Of a stretch of 64,000 bases of DNA, positions 1 to 64,000 are shown piece after piece. The stretch is taken from contig JAHLTZ010000018.1 in NCBI GenBank assembly GCA_025786725.1, positions 372,001 through 436,000 of the forward strand. The letters run 5' to 3'. This stretch comes from Syncephalis fuscata S228 (taxonomy: Eukaryota > Fungi > Zoopagomycota). The position numbers were made by a program, and so were the translations under genes. Positions within the stretch are counted from its first letter, which is position 1. The number at the start of each line of letters is the position of its first letter. The notes under the pieces were generated by a model. The model ran no database searches and had not been told where the DNA came from. It was given only the letters and a program-made list of their open reading frames with translations.

Positions 1-54
1 ACAATAATATAATAATTACATTAATATTAATCATTGCTTTTATTGTTGTATTAG

Positions 55-272
55 ATGGTGAACGTCGTGAAGGTGCCTACCGTGCACCACGCGGTGACCG
101 CGATGACTACCGTCGCCGCGATGACGGTGGAAAGAAAGAGGGTGCCGCCGGTGATTTCCGCCCAGAATTCGTAAGTTACATACATACATTTACGCATATA
201 GGACAAATAATAATAACAATTGTAATAATTAAATAGCGTGGTGGATTTGGCCGTGGTCGTCGTCCAGAGTAA
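55..272 (+). CDS. RPS10: 40S ribosomal protein S10 (eS10), last two exons only
   Basis: Exons 55-170 and 237-272 translate to DGERREGAYRAPRGDRDDYRRRDDGGKKEGAAGDFRPEF-RGGFGRGRRPE*, the typical eS10 C-terminus; GTAAG..TAG intron between them. Confidence 0.9.
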
Positions 273-475
273 GGCGCTACGTGCGATCCTTGCAGGGATA
301 TATACGCGCATGCACGCATTTATCTCTCTTTCTCATATAACTATTTGAATAAAACGCTGTTCTCGTTTTATTAAAACTAATTATGATCCATTCATTTAAC
401 TTGATTTATTTATTTATTTATAATGTCAATTCAAATATAATTGCTAACTGATTCAAAATAGCCTGCTTATTATTA

Positions 476-3400
476 TTATTTCTTGGTAGATCGACCTCGT
501 TTACTTCCCTTTGCGCCACCACTTGCTTTTGATTTAAAAGTTGGCACTTTTTTGATCAAGTTGTCATCGGCCATTGTTTCTTCGTCTGAATCGATGGCAG
601 CCGGTACTTCGTCGTCAACATCAAATGCCTCTTCCAAGTCAGGCTGTCCTCCTTGATCACCACCACCACCACTGACCGTATCACGTTTGGCTAGATTCTT
701 AGTAATGGCCACCGTTGGATGTGTACTTTTATTGTATCTAATATATACACACAGTTCATTGATATCATTGCTATTAACACTAACACTAACCAGTATAAAA
801 TAACTTACAATCGAGTAAAGGCTGATTTAACATTACTAGGAATTTGCTTTAGTAGCTGTTCTCCATTATTACGTCCAATACATAAATTAATAATTGTATC
901 CCAATCTTCACGGGCTAAATAGTAGTCATCGAGTAGATCAATGACCGACTGTGCACCATCCTATAATAATATTGATTAGTGAAATATTCTAATTTAAAAA
1001 TAAATATAACTTACAGTACCCGCAGTCAATAAAGGATTAGTAAGAGCCTGTGATAGTAGAGGAATATAGGAGGCACGTATTTCATCTTTACCACACGCTA
1101 CACGCAATCGCATACGTGCTTGTACCTCGGCCAATTGACGATCTGCCTTGCCAGCCTTTGAATATTGTCCCAACCAACTATATTTATCATTGTTATACGT
1201 TGTAGTGTAATTGGTTAGTAAATAGTAGAATAATTACCTTGGAAATTGGTACAAGCCTTGCATGCCACCGTGCATAAAATAAGCTGGACGTACACATGAA
1301 AATAGAGCATGAGTAGGCATAAGTTCCCATTGTTGCTGTGTCCTATTTATTCATTCATTCATTCATATAATGTATGTAAAAGTTATTATAAATAACGTCT
1401 ACTAATCAGCTTTAAATTACCTATGAATGGCATGATCAACAAGATCACCCTGTGAAATAGATTCAGATGCTTTGGCAACTAGTTCAAGTGTACGCAAATC
1501 CATATCTTTAATCGAGCCACCTGCTGATCGAGCAAGCGATGGGGCCATACGAATATAGTTTTCCTATTAATGCTCATTATTAGTACACCTTTTTATTCAT
1601 ATCAGTATTACTACTACCACTCACTTGCATCATAAGTGGGACAATGCTATAGTCATGAAAGTATAAATCAAGTTTTTCAGCTAGATTTGTCGAATTATAC
1701 GCTTGATTTTGCAAGTATTTGCCAATAATATCAAATGGCCCCAATGCAATATGCTTCTCAGATCTTTCACCTCTATATACTACTTATTAGTAAATAGAAT
1801 AATGATATTATAATAAATAACTTGCAATAGTTTTGCCCCATCGTAATCAAGACTGTTATGGGCCAATTTCCATGCCGATAACTAGTTAATCAATTAGCTA
1901 ATTAGTAGACATTATATAATGTACTATAGAGTTACTTACAATATTTAGTATCTGACGGATATCCGAATGAGTAGATGCCACTAAATGATCAATAGCATTA
2001 GGTTGCAGTTTTAGACCTTCTCTATTAAATAGCACTATATTAATACAGTCATTGTTGTAATAAATACCAATAATTACTTGAAAGCAATCGACATGATACG
2101 CGAACGAATAGAAGCAGCCTCCGGTCTAATATAGTTATGGTTAATGTTATTACTATGTTACTATATTATTTACCGTCTAAATCGTAAATCCAAACAATAG
2201 TTGGCCAATGATCGTACTTTGGTAGACTGTCGATCATTGCAAATACATATAATAGGAATCTGGTAATACATTAGCCTATGTACTATTACATCATTATTGC
2301 TACTCACCTTTGATTTCTTGATTAATTGAATTAATTGCGCAATACCACCACGATCACCGGCAGACATGCCATCCACTTCATCCATAATAACGACACGATG
2401 GTGTAGTTCCGACTAGCAACTAGTGTTAGTATGGATTAATAATTAAGACCAATTAACTTACACTACTACTTGTTTCAATCATGGCTTTTGTGGATATAAT
2501 CTCTCCCAAATTTCCCTATTATATAATTGATACAATTAATACACTATAGTATAATCGTTATTGATTAACCAACTTCAATAGCTTTCTTGCTACGAGCATC
2601 GCTAGCATTAAATTCAATTACGTGGAATCCTTCATTAATGCTAACTAATCGAGCCGATGTTGTTTTGCCAATGCCTGGTGGACCGGAAATAAGAACTGCT
2701 CGATACTCTAAACGACGCCCTTTATTCCTAGTCGCTTTATATTAATATAACAACGCTTATAATATAGTCAGTAATTAATGAACATTTACCATTGACGCAA
2801 CCATTCTCCTAATCTTTCAATATTAGACTTGTTGCCACACAGTTCTCTAATAGTCTTGGGTGTGTAACGCTCAGTCCATAAATCAGTTTTTACGCTATAT
2901 TCATTAAATAGTAATACAGTCAATTTAATACTATCAATACACGATCATCTTATTAGTAACTTACATTTTAGGCACTCCATCACCACCACCACCACACTAC
3001 TACTACTACCATCAATATTATTATTATTATCGACAGTGTCATCATTTAATATAGAGACGGCACTAACAGCCTTTCCCATTTTTGTCATATCTTCATCAGG
3101 TTTGCCATCCGATTTACGTATAAGATCAAGAAATTCATCTTCATTCAATACTTGGATTTTAAATGCTTTAACTTTTTCCAGTTTCTTTTCACCAGCATCC
3201 TCGCCCACTACAACATAAGATGTCTTTGAACTTGGTGCCGTTGTAACACGTCTAATTAGAAACACTGTTGATTATTGTTTTCATATATATCGTTTGATAG
3301 TCTACTACTTACCCACTATATCGTTTCACCAAATCAGCTGCTTCCTCACGACTAATTGAAGTCAACTCTCCGGTAAAAACAAAGGTTAATCCCTATATTG

Positions 3401-4241
3401 TTAATTTATTATTAATCAGTTAACTCTAACTCTATCTTTATTTACCTTTAAACAATTGGGTGCACCAGTAGGAATTTCCTTTGAACCAGGTGCTGAAGGT
3501 CCAGTTCGCGCTTTCCGTTCCCAAAAACTATGATCAATTAATTGATGTATTAATATGTTAATCCACACTTGTATATCATTCATCTATTTACTTGAATTTC
3601 TTTTTTGCTGGCTGTTCTGTTTTAACTGTAATTGGTGGATCAGTGACTGATGTATCTGTTGTATCCATATTGACTGTATTATCTAGTAATTCCGTCTCTT
3701 TTTCCTCTTCTTTTACTTCTTTATGAGCACGCTTTCGGGAAGCGGTCTTTTTTATAGGTGCTGTTGTAGTTGCTGTATCCACATCCATTGCATCCGCTGG
3801 TTCACTATCCAGACCCATAGGTACGGCTCTAGTGGCCCGTCTACCGCCCCTTCTCGATTTTTGTGTTGGTGCTTCTTGAAAAGCATCATTGTTGTCGTCA
3901 TCGTCCTCTTTCATGTCTTCATCTTCGTGTTCTACATGTTTATCGGCGGCAGTATCAGCCGTGCTAGGCGTAAAATCGTCATCGGAATCTACTATCTTCT
4001 TTTTACGTCCACGCTAAATGCCATACATTTCAGTCAACTATCAATGTCAACTGGGATTGCTATAACTCAATTACTACCTTTACTTTTGACGTCGTCTCTT
4101 GACCTTCCTTTTCTTTTTCTTTCTTTGGCTCTATTTTAGTAGGCGCTTTTGCACCAAAATAACTCGAAATACTGCGTTGACCTACACTGCTTGTTGTAAT
4201 ACTAATACACAATAAATAATATGCATTAACCTACCAGACAT
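476..4241 (-). CDS. RFC1: Replication factor C large subunit (multi-exon)
   Basis: BRCT ([33 protein letters not shown]), Walker [39 protein letters not shown]. One probable GC-AG intron at 1773-1825. Confidence 0.95.
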
Positions 4242-4427
4242 AATTCGTAACTATAATAGAATAAAATGACCGTACACACGTCAAGAAAGAACAAAAGAAG
4301 AAAAGGAAGAAATTTGTATGGAAATACACGCGTATATTTATATCATTAATTAGAGTTGTTATTAGTTAATTAGTTAATTAATGAGTCTTTAATAAACATT
4401 CGATAAGTATCGTTTATTTAATATAAT

Positions 4428-5075
4428 CTAGTATATATATATATTATGTTGACGCTTTAACGAGGTAGTTCGCTTAACAATATCTTCATTGACAATATGA
4501 CGGCCACGGTTAAGGCTTAGTTCGTGATGAGAAACGAAAGTGGGCCAGTCCATACCTAGTCCCTCTACTGCATCTTTCATAGCGAGTCGCTCCCAGTAGA
4601 GTGCTATAGCCGGTGTATCAGTAGTGCCACGGGCAGTGGCATTTGCTTGCCAGCGTGAAAGAACATGGCAGAGTGAAGCAATCTTGTCACTAACTTGATC
4701 TCTTTCTTCAACTACGCGAAGACGCTTTGGCCGTAGTAGATAGGCAGCCGGATCTTCAGGAACCGATGGAGGAACGTCAAGTAGAGCGTTGCATAAACCA
4801 CGCGATACTTCGTCGTTCAAACCAACAGCTACGACCATAGGCTTCCAGTGATCTTTGCGTAGTCGCGGTGGTCGTTGAGCAGAACTTTTAATCTGCTCCA
4901 AGTGCTTGGGCTATATGGAATGGCATCAGCATAAATGTCCTACTTATATATATATATATATATATACGCACACCATACTTACCGAAAGTGTTCTTTGTGG
5001 ACTAACCAACACTTGAGAAGTGATGACATGTCGATAAAGATAAATACCGCCGCGTGCTGTCGTCGTTGCAGACAT
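4428..5075 (-). CDS. MHR1: Mhr1 / mitoribosomal protein mL67 family (2 exons)
   Basis: IYLYRHVITSQVLVS..RPPRLRKDHWKPM matches the Mhr1 N-terminal pattern; later DKIASL and IALYWE. Confidence 0.7.
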
Positions 5076-5236
5076 GATTCAGCTTGAAAGTAATAAGAAA
5101 AAAATAGAAATATAACACAAACAAATTAATAAAAATTAAAAGTTAATTAACAGTAATAGGAATAATAGCGTTAATTATTGTGAAAAGAAATCATATAATT
5201 TATTAATCCAATAATGCAAATCCATTGAAATGATAA

Positions 5237-6530
5237 TTACGCGGCTGTATTCGTTGATGTAGCTGGCGTGGTAACTGTAGTAGTTACTGTGGTAGGAATC
5301 CTTTCCTTATCGTACATAGTACGCATTTGTTCAAGAATAATAAATGTAATAATAGTATGTGGACCAAGTCTAGTAAAGGCCGCCACCCAACCTTTAAATA
5401 ATGACGAAATACCTTCATGGCGTAGCATATGAACCATTGTACGTAGTGTGCCCTATAAACAACATAATTGGTTAAATCTACTCACGAATATAAATCTAGC
5501 CTCTATTTACCTTGAATTCTGATCCAGGTGGAGAATTCATGACACGCGTTTTTACCACATCCACTGGGGAACACACCGTAGTAGCCACCAATCCCTACCA
5601 ACAATTACATTAATAAGCACGCATTAATAGCTAACACTGGTAGTGGTCTACTTACGGATAGAAGACTGGCCCCAAAGTGAGTCCATACAGATTCACCGAA
5701 ATATGGTGAAGCTAGCAATTGGGCTTTGAAAAAGTCATAGCTTGTTAGCTGAGCACATGTCATAATGGCTGCTCGTTGCACATTAGGACCGACACCGCGC
5801 ATTAAAGCACGCGGGCCTTCTTCTAGTGTAACACGTCGTAGTCCATCAAGAGCATGACGGTAGTTGCGCTGTTTGTCCAACGGTAGCTGTCCATCATTTT
5901 GCATACGCACATTAACAACATCAGCTGGATTGCCAAATACACCACCGACACAGCCAGCCACTACAGCTGCCCCCATCATTTTGTAAACCGGAATAGATCC
6001 TATACAAATTATAGATGGATTTATTAGTAGTTGTATTGACTTCTTTCTATATATGTATATATTTACCATTGCTTTCTGGAGGAATTCTTTCTTTAATAGC
6101 ATCATAGACACCAAAGCGTACTGTAGAATAAGTCTAATAATCCGTGTTATTTCGATTAGTTTATTATTACTATTTAATAGCTAAATAGATATAGTTACTC
6201 ACAGCTTGTCGTAGTAGACTCGCACTTAATCCGTTGAATAGAGCAAGTGGGCCCTCCACGCGAAGAATAGTGGCAATGGCACGTACTGTGCCCATGTTCT
6301 GCTTTCCTTTGGTCGTTTGAAGACGTACTTTGACCAAATCAAGCGGGTGTGTACAACAAGCTGCCAACGACGCACTTAATCCTATAAATACATAGCGATA
6401 GTAACCATATTAGCAAACGTAATTTTATAGCTACTATGTATCCATTCTTCTACTTCTCCTTCTTCTCCTTACCGCCAAACCAGAATGGATATGTTTTTGG
6501 CTTAGAAGCCTTAGTTGGAGTCGATACCAT
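5237..6530 (-). CDS. DIC1: Mitochondrial dicarboxylate carrier (SLC25A10-like)
   Basis: YPFWFGG..AACCTHPLDLVKVRLQT, GNPADVVNVRMQND, LFKGWVAAFTRLGPHT; three carrier repeats. Confidence 0.9.
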
Positions 6531-6977
6531 GTTGTTATTTGAACTATTCACGTATAAGAAGATGAATACTACTAAATAAACAAAAGTACAATAAAGTAGA
6601 AACACGTACTTTTAATGAACAAAAATAAAAAAACCACGTCCTTGTTTATAGGTTCAGTATAATAAGAATAGCAATAATAATAATGTTTGTAGTAGTAGTA
6701 GTAAAAGTAAAAAATAAGTGTAGTAATTGCTACTTTTTATATATTTGCTCAGCAAGAAAAGAAAAGAACCCGAGTCCGACAAATAGAGTAGCTGCAACCA
6801 ACCAACTAGCTGTTTAACAGAGTAATAGCAAGTCGGTGTTGTTAATAATAGCTTGAACAGTCAACGTGGGTGGGCAAAAGTTATTTTCCGCTTCTTTCTT
6901 ATCTTTTGTTGTTCAAAAACGCGTTGTGAATCTATTTGTTCAAAGGGCGTGTGTTCATCCACGGCTACTTTTGAAGA

Positions 6978-7828
6978 ATGACGTCAATGGTTAGAACAGC
7001 TGTAGGCCAACGAGTCCACAGCTTTACTGGTCGTTGTTTGGTCAAGGTAAAGACACATGTGAATAGGCACGCTGGTTATAATAATGGTAATAATGATAGT
7101 CGATATGATAGTTACATTGCAGCTATGGCCAACGAACATTAAGCACTTCTTCAGTAATGGGCAAGTCTAATAGTAAGTAATAGCAACATCAAATATATTA
7201 AATATATTAAATATATTAAATATAATTTACTCTACCAACTAGATCCATCATCGACTGCTGATATGATTGGATCGCCTGATCTAGTATCTGGAATTCGACC
7301 TGTCAAATACCATATACCAGCTAATGAAACAGATACTGTAAGTTACAAGTATCAATACTTATTGTAATCTACAATTATTAATAATATATTGATATTTATT
7401 AAATATCCTGATTATGTAGGAGCGACAGTGGCGTGAACAACGGGAACGTGTTGATCAAGGACATCATAACTTTTGGTATAATAATAATAAGCAATTTAAA
7501 GCTAAACAACAACAATTTATTCAACAATGTAAATAACACACTAGTAATTATAACTATAGAATATAGCTTATGCATAATTGTTTAATTGATTAATCAACTA
7601 GTTACAAAAGATAACGGCGTTGCACCTACTGACGAGGAAATGACCACATTTTATCGCCAATTTCTACTTGATAATAAGGCACAACATCGACAATATCAAC
7701 AATGGTGGCTACGTGAGAATGTTGCTTTACTAGTATCTGAATTACGGCAATATCTACAGCGTAGCGGTATTATGGCAAAACCGCCACCAACTACCACAAC
7801 AAATACTCATAGACCATCAAATAAATAG
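6978..7828 (+). CDS. COA8: COA8/APOPT1 family cytochrome c oxidase assembly factor (5' end uncertain)
   Basis: DMIGSPDLVSGIRPVKY..E.QWR..HHNFWYNNNKQF..EMTTFYRQFLLDNK..YQQWWLRENV. The N-terminal frame does not join cleanly. Confidence 0.75.
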
Positions 7829-8175
7829 TTCTTTTTTTCACACGTTTATTTATTCATAACCTATTAGATTGACGCAGTGGGGGTAACTATTACCAGTTTC
7901 CATAAATACATACTAGTCAATTGAGGTTGGCCTGTAGTAAAGCGGCATGTAAAATTGCCGATGTTGCAGTCATCGTGTTCTATCAACGCTCCGACTACCC
8001 CACATGCACAAAGAGAGAGAAAGGAATTAAGGCCAATCGACTCGGGAAATAATAAATATTAAGCAACATTTGCTCCTATCACGCCTATTGGTATTATTAT
8101 TATTAGTATTATTCCTATTGTTTATACTTGCTTAACAACAACAACAACAACAGTAACAGTAACAACACCGCCACC

Positions 8176-10974
8176 ATGTCAAATAAAGCGCGCTCTACGA
8201 AAGATGTGGCAGCTGAACGTCTAGTGCGTTTACAAGGTCATCTCACTAATGGCGAATACCATGAGGCTACGGGTCCGCGTGATTTAGCGGCCGAAAGAGC
8301 CCGTGGTTCTTTTGATGTCGTGGATATGGAAAGCTTCTTTAATGGAGGTGAAGAGGCAGCCGAGTACCGCGTAAGCTATCACCATTATAATAGGTAACGC
8401 TTTCATCTAACCATATCAATACATTGATTAGCGTCAAGCTTATCAAATTATTCGTCGTGATCCCGAGCTACTTTTACCGGATGAACTACGTTATAACAGT
8501 GATCAGAACCAGTTAAAGGAGAAGTAAGTAATATAAACAGATGTTAAATAGATTAATTAAATACCATAATGTTATTGCTATAGAACCATGCAACAGATAC
8601 GCCGTTATGTTGAAGTATCTCGTAATGTCAAGAATCCGAAATTACGTCAAGCACTCTATGATGCCATGTCGTAAGTAATTAAGATAAAATAGACATAATT
8701 AGTCTAATATGAATACATGTATTTTGTTTAATTCTATTTTAGTATTTACTCGGAAATGTTTGGCATGCGTATTTATGTACATGAAATGCTTTTTAACCAG
8801 TCTTTGATAATTTCGGGTAGCAATGAGCAACACGAAGAATGGAAGGATCTTATTGAGACTTGGGGAGTTATTGGATGTTATGCCATGGTAAGTAATAAGT
8901 TAATAGATACATTAATTAGTTAAAAATAATAACAATAATTAAATGATAATAGACGGAACTGGGTCATAGGTAACATCGATAACAACAATTAATTAATACT
9001 AATAGAATACTAATGCACATTTAATTGATAGTTCATTTTTACGTGGACTAGAAACAACTGCCACATTTGACAAAGTCACTGATGAATTTGTTATTCACTC
9101 CCCCACACTAACTGCTACAAAATGGTAAATGAATACAAATATTTAATTAATTAATTGCATTTATGTTTATATTTGTATTTTTATAATAGGTGGATTGGCA
9201 TGGCTGGTGAAACTGCAACACATACAGGTAATAATAATAACACTAGTTAACTAATTAATAATAGCAATTAATTAACTAGCTTTCATTTATTATTAGTGGC
9301 TATTGCTCAGCTAATTATTGATGGCAAATCGTATGGCGTCCAATGGTTTATTGTACAGTTACGTGATCGATCCACTGGTCGTTTAATGCCCGGTGTTATT
9401 GCTGGTAATATTGGTTCTAAAGCCGGTAGAGGTGGTCTTGATAATGGATGGATTCAATTCAACCATGTGCGTATTCCTCGTAAGCATATGCTACGACGAT
9501 GGGCGGATGTATCGCGCGAGGGCATCTTTACTCCCTCACCTAATCCATCTCTGGCCTATGCCGCGCTTATTCCCGAAAGATTGGCCGTCATTCCCGGGAC
9601 CGTGGCGAATTGTGGTCAAGCATTAACCATTGCCACACGTTACAGCTGTGTACGTCGACAGGGTAATAACGATGAACTTATTATGGACTATCAAACGCAG
9701 CAAGTGCGTCTAATGCCCGGTATCGCTTCCCTCTACGTATTCAATATTCTATCAACGTAAGTAATTAGTTTATTTATCCATATATATATATGTGTGTGTG
9801 TACTTGTATTGATATATATATATATCTTTTTTATTCTAGTCGTTTAAATGCCCATTGGAGCAGTATGACGGCATTGATTAATACACAGCCTGAAGTGTTC
9901 CTCGGACAACTTGCCGATATTCATGCCTCTTCCGCTGGATTCAAAGCCATGGTCGGTTGGTGGGGCAGTGAGATACTCGAGAGATGTCGACGAGCCTGTG
10001 GTGGCCATGCCTTTTCTGCTTATAATGCCATTCCAGGCATTATTGGTGACTGGGGTGTAATGACCACAGGTGGCGGCGATAACATTGTACTTGCTCAACA
10101 AACAGCAGTAAGTAGCCATGTTATATTAAATTAGTACATTATTAATAACATTTGCTATATTAGCGTTATCTTGTATCTTGTATCAAGAAAATATCGATGG
10201 GAAAACGCGTTGAAGGAACTGTTGCGTATTTCAACGATATACCACGTTTACTACAATCCAAATCGTGTTCACTAGCATCAAAGGATCTTATCTCAATTGA
10301 AGGCCTACTTGATATACTGACTTGGCTATCTGCTCAACAGGTAAGCAATGAATAAATTGGCTATTTATTTATTAACGCTAGTTAATTTAGATGATCACTT
10401 TGGGTCAAGCTCTTGCCTCGGCGGCCGGTGGCAATACTGAGGCTGCTTGGCAACAGCATCAAACGGAACTTGTTGACGCATCGCTTGTATATTCACGTCG
10501 TACAGCTCTTCACGTATTCGTTGACTATCTACAAGAGATGGAAAAGATCTCATCACACTATATACATCTAGTGCCTGTATTGCGTCGTTGTGGTTTACTG
10601 TATGCATTACAGTGTGTACAAGAACAGTTGGCACCTTTATTGGAACTCGGCTATTTATCGGCTGAACAAAGCGCTACTATTCGCCGTGCTTTCCTCGATG
10701 CTTGTGCTGACTTGCGTAAAGATGCTGTTCCACTTGTTGACTCATGGGGCTTCCCTGACTTTATTATAAAGGCACCCATTGGTCGCTACGACGGCAATAT
10801 CTATCCCGGTAAGTAATGCATTCTATACACTAATTTACCGGATACTCATTTTGCTATGTTATAGCTTATTTGGATAGATTACGTCATTCAGATGATTGCT
10901 TTGGTGTGCCCAAATACTGGGAACAATACATTAAGCCGCTTACTTTCCCCAAGAAGGACGATAATCAGCTGTAG
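8176..10974 (+). CDS. POX1: Peroxisomal acyl-CoA oxidase (multi-exon)
   Basis: [64 protein letters not shown]; N-terminal PTS2-like RLVRLQGHL. Confidence 0.93.
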
Positions 10975-11096
10975 ATGCCAACAAGAGTAGTAGTGCATAC
11001 ACACGCGCACACAATTCATGCTAATAAACATTAACATTTGATAAAATACGAACTTTACTGTGATTTTATCTGTGCATTCGATAAAATGTAGACGTG

Positions 11097-13018
11097 TTAC
11101 AATTTGTCCAGAAAAAACGACGCGCCATGTTGTTTGGGTTTTACAAGTATATCGACGACATTCTTGACATGAGCAATAGGCGTTGAACATGACGTTGACG
11201 ATAAATAGCGCAATCGTAATGTTGGCACAGGTATAGTCCAGTCTTCATTGGTACGAGTGTGACATTGAACTCGCGTGTCTGTCCCGGCTAATTTAATTGT
11301 ATTAGCTATACTGTCTCCATATACCTATATGCCTCTTACCTCCATAGTAAAACGAGCCTTTTTTTGGCCAGCAATAATCCATTGTTCACGGCCACCATCT
11401 AAATCAAAACCAAGTTCTGATGAAATTGGTGCATCCGCTGATTCAGCATCCACTTGATATAACTGTGATTGATTAATGACAACACGACAAGGACATGACT
11501 CTTCAATGACCAGTTCGCGGCAATCTGGTATTAATTCTGCCGTGGTAATTAACTAAATTTAAACAATAATAAATAGTTAATATACTATTCGCTTTATCAT
11601 CTTTAACTACTTACCTGTCGTGTTGGAAGTGTAATGGTACAGAATAACAATCGCTCCATTCCTTCTGCAGCATCTAAAATTGCTCGATCAATTGGAATTT
11701 GTTGATGTGTCTAAATAAAATATTAATATTATATATAATCAATAACATTACTACTTACCTGGAAGAATTCAGTTAAAGTATGATTTAAACGACGTTGTAA
11801 TGCTTCACTTTCATGAACAAATAATGAAGCATAGCTTGAAGCATTTAAATGCTCTGTACTAATAGCATCAATTAGACCGATAGCATTGAGATCAACAACA
11901 GAATTCTCTAATAAGCTTTTTGTATGTTCAATAACCAGCCATTTATATTGAGACAGTCCAGTTTCCTCAAGTGTCCGTTCAAGTAGTGCATTAACATGAA
12001 TGGCCGCCTCTATTAATATTTACAAATAAATAAAAGAACATTGTATACTGTTAATAAACTATACCATCACTAAGTAACCGAAAGCGTACTTGTAACGACA
12101 TTGTTGCCTCTTCTTCTATATTCGTTTGTTAGTAGTTAAATTATACAATCTTAACCAATTTAATTACTTGAATAATCTTGTTCCAATCGATAAGTCAATG
12201 CTGTCCTCGATTGAGCAAATAATACCTAGAATAATAACATTATAGATATATAGATATATAGATATATAGATATAAAAGACCTACCGATTCACATGCCGAT
12301 ATAGGTGGCTCATCAAGTAGACGGATATTCTCAGATAGAGTCGATTCACAGGAAAGTAATCTTACAGGCACGATCCCATCACATATAATATCTACTTTAA
12401 CCAATGTACTAACCATTCATTAAACATTCACATATTTATAGATTAGCATAATAGCAGGTTATCTATTTATTAGTACTTACTGCTTCTCTAGAGGATAAAT
12501 CATAGGCCGCATAGCAATAGGCATTGAAAAGTCAAGTGATTCCAATACACTAAATGAAAATATTTGATCTTGTTGCGTTGTATAAGCCACAACTAATTTA
12601 ACCTATATCAACCTATTAGTATACTATACCCATTATCAATATATATATATATATATATAATGTATACCTTCACTCGATGGGTAAGCCGTGTATGTTGGAA
12701 TGGTACATACCACTCGTATGTTTCATTTGTACCACATACTGGCAATGGACAGACCATTTCCAAACTATTATTTAATTCAGGTGTCATTTCAACATGTTCC
12801 TCTAAAGAAATATTAATATTTGTTAATAATTAAATAGTTAGTTATAGACTAACCTGATCCTGTTTCATCAATGATCTTTTTAATATCAATAGAATCTACT
12901 TCAGGAAAGTTGGCCCCTTCTGTAGTAATTAACAACGACACTTGACCCTTAACAATGGCATGTTTTCTTGTATGCATCTGTACACGAAATCGTGGTGTAG
13001 CTTCAGCATTTTCTATTA

Positions 13019-13058
<40 letters not shown>

Positions 13059-16028
13059 TTAGTAGATATGTCTATATAGCCCTATTCTGTTCTATTACCA
13101 GATAATGCAAGTGATAATGTAGCAAATAGTGAAGATTCAGGTGCACTAATACGATATGTTTTACGTTTACTGCTATCTTCAAAATTCTCTGAAAAAACCA
13201 AATTGCCAATAGTCATGGCCAATTTCTTAACTGTATAATCACCAGTCTCTGCGTGCTATTATGGCATTAATATTAATCATGTGTATTTATTAATATTCAC
13301 TACTTACATCACAATAGACAGTTAATCGATTCAATCCTGGTGTTAATACACCTTCTCCCGTCACTAATTGTAATGACTTTTCTTCTTCACCAGTTAAATC
13401 AAGTACTACTTTATCATAAGAAAAGTCCTAATATAATATATATATATAATATAATAAATAAAAGTACATTAATCTATATGATTATTCGACTTACTAAAGT
13501 TAAAGAACTATCAAGCGATATCTCAATACCCAGTATTTGTACATCATCTGTCTTATCAAGTAAAGTCAGTTTAAACATAGGTGCTAATGGCTGAGTATCA
13601 TCTGTAAATCATTAGATAGTAGTATATACTATTAGAAACACTGTTTATTTATTAGTGAATACATATATATATACTTACCATTTAATTTCCTAGCATATTG
13701 AATAAAATCATCTGTAAATACTTTCAAATCTTCAGCATCTAATGTATCCTGTTTTTGTAGCAATTTCAAACAAAGCTGCGCATATGTAAATAATTGAATC
13801 ATATTAGTAGTTAAATGGTACAACTATATAGTAAATAGCGATATAATAAATGATAACAAGGATATTCTTCTTTTTGGTTTAATTTCTTACGACAAATAGC
13901 CAATTGACTTTGTAGAAAGCCTTCAATTAGCGGCCATCCTCGGTTATTATAGTTTTCACACAAATCATGGAATACTGTAATGGCTTAAAGGCCCGTCCTC
14001 GATATCTAATGGTAATAATAAGACATTGGTATTGACTGGTGGGCATAATACGTACAAATTAAGCGATGCAATATCTGATTGAAGAGACCAAGCCATTTGT
14101 AATTGCTTCAATTGTTCGTAGCCATCGGCAATATTCTCGGTTAATGCCTATAATACAGTTGTTATACAATTATTATACAGCTATAGATTAATACAATATT
14201 AAAACATACTAAATAGCGGTGATCAAAATCTTCTGCTGATCGGAATATTTCAGCCAATTCAGCATTCGTAATTGTATCCAACATATGAGCAATCGTCTTT
14301 GGTTCTCCCGATGTTAATTGATCCATTTCAATGAGAAGGGCGGTTTGTTTGGTAGTAATCCATAACGGATACCCAATCGATCCAACTACATCGTATTATA
14401 TATTATTAATACAACATTTGTATTTAATTAACTAACTAACCTGTTTTCGTGCTAAATAGTATAAAGAAATAATTGATTTGCGTGCACTAACATCCACGCC
14501 TTGTTCTCCAACCAATTCATAATATTTAAAAACTGCCCTTGTACACGATGAAAATACCCAATATTCTTCAAAATTATCCGGTAAACTCTCCTATTGAATA
14601 CTAGTATTAATATAATGAATACTAAACAATGGCATAACTTACTCGAAATTGCCGAATAATACGCAACATCGAATTAATAAATTCCCCGGCTCTATTACAT
14701 ATTTCTTGTGCTCGATTCAATTGTCGAAGCAATTCGCTTTGTCGAGCAAACATGTAAATTTGCAGATCAAATAATGATATAGCATTATCTTGGATTAATG
14801 TACGATATGGTTTACGAGTACTATCAAATATGTCGGCGCTATCATCGCCTGGATCACGTCCACCAAAACTACTGAACCATGCTAGAGCATTTTCTATACA
14901 AATAATAGTGATATATATATATATATTACTAATAGTCAACTTATCAAATCTACTAAATATTTACCTCGTTCTATAAGAAAATAAGATGCTTCTAGTTCAT
15001 CATATTGCATTAGTGCTTCATCGTATAAACCCAACATTTCATAGGTTTGGGCCATATTTTCCTATCATTGTATATATATATATAGTAATTAGAATATAGC
15101 CATATGATATGATTGAGACCTACTTTCATTAGAAAGAATGTACAGTAATTCCATCCTGGCATTTGACGTTGAGCATCTAATCGCCGTACATCATCTTCAT
15201 TATAGATGACATGTTGTCGGAAACTGCCCATAATGCCTTCTTTCATTTTATTGGCCAGTTCTTGCCATGTGGCATCTGAATGAGTCTCAGTAATGCGAAT
15301 CTGAATACATCTATATGAATGTAGTTAGTATATATATATATAGATATATAGATACGTATTATAGTATTTAATATGATTTACCTATCCCGTCTTGTATTGA
15401 AATCGGTACGTATTTTGTCATAGACCGTTGTTTTCATCATTAAATACTTTGATGTATTGGTACGTGCTTCTTGTTCTGTTACATGAACAATAAGCCATTC
15501 TTGTGGTTTACGCGTAGCAATAATATCGAGCCAGTCTTTAATCCGTTGTCGTAGTGTTTGGCGATATACTTCCAAATCCTATTCATATGCGCATCATTAA
15601 ACAAAGATTATCTGTGCTATAGTAGCCATCGTATGTATAATGTACGTTTAAACGTACCTCGCCTTGAACAAATAGAATATTAAGGAATGGCCGTGAGGAA
15701 AGAGATACAGGTATGGCCACTGGTGGCGTCACTTGTTCAAACGGTTCTAACTGAACACCTAACGAGTCGATAACTCGCTGTTGCTCTCTTAGCGATAGCC
15801 ATGAGAGATTACGCAGCGGAAAGAGCTTCTTGAACTCATTCTCTACGCGGCTCCAGACCTTAGTCGGGTCGGCGTCTAAGATGTTGGAGGTAGACCGCCA
15901 TCCATAGTATACAAGTATACGTAGTAGTAGTAACAGTAATAGCATTAGGAATAAGCATATTGAACTCGTTGTATATACATATATAAGTATCGACACTTAC
16001 ATGTCACTGTTACCTGCCGGTCAGTCAT
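11097..16028 (-). CDS. TRS130: TRAPPII subunit Trs130/TRAPPC10 (many exons; probable 1-nt frameshift near 11235)
   Basis: VTVTYADP..PLRNLSW, EWLIVHV, VYDKIRTDF, RQMPGWNYCTFFLMKE, YDEALMQYDELEA, SLFDLQIYMFARQ, WIIAGQKK near the C-terminus. Confidence 0.9.
13020..13056. repeat. (AAT)n microsatellite in a TRS130 intron
   Basis: About 12 perfect AAT units. Confidence 0.9.
13786..13865 (-). other. U12-type AT-AC intron in TRS130
   Basis: Minus strand GAAGA|ATATCCTTG...CCATTTAAC...TTTAC|ATATGCG; removal gives in-frame ..KKLNQKEEYAQLCLKLL. Confidence 0.85.
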
Positions 16029-16279
16029 ACCGGATGAAGTCGTGGTGTTTAACAGTAGTGTGTGTGGGTGTGTTTAGTCAATAGTTTAATGGCTAAAATG
16101 ACAATAATACAAAACATAGACAAACGAATAAAAGTGTTTTGTCACTGTAAACACCATTCTTTTATTGGTGTTTAAATCTACTCTGTATCAATTAATACTA
16201 TTTCTATTAACACTATTACACGATTCTACCTAAACATTAAACACTATTACAGTTGTTGCGGTTATTACTATTTCAACGC

Positions 16280-18218
16280 ATGACACAACCGTCTATACAC
16301 ACGGCAGTACCATTGTCACGTCATGCATGGACGAGACATTCGCCGATTACACTATGGACCGCTGTATCTGTAGTGGCAGTGGTGGCCGGTATGACCGTGG
16401 TTCTATTCAATAGTGGTAGCAGCAGCAATAGTAGCAGTAAACGTCAAAAACGTGTAAAAGCAGCGTCTAATAAGAAGCATAAAATAAAAGAGGCACCAAC
16501 GGATACTGGCAAATTGACGCGTCTTCTTCAACTACGTATTCAAGCACTAACTATTCCTGGTATCATCAATGTTGGTAATACATGTTTTCTGGCCGCAGTT
16601 ATACAGGCAGGTAGAGTGGATAGCGAATGGATATGTAAAGTTGATTAGATCTAATGAATAATATAATTGTAAATTATAAGGCATTGGCAGCCCAATCCAC
16701 TTTATTAGGATTACTTGATCAACAGTGTAAAACATCTATAACATTATTGTCAAATGGACAGCAGATAAATAGTTTTGGGTTTACAAAAACGCTATATACA
16801 TTTTTACAAGGTAATTAGTATATATATATATATATCATATACATGATATAAAATGTTAATTGAAATAGATTTAAATCAATTGTCCAAGAATAATCAAGCC
16901 TATTCTCCTACACCGCTTATTAAACTACTTGAAAGACATGCAAGCTGGCTATCAGGGCGTGAAGAACAGGTAATTGACATTAATATGATCATTGTATGAC
17001 TAAATAAATAAAATAAATAGGATGCATATGAATTATTTCAATTAATATCACAATTATTACAACAAGAATTAAATATGATACAACGTGAATTACAAGCTTA
17101 CTCTTTAACAAATATTATTCCGGTAACTTGATATATATATATATATATACTAATCAACTATTATATTATTGATTTATAACTAATAATAATGTTATAGACA
17201 ATAGAAGCAAGTGATGAAACACAATTTAAACATAAAAGTCCGTTCTGCGGTCTATTATCTAGTCAATTACAATGTGTAGATTGTGGTCAAACAGTAAGTA
17301 ATTATGTATAACATAATTTGTATGTAATAAGTCAATCTATCTAGAGCGTATTACGTCTTTATGAATTTGATAGTATTACTTTAGCATTACCCAACCAAGT
17401 AAGTAATTAAGTAGTTGTTATTATTAAATAATTTGTTTACTAGACAAATGGTAATTATATAGTGGACATGTAAATTAGAGGATTGTTTACGTACATTTGC
17501 TCGACCTGAACAAATATATGACTATGAATGTAAACGATGTTCATTACGGGCTACCCTTGAACATCTATCAACGGTCAAATCAACAAGAAAAACAAGATTG
17601 GCCATGCAAATGATTGAACAGCGCTTATCGGATACACTTGAGCCTTCACTCGTAAGCAGTGCCTTTATTATTAGCTTCAATATCTAGATTAATGATTATT
17701 AATAGGATGATTTATTAGTGCCAGTTAAGCGATGCTATAGTAGCTGTATGATGAAACAGACTGCAGTGGCCCGAGGACCTCGACTGCTATGCCTACATCT
17801 ACCACGCTCGACGCTTCTATATGGTGAAGCGGGTAAAAACAGCTGTGCCGTTTTATTTAAAGAAATACTCGATTTATCGGTGGCCTATGCCAGCAATGGC
17901 TGGTTACCATCGAGCTTATCAAAAGCATCAAGTCAATGTCCTAAAACCGATCCAACCGCATCAACATCTGGTCTATTCTATCAGTTGACGGCGGTTATTG
18001 AACATCTCGGCAGTCATACTTCAGGTCATTTTGTTACATATCGACGGGTACGAGCTACAGATTTACTGGCTAGTGTCAATGCACCCACATCTCTACCCAC
18101 CACCACTACAACAGCTGATCGATGGTTCCGTGTATCTGATCGACAAGTACAGGCCACCACCATTGATAGAGTACTTTCTGCACAAGCTTATTTACTTTTC
18201 TATGAGCAGTGCCATTAA
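16280..18218 (+). CDS. Ubiquitin-specific protease, USP30/Ubp16-like with an N-terminal membrane anchor
   Basis: Hydrophobic segment LWTAVSVVAVVAGMTVVLF; Cys box GIINVGNTCFLAAVIQALAA (needs a GC-AG intron at 16607-16680); EEQDAYELF; His box HLGSHTSGHFVTYR; WFRVSD, AYLLFYE. Confidence 0.88.
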
Positions 18219-18393
18219 TAAATACACAAATACACAAATACATAAATAAAATAATTATAAAGATGCGTCACAGCCATATCTCATACGTCAGCATTTTTAC
18301 ATCTGTTCACACTTTCTTTCGTCACTCACTCACTTACCACACAGCTCTTTCTTTCCTACCCACTTGTAATCAAAATAAAGCAACAGTGGCAAT

Positions 18394-19383
18394 ATGTCCG
18401 ATCGGTACAACTTTTCGTTAACTACCTTTTCACCAGCTGGTAAACTAGGACAGATCGAACATGCACTTCAAGCAGTGTCTCAGGGTGTCACCAGCGTTGG
18501 TATTCGTGGTAAGTTACAAGTAAAAGAGAGAGAGATAGAAAGACCACGTCATCATATTATGCATGCATACATACATATATACATCTACACTCCGTCCATT
18601 TACTGAGCTGACATTTGTAATTACTAGCAAATAATGGCGTGGTGATTGCAACAGAGAAGAAATCGGCTACACCGTTAGTGGATGACGCATCGTTGGAAAA
18701 GGTTTCGTTAGTATGCGATAACGTTGGTCTGGTCTATTCGGGCATGGGCCCTGATGCTCGTGTTTTGGTTAACAAAGCACGCAAAGAGGCTCAAAAGTAC
18801 AAACGACTCTACGGTGAAAATCCACCGGCTATGGTGCTAGTCCGTGAGATCGCAAACATTATGCAAGAGTATACGCAAAGCGGGTAAGTAAAACGAAATA
18901 TAGAAACGATAGAGCATATAAGTAATAGATCTATTGTAAATGCATCATAATTAGTGGTGTGCGTCCATTTGGCGTTTCATTATTGGTGGCAGGATTCGAT
19001 GAACGAGGTCCTTCTCTGTATCAGGTTGATCCATCTGGTACATATTTTGCTTGGAAGGCAAGTGCCATTGGTAAAAACATGGTAAATGCCAAGACTTTTT
19101 TGGAGAAACGGTAAGGGCTATATAATTGATGAAAGATAAACTAGATGCGATACTAATGGGTTAATAAATGAATAGATATAATGAAGAGCTTGAACTTGAA
19201 GATGCTGTGCATACAGCCATTTTAACATTGAAGGAAGGATTTGAAGGAGAAATGAACGAGCGCAACATTGAAATTGGCGTCATTGGAGGAGACGTGGCTG
19301 CTCAACAAGAAGCTGGCGAAGATATTCCATTCCGCCGATTGAGCCCCGTTGAAGTGAAAGATTATTTGGCCAACATTGCGTAA
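18394..19383 (+). CDS. PRE8: 20S proteasome subunit alpha-2
   Basis: [65 protein letters not shown]. Confidence 0.97.
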
Positions 19384-19437
19384 TTGTTGCATTTATTATC
19401 ACTATGGTAGTGCATTTAATTACTATTAAGAATCTAT

Positions 19438-20631
19438 TCAATGAAACAATTCTTGGGTGTAATTTCGATGATTGGCAATTTGCCATGTGGCGGGTATTTT
19501 CCATGAGATAGATTGATCTAGTGAATAGTGAAATATTGGTTAATAATGATATATTGTAATTAGTAGTAATTAGAGTGTTGGTAACTTGCCTTCATTGTTA
19601 GTAGACACACCAGATAATGATAACAACTGAGCCACTTTATCGGCCATTTTGAGTGCATTCTGTGTATTATCTTCAAATTGGCATATATGAGTTTATATTG
19701 ATACAGTTTATCCAACTGACTAGTAACTAACTACTAACCTCCTTCAGCTGTGTATAAGCAAAGATCCAAGACAGGCAATGGCTGATCACGGGCCGTAACT
19801 AGTAAACGACGAGAAACACCGGCACCATGCATCATAGGTATTTCATGTAGTGCCGTAATTTGATCAGCCAAGGCTGCATCATCTTCATGAATAATAGATT
19901 CCAGTGGTGTAATGGAAGCAGTAGTTGCTTGATGTAAAAGTGGCTTTAAAGATTCATGGTCACCATGAACAGTGACATAGCGAAAGTCTTTTCTATTAAT
20001 TTATATTTATATTATTGTAAATACTGATACAAACTACACTTACCCTGGTTCTCTTATATCTGCACGATAAGTAATATCCAAACTGGATAATAGTAGAATG
20101 CCTTGAATTGGCCATCTTGAGCAAATTTTAGTAAGTTGTCAACTAGACCTTGACGTTTGCCCTATCATACACACTATTACTACAGCTATCATTAATGTTT
20201 ATAACTACTTAATTACCGGTAGTTCTGGTGAACGTTGTTGTATTACAGTGAAATGTTCATTGTCAGATTGCAACACTGTTATATGTTTAATAAACTATAT
20301 TGGTTGTCTATCGCTACTAAATAGCAAACTTACCTTCTAATGCTGTTGTAATGCCTGTTTGGCCTAAAGCACACGGGTCGACACAGGCTATAGGCAGAAC
20401 GTTGGGATCATTCAAATGGCCAACTCGCTTTAGTTGGAGTGTTGTAATGAGCAAATCAGCAGTAAGTTGAGGTATACCGCCAATAGATACAGCTGGCTAT
20501 ACCAATACAATACAATTAATACACTCTATAATAAAAACTATACTTGGTTGTTATCAAGTGCCTACCACAATCAGCCAACGATTAGTAAAGCTGGGTTCAC
20601 AGCCCGTCGTTGGAACGAATGAATTGCTCAT
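19438..20631 (-). CDS. PSMG2: Proteasome assembly chaperone 2 (PAC2/PSMG2)
   Basis: PAVSIGGIPQLTADLLI, TVIQQRSP, HGAGVSRRL, AEGDNTQNA, WKIPATW; assembled by eye from short exons missed by the ORF track. Confidence 0.82.
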
Positions 20632-20704
20632 GATAAAATGAAGAATAAAGTTGATGACGTATATAAATAGCTCGTAATAACCACTAACTAAATCTATTAA
20701 AATA

Positions 20705-21195
20705 TGAAGCTACTGTACTTGACTCCCACATTTTTATTTATCTATTTCATTACTATAACATGTATAATATTACATTCAATATTAATTAATTCATGTATAA
20801 TTATCAATACAATAATGCAATCAATTAGTTATATTTATTATTGCTTTAATATATATATTGTTATTTATGATATTAATTGTTTGAATGCCATTTATTTAGT
20901 CAGATTGGTTATATGGAAGGTGGCTGTTTAATAAACGATATTTATACTAATTATATTAATTTTGCTCTTACATTGCAAATATGCCCAAAATACAATAATA
21001 GAAATTAGAAAATAGAAAAGACCATTAGATGCAATAATCATGCTGTACATAGATGCAATAACAACAAATGTGGAATGGCATGGAATCACAATCATATGGC
21101 TTTTATTAATATTGATCAATCTTTCTACACATGACCAACAACAACAATCAGCCTCAAATGTCTCAAAAAAATCAAATAGTATGTTACATCATTTA
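20705..21195 (+). repeat. Dispersed AT-rich repeat, copy 1 (homologous to about 56122-56595)
   Basis: Colinear shared blocks such as ctataacatgtataatattaca, atgccatttatttagtcagattgg, caaatatgcccaaaa, catgctgtacatagat, ttgatcaatctttctacaca. Confidence 0.85.
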
Positions 21196-21325
21196 AATCA
21201 ATTTATTAACAATATTTTAATAGAAAGTAATATAACTATGTTGTGCATAATAACGGTATGGCTTTGATTGGAACAAACTGTGCTTTGGGGGCAGATGTGG
21301 GAGTCAAAATAAAATAAAACCAGAT

Positions 21326-21812
21326 TTATTCTGTATTATTTGTATTATCATTGTTTGGCGATGCAACACTTGTGGCTAACCATTGAAGATAGCTGGGATT
21401 ACCTCCTTGGATCTATAATAATCTTAGTATAATATAACTTAAGTTGGCACATAAACTTTACCGGAAGAGCAATAACTTCTGGTACATCGTATGGATGGTG
21501 TAGATTGACGTAGTCTGTTAACGCGGCTAAACAATCAGTTGTAGTTTTTATAATTAAAATCAATTCTGTATCTTCTTCTATTGCATTCTTCCACCCTATA
21601 TTTATTGGCAATTAGCTGTGTAATATACTTTAGAACTATTGAGTCATACAGTAAATAGAAGTAATGCCAGGTATTATGGATACACATGCAGCATAGCGTA
21701 TTTGTAACAATCCATGGGCCAATTCTTTGGCAGTCTTTTCGTTTGGACAAGTAACATAAACAACTGATGCGTCTGGTGTAGTTTTTATTGCTGCGTCTTT
21801 GCCATCGAACAT
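21326..21812 (-). CDS. CUTA: CutA1 divalent-ion tolerance family protein (3 exons)
   Basis: [69 protein letters not shown]. Confidence 0.92.
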
Positions 21813-22157
21813 AATGCTAATGTTAGTAATAAATGTATTTTCAATTGGACTACAAACGACTAAAAGTGTAGAGAAGAAAAAAACTAAAAAACTAAAACAA
21901 ATGTGATAGAATATTAAAACGTAAGAATCGATTAAATACAAAACCAATATAAATGAAATACACAATATTGCTACTTATTACACTGTCCTAATATCGATCA
22001 TTAAATAGTAATAGTTATGCAATCACAAAAACTGAATAACAAGATAAAGCTTAGAATTATTCGTTTATTGTTTTGAATTTTATTTATGAAAGTTACTCTA
22101 TTGTAATAAACCAAATTAAATGTAATTCAAATAGAAAATATTTCTTAATATGCATTA

Positions 22158-23095
22158 TTATGGGCAATGTTCTGGTAGCTTAAAATCTACTCTGACTTCT
22201 GCATAAGCGTTCTCAACATCGCGTAATGCCTCTTGAGCATTAGTCATGCCCATTGCCTTCATGTAGTATTGGGCAATTGCTTGATAAAAAGCTGTATTGA
22301 TATTGTTTACTTTTAGCTGCATTTGATCTGCTGGAATTCCTGCCAGATCCCAGGAATAAGTACGATCAAAGTTGGTAAACTTTACGATTCCATTCTTACT
22401 GACGCCACCGCCTAGTAAACAAGCTAATAATTAAATAAAAGACTAGTCAGTCGCTTACCATAAGTTATATTTTCGTTGTATATCCAGCCTTTTGACTTCA
22501 TGTACTTTACAGCTAATTTATAATATGTTAAAATCAGTGTCTTTTTGGGCTATCATTGCCTACCTGTTACGATTTGCTTAATTATATCTAACACCTGATC
22601 ATGATTATAATTAGGACGATTGCCTAAGAAAAAGTACTCTAATGGAGTGGTGTCCTCGTATTGCATAATGTAGCAGGTTTGTCCGTTACCTTGAGTCTTT
22701 CTAATAGGAATGCTAAAATACATTTTACCAATAGCAATATTGGCATCCTGAGGAGCACGGCCTGTGTAGAGACTCTGTATTTAAGCGGTATAAATATAAG
22801 AATAGCTAATGTCATTCAAGCATACCTCTATCACATCAAAGCTTTTTGGAAGCTTGTTGGACAATGCACATAAAGAATAGGTGTTGTCGTTCTTGTTATA
22901 ACGAGGAAGCACCGGTGTTTCTGTAAATTCTATTTGATTTGAATTATCAATTAGCGCAAGTATAAAATATGTAATGACATCAGCTATCATACTTGATTTG
23001 TAATGGTCCAAGGGTATATTTGAGCCTATAGCGTTGATGCCAAAAGCACCATGCTGGCAAAAGTCATGAAAATGATTTACGATCAAAAGTCATTA
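22158..23095 (-). pseudogene. Degenerate kinase-fold gene (pseudokinase-like) with an in-frame stop
   Basis: Reading through the TAA at 22781-22783 gives ..QTCYIMQY..PLEYF..LDIIKQIVT/AVKYMKSKGWIY../VKFTNFD, i.e. hinge, alphaE and DFG-position remnants; no HxD motif; 5' end disrupted. Confidence 0.55.
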
Positions 23096-23575
23096 TGCTG
23101 GTGTATTTATAGTTTTGAGAAGATGAAGAAGCCAAGTTATTCTAAAAGAAAGGCGCTGGAGGTTGGAGAAGCAATGCAGGACTATTGAGTTGCCTAGAGT
23201 CCCTGGCATGTTTTATAGCAAAGATATGCCATGTGGCCACCAGCCATTTCTAGCTTGCACCTCTGGCATGTCCCATGTTTACCCAAATTGGTGCCTGATA
23301 CCTATTAATACTCCGGCAACCAAAATAGTTGCGCTAGTTCAAATCAATATTTCCAATATAGCATGGTCTCATTAGGTCGTAGTGGGCAAGTTTGGCTAAA
23401 GCATTCAGAATTATCATAATTGTACTAAAAAGTATCACGTTGATTTGAAACTGATACATGGCAGTTCTATTTATATGCAATAATTATTGCCAATGTAACA
23501 ACCCATCAGCTTAATCCATTTATTATCAGTTTATTAATTAAACCCCTTATGTGCAGCACTTGTTTTCGTAAATAT

Positions 23576-24938
23576 CTAAGATTTAAATGCTGTTTCAGCT
23601 AAATAAGTATCTGTTTTTGACGAAGCCTGATTAGCTGAACGCGTCAACATATCTAGCATGGCGAGAGGAGTTGGGCGATAGACTGGATCGGAGATAAGTA
23701 GTCTGATGGCTTGTGGCCCAAATGAGCGAAAACTCAGTTGTGAATCCACGTCCAATTTAATCGGCTCTTCTTGGCCACGACCAAAATAGTAGGCATCTAT
23801 CAAAACCTTGCTATAGTCGTTTCTGGACAGCGCAACCACCTTTTGTTTTTCTAAAGTAAATCCATAAAAAGGGATCCCTGTGAAGCCGGTATAGAGGGTC
23901 ATTCCGATAGCCCAAGCATCGCGTTTCAGAAGATTAACCGCTGGATAGACAATGGATTCCGGCGAGTCATATCCAAAAGTAGAACCGCGCGGTACTTGAT
24001 GCTGTACATCTTCAGCACCTTTAGATTTAGAAAGAAAAGAAACGGCGGAATAGTTGACTAGCATCAACTCTGGTTTTTCGTAATCATCTAAAAACATACA
24101 AATATCTGGTAATAGTTTAAATATAATAAGTAAAACAATAAATGTAGCTACTACAATAACTTACTATCCGGATTAATATTACTATGTGCTATACCAACAT
24201 AATGTAAAAACGAAGCCGCTAGTAATTTGGCATTAGTAAATAGATGGTGCACATTTTTTGATGTTTACCTTGGATCAACTGTTTGAAAAGCAGAGGCATA
24301 AAACAAAGCTTTTTTTCATAAGTAAGCTTTGCAGTATATTGGCCAAATGTAACTTTACTCGATTGAGTGTAATTAAACAACGCAACTTGTTTTGCGGAAA
24401 TATGTGCAAAAAACGAGCAACTCGATTAATGCCAGCCATCAAAAATGTATCTGAGCTTTGTGGACCTTGTTCAATTTTCTACATAATATTATATTAATCA
24501 ACCTTAACGATAGTTGTAATAGCCTACTTTTAATATGCTTAATTCTTTATTAATTGCTTCAATATTTTTGGTGCATTTTAATAATCCTCGAGTATTACGG
24601 AAAAAAACCATGGCAGTTGATGTTTGCTCATCGTGGTGTAACCATTCGGTAACCATTAAGCCACGCTGCCCATACGCATCGTAATCTCCGAGTCTTTAAG
24701 AGCCAATCCGTTAGGTGCATAGTCTGGCAATTGTGGACCACGACCTAACAAAATAGACGATTGCTGTGAGGGGTTATTCCATCTGCGGGAAATGGAGGTG
24801 GCTGATTCTCTTGTTTTGTAATCGACCATGGTGCTATTATGGATGGTCTCTGCACAGGTTCATCATCCATTGCCAATACAGGCATTGCTGGCCAGAACAA
24901 ATCAGTGAATAGCCAATAATAACAATAAATTTTTTCAT
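23576..24938 (-). pseudogene. Secreted-type pseudokinase, paralogue of 54886-56112, with about four apparent -1 frameshifts (possibly assembly errors)
   Basis: MKKFIVIIG hydrophobic start; GLMVTEW..RGLLKCT..KELSIL; FLHYVGIAHSNINPD (HxD to HSN); LMLVNYS (DFG lost); GYDSPE, DAWAIGMTLY, DPVYRPT. Confidence 0.75.
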
Positions 24939-25561
24939 ATTGGAGCGACAAACAAGAAACCTAATAATGTGGTATACCATCAGATATCATTCCGTATTTA
25001 TTTTGTTTAAATTACGACTATTTCAGAATAGCACGCGAATTGCATAGATACAAGTATGAATGACTAAAATAGTGCTGATTCTGTTGATATTCGAAACAAG
25101 CACGCTCATTAACATCTGATAACCACGCATTTCATCCATAAAAGGTTACGGTGCACATTATTCAATAAACCAAAAATAAAGTACTTATTGTAATACAGTT
25201 TATTAGTTAGCATATTACACTAGATTTTCATTATTATTATTTAAAAAGTATTATGATAATCATTCCATTGGATATTTCGTAAATAACGTCGTAATATATG
25301 AAATTTATTACTGTGAGAAAACAATTGCATAAGTGTGTAAATGATCGCCAATTACGCATGCATGTAAAGGAGAATGAGCAGTAAATATTACTCCTTGCAT
25401 CGACATTCTATTTTTCTATTAACTGTATTTTATTATATATATCTTTACATTTGTCTAATTTTTTATGTTTTCTATCACCTTATTATCTATTATATATTCT
25501 TTGGCATATATATATTTACATTTGTTTGATTGTCTATTTATTTTATTAGGCAGCCGTTACC

Positions 25562-25813
25562 ATGAAGATTTATATCACCGTTTTCTGTGCTCTTGTCGTG
25601 GTGCTTGTAATCAGTGCAGCTATGGCGGATGCCGATTCTCGTCTACTCCGTCGGGCTGTTGCTAAATCGACGAAAACAAAGACATGTATTCGTATGATTA
25701 ATGCTAATAGCGGTGTTGGCTGTCCTGGTTTTGTCCCTTCGCCTGGATGTGGTAGAATTCCTGGAGATCCCGATGCGCCATATCCTGGATGCTGTTCTAG
25801 GCCTGCTTGTTAG
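25562..25813 (+). CDS. Secreted 6-Cys peptide, SVWC-like family copy 1
   Basis: Signal peptide, LLRR dibasic site, then C-x10-CP-x6-C-x9-YPGCC-x4-C; two paralogues in the window. Confidence 0.85.
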   Translation: MKIYITVFCALVVVLVISAAMADADSRLLRRAVAKSTKTKTCIRMINANSGVGCPGFVPSPGCGRIPGDPDAPYPGCCSRPAC

Positions 25814-26560
25814 ATTGGATTTAATAGCTTGCTATGAAAAAGATTAAAGAAATAAAGCCATAATTTTTTCCAAGTTACATTATTGATACAATATGGGGCG
25901 TGCTGCAACAAAGCCGAACAAAATGAGCGTTGGGTGGTCCAGTTGACAAGATCATGTCTTGTTTCTTTGCTTCTGCCAGCTCGCCAATGCATCGCCTACA
26001 CAACCGCCGACATTGGAGCAGAGGATATAACTTTGGATATAGGCAAGCATGCGCCACAGCGAGCTAGTGGAAAGCTCGGCTGGTGTAGTTCTAGCACACC
26101 GCTCGGTGTACTTCCAGCCATGCTCAAAGACGTTGAACCTGTTTGTTCATTGACTGGACGAGTGGGCAGGTCAAAATGAGATAGCAATCACTGTAGGAAG
26201 GACATGTGGCAATTGAGACTAAAAGGCAGATGACGTCCAGTAAATTACCATCTCTACTTTCAAAATCTAATAGCTTAATAACATAATCGCTACTTATTAG
26301 TAAAAGACGCAATCCTAAATATAGTGATGCGCATTGTGATAAACCAACCAGTAACAGGATTGATAGAGATCTGCCACAAACCTTTTTTTCCTTTGCCAAG
26401 TCGCGTTTCGTCACGCGCGGCTCTTTCTCTTTTTGTTTCTCGTCTCATCCACTTTACACGCTGTCAGCTTCTGTCACCTCACCTCATCCTCGCTCCGTTA
26501 GCCTCTTCAATTCCGCTAGTATGTTTGGTACCGTTGGCATCTTTCTATCAATTCTGTACA

Positions 26561-28549
26561 ATGTCTTTTAAAGAGATTAAACAACTTCTTGGAACAGTGC
26601 TATGTACCAGCCAAGGTAAGCTCAGTCCGACAGCAATAGACACTTCTTCTCTCCTCCCATACAATTTCTATCTGCTCTGCGCCTATTGTGACATCTGCAA
26701 GCATCAAAGAGGGAACTATGAGCCGCCTCGTGTCTCACATGCCTCTCTGCTTGTCATTGCTGTCAGGCTGGCGCATCATGAGCCTAAGTGGCTCTTGTCA
26801 TTCTCTCTTTTCTCACCTTCTCGTCTTTTCTCGTTTGCGTACACGTGCCTCACTCGTTTACTCATTCGTTTTGTTTCACCGGCCCCACCTGATGGGGATT
26901 AGCCGCTCCAGTCGTCACAGCTGCTCCAGCCGCTCTAGCGAATACAGTAATCAAAGTCTGGGTCAAGCTCCTTCAAGCTGCACCAAACAGTTCACGCTTT
27001 GCGGAGCTGGACATTGATAAAATCACGAATCCCAATCAAAGCAATGATATTGCCGACCTCCGCAAAACACTTATCACCGATGTTGCTTTCACAAACAAGC
27101 TTGATGGCATAGCCTCGTCCGATCTAAAAGTCTACAACAACAACGAAGATGCTACCAACCAGATAGAGCCTATTGAAGAAGATAGTCCACTTTCAGAGCT
27201 TATTGAGACCGGGAAGGGCGATAGGAAGAGGACGCCATGATTGTTGTAGCGCCACCTCCTTCCAGTAAGTAGTGCAGGCGCGATATTGCCAGGTTACTAG
27301 TTATGAATGTTATCAGCTCTTCTCACACTTTATCCTATTTTTTCTACAGGCAGTCTTTTACTCAAACGAATGGGTGCTTTCTATGACGAGAGATCAGTAC
27401 TTCGCCTTAGACAAGAATATGAACATGTGTACAATTTTACTACTTTAAACAGTAAGTTATTTTGGCTGTTGTTAGTGGTGTGGTCTGTACTGGATGTGAA
27501 TTTGTCTAACCCGCTGGTTTTTTACAGGGCCGCGTCACTTTGAGCACACTAATGAAGTATATCCGGAGTATAACTTCTATATTGAACCCAGACAAGTCCA
27601 GGAATTTGGAGAGAACCTCCTCAAGCGCAGGTTTGTTCTTTACGATGGTCACCGCCAGAGTGGCAAGTCCACCTTTTGCCAGGCAGTGTTGCGGTGGTTT
27701 GCCGAGCATCCGAATAAGTTTCTGGAGATTACTGGTAGCCCCGTGGAAGATTTCGAGGTATACCCCGTAACCTTTGATAGTAACATTGTGATCAACCAAA
27801 CAAGCCAAGTGCAGTGCGTCTATTCTTCGCAGTTTGATGCTGGAAACAATGAGTATGCGAGAAATCGAGCTATCTGAAGGGCCACCGAACGTGGATGAAC
27901 TTGACCCTCGGTGGTTGTTGAAACATATAATTAAGGTGAGTGTTGTATATATAGTATAAAGCTCATTGACAATGGATTGATATTGACATTTGTTTGGTCA
28001 ATGCTTATTTATACAGAACTTGTCTATTCAGCGGCTTTGGGCTAGGCAATCCTTGAACGCTGGCGGATTTCCGTCAGACTATGCGTTTCAAGCCGAGTTT
28101 GGCATTATCCTTAACAGTCTGCTCCCAGAGCGTACTCAGGATTAGGCTACAGAGCCTTCCTGGAAGCCAAGAATCGCGGCCAAGACAATGGAAGACTAGA
28201 CATTCTCGTACATAATGGCCGCAACAGACCTAAATACGGCTTCAAATTGAGGGTTGATGCGACCGAAGCGGTATTTTATGAGCAATGTCGTCGTGCCGAA
28301 AAATACGCCCAAACTTACGGCTGTGCTGCGGTGTATGTAATTAATCTATGTCCCAGCTCCAGTGAACAGCTAGGCTACTTTGGAAGCAATTATGACAAAG
28401 TGGTCCCAGTGGTCGTGGCTATTGATCACGAAGGATATGAAGGTACGATACATTACGACGAGAATAATAATGATAGCATAGAGATTGTACGTCGAAATTG
28501 GGATATTGCATTTAGGGATATCGGACGAGTTAAGTCTAGCTTTTCTTAA
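26561..28549 (+). pseudogene. Crinkler (CRN)-like effector remnant: ubiquitin-like header + P-loop NTPase + PD-(D/E)xK-type nuclease
   Basis: Exon 26561-26615 splices in frame to KVWVKL..DIADLRK..L..SDLKVY..IEEDSPL..IVVAP; Walker A GHRQSGKST at 27647-27673; DYAFQAEF..EAK..RLDILV..YGFKL. Frameshifts are present and most of the NTPase is deleted near 27800. Confidence 0.72.
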
Positions 28550-28823
28550 TAAAGGTATTAAACGAGTTTAGCTTTCAACGCTGTTGCTGAGTTGTTTGGC
28601 AAATACAAATAAAAGTGTATTTAAAGACAGATTCAATTGGTAAAACATTTGATGTTAAAGCTAGAGAAGTTATTAAAAGATTATTGTTTTTATTGAATAA
28701 GGTAATGTTTAGTATTTATAAGAGTACTTGTTAGTTAGATAATGAATAGTCATAGTGTTTAATGGTAATGGCTAACAATAACGACAATATTATTGATCAT
28801 ATGGCACTTGACCATAAAATTAA

Positions 28824-30424
28824 GGGAAATTAGAAAATGGACCGTTTTCAATTTTATTAAACTTATTTAATAAGTAACAATAAGCTGTTTTTAGCTTTAC
28901 TTATTGAAATACACCGTTTAAAAGTTTACCAAATGTCTACCAAAATACTTAAAAAGCTATATTTAACAGTATTGCAAACTGAAGATTGCTGTTGACGAGT
29001 TTAAACTTGTTAACAATTGCAATTTTAAGAGTAAGAATAGTGATTCAACAAGATTACAGCTTATTTGTTCTCATGAATACCGTTCCAGAAATAAATGCCA
29101 ATTTGTTTTGACTGCCAAAAAGCAAAAAACTGGCCTAGTAAAGATTACCTAGTACAATATTAAACATTTGAATGTTGTTCATATAAATCTAATAATAATA
29201 ATATTAAATCTATTACTAATCTATTACAAATGATGTTGCTACATTTCAAATATGAAATTAAAAAATGTACAAGTGAAAGTATTAAGTACATATTTGATTA
29301 TTTAATATACAATACCAATTGTAATATCTCAACAGAAGTTGATATTAACAGCAATATCAATTCTTTTTTATTTATTAAATATTACCTTATCAAATTCAAG
29401 CATTTTAATCCTGGCTCTGTTCAGTACTTTTTGCAGAATCAGTCTGTTAATTTTAAAATGGCATTTTATGTCCTTCATCGTCTATTAAAGCTTACCAGTA
29501 TACTCGTAAAGTACTGGTAATTGACGGTTGCCATCTAAGGTTTTCTTATGGCGCTGTTGCTCTTGATGCAGTTGTTAAAGATGGAAATAACGATATTTTA
29601 CCTTTGGTTGTTGCTATAGTATTTCATAAAATAAAAACAACTGGGTTTATTTTCCTAAACATTTATCAAATTCAATACCTGAATTAAGTATTCACAAGCT
29701 CAAGGATTGTTAACTAATGATATCTATTTGTTGTATAAATCAACATTAACTGACGCCAATAATTATATAATTAACGATTATTCTGATACCAAATTTCAAG
29801 CTAATGATACTAAGTCTGGTATTGACAGAACAGTAGATTTAACTGCAAAAACCTGCACGTGTGGATACTGGGAAGAGATGAAGTTTGTTTGTAGTCATGT
29901 GGCAATAATTTTGAAGGATTGTAGGCTTTCATTAGATGATTTTATTGATAAATCTTACACCATTGATTATTTAAACAAATTATATGCTCCAGCAATTTGC
30001 CTGGTTGAAATGGAATCAATTACTGCAGATGTTTTGTGTTTGCCGCCGAAAATAACAAAGAAAGCCGGTAGACCAAGAGTTAAAAGAATCAGATGTTGTG
30101 GTGAGGCTTTGGAAGCCTCCCAACGATATACTTGTCACAATTGTAGATTAAAAGGACACAATACAAGAACATGCTCTGTAAACACTAGTATTAGTAACAT
30201 TGAAACAAACACTTTATTGAAGAGCAAATACAAACTACTAATGAAACGGCTATTAAGAAAAGAAGACACGTCATTAAAGAATGTTTAATTTGTGATAAAG
30301 TCATTGCAAGAAAACGGTGTGTGGAGCAAATAAATAATAATTTTATTAATAAACAACTTAATAATTTTAAAAAAAGGAATCTATTGTGGTGAAATTTAAA
30401 AGCAGTGTATTTTTCAAAAATTCT
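28824..30424 (+). mobile_element. Degenerate MULE/Mutator DNA transposon
   Basis: MuDR-like (KIAVDEF..SDSTRLQLIC..CQFVLTA), transposase core (VIDGCHL..DGNNDILPLVVAIV), SWIM (VDL..TCTCGYW....VCSH), GRPRVKR, knuckle CHNCRLKGHNTRTC; stops and deletions present; termini approximate. Confidence 0.85.
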
Positions 30425-30644
30425 TATTGTCAATTATCAGTATATATATATGTTGATTGATTAATTGAACAGATATAATAGCAAATAATATTTAGTTACT
30501 TGAAATCCTCAATAATAATTATGATTTAAATAACACTGCTTATTTATAGTTTTGAAATAAGATAATAAGCAAATTAGTATCATTAAATCGGCAAGCACTC
30601 ATTGTAATATAATTTATTAACTAACATATTAACATAAGCTTTTA

Positions 30645-31544
30645 TTATAGTTTATTCTTTATCATGGATTGTGCAATAAAAGCATCCCAGTCAGGACGGC
30701 GTTTTGCTAAAAATTCACCAATACCGTATGCTGCCTCCTCTGAAGTTAACATACGTGTAAACACTTGTTTCACTAACTTGGTTGCTTTATCTTCTTCGAT
30801 GGACGCTGTTGATCCAAAAGTTGCAGGCTCACCGCCACCTATAACAGACACGAGTTGCTTGGCGTCGGCCATAGCCAATGGAGCATTGTTGCGCAATAAA
30901 CTAATATAATGAGCTACTACTGCATCCAAGTCATCTACACTATCGACAGTTTTAGTTAAAAAGCCAGGCCATTCGCGTAGTGCCTCCACTGCAGTAACCA
31001 GGCGTGCCGTCATCATCAGTTCTCGTGATCGTACGGGACCTAGATCCGGAACAATATACCGAGCAATCACCGCGGGCACCAAGCCACGCTCAACTTCTGA
31101 CAAACGAAAATAAACATCTTTTCCGGGCTGATCGACAGCTTTGGCAGGTGACTGCTTCGAGATGGCAATCCGAATATCAGCACAGAAAATGAGGCCAACT
31201 CCACCACCAAGAGCCGGTCCTTGAATACGAGCAATAACTGGCTTTGGACAATGCCGTATCGCATCAAACATCTCCAGCGCGCCAACCACCGGATCTTTGG
31301 CTGCTTTAGAGCTTTCCGGTTCGCTGTTGGCTTGTGCCAGGTCCATACCAGTGCAAAAATACTGACCTGCTCCGGTAAGTATTGCTACGCGAACGACAGG
31401 GTCGGAGGCAAGCTTACGAAAGGCATGCGTTAGCTCATCTCTCATACGAGGTGAAATGGCATTGGCTCTCTTGGGCCTGTTTAGCGTTACAGTAGCCACG
31501 CCGTTTGCTACTGTGTAGATAATATCGTGATATACGATGTCCAT
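30645..31544 (-). CDS. Enoyl-CoA hydratase/crotonase, methylglutaconyl/isohexenylglutaconyl-CoA hydratase-like, intronless
   Basis: VATVTLNRPKRANA, FCTGMDL, PKPVIARIQGPALGGGVGL, FRLSEVERGLVP, EAAYGIGEFLAKRRPDW; likely start MDIVY; ends NKL (PTS1-like). Confidence 0.9.
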   Translation of the reverse strand: MDIVYHDIIYTVANGVATVTLNRPKRANAISPRMRDELTHAFRKLASDPVVRVAILTGAGQYFCTGMDLAQANSEPESSKAAKDPVVGALEMFDAIRHCPKPVIARIQGPALGGGVGLIFCADIRIAISKQSPAKAVDQPGKDVYFRLSEVERGLVPAVIARYIVPDLGPVRSRELMMTARLVTAVEALREWPGFLTKTVDSVDDLDAVVAHYISLLRNNAPLAMADAKQLVSVIGGGEPATFGSTASIEEDKATKLVKQVFTRMLTSEEAAYGIGEFLAKRRPDWDAFIAQSMIKNKL

Positions 31545-31812
31545 TGTTGTGAGAACGCCAATTGCGTATGCATGCAAATGAAATACTAAATACGTGCACG
31601 TGCAGATGAAAACGCTAATAGTTGTGCGTGTGTGTAAAGGAGAATAAGCCACAACTATTGCTCTACTTCTTTCTACTTTCTACTATTTAGTATATACATC
31701 TTTACACCTGCCTATTGTTTATTTATTCTTATAATCTACACTATTTATTACTTTTAGTATATATATATATACTTGTCTACTTGTCTATTTGTTTTATTAA
31801 CCAGTCATCATC

Positions 31813-32151
31813 ATGAAGGTTTCTATTGCTGTTGTCTGTGCTCTTGTTGTAGTGTTTGTAGTCAACACGGCTACAGTGGATGCCAAACGTCATTTGCTTC
31901 GTCGAGCTGATGCTACATCGACGGGCAAAAAGGAATGTGTTGGTAAAAATAGTGATGGCACTCTTAGTCAATGTCCTCGGTTCAAGATGAGTTCTAATTG
32001 TCGTCTTGTTTACGATAAACCCGATGGTTTATATCCTGAATGCTGTCCCCGTGTTACTTGTCATGCTGAGGCTCATGCTGAAGCTCACGATGAAGCTCAT
32101 GCCGAAGCTCATGCCAAACAGCAGAAAGAGGCTGATCAACCAAAGCCGTAG
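31813..32151 (+). CDS. Secreted 6-Cys peptide, SVWC-like family copy 2, with a His-Ala-Glu-Ala repeat tail
   Basis: Signal peptide, LLRR, C-x11-CP-x6-C-x10-YPECCP-x3-C, then HAEA-type repeats. Confidence 0.87.
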   Translation: MKVSIAVVCALVVVFVVNTATVDAKRHLLRRADATSTGKKECVGKNSDGTLSQCPRFKMSSNCRLVYDKPDGLYPECCPRVTCHAEAHAEAHDEAHAEAHAKQQKEADQPKP

Positions 32152-32668
32152 TTGATTTTAAGTCACATTACCAATACAATCCAAGTATATTTAATGGAAA
32201 CAGACATATTAGCAATTATGACCTTTAATCTGCTTGCATAACAAATTTCAATTACTTTATAGATTTGTTTTACCAATTAATCTATAGTATTACTGCTTAG
32301 ATAATACAGTTGTATTTCATTTTTGTTTATAAGTCAATCAGTTGTATGGCAAATAAATATACTGTATTTACCATTTAATTTTACATATTGCATATCATTA
32401 TTGCCATTTATCAATATATGATAGTTGAATAGATACAATAATAAGCAATAGTAACTATAATTTAACTGACATTTTATTTATTTATTTAATAATTTTGGAA
32501 TAAAATGATAAACAAGTTTGGTATTATATGAAACAACCACGCTTACTCACTTCTAACTATGCAATCTCTATAAAAGATTGTTCAATAACCTGAAAACAAA
32601 GAACATACTGTGGTATGATTTATTAAACAGCATATTAAACTGAATTATCACTATTAAATGCTTAACAA

Positions 32669-32770
32669 TTATTGTAGTTTATTCTTATTATCGTTGCCTC
32701 TCTTGGGCCTATTAAGCATAGTAGTGGACATACCCTTTGCTATTGTGTAAAGCGAACATTGTAATACATG
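32669..32770 (-). pseudogene. Internally deleted copy of the enoyl-CoA hydratase gene
   Basis: YTIAKGMSTTMLNRPKRG (cf. YTVANGVATVTLNRPKRA) joins almost directly to KNKL, the hydratase C-terminus; flanks align with 30470-30660 and 31450-31812. Confidence 0.8.
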
Positions 32771-33025
32771 CGGCCCTTTGCTATGCAAAAATAGCTGCAT
32801 AAGCGTGCGAATAAGAATGCCAGTTATGTATGTTTGCAAAGAAAAAGGGGCCACAACCATTGCTCTATGCCTTTCTACCTTTGACTGTTTAGTATAAATA
32901 GCTTTACATTTTCCTGCATGTTTATCTGTTTTATTAACTTACATTCTACTTTCTTCTTTCTACTGCATATTGCATCTGTTTGCACTCGTTTGTTTGTTTG
33001 CCCGTTTTATTAGCCAGTCATCACC

Positions 33026-33313
33026 ATGAAGATTTATATCGCTGTCGTCTGTGCTCTTGCTATGGTACTTGTAGCCAGTACGGCTATGGTGGATGCCAAC
33101 TCTCGTCTACTCCGTCGGGCGACTGCTACATATGCGGGAAAGAAGCAATGTATTAGTAAGGATAGTAATGGTGGTGTTCTTGGCTGTCCTATGTATAAGC
33201 TAAAGGCTGGATGCTACATGACTTCTGGCAATCCCGATGCTGAATATCCTGATTGCTGCCCTCAGCCTGTTTGTCCTAAATCCTACGAGGAACAACAGGA
33301 AGAAACGGATTAA
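33026..33313 (+). CDS. Secreted 6-Cys peptide, SVWC-like family copy 3
   Basis: Signal peptide, LLRR, C-x11-CP-x6-C-x10-YPDCCP-x3-C, acidic tail; 3' flank homologous to copy 2. Confidence 0.87.
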   Translation: MKIYIAVVCALAMVLVASTAMVDANSRLLRRATATYAGKKQCISKDSNGGVLGCPMYKLKAGCYMTSGNPDAEYPDCCPQPVCPKSYEEQQEETD

Positions 33314-33603
33314 TCAACATCAAAGTTGTCTTCCAAGTTACATCACAATACAGTCTACATATATCCGATGGAAACAATATGCAATAGTAACTACAACCTT
33401 TAATCTGCTTGCATAACATATTTAGTCTAATTTCCATATCTATTCACCAATTAATCTACGGTATTATTGTCTAGACAATGCAATTGTAGTTTAATTGCTC
33501 ATTAAATCAATCAATTGTACAATAATAAATACAAATTATTTATTATTTACTCTACTTTATATCATAATCATTATATTTTATTAATTTCATTCAATTTATA
33601 ATA

Positions 33604-34432
33604 TTAATAAAAGACGCAATCTTCTGGATATACATGATGATCCAGCGGTATCATTGATTCTTTCTTAACATCTCGTTTAAGCGATTTTCGCATATCTATT
33701 ACCAATTATTGCATTAACAACATTATATAACTATATAACTATATATATTGAATATTACATACCAAAAGCATCTTCATCGGGACTATCAATCCCACTGTAG
33801 TATTTAAGTACTCGGCGATAAACTATATATCCAAATTTCTCGTACATTTTAATTGCTGCCGTATTAGAAACACGTACAAACAGATCAACAAAATAGCCAT
33901 CATACCTAAATAGAAGATACCGTATAAATCAATATTGCTATTATTGCTATTAGATAGAGTACAATACTTACATGTCCTCCGAAATATCCTCCAGAATATC
34001 CATTAAATGACGGGCAAGCCCCACTCGGCGATATTCTGGCGCGACTGTAACTGCCGTAACGTGGCCATGCCATTCCTTGCCACGTCCCTCCGTCTTGCCC
34101 ATAACTAAATCATTGTGTATATATTAGCCACACTTATACAAATACATAGCTCAATAGCCTACTATATCCCTCAATTGTTCCATTCGGTGCCTCGGCCGTG
34201 TAGAATAGATTTGGCCAACGAGCAATGTATTGTAAATAAAATGAAATATTATACTATACTCAATATTAGTTATTGACTATCTCCAACACGTCTACTTACT
34301 GTTTCCGTATAATAGTCAAGATTCCTTAGTCAATAGTAAATTAACATACTCATTCGTTTAAAAGTACAAAACTACCTACACATTGTTAAATTTAAACAAA
34401 TCAGTCGCGCAGAAACGCCGGAGTGTTGTCAT
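33604..34432 (-). CDS. NAT3: NatB N-terminal acetyltransferase catalytic subunit (NAA20)
   Basis: MTTLRRF..DLFKFNNVNLD..TETY, MGKTEG..WHGHVTAVTVAPEYRR, FVDLFVRVSN, DEDAFDMRK. Confidence 0.95.
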
Positions 34433-34548
34433 TGTGGCTTTAATACTAATGAGCTAGACTAATAGGACAAAAAAGAAAGACTGCAAATTTCATTTAATTA
34501 TCTTTACAAAGTCAATGGCATAAAACATTTATTTTTGCTATGAATCAA

Positions 34549-35173
34549 TTAGGCAGTAGATTTTTGCTTGGCCATTTCTGTTTGATAGGCTGTTTGCAAC
34601 TTGATAATCTAGTACAACAGCATTATTATTGTCATTAATGAGCGACATTGTACTAATACAGGCTATTTACCTCTGACTTCTTTTTATCCTGTTTTTCTTG
34701 CAACTCCTTAATATGCTGCTCTACTCGAGTACTAGTATATTGATGTTATGAGCTATATACATGGAATGAATACAATACTTACATTTCTGTTCGAATGTAT
34801 TCGATACGCTTATCGACATTATGCACAGCTTCCTGACGTTCTTGTGGCAATAGCACCGGACCGATCAGCTTATAGATAGCAGCGTCTGGCTTTAACAGAC
34901 CAAATTCCTAAGCATACCAACAGCATGTTATTAATAAAGAATAAAGGACGCATTAAGCAGAATAAGCGTACTTTTTGTACTATTTCGTTTTCAGATAACT
35001 GAGAACCGAGTTGTTGGCGCGAATTCACAGATTGAGCAAGATCTATAATATAGAAAGAGCTGCTGTTAGTAATCACCGCGATCGAACAATCTATTCATAA
35101 GCTATTGCTCATTACCTTGCTGGATCTTTTGAAATGCCGTGGTGGCAGTTTCTAGCTGTGCCTGAAGTGACAT
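34549..35173 (-). CDS. PFDN6: Prefoldin subunit 6 (Yke2/Gim1)
   Basis: RQQLGSQLSENEIVQKEF..IYKLIGPVLLPQE..EA..NVDKRIEYI..EI. Confidence 0.9.
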
Positions 35174-35481
35174 GATGACCAAAGTGCGTAGAACTCAACA
35201 AATAAAGAATGACGTGGTTGTGGTGGGTGGTGGATATGTTAAAATGAATAAATATTTATTAACACTTATTATTACCATTACTATCATCAATTAACTGATT
35301 AACATTTTATATATTAATTAGCTTTGTGGTTTTAATCGTCCATTTATTTCTACTTTAGACTGCTCCGCTTATTCAATCACAATGTCCTCTGTTTATCCAC
35401 TATAAGATAAAAGACTTTGTAGATGTGTTTTGTAAATAAATCCGCCTAGATATCCGGCTATTTTCTCTCTTTTCCAAGTCT

Positions 35482-36458
35482 TTACAAGCACAATCGATAT
35501 GTAAGATAACGACCGGCTGTCTCGCTTGCTCGAACAATTTGAACAACCTAACACGTATATTATCGCATTTAGCTACTGTTTGCTTAATTGTATTCTCTTT
35601 AATTACCTGACCGCGCTTCAAACCATAGTATTTTGCAACTGGATCGGTAATTTGTATACGAGGTAGTTGTGTTTCTTTTAGACGGCTAGTAAACAACAAT
35701 AACAAGTTAAGGTATTATTATGTAATGGTATAATATTACAAAATAAAAGGATACTATCGTTGTAGCAATGTTTGCTTCTCCTCAACCGATAGCACAACGT
35801 GTTTTGGTACCAATTGATGATGTGTAATATTAACCAACAACTCGGCCTCTTGGAACATTTCTACTTCAACCTTTCGACTAGAAGCCGCAAACACCTTAGA
35901 CATCATTGTTAGACTATATCTATTATCTTCAATATTCAATTACCTTTTGTGCAGATGAAGTAATCGTCTTAATGTAAATAACTACACCTCGTCGAATACC
36001 TTGGGTAATCATACGCTCACAGTATCTAATAGTCATTATTATTATTACTAATTAGCTACGCATGTTTATTTACTACACCACTACTTACTTGCGCGCGGTT
36101 TTAATACCAACTGATTTTTCATCAGGGAAAAAGACAGTTAGCTGTTCTGTAGGATCGTCACGCTTCTGTACAAGAAACATCATAGTGGATCGACTAGATA
36201 GCCACTGTATTAGCAATAAACATTAACCAGATATAGTGACCTACTCTACTACATTGTTACGAGCAAATTGCGTACGAAACTGCTCATAATCCATCTCCAT
36301 ATCTGCTTGCGAAACAAGATAGCCCTGATGACGATGCTGGTGTTAGATCGTTGCAGACTATCAATAATAGGCACAGCACTTACCCGATCGTGACATAGCT
36401 GGTGAATTGTACGATACACCTTCCACAAACGCGTAATTTCTTGCTGATCGGCGTCCAT
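35482..36458 (-). CDS. RPB5: RNA polymerases I/II/III shared subunit RPB5
   Basis: [73 protein letters not shown]. Confidence 0.97.
35686..35754 (-). other. U12-type GT-AG intron in RPB5
   Basis: CGATA|GTATCCTTTT..TACCTTAAC..ACTAG|CCGT; U12 donor and branch consensus; restores [16 protein letters not shown]. Confidence 0.92.
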
Positions 36459-37077
36459 TGCAGTAGATAAATAAGCGAATAACGAGCGACCGTGGAAAAG
36501 AGTAAGAATCGGGCGACTAGATGAAATCAGCAAATGACCATAGCGAAGAAGAAACAAAACCTTTTTACTATAGATCACGTGATCTAGTTAAAGGTGTAGT
36601 CAATGGATGTCAAATTTATTATATCGTTATTATTATTTCACTTAATACACTTTGACCCTTTTACACTGTCCAAAAGTGTAATGTGCAAGTGTCAATGTCT
36701 AATTTGGATGATAAAATGGAAATGAGAGAAATACACGAATACGGTTTGCCCGCCTTTTGTCACCGCCACCGTTTGCATAGTCCTCGTCTTTGTGTGCTTG
36801 CAGCGCTTCATCTTGAGTCGCCGTTGTCTACTTGTCGACCTCTATTACTGAAGTACCGACGTTTCCTTATTAGCTCGCCATTCCTTTGACTCTTCTTCCT
36901 CCGCCTCTTCTATCTATCTGTTTGTGTGTGTGTGTTCTATTATATCTGTACTTTTCGCCCACTGGTAAGTTAAGTTGGTCGGGCCGACTCTGTACCAACG
37001 TGACGACACGGCTCCTCCTGTTTCATACCAAAACGCTTACTAATATTGTATTTACCAACACTATTAGCTATTTCGAC

Positions 37078-37914
37078 ATGGATATCAAAGCAGCGACACT
37101 ATTGCGCATGGAGATGCCGTTGCAGCATTCCTGGGTATTCTGGATGGACACGTAAGTTGCATTTATAACCAACCAACCAATGGTGTACTAATACGCTATC
37201 CATAACCAACTAACTAACTAACTGATAATGCGTAATATAGATATAATCCAGGTATTACCAGCGGCAACTATGAAGCGAATCTAGAGCCAATATACCTTAT
37301 TCATACCGTGCAGGATTTCTGGCGCGCCTACAATAATACAACAAAGCCTGTTGACTTGAAAAATCGCGACAATATCCACTTTACGAAAAAGGGCATTAAA
37401 CCACTATGGTAAGTCTAGTAACATGTCAATCAAGTGATTTAGTATTAATTATTTTAACAACAATGTATTAGGGAGGATCCAGCTAATGAAAAAGGTGGCT
37501 GTCTAACTTTTCGAGTTAATAAAACGGAAACATCTACTGTATGGAGTGAACTATTAATGTTGCTTATTGGCGAGCAACTTGATGGCAGTATTAATACTGG
37601 TAAGTAATGTTGATAAGCTAAATAACAATAGTAGACTATTTACTAATTATTATATAGGCGATGAAGTGTGTGGATTATCGGTAGGCTCACGTTGGAACTC
37701 GGATATTATTCAATTGTGGAATTCACGGGCAGATTTATTTAATGAAAAGGCAGTTGTAAAGAAGATTAAAGAGACACTAGGCAATGTTGAATTGCAGTTA
37801 CCATACTATAAACGTAAGTTGTATTATTATTGTTGTTGTTGTTGTTACTGTTGTTGTTAATATGTTAATGTTTTAATAGCTCACAAGGAACACGATGCTT
37901 TTACCAAGAAATAG
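37078..37914 (+). CDS. eIF4E family cap-binding protein, class III (eIF4E3-like)
   Basis: PLQHSWVFWMD..YEANL..TVQDFWRAYNN, IKPLWEDPANEKGG, VWSELLMLLIGEQ, IIQLWN, YYKPHKEHDAF; probable 5'UTR intron at about 36965-37067. Confidence 0.85.
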
Positions 37915-37984
37915 TTTACAATAAATCTATTTTTAATTGAATCGAATATTTATTTATATTATCAATGTACAAACAATCAATAGA

Positions 37985-40900
37985 CTAATGTTTTGTTATT
38001 TCAGTCGTCAATTCTTGTAATAAACGACGGCCTTCTGTACTAATAGGTCGATGCTCTAGACGTAGACCAGTAATTGTTACTTTAGGCCAACCCAGCGTAT
38101 GTATGCGAAGCTGTTTAATCTTCGTATCTTGTCGATAGTAATCGCCTATTAATGGTTGACGACTACCTAGCAGTATACGATCTTGATTATATGAATTGCG
38201 CGTTTTACGAATCCTTCCCACCATCCATAATCGGCCCGTATAACTTTTAATACGTTCACAGCATTGATACAACAGCATTTGTTCATTAGTAAGCCCATCA
38301 CTGTGCTTTGGTTGATCGAGTAGATAATTTGACGCTTCATTACTTATTGAATCAACTTGTGTGGTTATCTGACCATAAGTTGCCTCTAATTCACTCTTTA
38401 AATCATAGCTTAATTCACCTCGATGCAGTGTTGATATACGTAATCGCTTTATCGTTAAGGCGTTTAATTGCAGTAATTGAACAACTGTATCAATATCATC
38501 TAGTGATAAATACGTATCATGGGTGCCATCTGTAATAGTAAGAAATGCACTACCGTGAAATTCACTCTGTTCAAATGCCACTGATAGATCATCACTTAGT
38601 ATGAAGCAGTAAGGTGTCGTGCATTTTCCTCGTTTTATAAATGAACCACAACTTATACAGGTTGACCATAACTGCACTCTCCATAGTGACTGTAATTGTA
38701 TTACCGCTTGAATCATTTCACCGGGCAGTGCTTTAAACGGTAATATAGGCAACACATCACTTAGTCGAATCATTTTAGGCACGGGTGGTGTAAATGGTGC
38801 CGTCATGCCAGCATCCAATCGATCCTTAAGAGCAATATCGGTACACGCCATGGCCAGATAGAATAACTCGCCCGATCCAATACGTTTCCGTGCCACTCGT
38901 CTAACACAAATACGATCACCCACATTAAGACCGGCAGGCATAACACGCTGACCATTCTCAAAGTCTAAATAAAGCTGAAGTGAATACAGCTGTTCATCCA
39001 ATCGATCTACTAATCGCAGTATAAGTGTCTTTTCTTTATCGAAATTGTATGCTGTTGTATTATTAGTTGTTGTTGTTGTTGTTGTTGTTGTTGATGATGT
39101 ATCTATTGTGTCAGTTAGACCGCGTCGATATTGATAGGATTCTTGTTGAGTAAGTCGTCGATATTGAATAATACCCGTAAAGTTAATTAGTTCTCTATGA
39201 TAATTGGTACCAATAAAATCTTGTGCTTCATTGGTATAAATATCTCGTTGGTCACCACTTCACTGATCGATAATACTGGTGATGCCATAATAGAATTTAA
39301 ATGAGCCAATTGACTCATATCCACTTTAAGTGGCTCCAATAAACGATTATCAAGATCTTTAACTGAATTATGTTGAATAGTTGATGTAGACAATTCTAGA
39401 CTGTGTATTACTGTATCTGGTGAACATGACAAATAAATACAATTAAGTTTACTTGACTGGTTGAAACGAAACTTTGATGCTAATATGGTGGTTGGATTAA
39501 TAAGCAAATAGAAGTAATCTGGTTTAAATATGGGCAACCACTTAAGTGATGTCTCTTCTAATTGAATATTGGCCATTACACCATTCACTGCATTGTGTGT
39601 ATTGGTAGACTGATTTAGTGCATAAGGAGATGTAGTTGTATCGATATTGACTGATTGTAAGTAGCCTTCAATATTAGTAATACGGCGACCTTTACCATTC
39701 AATGCCATTTCCCATCTTACTGGATAAATATGACTTGCTTTAAAGCAATAAAGTGGTACATTATTATTATTACTATTACTACTATTACTAAATGGCAATA
39801 ATGAATGTATACTGGGTGTCACGCCTTGACTGACACAAAAGGCTTCAGATAGATCAAATTGAATATAGACTTGGGGTTGATCATTAGGATGTTGTCGTCG
39901 ACGAGATGACCAATTCTCAAATGCTACACTAAACTTGGTAATGGCCCATACATGTCCTAGTAGATGAGTGGGTAGTTGTTGTTCTGTATGCCACCAGGCC
40001 CATTACACTCTTCATTACTACTAATACTATCGTCATCAATGTCACTGTTCTGTAACGAATGATCACGCTTAATCAATAATACCGGCAGATAACCAGTGGC
40101 ATCTATAAGACTCAATTGTCCTGTAGGTCCACCATCAAGTACACCTATTAACACACTACTATCCAATGGCGGTGGCAATTCAGTCTGTGTCAGAACCTTC
40201 CATTGATAATAAATAGATCCTTTATCTTGAATTTTAGATGTGTCATTTAATGTTTCTATTGTTTGTTAATCGCTCTTAATGGTGGTGTATACGGTACATA
40301 GAGTTCTTTAACCATAGCAGGACAGTTTATCTTGTGACATAATCCTTCTTTCATATAATCACGTTGTGTACCCAATGTAGATTGACCTGATCCATTTAAT
40401 TGACATTGATCGATTAACTTCCATAATAGACCACCACTACTACATTGATCTTCTTCTTCTTCTTCTTCTTCTTGTGGTGGTAGTTGTCCTTTTACTGACG
40501 ATGAAGATGATGTAATAAGCATAGATTGCGTATGCCAAGCATGAGGAAACTTGTGATTTAATAGATGATATAGCGTATAAATATGTAGACTGGCATGTAT
40601 ATTCCATCGATTCTGTTCACAAATACGGAATAACCAAGCATCACTAGAGGATAGCTGTAACGGTAATGGTACATGGTCAGTACCAGTATCATTAATAGTG
40701 ACACTAGTGGCTGAGCAGGCAAATATTAGTATAGTGCCATCAATCTGGTATAGAACAGTGGAAATATGGCCATTATAGATGGTAATACGATAACCAGGTC
40801 GATATGCATTACAAGCATAATAGGATGGATCATGTGTATGCAATAGAAGGATACGAGATATACCAGTGGATGTTGTTGTGTCTGACGTGTTTTCTTTAAG

Positions 40901-41961
40901 TTCAAATATACCAAGTGAAATATCAATGACCTTTTTAATTTTACCATGAAAGTTGGCGGTCTTTTGTTTTGGTGGTGTTGTATCAGTGGTTAAATCATTT
41001 AAATTATTATCTATTTTATCGTATATTTTAGATTGAATGACTTGATCAATCGATAACCGTTTAATAAATACACTTGACTGTTCTGTGTAAAAGTAGAGTC
41101 GATATGATTGATTGGTTGACGGTGATGAGTGTAATTGATTGAACCACATAATACAATTAATAGGTATTTGTTCGTAATAATTAACTAATTGATTACCATA
41201 AAATAGGATAGAAACTATTTGTTGTTGTTTTTGTTGTTGTTTACCAATCTTTAAATTGCAAATATTAACTAGAAACCAGGCTGGTGCATTAGGTGGTCGA
41301 TGAATAACTGTTTTACCATTCACTCTAGCTACCAATGATATAAGATCACTACTATTATTGTTCTTATTACTGTTATGATTGTTATTATGAGAGTCAGATT
41401 TAGTATTATTGATTGATGGTGACCATAAAGCATATATAGGTAGCGCCTGTGATAATGTAGATACTTCATCAGTAGATAATGGTTGAATTGGTGGCAATGC
41501 TTCTAATATCTTCATGGATGACAATTCAAGTCGACCACTCATTAAAAGCTCCTTTACCGTAAGGGCTGATAAATCGGATGGTGGCACTCTAACTTCACTG
41601 ATCTCTAATCGAGCTAACCAATCAGTATTACTGTCACTATGATGTGTATGATCTATTTCTGATGTGATAGTGCCTCGGTGTAGACCCATTCAGTCACTAT
41701 AATGGATTGATCGAACCAGTAAGAGGATCCATTAACCAGTTGACAATAAACAGTATCTGTATGATCGGTAAATTCGATACGACCACGTTTATCGGGTCCA
41801 TCGGTCGACAGTTCACTACGTCGAAGAATACCGCGTAGAACGCGTTTAACAGCCACGTTACGGGAAGTAGAAAGGCTTTGGCAGTATTGATTGCTTAGTC
41901 CTGCTTCACTTTTCATATCCTTAACGGTGATCCATTCTAATTCAAGCGATTCCGCCTCCAT
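37985..41961 (-). CDS. CTC1: CTC1-like multi-OB-fold CST complex large subunit; intronless, split by four -1 frameshifts
   Basis: G.IEFTDHT..VYCQL..WVY; VLIGVLDG...GQLSLIDATGYLPVL; HLLG..VYIQF; LYLD..PAGLNVGDRI...VARKR; C-terminal CISCGS....KC and ITDGT; colinear with CTC1 architecture as I recall it. Confidence 0.72.
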
Positions 41962-42132
41962 ACTTGTTCTTTTACTAACGAACGAACGAACGGATAGAAA
42001 AGAAAGTGTTGTAATAATATAAATAGTTTAATATTATTCTATTAATAAAGACTACACTACATCAATAATATAAATAGCCTTGATGAATGACTATCAAATA
42101 ACATTCATCTTATTTCTGTATTGATTCCAACT

Positions 42133-43021
42133 ATGGCTTCACAACGAATGTCGGCCGCTGCTAGTGCCAGTGCCACGGCCACGGCCGAAGCACGCTATGC
42201 ACGACGAGCAGTAATTCTCGATCGTAACCTTACTAAAGGCAAAAACGCTGAAGTAAGTAGGGCTAGTCTATAGTCTTCTACGTATTAATGCATACACGCC
42301 ATCATTAGGTCAATCTTAGTGCTTTTTCGTTTTTATTCTCGGAAATGCTGCAGTATGCCGAGAATAGAGTACATGGTATTCAAGATTTGGAACGAAAGTA
42401 AGTTCATATAGCTTTAATGGCAGTAGAATAGGCTTTGTTTAAACTAATGGTTCCTTTAATTAATTAGACTGAACGAGTTTGGATATCGTGTAGGCATACG
42501 TGCGCTTGAGTTAGTGATGTGGCGCGAGAAGAATGTTACGCGTGAGACTCAAGTAGTAGAAGTGCTCTCGTTTATTCATACTAAAGTATGGAAAGCATTA
42601 TTTGGTCGCCCAGCTGATTCGCTTGAACGCAGTAATGAAAATAGCGATGAATGTAAGTATATTAACACGATGATTAACATAACTAGCATGATTATTAATA
42701 TTATGTATTATAGATATGATATCAGATAATGAGCCATTAGTGTCGAAGTATATTTCTGTACCGCGTGATTTATCACAACTTAATTGTGGTGCATTTATTG
42801 CCGGTATTGTTGAAGCAGTCTTGGATGGATTTCAATTTGTAAGTTATTTATATTATTAATGGGTTATTAGATACGAATAGTAATAATAATAATGATAATG
42901 ATACAACTAGCCTTCTCGAGTAACGGCTCATTCTGTGCCTAGTGATGAACATCCATTACGTACAACTATATTGGTCAAATTTGAACGACAAGTATTGGAT
43001 CGTGAAGAGCGATTCAAGTAA
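42133..43021 (+). CDS. TRS31: TRAPP core subunit Trs31/TRAPPC5
   Basis: EVNLSAFSFLFSEMLQY, DLERKLNEFGYRVG, VWKALFGRPADSLE, YISVPRDLSQLNCGAFIAGIVEAVLD, RVTAH. Confidence 0.96.
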
Positions 43022-43129
43022 TAATAGCAATAATATATATATATATTATATTATATATTATAATTTTGTTTATAATTTGAATCAAAGCGATAAAAGAAAT
43101 GATATGGTTACTATCACCATCCATGTGTA

Positions 43130-44212
43130 TTATTTATTACGTTTTAAATACTGTTTCAATTCAGATGTTGTTAATGGTAAAGATAAAGATGCATTAGCTG
43201 TGGAATCTGTGTATAAATGGCCTATCCATCCGTTGATGGCCTGCATTTCAGTGACATCTGCTTCAAACACTTGCCACCAGGGTGGATGTTCAGGTAATGG
43301 TATTTGTTCATATCGAGCAGCCAGTTGGATAACGGCACAAGCAATAGTATGTGGTTGGTGTAATACATAGATAGGTGTTTTTAGTCTAAGCGTTATTGTT
43401 ACAGTAGTAGTAGTAGTAGATTAGTATAATTATTCATTATTCAACTATTATATTTACCCGTCATTTAAGTAATTCCACGCTCTTTGTACCAACTGTTGTT
43501 TATCCGATAATCCCATTGCTTGTAAATAATTAACCATTAGACTATAAGGTAGTTGAACATGTACATCAAAGCCTAGTGCCACCAATAGACGTGATTCAGC
43601 CATTAATAAACCATCCCGAAAGTCATAATAGGTCTATTTAATAAATATAAACCTATTAGTATTTTAATAGAATATAGTCTGTAAATCTACCTGTGTAAAT
43701 CCATCTAATGGTGTTGTATCTAGCTGTCGTCGATATTGACGTAGATAGTGCACTACATTAACAATATCGGTAATACGCTTTGGCGACTCTTCTACTTTAG
43801 AGGCTACAAATAACGCACCCGATACCATATCCTATTAATGACATACGATCTATAACTATTAAATACTAATGGTGATCAATTGAACTTACAAGCAAATTCA
43901 TATCAAGAAACGATTCAACAAAGTAAAAACGTTGAAACAACACCTGTGCCGTAGCCATTGTCACTTGTGGTCTATATTAATTATAAAGTGTTATTATTAA
44001 TGTTAATACTAATATTTGTTATCTACTTACAATGATAGTAGGATACCCGCTGACTGAATAAACTCACAGCCCAGTGCTCTTAGACGACCTTGTAACGCAG
44101 TTGGAATGCCATCACGACTTGATGGTGTATTTACAAACTGTTCCTTTGACACGATGGCATTAGGCAGTGCAGCCAATGTAGTTTGACGTAGGGATTGTCG
44201 CTGTTGTGACAT
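43130..44212 (-). CDS. Cyclin L family protein
   Basis: [68 protein letters not shown].VF. Confidence 0.9.
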
Positions 44213-45655
44213 TCGTTGTTTATAGCTATGTAGAATTTAAACAAACAAATTGTAAATAAAAAGTAAATGTTTTGATTTAATTAGTTGTTTATATTTATTT
44301 AATTATTTGCAATGTTACTTATTAATAAATAAAATAAATGGTAACGATGATATTAAAGTAATTCAATAGTTCAACTTTTTACAATATTGTTCTAGAACAT
44401 TTATCTAAACTATTAGATTATAGTTTCAGTAACCAATATGGTCACCCCTCTCTTTACAACATGATCTAATAAGGAGATTACTAAGAAACATGCTAGAATA
44501 GACTTGTCTTTTTCTCGTTATTCTTTGAGTCGATAGCACTTTAGTAATAACAATCGTCATCGTCATCGTCATCGTTGTAGTAGTAGTAATGGTAGTAGAT
44601 GTAGTAACATTCGTATTACTTAATGGCTATAGAGGCCTCAATGACGGTTGATATGCACTTTAATGGTCGCCTAATCTACAAAGAAAAGGCTGCTGCACCA
44701 CGCATTTCCTTTTTCTTTCAACTTTCTTCTAACCACCACCGTTGTTTGGTATTGATATTCTCTACGGTAGTTTCATCTTCATTTACTTTGAAACCTCGTT
44801 GTTGCAAGTCTTTAGCCATACAATTCCGTATGCACATCCTTTCTTTTCGCGATCGCATTTTATTGAATTCGCTAAACAAGCAAATACTTTAACCATAACA
44901 ACTAGCAACTAGTGTCTATTCTACAGACACACACACACACAAACACACACACATCTGCATTATACGTTGACGATCACTTAACTTGCGTGGTTATTGTGAC
45001 CACTATCGTTTACTTTACATATTTATAACTCCGTTCCTTTTGAAATACTCCGGCCAGTAGTCTGAGTCAGTGGTTTGAATTAGTAGTGCTGCACTTTGAA
45101 TTATCTGGCCTGTTTGCCTATCTACGTAATATCCATAGGTATAACTATTGAGCATTATTAGTAAAGTAATAGGTAGTCTATCGACTCAAATAGTGATCCA
45201 TTAAACTATTCGTCTATAGAAGCAAGTTAGTACCCAGTAAGTCATATATACATAATAGTGCAGTCTACATCTATTGGTGTCGATGGATGTGCAGTGTCTA
45301 TCGATCTATCTATCTATATATATTATATTATATATAATAGGAGTTTAGCCTATTTTCCTTTATTAATTTATATACACACACACACACAAACTGAGAGTGA
45401 GAGAGGCGACAGAATGGTTAAATATTTAAAGCGATTAATTACTTGTATAGTAAATACGCACCACTATTTAACCGTCTTCTTTCTGTCAAGCAATCATCTT
45501 TTCTATTCTTTGCATCTAGTCCATTTGCGTTTATAACGGCACTTGCTAATCTTTGTTACTATCTCCATTGTTTGGCGGTGTATCGTTGTAGTTATCGTTT
45601 TGGTATTAAGCACTCTTTCTCTTGCAACTCAATCAATTCATTATTGCCGCTTCTT

Positions 45656-48534
45656 ATGAATCGAGCATCTTCTTGGCGGTCAGCGTCCAGGCGACGTTAC
45701 GCCACTGTTTGGCGGGCATCCCTTAGCCTTTTGTTATTCAGCATGTTAATGATTACAAATATATCTGGTAAGTGTTATGGGCATTCTAGTGAACGGTGTA
45801 TATCGATAACAAGTGTCTATATACTTGTTACTACTTAATAACCGCACTACTGCATCCATGATTGTTATCAAAAACCGTATTAATATTGTATAACTTATTT
45901 TGTTGCTATTAGCTCATAGTGATAGTCGAGACCATGGTCCATTAGCACACATTGAGTTTATCCGCGATACAAATATTGATTTACTACCACGTTTAATCGC
46001 CGAATCTAACAAGGCCACCAATCCACACGCAACACTTGTACGACGTTCTCTTTTATTAAACGCCAATGGACAGTACTTGGCTAATCAAACAAATGAAAAA
46101 GTAGAAAATGATCCACAATTAAAACACGATGATACCTTTCGACTAAGCTTCCGCGCTTACAATCAAACATTCCATCTACATTTACGTCCGCATGTCGGTC
46201 TACTGCATCCAGAAGCACAAATACGCTTACATCAGCCAGATGGCAGTGTTAAGGAAGAGCCGTTACGCGATGAAGATATACGTGTGTATACAGGCGTTGT
46301 AGTACGTCCTAGCCATTCTGATCGACGACTTCAAGAGGACACGCTCGGCGTTGTACGTCTACGTCTAGAGGAAAAAGAACATCTAGACCATTCGAGTGAA
46401 GTCGTTGGATGGGCACGTATTTTAGTTCATGAAGACCAGCCGCTTTCTATCAATAAGCCACAGCGTATGGCTTATGAAGGTGTGTTTACCGTGAATGGCG
46501 AGACGTATACTATTATGAAGACATCTACATTCCGTCAGTCAAAACGCCCAGAGGATCCGGAGATTATTAATCCTTCAGCCAGGCCAGCCGAATATCGTCA
46601 TTCACATTTAATTGTATTTCGTGACTCTGACAAAAAAGTACGCGATCGTCTAAGTGGCATCATGAAAATGGCTGGTGAAATGCATGGAACACATAGCTGT
46701 GGCTCAGATCAATTGCTATTTAATGACCGTTCACAAAATACGCTTAATTTTCATTCACTTAAATCCAGAGGAAAATATATGTCGATATTAATGTCGAGTC
46801 CGTCACCGCTTCATAAGGCTATACTGCAACGACGCCAAGTAACCAATAATGCAGCCAAAAATGGCTGTTCGCCCACCAAAAAGATTCTTTATATGGGTGC
46901 AGCCGCTGATTGTACCTACGTAGCTCTGTACAAAACACAGGCTGAAGCACGCAAACGAATTTTATCAGATTGGGGATTAGCCTCGGCCGTCTATGAAAGA
47001 ACATTCAATGTACAGCTTGGCCTTATCATTATTGAAATACGCGATCCAATTTGTCCAACCACGCCACCCAGTGGCGAGGAATGGAATCGTCCCTGTTCCA
47101 ATACTTACACTATTAACAATCGACTTAGTGACTTTAGTCGATGGCGTGGTAAACGCGGCAGTGACGGTACTGGTTTATGGCATCTAGTGACCCAATGTGC
47201 AACTGGAACAAAGATTGGCGTGGCATGGCTTCGTTCGCTGTGTCAAAGTTCGGCCCAAACGCAAGGTGCAGATGTTGTATCGGGTACTGGTGTCTCTTCA
47301 GCTACCAAGGATGGCTGGAAAGTAATTGCCCATGAAATTGGTCATAATTTCGGGGCAAGTCACGACTGTACCAAAGATACCTGTCCATGTGTCGGTGCCG
47401 ACTGTGGCTGTTGTCCATGCGGTACTGATTGTGACTGTAATGGTCAATATATTATGAATCCAACAAGTGATGTTAAATCAAGCGATTTCAGTCCTTGTTC
47501 AATTAAGGATATTTGTGCCTATTACCCATCGGCCCAATCGTGTTTATACGATCCAGGTAGCAAGAAAGTATTAACTGTTGCCATGTGTGGTAATGGTATT
47601 AAAGAAGGTGACGAAGAGTGTGACTGTGGCACCGAAGAAACCTGCGCAAATGACCAATGCTGCACCTATAACACATGTAAACTGAAGCCAAATGCCAAGT
47701 GCAGGTAAATAACGATTATAGCAATTTATGCTACAATATTTGCTAATGATAATGCAGTGATCGAAATGATGACTGTTGCGTTAATTGTCAGATTAAGGCG
47801 GCCGAAACTATATGTCGACCGGCCATTTCTGAATGTGACATTAAAGAAGTCTGCGATGGCACATCTCCAACATGCCCAACTGATAGACATATTGATGATG
47901 GCACTGCGTGCGGTAATTCGTCTTCATCACTTACGTGTGCCAGCGGTGTTTGTACATCACGCGATGAACAGTGTCGACAGCGTAGTATGCCAACTCAACC
48001 ACTGAGCCATTATTGTCCCGACTCATCTGGTGTGGATGCCTGTGCCATTGTCTGTCAAGATCCTACACAATCAAATCGCTGTCTTATTCTTAGTGGACAG
48101 TTGCTTGATGGATCCGAATGTGGCATGGGCGGTCGATGTGAAGCCGGCGTATGTCAAGGCAGTTCAGTTGGTAAGTCATTGATTGATTATAATATTATGT
48201 TACTAATGATGGTTTATTTATTTATCTAGTTAATGCTGTTAAAGCCTTCTTCAAGAAATATAGCTGGCTACCTATTGTACTTGGTGTGCTGGGTGGTCTT
48301 TGTCTTATTTCTTGTGTCTGGCAATGTTGTTGCCGTCGTCGGAAACATGTTATCGTTCAGAGTAATCCGGTCGGGACGGGTGCTGCTCATTCACATCCAT
48401 TTACACAACCAGCTGCGCAAGGTCATTACGTGGATCCTACACCGTATAATGGTCCAATGCATATGCAGCCATTGCCACCAGCTGCGCAAGGAGGTCGACC
48501 TACAGCAACTCATTATAACAACTATGGTCATTAG
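45656..48534 (+). CDS. Fungal ADAM metalloprotease-disintegrin
   Basis: Signal/anchor exon, prodomain, HEIGHNFGASHD zinc motif, YIMNP Met-turn, CGNGIKEGDEECDCG disintegrin, Cys-rich region, TM and Pro-rich tail. Confidence 0.93.
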
Positions 48535-49005
48535 CTGCTCTACTATGTTTCAATGTTGTTACGCCATTCATTTCTTTGTCATTCATTTCTCTATCCATTC
48601 TTACCTTTGCCACAACTATATATTTGTTTTCTAATCATTATTATTATTGATTTGAAATGCATTTTTAGTTTATTATTATTGTTGTTGTTGTTATTATTGT
48701 TTTTGTCACAAGTATACATTTATAAACAATAGTAATTATGATGGAGACAGCTATTATTATTATTATTATTAACAATCTACCTATTATTTTTGTATTTAAT
48801 TGCGTTAATTAATTGTGATCAATAATAAAATCAAATAGTAATCATTATCTAAAATATATTTTTATTTAGTTTATGTGTCATAATTTGTAAAGAGATCTTT
48901 GATCATTGGATATCAAATTAGATTTTACTATTTTTAAGCTGCGTTTCTACTACTCCACTTTTGTAAGTTGTTGATTTTCGCTTTCCTACTATTCAGCTAT
49001 TAAAC

Positions 49006-52000
49006 ATGGCAGATCCGTCTAACATTGCCTCTACTTCTACTTCAAATGAAGGAGCTGAGCCTGCTTTAGAAAGTAAGCCAGAAGGCAAATCAAAGAACGC
49101 CGACAAGAATGAAGCAAAGCGTTTGGCTAAACTAGCCAAGTTTGAAGCTAAACAAGCCAAACTTAAGGTAGCTATTGATTCGTTAAATGTCTTTTATTTG
49201 ATCTAGTTAACATTTTTAATAATTAGGCTGAATCTAGCGCTAGTCCAGATGGTGTTAACGCTAAGAAGAAGGAAAAGCCCAAGAAGAAGGAAGTGAAGGC
49301 AGAAGAACCAGTAGAGATTGATACAACACCAGTAGGTGAAAAGAAAGGTGCGTGTATAAAGTAGAACAGTCGGTGTAAATGAATACAAATGTCAACTAAT
49401 AACTTTAAATGAAATAGATACTACACGTCCACTGGCCGCTTCGTATAATCCAAAGGCAGTCGAGTCAGCTTGGTATGCTTGGTGGGAGCAACAAGGCTAT
49501 TTCAAGCCACAAATGACGGCAGATGGACAGCCACGTCCTGAAGGCACGTATGTTGTGCCAATTCCCCCACCCAATATTACCGGTGCCCTCCATATTGGAC
49601 ATGCATTGACTGTGGCCATTCAAGACTGCTTAGTACGCTGGTAAGTACAAATTACAAGCTAATTAATTAATTAATTAATTAATTATCAATATTAAATAAA
49701 TATTGACTATTAAATAGGAATCGTATGAAGGGCAAGACTGTGCTCTATCATCCAGGTTGTGATCATGCCGGTATTTCGGCTCAGGTATAGTCATATTAAA
49801 TAATATTAATTATTTATTAATTCAGGCTATTAGGTTGTAGTTGAAAAGAAACTGTGGAATGAAAGTAAACAAACACGCCATGATCTTGGTCGAGATGCAT
49901 TTGTTGAAAAGGTGTGGCAATGGCGTCACTTGTTTGGTGATCGTATTTATATGCAATTGAAACGACTTGGTGCTTCTTACGACTGGTCACGTACTCGATT
50001 CACTATGGATCCAGACATGTCGAATTCAGTCGTTGAAGCATTTGTACGTCTACATGAGGAGGGCATTATCTACCGTGCTGTCCGTCTAGTCAACTGGTGT
50101 GTCCACCTTAATACGACACTATCCAATCTGGAAGTAGAAAGCAAAGAGTTGACAGGCCGTACTTTATTATCGGTACCTGGCTATCCACCAGAGAAAAAGT
50201 TTGAATTTGGTGTTATTGTTTCGTTTGCTTATGTGATTGAAGATTCAGATGAGAAGATTATTGTCGCTACAACACGTCCCGAAACAATGATAGGTGATAC
50301 GGCTATCGCTGTCCATCCAGATGATACACGTTATAAGCATTTACACGGCAAATACGCTGTACATCCATTTGTTGATCGCCGTATTCCTATTATTACCGAT
50401 AGCGAGGCTGTTGATATGGCATTTGGTACTGGTGCCGTGAAAATAACCCCCGCCCATGACTTTAACGACTACGAAGTGGGTCGTCGTCATAAATTGCCCA
50501 ACATCAACATTATGAACGATGATGGCACGTATAATAGCCAGGCTGGTCCATTTGCCGGTATGAAGCGATTCGAAGCACGTGAAGCTGTCGTGGCAGCCTT
50601 GAAGGAAAAGGATCTTTATGTTGAGACCCGTGATAATCCTATGGTTGTGCCAGTATGCGCTAAATCCGGCGATATTATTGAGCCGCTACTTAAACCACAG
50701 TGGTGGGTTAGCTCTCAATCCATGGCCAATTCAGCGATGGATGCCGTAACAAATAATGAAATAACTATTCAACCAAAGCATTCAGAGCGTGAATGGTTCC
50801 GCTGGCTTGGCAATATTAACGATTGGTGTATTTCACGTCAATTGTGGTGGGGACATCGTGTGCCAGCCTATTTTGTACGCATTGAAGGCGAAGAACAAGA
50901 TGTAGGTATCACTTAGTTGTCTAGATACAGTATTAGCTACTAATGGATTGGTCATAGGTCAATGATGGTCAGTTCTGGGTCAGTGGACGTACCAAGGAAG
51001 AAGCCGAGATTAAAGCATCGGCTCAATTCTCTGGTAAAAACTACACGCTTGAACAAGGTAAACAATAAAGTGATAAAGTAATAGTAACAACGGCAATACT
51101 AATTAATGATATTATTTAAAGATGAGGATGTATTAGATACTTGGTTCTCAGCTGGTCTATGGCCATTTTCAATCCAAGGCTGGCCTGAAAAGGTAACAAA
51201 TATTTAATCAATTAACTAGTTAAGTAATTAACTATCTATTTAGACACCTGATCTTGAGCACTTTTATCCATCGACATTGTTGGAAACGGGATGGGATATT
51301 CTATTCTTCTGGGTGGCTCGTATGGTCATGCTTGGCATCAAGCTAACCGGTCGTGTACCTTTTACTGAAGTATTCTGTCATGCTATTATTCGAGATGCCC
51401 ATGGCCGTAAAATGAGCAAATCTCTAGGCAATGTCATTGATCCAATCCATGTTATTGAAGGTATTACACTTGAGAAGTTGAATGAGACCTTGCTAGGTGG
51501 CAATCTCGATACACGTGAAATCAACAAGGCTATGGCCGGTCAAAAGGCCGATTATCCACAAGGTATTCCTGAATGTGGCACTGATGCACTTCGATTTGCT
51601 ATGTGTGCCTATACATCAACGGGTAAGTAGGATAGCTTGACTAGAATGGCTGTATACTAAATATCAATAGGTCGTGATATCAATTTGGATATTCTACGTG
51701 TTGAGGGATATCGTAAATTCTGTAATAAATTATGGAATGTTGTTCGATTTGCTTTAATGAAATTGGGCGATGATTTCAAGCCACGTTCTAGTGCTGTCGT
51801 AAGTATGAATACATCAACTATATATATATATATATATATGGTATAGCTAATTAATATCTACTATGCTATTACTATTCATAGTTGACGGGCGAGGAATCAT
51901 TGGCCGAACGATGGGTTATCCACAAGTTGAATCGGGCCATTATTGATACCAATGCTGGATTGGAGGAAAAGAACTTTATGAATGCTACAACAGCCATTCA

Positions 52001-53072
52001 CGGTTTCTGGCTATACGATCTATGTGACGTATTTGTGGTAAGTATTTACCGGATAGATAAAATAGTATATACTGATTCTATATCCTACTATAGGAAGCAA
52101 TTAAACCAATTGTTGACGATACAAGCGATCAAAATGCTTCACGTCGTTACTCGGCCCAAAGCACTTTGTATACATGTTTGGAAGCCGGTCTTAAGCTATT
52201 GCATCCATTTATGCCATTCTTGACAGAAGAGCTTTACCAGCATTTGCCACGTCGTCCCGATGACACTGTCTCTACCATTATGTTGGCCAGTTATCCACAA
52301 TCAGTAAGTAATAGACTAAATATTAGATGTATATAATTTAGATTGATATTTTGTTATCTAGGATGTCACTTATGAAAATGTCAAGGCTGAAACGGATTTC
52401 GAAAAAGTATTTGCCATTGTTCGTGCCACTCGTTCTCTTATGACCCAATACAACATTACAGCCAATGCCACAGGTAATAATTAACGATAAAATAATTGTT
52501 AGTATTTGACAGTTTATTTGTATAGTTTATGTAACATCTACTACGAGCGAACTACATCTACTCGTTGAAACAGAGAAACACACCATTGTTACACTTAGCA
52601 AGGGATGTAAACAAGTATATGCACGCTTGCCAGAACATGAAATGCCCGTAGGCTGTGCATTGACCAGTCTATCTGAAGAGTGCAATGTTATGTTATTGGT
52701 TAAGGTATATACATACATACATATATATATATATAGCATTATAATACTAATAACACGTATATTAATACTTGTGCTTGATTTTATTAGGGCATGGTAGACA
52801 TTGAAGCTGAAGTAGATAAGCTTGAAGGCAAGTTGGTCAAGGCGCATAAAGGAAAGGAAGCACTTGAGAAGAAAATGCAAGTATCCAATTATATGACGGT
52901 GGTGCCTGAAGCCGTACGTGATACCAACACAACAAAGGTAATACCATACTACTATTGATATTGATAGTCTATTAACCAATACATGAATATCAATTAGGTC
53001 AAGAACTTTGAAGCAGAAATTGAAGCACTTTCCAAAAGTATTCAAGACTTTTTATCTCTTAAAGACAATTGA
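49006..53072 (+). CDS. VAS1: Valyl-tRNA synthetase
   Basis: [78 protein letters not shown]. Confidence 0.97.
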
Positions 53073-53209
53073 TTAGAACAAACGTCAATTCTTAAGAGCA
53101 TCAATAAAGTATTATTTGCTTTAATTAAACAAACATAATGGCTATTAATTGGTCTATTTGTTTATATATTAATTTATCTATTATTATTGTTGCTATTTTA
53201 AAATAAATG

Positions 53210-54510
53210 TTAAATAGATCGAACAGTATTTTTAGCAAATACATAGCCTAAACCAGATCCAATAGTTGTTGCAGCTACCGTCCATCTAATAGAATGAATA
53301 GTATTAATACATCTTTTAGTGATTACTGATATTGTTATTATTAATAATAACTTACTGTAAAGCTACAAGTGGCGCATTCACCTCTAGACCAATAACCGGA
53401 TAGGCTAAAGAGACACCTACCAATGCTACTTGCAATGCAGTATTTACCTAATATTTAAACGTTATTATATATAAATACTATCATACCAAATACTTACCTT
53501 GCTAATCATACTTGGATGAACACTGGCCGATGCAATGCCTACATTAAAGTATCGCGATATTGTAAACTAACCATAGCATAATGGTTAATTATAACAAGGC
53601 TATTAGATTAGATCTAATTTACTTACAGGTGGCGGCAATGTACGATATCGATAGTAAAATGCAGAAACAACCAGTCCAATATCCCTTCCAATAATAAGTA
53701 CAGCAAGTGGTACTAATGATGATATAAACATTAATATTAAAAGTATTCAGCTTAGTAATTACCTGGTAATAAATGTTGCATACTTAATGTGACCGTCATT
53801 ACAGTCATCATTAATTTATCAGCCAATGGATCGAGAAGTGATCCAACAAATGATGTCATATGCCAGCGACGAGCAATAAATCCATCCAACTAAATAGAAA
53901 TAAATTCATTTATTATTAGTCAATATTACCAATAATAGATTCTATACTAGATAAGTGTACGATGTATAGAATTACTTACTAGATCAGTTAGACTGCAAAG
54001 TGCAAATACCGTCAATCCAGTGGTGTATTGTCCATTAAGGATTAAATATCCAAGATAAGGTGTGGCTGCAATACGGGTCGTTGTCAATAAATTGGGAATT
54101 GTAAGCACATCACGCTGAAACTGAAATGGTCGTTTTGATTTTATAGATGTTTGAGGCGAACTGTTGTTGTTATCACTATTATGAGAATTAGTAGCCAGTG
54201 CACGTTGAGTTACAAGACTTGCTATTCTTTTGGTTATTGTTGTTTTTACTATTGATTTTTGTGCTATTGGTTTATATGCCGTAGTAGTAACAGTGGCCTG
54301 TTTATTACAGGTTAAACGACGCGTTAATGGTGTATCAAGTGTAAAGCTGCGCTTTGTGTATGAGGCTAGACTACGCGCTAACCATAAAGAATGAGCAGTG
54401 CCATAGCTATTTATCGGTAGTATATGTATATACCGTGTAGTACCGATAGTATGCCGTATTATACACGACCTACCACTAAACGGTAACGATAATGAGCCAT
54501 AAACTAACAT
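53210..54510 (-). CDS. CRD1: Cardiolipin synthase (CDP-alcohol phosphatidyltransferase) with a mitochondrial presequence
   Basis: LTIPNLLT..R, TDLLDGFIARRW..SFVGSLLDPLADK, LIIGRD, PSMISKVNTALQ. Confidence 0.92.
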
Positions 54511-54885
54511 GGCAATAAAGAAGGAAAGAAAAAGAAGGAAAAATCACTGCACCAATTAAGGTAACATTTATGTAAAATGATATATTTTGAATATTAGTAA
54601 GTATATCCATATATTCTTGCTATATACTAATAAAAGATTTATTAATAAAATAGCAATATATATAAAACAATAAATGCGATATATATTAAATGTATCTATA
54701 TGTTTACCTCGAATAAAATAGTGTTATAAATAGTTTAGATTTAAGTTGGTAATAGTAATGGTGAATAAATAGTAGTTAATTCTAATTCCATTAATTAACT
54801 GTAATATTGACTTGTGTATCCGTTATTTGTTCTCTCTATATCAACCCTCTTATTATTATTAGTATATAAATCATTGTTGTAAATC

Positions 54886-56112
54886 ATGTGTTCTATCTGG
54901 AATATCTTATTAACTCTAATAGCAATTAGTAGTAGTAGTCAAAGTAAAAGTATATCGCAACAATACTCACCTAAACATTGTCGTCGCTCGCTAGAATCAA
55001 CACTGTCGCTATCGGGAGAGTTTTATCGAGTTCGTCATCAGTGCTTTGAAGACAATTTCGTACCATTCTCTGTATATCATCAATACTATGAACCAGGTCA
55101 ACTCAATGCATTTGACATGCCAGGTCTAGTCATTGATGAATTGCGTACTGATAGAGAGTCTCGTGATGAATATTCCGCTTATGTGACCTACAACGATATG
55201 CCCGGTTTTCTTAAATGTACGTATCATACTGATTTGCAAGATAATGAAATAGATACATTGCAAGAATTGAATCAATTGGACATCGCTATACCTAAACTAC
55301 CGAACTGGCCTGGTTATACTGAACCCATTCCATTTCAAAGTATGATTGCACAGCTTTTAACGCATTTTACTACGGCCGATGGTTATGGATGTGTTGTATT
55401 AGAATTGATTGATGGTATTCGATTAAATGATTATATGTCAGAATTGGGTTTACTTGAAAGAATTGTAGAAATGCGTGATATTGTACGGCAATTACTTATT
55501 GGTAAGCAATAGTATATGTATACATGTATATATACATATATTAATTAATAATTATATTATTTAGTACTTATTTATCTCAATTATGTTGGATGGTCTCATG
55601 GCGATATTAAGCCAAAAAGTAGGTTATAATGGTAATATTAATAACTGTATTAATCTATTGTAATAGATATTATGGTACAAGTATTGCCACCAAGAATGGA
55701 TCGAAAGCCACACGTCCGAATAGTATTGGTTGATTTTAATATGGCAGCCCCAATTACTTATGGTCCATTTTATCCATACGGCCATGCCATCGGCCTTACT
55801 CCACCTGAATACTATTTGTATAAACCAATAGATATGCAACAATATGACAGTTGGACATTAGGCGCTACCATCTATACACTAATTACTGGTGAGGCACCTT
55901 ATGAAATAGATTACACGGGTGAATTCTCAATTACATGGCCATTTAAAGAAAGAAGAGACTTTATGTTTAGTCTAATGGAACATCAACAGCATATTTATAC
56001 ACGAATAAGCTATCACAGAGAACTGCAAGATTTTATTGATTTGTTAATGCAAATTGATCCAGCCAAACGATTAACACCTGAAGAAATAATGTGGCATAAT
56101 TGGTTAAAATAA
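54886..56112 (+). CDS. Signal-peptide-bearing Ser/Thr kinase-fold protein (3 exons)
   Basis: MCSIWNILLTLIAISS signal-like start; GFLKCT..NE; CVVLELIDG; GWSHGDIKPKNIMV; LVDFN; PPE; DSWTLG; DPAKRLT. No Gly-rich loop. Confidence 0.85.
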
Positions 56113-56121
56113 TAAAGGTAT

Positions 56122-56595
56122 TGGAGTTACTGTACTTTGACTCTTACATTTTTATCTATCCATTCCATCACTATAACATGTATAATATTACATCAACATT
56201 AGTTAATTCATGTGTAATTAATTAATTATTTTTATTGTTTCTTTAATATATATTGTCATTATAATATTAATTGTTCAAAATGCCATTTATTTAGTCAGAT
56301 TGGCTATAGGAAAAATGGCTGTTTAATAAGTGACTTTTATATTAATTATATTAATATTGATCTTACATCACAAATATGCCCAAAATGCAATAGTAGAATA
56401 TTAGAAAATAAAAGGAATCATTTAGATGCAATAATCCATGCTGTACATAGATATAACAACAATTAATACGGAATGACATGTAATTGCAGTCATATGGCTT
56501 CTATTAATATTTGATCAATCTTTCTACACATTGCCAATAATAATAATCGGCCTTAAATATTTTTAAAAAATTAAACAGTATGTCACACTATTTAT
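56122..56595 (+). repeat. Dispersed AT-rich repeat, copy 2 (homologous to about 20705-21195)
   Basis: Same colinear blocks and orientation as copy 1, visibly diverged. Confidence 0.85.
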
Positions 56596-56868
56596 TCAAG
56601 TGTTTAAAATATCATCTACTAATACAATGTTCTGTTACATTTAATTCTATTATATGGAAATGATAATGTTATTATATTACGTAAATATTTATTATGAATG
56701 ATCATTTAAACGCAAATTAATCCAATCAACTCATCAACTATTTAAATCATTAAGATCAGCCGTGTAAAAATATTTACTACGCTAAAGTAGAGAAATGGTG
56801 GAAGAAAGTAGGTGGGTAAAAGTAAACTTCAATTAAGAATGAATAATGAAGCTGCGTTCTTATATTAA

Positions 56869-59081
56869 TTAAACGTGGGCGAGTAAAGAGCGGGGAACGG
56901 CAATAGGCATCGATAGCAACATTTGTGCATAAGTCTTGCCTTGTCGATCAATATTCAGTGAACTAAGACCACCACCACCTATTATTCATTAATATTAACA
57001 AACTATATATGTATACATGTATTATGCTGTTGTATTAGCTACTTACCAAGACTACGTGTCAATACAAAGTTAAGTGCATGAATACCTGGCAATTCAAACC
57101 GGAATACATCACCTTGACATAAATGGCTCATATAATGCTTGACTGAGGCCGCCGTTACTTCACGTAGTAGCAATGGATAAAAGTCTGGATTACGAGCAAT
57201 TAAGCCTAATAGCAATAATGAATAGACAGTATAGTGCATATGGATAGCTACTAACCAATATTAGAGGTATCACCTTTATCACCACTACGACCATAGCAGA
57301 GACGAATCAATGGTATTTGTACAGTAGATCCATGATGATCATCTAAACCGGCTGGCGATAGCTGATGCGGTACGGTTTCGGCAGGTAACGGTGGAGGCAC
57401 TGCTGAATCAACATGGGCTTCTGAATGAAAGGCAATCGTTACAGGTGGCTTATCTCCTACGGCAGCCTCACATGAAATGAGATCACGAGGAATAAGACTG
57501 GCAAAGTGGGTTAATTGTGGCTGTGGATGTGGTCGACCTGATCCACTGCCTGTAATGCCTGGCGCCATACAAGTAGCCGACTATACATCAATGTATGTAG
57601 TTAATAAAAATAATATACAATTATTTAAATAACTTACTGGAGCAAGTTCCATACCAAATATACGTAGTGCTTGTGGATTATCGTGCACCACAACAATACG
57701 TAATACAACTTCACGTGAACCACCTACGCGAGCATGTGGTCTATTTGATAGCATTGTATTAGTGAGTTAACAGCATTAATACACAACACCTACCCATAAG
57801 TATGTTCTGATCCAATAACTTCAATATTAGTATGTCGGAAATCATCCATACCAAGTTCCTTTAAAATTTTACTAGAACGACGTAATACGGCATCACCTAC
57901 AGCCAATGCCTAGTTACTAGATTAGCAGTAATAAACGTATATACTAGGTGGATTCTTACCTTTTCACGCGCTTGTAGTCCACCAATAACTAAATCACCAG
58001 ACATTTTATAGCCATCAACATAAACACCCGATACTTTGATCCATGGCGTAGGCGGACGTCCACGCACATTGCGTACCTCGACTCGATCTTTACCTTGCTG
58101 TTGTAAGGTGACCAAGCGTAGATCCACAATAACATCTGGTAATAAATAGGCACCTGGATCCAGCACCTCATAAACCATTTGTTCACCCACCGATCCAACT
58201 GATACAATACCGCCGGTACGTGGTGGCTTTGTTACAACAAAACTACCATCCTCACGGCACTCTATAATTGGATAGCCCATATTGGCCCAGCCACCGTGTT
58301 CAGATCGGGCACTTTGCTTCCAATCGGTAAAGTTGCCACCCGTTGCTTGACAGCCGCACTCGATAATATGGCCAGCTAGACTACCCGCGGCCAATCGATC
58401 CCAATCGCCAGTCTGCTGCCATCCAAACGTATAAGCAAGTGGTGCCAGTACCAGAGCACTATCGGCGGCACGACCTGTTACAATAATACGCGCCCCGTCT
58501 TGTAATGCTTTGACAATAGGCCAGGCACCTGTATAAGCATTCAATGAAACGATACGTGAATTCTTCGATAGCTGATTCGGCAGCAAATCTTCGCCCGTAT
58601 CGCCTTGTGATTCTGTATGCTGTACATGCGCAAATGGCTGTAGAGCTTCATAAACATCCGTTCGATTTAATAAATCATCGCCGTAGATGGCTGCTACCTT
58701 GGGTGGCGATGCAATATCCATATCATGCATTGCTGCTTCAATTGCCTCTTTACACGCTAATGGATCGAGGCCACCTGCATTGGTAATAAGTGTCGTGTTA
58801 TTCGCAATGCACGTTGGCAATAGCCGTTTAATAACAAATGTAATAAACTCTTCAACGTAGCCACCTCGCGCCACTTGAGAAGCGCCACTGGCTACACCTT
58901 TCTGTTTGGCCGCAAGCTGTTGGCGTTTCCTCGCCAATATGCCCATAGTAACTTCGGCGAGGTAGTCAGCGACCAAGTAGTCCAGGGGTGGGTCGGCATG
59001 CCGTACAAGTTGTTCAGCCGCAGTGACCGAGTCACCCCAAAATGCTGAATAGCACCCAATACGAACTACTTTGTTGCTCAT
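56869..59081 (-). CDS. AtuA / DUF1446 family protein (acyclic terpene utilisation A-like), with introns
   Basis: VRIGCYSAFWGDS, DYLVADYLAEVTM, ITNAGG, NAYTGA, IVTGRAAD, AGHIIECGCQATGGNF, YLLPDV, RSGDKGDTSNIG, LGGGGLSSLNIDRQGK. Confidence 0.92.
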
Positions 59082-59651
59082 AATAGTTATTCAAACGCTA
59101 TATTGCAATAATACTGCTAATTAGCCAGTAGTAGTATAGACAAAGAAACAAAATAGGATATTACTTTCAACAGTCGTGTAATAAGAATAGGTGTGTGTGT
59201 ATGATGTGTGAGTATTAATATACACTTTTGCATCGTCACCTCACACACGTGTCTAAAAGGGATAATGGCTCCACACTTACCGAGCCCATATTCATTTGAT
59301 TAAACGATTTCCATGCTATGATTTAGATAGTTGACGAGTTGATTGGATTAATTTGTGTTTAAATGATAATGGATCATTATTTAATCATATATACAAGGCG
59401 TAGTTTAGAATAGGTATGTTTACAAGTATTTTATTTAACATTCAATGAATACTGTTGCTTATATACTAAATCTAATGCTTACAAGTCTAGTTGTCAATTA
59501 TAATATCATGTTCTACGATAATGACATTTGTTTATGCATTGATATTCATCCTTCTTATTTTACCAGTGACATTGTTCTATGAATATACTTGTCTTTACTG
59601 TTTGTTATCTATTTTTCTTATTACAATCATTGTTTTACTGATGACATATTC

Positions 59652-60110
59652 TATAAGTATATTTGCTTTTATGCTATTAGTCTTTATTCTTTATTCTATT
59701 CCACCACTTGAACAATTCCTCATCTGTATTTCAATTTGTTCATAGTCTTTTTATATGCAATGCCATTCAATTTATGGATTGTATATATTACATTATTTAT
59801 TAATTAAATAAAGATAACTATTTTACATTAAACAGTTTATTAGTCATTTAATGTGATTTGAGGGTCAAATGACTTTTTAATAACATTCGCGCAATTGCAC
59901 TGCACATTCACTCTATTGAACATGGGGACAAGTGGTGAGTTTTATTTAATCATCACATTATCACATTGTTTGTTTGTTTGGGGGACAAATGACTAATATT
60001 TAATGACGCCCAATCTACTGAACATGATGATGGATGGTGAGTGACATCACTCATCAAATACTCATCATTGTAGATTCATTATCCAGTACACATATATCCA
60101 CCATTTACCT
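59652..60110 (+). repeat. Left arm of a long inverted repeat
   Basis: 59652-59857 is nearly the exact reverse complement of 63726-63930; about 60000-60110 matches 63595-63705 more weakly. Confidence 0.9.
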
Positions 60111-60168
60111 ATATCATTCCATTCTATTACATACTACTATATACTATTCTATAATATACTAAACACAT

Positions 60169-60833
60169 TGTTACTATTCCACTAAGAGTAGAATAATAAA
60201 CGGATTACTAATATTATGCTTGGTCTTGAGTGACCTATAATGTTAGTAATTAGTGTTATATAAGACTTACTTAATTGTTTTTATTAATAAAGATTATCAA
60301 CCTTTAATTAATAATTTCTACAGAAGTAGAATAAATGACTAGAATATTGTTAGCTTTAGATAAAAGGATCAGTTCAGTCTAGCAATCACTGCAAGACTGA
60401 AATGATCAAAAGGTTCAGAATTCAAATAAAATAAAAAGAATTTAAAACCAAGATAAGATAATGTTTATTAAGATTAAGAAACATAGTTGCCATTTTATAG
60501 TAAATGGTCTTGAATACTGCGAAGGAAGAACTTGAACGGCTTGTCTGTTCAATTTCTTCTTCAAGCGATATGGGGCCAGTGTTACTTTAATAAGTAATAT
60601 GGGGCCGTGGATCGCAAATATTTATAGGCGCTGTGTTTCCTGCTACGAATTAGAAGCAATTATAATAGTATGATCGTCGTATCTTGGCTGAAAGCACGAC
60701 TATCTTTGTAAGGACCCTGACGATTACCAGAAATGGGAACAATCACGTGATGTAATTATTGCTAATTAAGTTATTTACCACATTTAGTAAATAGCGCAAT
60801 TTACACCATAGTTATACAGGTAAATTAGTAACA
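60169..60833 (-). repeat. 3' LTR (665 bp)
   Basis: TGTTACTA..TAGTAACA terminal inverted ends; direct repeat of 62239-62902; preceded on the minus strand by AGGGGAA. Confidence 0.95.
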
Positions 60834-62156
60834 TTCCCCTGCACCACACGAAAATGCGTCCTCGCATTGTCCATAACACAAAGAATGTTTTAAGTTGGAC
60901 AAAGATAATTCTTCGTATGGTTTAGCGCTTCCTTTACCTCTGTTATCCAACATAAAGATGCCATAATTGTAGTTGTCGAAAGCTGACAATAATGGCAAGT
61001 TATTCGAATGCAATATATAATTTATATTTATATTCTCGGCATTGCGTTTAAGCCGAACCAATTTAGTAGCATTCAATTTTATCTCATCGAACTTGTCTAC
61101 ATTGTTGTTTACTAGCTCGATGTAGTTGTTGCATGATATTAACCTTTGTTGTATTTTATCGACAATTGTTGAATCAACTTGCAAATCATATGACGTAGTA
61201 CTTGAATTGATATTATTAGTGCCTTCATATTCAACTATATCTTCTTGTTGCTTAGTATCAATTACTTTGTCTGAGGCAGTTTGATTCGGCGGACATTTGT
61301 TGACAATATGTACTGTCGGCTGACACGCTGTTGACTTTGGTTGTACTTTGTGACGAATTTGGTGAACAGACGTATATATCCATTCTCGCATATAAATTGA
61401 TTTTGCGTAATGGCAATGATACGGCTCGTGATCAATTTGTTCACATGAATAGTCATATGGTAGGCTACCATATTCATTAATGTGGTTTAACTCCACTCTT
61501 TGAGTGATTTTAACGATTGTATCAAAGCTGTATTGTCGAATTTGATATTCGCGTTCCATAAAATCTAAATGTCTTAACAATTTTTCCCGTATTACAACAG
61601 ATAAATTTTGCTTAAATTGATCGATCAGTTCAGCGTCACTAACATTTAGATATAGCGTACAACGTTTGTGTATTTCGCTTAACCGTTTAGCAAATGTTGT
61701 AACACTATCATTCTTTACAAATGTGCAATATCGAAATTGTTCTAGCCAAAGACGTTCTATACTTGGAGTAATAAACTTTGCGTAGAATTTTCCATAGAAT
61801 GAATTGGTTGAATAATGACCAAAATCATCGCTTTCTCTCCATGTTTGGATCCAATCTTCTACATCGTAAAACCACAGCGCTGCACGTCCTTCCAGATACA
61901 ATGATACTTTCGCTAGTTTTTCGTACTCTAGCCATCCATTCCGTCTAGCACCTTGCTCAAATAGTTCCAGCCACAGAATTGGATCTTCGTCTTTAATTAA
62001 ACTGTTGAATAACGGAATGCTATCATCAATTTTTGCGTGGTAGTCCATTGTTTTATGGGGCAGATAATAATCATTGTACTTGTATCTTGTATCTGTGGTG
62101 TAGCCTGTTGTCCATAATGGAGTTCTTCTTACTCTTGAGTTTTCCGGGCCGTCCAT
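60825..62156 (-). CDS. Retrotransposon Gag (capsid)-like protein, 443 aa
   Basis: DPILWLELFE..GW..KL..LYLEGRAALWF..W..F..F..DSVTTFAKRL..LIDQFKQNL, a Ty3-type capsid pattern. Confidence 0.85.
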   Translation of the reverse strand: MDGPENSRVRRTPLWTTGYTTDTRYKYNDYYLPHKTMDYHAKIDDSIPLFNSLIKDEDPILWLELFEQGARRNGWLEYEKLAKVSLYLEGRAALWFYDVEDWIQTWRESDDFGHYSTNSFYGKFYAKFITPSIERLWLEQFRYCTFVKNDSVTTFAKRLSEIHKRCTLYLNVSDAELIDQFKQNLSVVIREKLLRHLDFMEREYQIRQYSFDTIVKITQRVELNHINEYGSLPYDYSCEQIDHEPYHCHYAKSIYMREWIYTSVHQIRHKVQPKSTACQPTVHIVNKCPPNQTASDKVIDTKQQEDIVEYEGTNNINSSTTSYDLQVDSTIVDKIQQRLISCNNYIELVNNNVDKFDEIKLNATKLVRLKRNAENININYILHSNNLPLLSAFDNYNYGIFMLDNRGKGSAKPYEELSLSNLKHSLCYGQCEDAFSCGAGECY

Positions 62157-62219
62157 AGCATAATGCTTTATTTATTTGCACAGGAGATCTTTCGGGGCCG
62201 GTGGACCTGTTTTACCAGG

Positions 62220-62236
62220 TCCTGGTGTGCTCGCCA
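62220..62236 (-). promoter_or_regulatory. Primer-binding site, probably tRNA-Arg
   Basis: TGGCGAGCACACCAGGA two nt inside the 5' LTR; complementary to a tRNA end ..TCCTGGTGTGCTCG-CCA resembling tRNA-Arg(ACG). Confidence 0.7.
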
Positions 62237-62238
62237 AA

Positions 62239-62902
62239 TGTTACTATTCCACTAAGAGTAGAATAATAAACAGATTACTAATATTATGCTTGGTCTTGAG
62301 TGACCTATAATGTTAGTAATTAGTGTTATATAAGACTTACTTAATTGTTTTTATTAATAAAGATTATTAACCTTTAATTAATAATTTCCACAGAAGTAGA
62401 ATAAATGACTAGAATATTGTTAACTCAGATAAAAAGATCAGTTCAGTCTAGCAATCACTGCAAGACTGAAATGATCAAAAGGTTCAAAATTCAAATAAAA
62501 TAAAAAAGAATTTAAACCAAGATAAGATAATGTTTATTAAGATTAAGAAACATAGTTGCCATTTTATAGTAAATGGTCTTGAATACTGCGAAGGAAGAAC
62601 TTGAACGGCTTGTCTGTTCAATTTCTTCTTCAAGCGATATGGGGCCAGTGTTACTTTAATAAGTAATATGGGGCCGTGGATCGCAAATATTTATAGGCGC
62701 TGTGTTTCCTGCTACGAATTAGAAGCAATTATAATAGTATGATCGTCGTATCTTGGCTGAAAGCACGACTATCTTTGTAAGGACCCTGACGATTACCAGA
62801 AATGGGAACAATCACGTGATGTAATTATTGCTAATTAAGTTATTTACCACATTTAGTAAATAGCGCAATTTACACCATAGTTATACAGGTAAATTAGTAA
62901 CA
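62239..62902 (-). repeat. 5' LTR (664 bp)
   Basis: Direct repeat of 60169-60833 with about 10 differences. Confidence 0.95.
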
Positions 62903-63069
62903 ACATTCTATTTATTATATGTTTTAATATACTTTACTCATTCCCCTCATTGCATTATATGCACTATAACTTCAACATTGCTTTATGTGCTTTCTTACCG
63001 TACATTCATCATTTTATATACCATTCTATACTCGCATAGTTTTCCTCTACCCAAAACTACTTTTATTTT

Positions 63070-63295
63070 TGTTCTAGCATCATTATTAACAAATGTTGAC
63101 TAATTCCGTTCATTGATCATGCATATATACGCAATAACTTCAACGGGGCAATATTCATTTCACACAATATATTATTTATATTGTATATTGTTTTATTGTC
63201 TAGTAACTATGCGCTAGATATTACAGTTGCTCTTCTTGTTCTAGCTTTATTATTAACAAATGTTGACTAATTCCGTTCATTGATCATGTATATAT
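63070..63295 (+). repeat. Pair of about 58-bp direct repeats (about 63070-63128 and 63238-63295)
   Basis: gttctagc..tattaacaaatgttgactaattccgttcattgatcatg.atatat occurs twice. Confidence 0.85.
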
Positions 63296-63594
63296 GCTCA
63301 TTAGCTTGAACATTGCTAATCTCGTTCAATATTGCATATTTATTATAATGTTTATCATTTTATTATATACTGGCTATACGCTGTCTATAGCCGTTGTCGG
63401 TATGGTTCTAACTCTTTTATTAGCAAAATTGATATATCGCAGTTTGTTCACTGAGTTATATGATATAACAAACAATATGAATATGAACAAAGTTATGTTT
63501 TCTTAAGAATATTTATAAATAAATCAAATCATGTCAATTAGTTATGATTTTAATGTTAATCAAGCAAAGTGACGGGTATACATAGTAATAACAC

Positions 63595-63930
63595 ATAATG
63601 TGATGATATATGCATACTGAATAATAAATCTATGATGATGAGTATTTGATGATTGATATCACTCACCACCCACTATTATGTTCAATAAATTAGATGTTAT
63701 TAATTGTAGCTATTTAACCACCGGATCACATTAAATGACTAATAAATTGTTTAATGTAAAATAGTTATCTTTATTTAATTAATAAATAATGTAATATATA
63801 CAATCTATAAATTGAATGGCATTGCATATAAAAAGACTATGAACAAATTGAAATACAGATGAGGAATTGTTCAAGTGGTGGAATAGAACAAAGAATAAAG
63901 ACTAATAGCATAAAAGCAAATATAATTATA
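63595..63930 (-). repeat. Right arm of a long inverted repeat
   Basis: Reverse complement of 59652-60110, lacking about 59880-59995. Confidence 0.9.
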
Positions 63931-64000
63931 AATTTATTATATAAGCAACAGTGTTTATTTTCAAAAAAAGCAGGAGACAGAGTAAAACAGCTCTTCATTC

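Follow-up and report, generated by a model that had tools for sequence, protein, structure and literature searches.

Three intronless genes in the genome of the mycoparasitic zygomycete Syncephalis fuscata S228 encode small peptides whose six-cysteine domain is a homologue of the arthropod single-domain von Willebrand factor C (SVWC) domain from its second cysteine on, that is, of its C-terminal two thirds. We consider it probable (roughly 60%) that these N-terminally truncated SVWC peptides, expressed from genes 2 and 3 and matured by a Kex2-type protease, are non-enzymatic extracellular binders at the interface between parasite and host. The analysed window comprised 64,000 nucleotides (contig JAHLTZ010000018.1, positions 372,001 to 436,000), and positions given below refer to this window unless another contig is named.

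Table 1. Positions of the three peptide genes, their parts and the neighbouring elements in the window.
Feature	Position	Strand	Basis
Peptide gene 1	25562..25813	+	intronless ORF including stop codon, 83 aa
Peptide gene 2	31813..32151	+	intronless ORF including stop codon, 112 aa
Peptide gene 3	33026..33313	+	intronless ORF including stop codon, 95 aa
Gene 1 leader, codons 1-31 (signal peptide and short pro-piece ending LLRR)	25562..25654	+	alignment
Gene 2 leader, codons 1-31	31813..31905	+	alignment
Gene 3 leader, codons 1-31	33026..33118	+	alignment
Gene 1 six-Cys mini-SVWC domain, first to last Cys	25685..25810	+	alignment, Pfam, profile comparison
Gene 2 six-Cys mini-SVWC domain	31936..32061	+	alignment, Pfam, profile comparison
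Gene 3 six-Cys mini-SVWC domain (the one modelled)	33149..33274	+	AF2 model, fold matches
Periodic His/Glu/Ala-rich tail, gene 2 only	32062..32148	+	translation
Gene 3 acidic tail	33275..33310	+	translation
AT-rich repeat upstream of all three genes (promoter region)	25412..25546	+	repeat family D2
Other copies of the upstream AT-rich repeat	31669-31797, 32871-32934		repeat family D2
Enoyl-CoA hydratase gene, divergent neighbour of gene 2	30648..31652	-	Pfam ECH_1, 133.8 bits

The three proteins align without gaps over residues 1-83. Each begins with a hydrophobic signal, followed by a pro-piece of seven residues that ends in LLRR and by a six-cysteine domain of 42 residues; about 10 residues precede the first cysteine of the mature peptide. 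The cysteine spacing is C-x11-CP-x6-C-x10-YP-x-CC-x4-C. Invariant are LLRR (residues 28-31), the six cysteines of the mature part, CP after the second cysteine and YPxCC, and one additional invariant cysteine lies within the signal peptide. A preliminary description made from the DNA sequence had reported three intronless paralogues with a common signal peptide, LLRR and six cysteines, and open reading frames and alignment bear this out. By eye, the putative signal peptide has the usual parts, Met-Lys followed by about 16 hydrophobic residues and a small-x-small site. The invariant L-L-R-R forms a dibasic site with an aliphatic P4 between pro-piece and mature peptide, and the genome contains a kexin gene (contig C317, about 797.9-798.9 kb) in which a P_proprotein domain (58-60 bits) directly follows, on the 3' side, a Peptidase_S8 fragment; both observations agree with the Kex2-type site proposed earlier.

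Transcription was assessed from assembled RNA contigs, which cover genes 2 and 3 only. The contig spanning gene 2 (30735-32350) shows no differences to the genome and also includes the neighbouring hydratase gene, while gene 3 is covered by a discrete contig of 359 nt (32988-33346) with 0 differences and no joint. In the same RNA run, a neighbouring gene showed GT..AG joints and intergenic bins were without cover; from a second RNA run (X2), no contigs were placed. Lack of transcription of every copy, which would have spoken against the earlier description, thus does not apply. A deposited 77-aa model of gene 3, in which 18 codons are removed as an intron, was rejected because the RNA contig over the gene is unspliced.

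At the DNA level the three genes form a repeat family of 217 nt with 70-74% identity, starting 52 nt 5' of the ATG. Remnants of the hydratase N-terminus are found 5' of gene 3 (32693-32845, E 3e-5) and, more weakly, 5' of gene 1 (25246-25317, E 0.016). The hydratase gene belongs to the duplicated unit and not to the peptide system. Further copies of gene 1 are located on contigs C361 and C97, with about 96% identity across 2.7 kb.

Comparison with the Pfam SVWC profile (PF15430, length 66, gathering cut-off 27 bits) placed genes 2 and 3 above the cut-off with 30.4 and 30.2 bits and gene 1 below it with 15.8 bits (E values 4.7e-7, 5.3e-7 and 0.017, respectively). The match of genes 2 and 3 covers profile positions 24-66. 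A profile-profile comparison against arthropod SVWC, represented by ten arthropod-like proteins of the La1-like, scoloptoxin-16 and HsVx1 types (seven carrying arthropod names on record), gave a probability of 98.7% with E 2.8e-16, so the SVWC reading of the preliminary description is upheld. The agreement extends to positions other than cysteines, namely CP, G-x-P, A-x-YP-x-CCP and C-[IV]-K-x-T around the first cysteine. The C-terminal signature C-P...C...G-x-P...Y-P-x-C-C-P...C is invariant or nearly so in ten domains of this genome and aligns to the arthropod consensus. Word-based protein searches returned almost nothing except the genome's own models, and an exhaustive profile search was needed. 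A sequence search of the PDB gave the tick protein CirpT1 only (E 1e-4), and a protein-language-model look-up pointed to arthropod SVWC clusters at sub-threshold scores of 0.78. Canonical VWC (PF00093) gave no Pfam match at E <=10 in the three peptides; with this and with six cysteines only, membership in that family was rejected.

The mature part has six invariant cysteines instead of the eight, in four disulfides, by which SVWC is defined. In the profile alignment the first fungal cysteine corresponds to arthropod C2, and arthropod C1 and C3 are without counterpart. The N-terminal hairpin with its conserved Trp (profile positions about 1-23) is absent as well, as all 16 matches in the genome start at position 21 or later. 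Lack of the hairpin with C1, together with lack of C3, therefore accounts for the number of six. If the pairing follows canonical VWC, C1 and C3 would be partners and exactly one bridge would have been lost, in line with the earlier suggestion of a missing disulfide; the remaining pairs would be C2-C6, C4-C7 and C5-C8 in arthropod numbering.

The predicted fold led to the same family. The AF2 model of the gene 3 domain had a moderate mean pLDDT of 75 (core 82-85). In Foldseek, CirpT1 alone stood out (probability 0.99 and 0.96, E 0.067; next row 0.03), and in an independent search it was the sole chain out of 48,161 with Z >=2 (Z 3.4 over 48 residues, chain positions 35-87); these scores are low in absolute terms, as expected for a domain of about 45 residues. 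The top three rows of an ESM Atlas shape search were arthropod clusters (TM 0.58-0.62, rmsd 1.7-2.8 over 51-55 residues); PF15430 is assigned to one of them, and the other two bear the automatic name 'Single domain-containing protein'. The only solved match is therefore an SVWC-type protein, and the best matches among predicted structures are arthropod SVWC clusters.

Signal and pro-piece had been described as better conserved than the residues between the cysteines, and the measured values agree. Leader residues 1-31 are 58-74% identical among the three genes with a dN/dS of 0.42-0.47, compared to 33-40% identity and a dN/dS of 0.80-1.15 for the domain; with about 42 codons per comparison, the dN/dS values of such short sequences are noisy. 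Conservation of the leader is nevertheless no trait of this family, as it is common to at least 150 loci across the genome, with homology ending at the RR site. Nucleotide identity to this genome-wide leader exon is 72-76% for gene 1 (-3 to +70/+91), and identity to leader loci is 71-78% for gene 2 (-40 to +95) and 75-80% for gene 3 (-41 to +91). At related loci the leader finishes with L-V-R-R or I-R-R, and at many of them the conserved module extends several hundred bases 5' of the ATG. Judged by these alignments, the leader of the three genes is a diverged copy of a module that stands before unrelated small secreted peptides, and its conservation follows from this copying. In the deposited annotation, most leader-bearing secreted-peptide genes are either absent or wrongly modelled.

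Across the genome, 16 PF15430-type matches were found at about 12 loci. A paralogue on contig C1 reached 32.5 bits, and paralogues on C351 and C24 contain two or three tandem modules with charged Pro/Lys/Glu spacers and are without an RR site. The family is therefore larger than the three paralogues first described and comprises about six gene types, the tandem proteins included. Nor is the six-cysteine form restricted to this fungus or new to databases. S. plumigaleata, Beauveria spp. and dictyostelids have it as well, and a number of these proteins already carry automatic names derived from PF15430. A literature search covering SVWC of fungi, of Beauveria and of Syncephalis secretomes found no description of it.

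Horizontal transfer, deep ancestry and convergence had all been offered as origins. In a tree built from 72 domains over 56 columns, 45 of 68 inner branches were unresolved, and neither the fungal nor the amoebal nor the arthropod group was monophyletic; the tree is therefore silent on transfer versus ancestry and names no donor. Tentatively, the peptides may be part of a leader-defined secretome, in which a module of upstream region, signal and pro-piece, bounded precisely by the Kex2 site, would have been joined repeatedly to unrelated mature modules (several Cys frameworks, Lys/His-rich KR-processed peptides and apparent 3-nt micro-exon arrays), the SVWC module possibly having been acquired from outside the fungi, from an arthropod or another soil eukaryote.

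In the reading that we prefer, signal peptidase would cut the precursor after a VDA-type site and Golgi kexin after RR; the peptide then released would have about 50-80 residues and three disulfides. The C-terminal domain of CirpT1 contributes most of the interface with its target (PMC6955305). The part retained in the fungal peptides would comprise the connecting strand and the flat C-terminal subdomain, the latter of which makes up most of this contact surface in CirpT1, and it is because of this analogy that we propose extracellular binding. The target might be a host protein or wall glycan bound outside the cell, and the surface between the cysteines would diversify under pressure from it. 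In insects, SVWC proteins bind to yeast cells and to microbial glycans, beta-1,3-glucan among them (PMC11515477).

Among other functions, that of an antifungal toxin appears the least doubtful, though still improbable; the mature peptides would damage or arrest hyphae of the host (Mucorales/Mortierella) or suppress competing microbes. Relatives are plentiful in scorpion and centipede venoms, going by record names, and the genes are small, cysteine-rich, fast-changing and apparently abundantly transcribed. To our knowledge, however, no target or toxicity has been established for La1-type venom peptides, and Syncephalis is a biotroph that requires a living host. The peptides also show no marked cationic or amphipathic character, and two have acidic tails. 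In the housefly, the SVWC peptide WHIS1 was reported to inhibit growth and hypha formation of Candida (PMC11169590), whereas another SVWC protein bound microbes without killing activity (PMC11515477).

Less likely again, the peptides might belong to the parasite's own wall or serve its adhesion. The domain would then have a structural or cross-linking function, and genes with one domain would be short versions of those for the tandem proteins. The multi-module paralogues on C351 and C24, with their charged spacers and lack of RR, would fit such a function, as would one dictyostelid homologue in which the domain ends a repeat-rich protein of 727 aa. Yet the processing site of the three genes would release a free small peptide, and their translations show no GPI, Ser/Thr-rich or wall-anchoring features. 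By analogy to Vago, a cytokine- or pheromone-like function in self-signalling could also be imagined, but we regard it as quite improbable. Fungal peptide signals are usually made as precursors that Kex2 processes, and arthropod SVWC/Vago proteins are secreted signals (review PMC13115929); pairs of signal and receptor are, however, usually constrained, which does not fit domains of 33-40% identity with dN/dS near 1, and no receptor candidate is known. That the resemblance is a chance cysteine pattern in non-functional ORFs, or convergent, was rejected, because even though short cysteine-rich motifs may inflate profile scores and gene 1 reaches just 15.8 bits, many non-cysteine positions match, fold searches give only SVWC-type proteins, the ORFs are transcribed (genes 2 and 3) and conserved among paralogues and in a second species, and the profile score, which makes convergence as origin seem unlikely, agrees with the fold results.

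The peptides therefore represent a distinct six-cysteine, hairpin-less form of SVWC, expressed in a mycoparasitic zygomycete and also present in social amoebae and in one genus of ascomycetes that are insect pathogens. With about 45 residues and, presumably, three disulfides it is a minimal version of the fold and useful for structure-function work. It raises the question whether the retained flat subdomain is a general binder of proteins or glycans in antagonistic interactions, and the link to the leader module points to how a little-studied parasite builds a large and diverse set of secreted peptides.

In the literature SVWC is mainly an arthropod domain with eight cysteines and immune, venom or cytokine-like functions. 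The fungal peptides resemble the arthropod proteins (PF15430: Drosophila Vago, scorpion La1-like peptides, scoloptoxin-16 and insect pattern-recognition SVWC) in being small, single-domain and presumably secreted, in sequence homology from C2 to C8 (CP, G-x-P, YPxCCP...C) and in the same predicted shape. They differ in having six cysteines, in the absence of hairpin, C1 and Trp, in the replacement of C3 and in the Kex2-type pro-piece; their bearer is a zygomycete mycoparasite. Similar in layout are the proteins of Beauveria spp. and dictyostelids, for instance those of B. brongniartii (OAA38511), Cavenderia (DFA_08872) and Heterostelium (PPL_03836). They show the same six-cysteine truncated arrangement after a signal peptide, and their PF15430 matches score 22-30 bits and span about positions 20-66 of the profile, but they are without the RR pro-piece and the Syncephalis leader; they are uncharacterised, and a literature search on them found no paper.

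CirpT1, a tick complement inhibitor of the 8.9 kDa family (PDB 6RPT, 6RQJ), is the sole solved match by both sequence and fold. The matched part, residues 35-87, consists of a strand and the flat, VWC-like domain at the C-terminus, through which it binds C5_MG4. Its additional bulky N-terminal beta-sandwich is absent in the fungal peptides, and vertebrate C5, its target, has no relevance for a mycoparasite. Canonical VWC/chordin-like domains (PF00093) represent the parent fold, with a CRIM1-like VWC cluster as a weak shape match (TM 0.38); they contain ten cysteines with the motifs C2xxC3xC4 and C8C9xxC10, compared to six in the fungal domain. The combination of conserved signal and pro-piece, dibasic site and fast-changing cysteine-rich mature peptide is also seen in cone-snail conotoxins and fungal Kex2-processed peptides. 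The likeness is one of architecture, with no sequence relationship, and the Syncephalis module at many loci in addition spans several hundred bases of upstream DNA.

The three open reading frames of the preliminary description (peptide genes 1–3) were found on the plus strand, and the first 83 residues of their products align without gaps. Invariant among them are the hydrophobic N-terminus, L-L-R-R (residues 28–31), the mature region's six cysteines, the CP that follows the second of them, and YPxCC; the signal peptide holds one more invariant cysteine. At the DNA level the genes form a 217-nt repeat family of 70–74% identity starting 52 nt 5' of the ATG, and short upstream and downstream repeats are also common to all three. 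Signal and pro regions had been described as more conserved than the mature part, and the numbers agree: the leader (signal peptide and short pro-piece, codons 1–31) showed 58–74% identity and dN/dS of 0.42–0.47 versus 33–40% and 0.80–1.15 for the domain (42 codons) despite its fixed cysteines, values that are indicative only, as the sequences are short.

Divergently upstream of peptide gene 2 lies an enoyl-CoA hydratase gene. Remnants of the hydratase N-terminus occur divergently upstream of peptide gene 3 (E 3e-5) and, more weakly, of peptide gene 1 (E 0.016); the duplicated unit therefore contained the 5' end of the hydratase together with a peptide gene. An ORF with a SWIM zinc finger (24.1 bits), located between the hydratase and a neighboring spliced gene, probably forms the tail of what remains of a MULE-type transposase.

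Positions of the features discussed, in the window unless a contig (C) of the S. fuscata genome is named (L, loci in that genome)
Feature	Position	Strand	Remark
Peptide gene 1	25562-25813	+	ORF, 83 aa
Peptide gene 2	31813-32151	+	ORF, 112 aa
Peptide gene 3	33026-33313	+	ORF, 95 aa
Hydratase gene	30648-31652	-	intact
Hydratase remnant, at gene 3	32693-32845	-	N-terminus
Hydratase remnant, at gene 1	25246-25317	-	N-terminus
SWIM ORF	29707-30285	+	193 aa
Spliced gene	27401-28600		
Copies of peptide gene 1	C361:608217-608474; C97:8153-8410		
100-aa gene	C1		SVWC gene type
82-aa gene	C201 and C24		SVWC gene type
Tandem-module genes	C351 and C24		SVWC gene type; two or three modules, charged spacers between; plus a fragment
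Leader module, examples	C1:475325-475424; C157:314931-315027; C318:62403-62502		loci L032-L086
Leader cargo loci	C1:523550 (L041); C157:366334 (L042); C350:458180 (L078); C350:120334 (L037)		
Intron-like arrays	C235:301500-304500 (L089); C135:462000-464450 (L092); C154:2300-5700 (L088)		also L040, L044

Transcription was assessed in one public run, in which about half of the words sampled from the region occur; its contigs were placed on window positions 27401–33400 (peptide gene 1 lies outside). The run behaves as RNA, since two GT..AG joints were found in the spliced gene and intergenic bins were essentially without cover. The joints skip 27452–27527 (76 nt) and about 27934–28014 (81 nt); several contigs on this gene differ by 1–5%, which suggests expressed paralogues or alleles. 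A discrete 359-nt contig lies exactly over peptide gene 3 (32988–33346) with zero differences and no joint. At least this copy is thus transcribed and unspliced, and the 95-aa frame is the right model. The deposited S. fuscata protein (77 aa) equals peptide 3 minus 18 codons taken as an intron, among them the LLRR site; this spliced model is rejected. A second deposited S. fuscata protein matches a locus of this assembly at 100% identity. Peptide gene 2 is under a contig (30735–32350) that reaches over the divergently oriented hydratase as well, which is cover and not a discrete transcript.

The peptides had been likened to the single-domain von Willebrand factor C (SVWC) family, and this likeness held in all searches. 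In Pfam, SVWC (PF15430) was the sole family below E 0.01, with 30.4 bits for peptide 2 and 30.2 for peptide 3 (cut-off 27) and 15.8, under the cut-off, for peptide 1; the match always covered profile positions 24–66 of 66. A profile of ten domains from the S. fuscata genome, searched against 1.84 billion representatives, retrieved 49 proteins at E <= 0.001, including arthropod proteins named La1-like, scoloptoxin-16-like and HsVx1, and long metagenome proteins with tandem multi-SVWC architecture. The best-scoring relatives are unnamed proteins of 355–751 aa (P0002–P0007) from ENA metagenome contigs, carrying 5–9 tandem full eight-cysteine domains. Profile–profile alignment with ten single-domain proteins of arthropod type (arthropod names are on record for seven) gave a probability of 98.7%, with E 2.8e-16 across 46 columns.

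Structure comparisons led to the same family. Absolute scores are modest, in keeping with the small size of the domain (45 residues). A sequence search of solved structures returned the tick complement inhibitor CirpT1 as sole match (E 1e-4). The AlphaFold model of mature peptide 3 (mean pLDDT 75, core 82–85) retrieved CirpT1 in Foldseek at probabilities of 0.99 and 0.96, the next match being at 0.03. In a Foldseek-independent search, CirpT1 was the single chain with Z >= 2 among 48,161 (Z 3.4, rmsd 2.3 over 48 residues). The best three matches of an ESM Atlas shape search were arthropod clusters (TM 0.58–0.62): one has PF15430, and the other two bear the automatic name "Single domain-containing protein". 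A CRIM1-like cluster containing VWC ranked next. As every method led to SVWC and no other family, we accept homology and reject convergence as the source of the likeness; that these are truncated SVWC-domain peptides has a probability of about 0.85.

The family is larger than the three members first proposed: a six-frame genome search with PF15430 gave 16 matches in about six gene types, none with the N-terminal half of SVWC. Two more copies of peptide gene 1 lie on other contigs and share about 96% identity with it across 2.7 kb; in the C361 copy 1 of 252 coding bases differs, versus about 3.6% in the flanks. Several SVWC-like loci (these copies, and the tandem-module genes of C351 versus C24) share 96–99% identity over 2–3 kb across contigs and may reflect either recent segmental duplication or haplotypes left unmerged (haplotigs).

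Syncephalis fuscata (Zoopagomycota) is a mycoparasite whose hosts are Mucorales and Mortierella. The same six-cysteine layout was found in S. plumigaleata and a similar metagenomic protein, in Beauveria brongniartii, B. asiatica, B. mimosiformis and B. gryllotalpidicola, the only ascomycetes found, and in the dictyostelids Cavenderia fasciculata and Heterostelium album. This patchy spread over a mycoparasite, an insect pathogen and soil amoebae is at most suggestive of transfer; the domain tree was without resolution, so transfer and deep ancestry are inseparable. Databases already contain the SVWC link, as several relatives bear the automatic name "Single domain-containing protein", taken from PF15430, and the deposited S. 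fuscata model has a precomputed PF15430 tag. A review and primary papers treat SVWC as an eight-cysteine, mainly arthropod family (PMC13115929; PMC11515477), and the literature searched for SVWC in fungi yielded no description.

A genome search with the three-protein alignment gave at least 150 scored matches (354 candidates), all significant, most over positions 1–33 only. In about 50 translated loci a near-identical leader, MKLSIAVVC...VDA(K/N)PALVRR, precedes very different sequences: a number of further cysteine frameworks, peptides rich in Lys/His that have internal KR sites, proteins rich in Pro and, most commonly, a GTATGT splice donor one base past the RR codons. All 40 scored loci (261 candidates) were >=90% identical over the 100-nt leader exon; homology typically begins 100–600 nt 5' of the ATG; where the gene is intronless, the homology stops at +92 to +98, the RR site. 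With this module the three SVWC genes have only -40 to +91 in common (71–80% identity), so their leader is an older, diverged copy, and signal and pro regions exceed the mature peptide in conservation because the leader, as a module found genome-wide, is subject to constraint of its own. The SVWC peptides are embedded in a far larger, leader-defined set of secreted peptide genes.

Only about four leader-module genes are in the deposited annotation. Among the cargoes at the four loci tabulated are a precursor of 111 aa, whose Lys/His-rich segments look amphipathic and are bordered by several KR sites, a protein of 148 aa rich in Pro, and short peptides that contain additional KR/RR sites. Many leader exons are followed by arrays in which intron-like units of about 78 nt (GTAAGT ... 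TAATAG) stand only 3 or 6 nt apart, with 21 consecutive units across 1.8 kb at L089. Read as putative phase-1 micro-exons, the stretches between the units would encode cysteine-containing peptides with C-x2/3-C motifs, apparently resembling the start of intronless leader-bearing paralogues. The leader system and these putative arrays are more surprising than the SVWC peptides themselves.

The genome contains a kexin-type gene (S8, then P domain), which makes processing at RR plausible. Starting from the observed gene structure, homology, predicted fold, transcription and convertase gene, we propose that the peptides would enter the ER, lose the signal after a VDA-type site and be cut by kexin after RR, releasing a three-disulfide peptide of about 50–80 residues. 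It might act as an extracellular binding effector with diversifying surface residues at the parasite–host interface, a tentative assignment that we favor over its rivals for two reasons: the peptides keep the strand and flat C-terminal subdomain that in CirpT1 supply most of the target interface (PMC6955305), and SVWC proteins of insects bind yeast cells and microbial glycans, beta-1,3-glucan among them, but do not kill (PMC11515477). A direct antifungal toxin would agree with the one insect SVWC reported to inhibit Candida hyphae (PMC11169590), and the tandem paralogues would suit a wall or adhesion module. A self-signal is a further rival to the binding effector.

The variant is real and expressed: a known domain family occurs here in truncated form, in an unusual host organism. 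In the canonical VWC disulfide pattern, cysteines C1 and C3 are partners. While arthropod SVWC has eight cysteines, the fungal domain has six: its first, in the context C-[IV]-K-x-T, aligns with arthropod C2, everything N-terminal to C2 is missing, including C1 and the conserved Trp hairpin, and the C3 position holds an acidic or polar residue adjoining a four-residue deletion. Absence of both C1 and C3 would fit the canonical pairing, with three bridges remaining. The likeness to CirpT1 comprises the strand and the flat C-terminal subdomain, chain residues 35–87.
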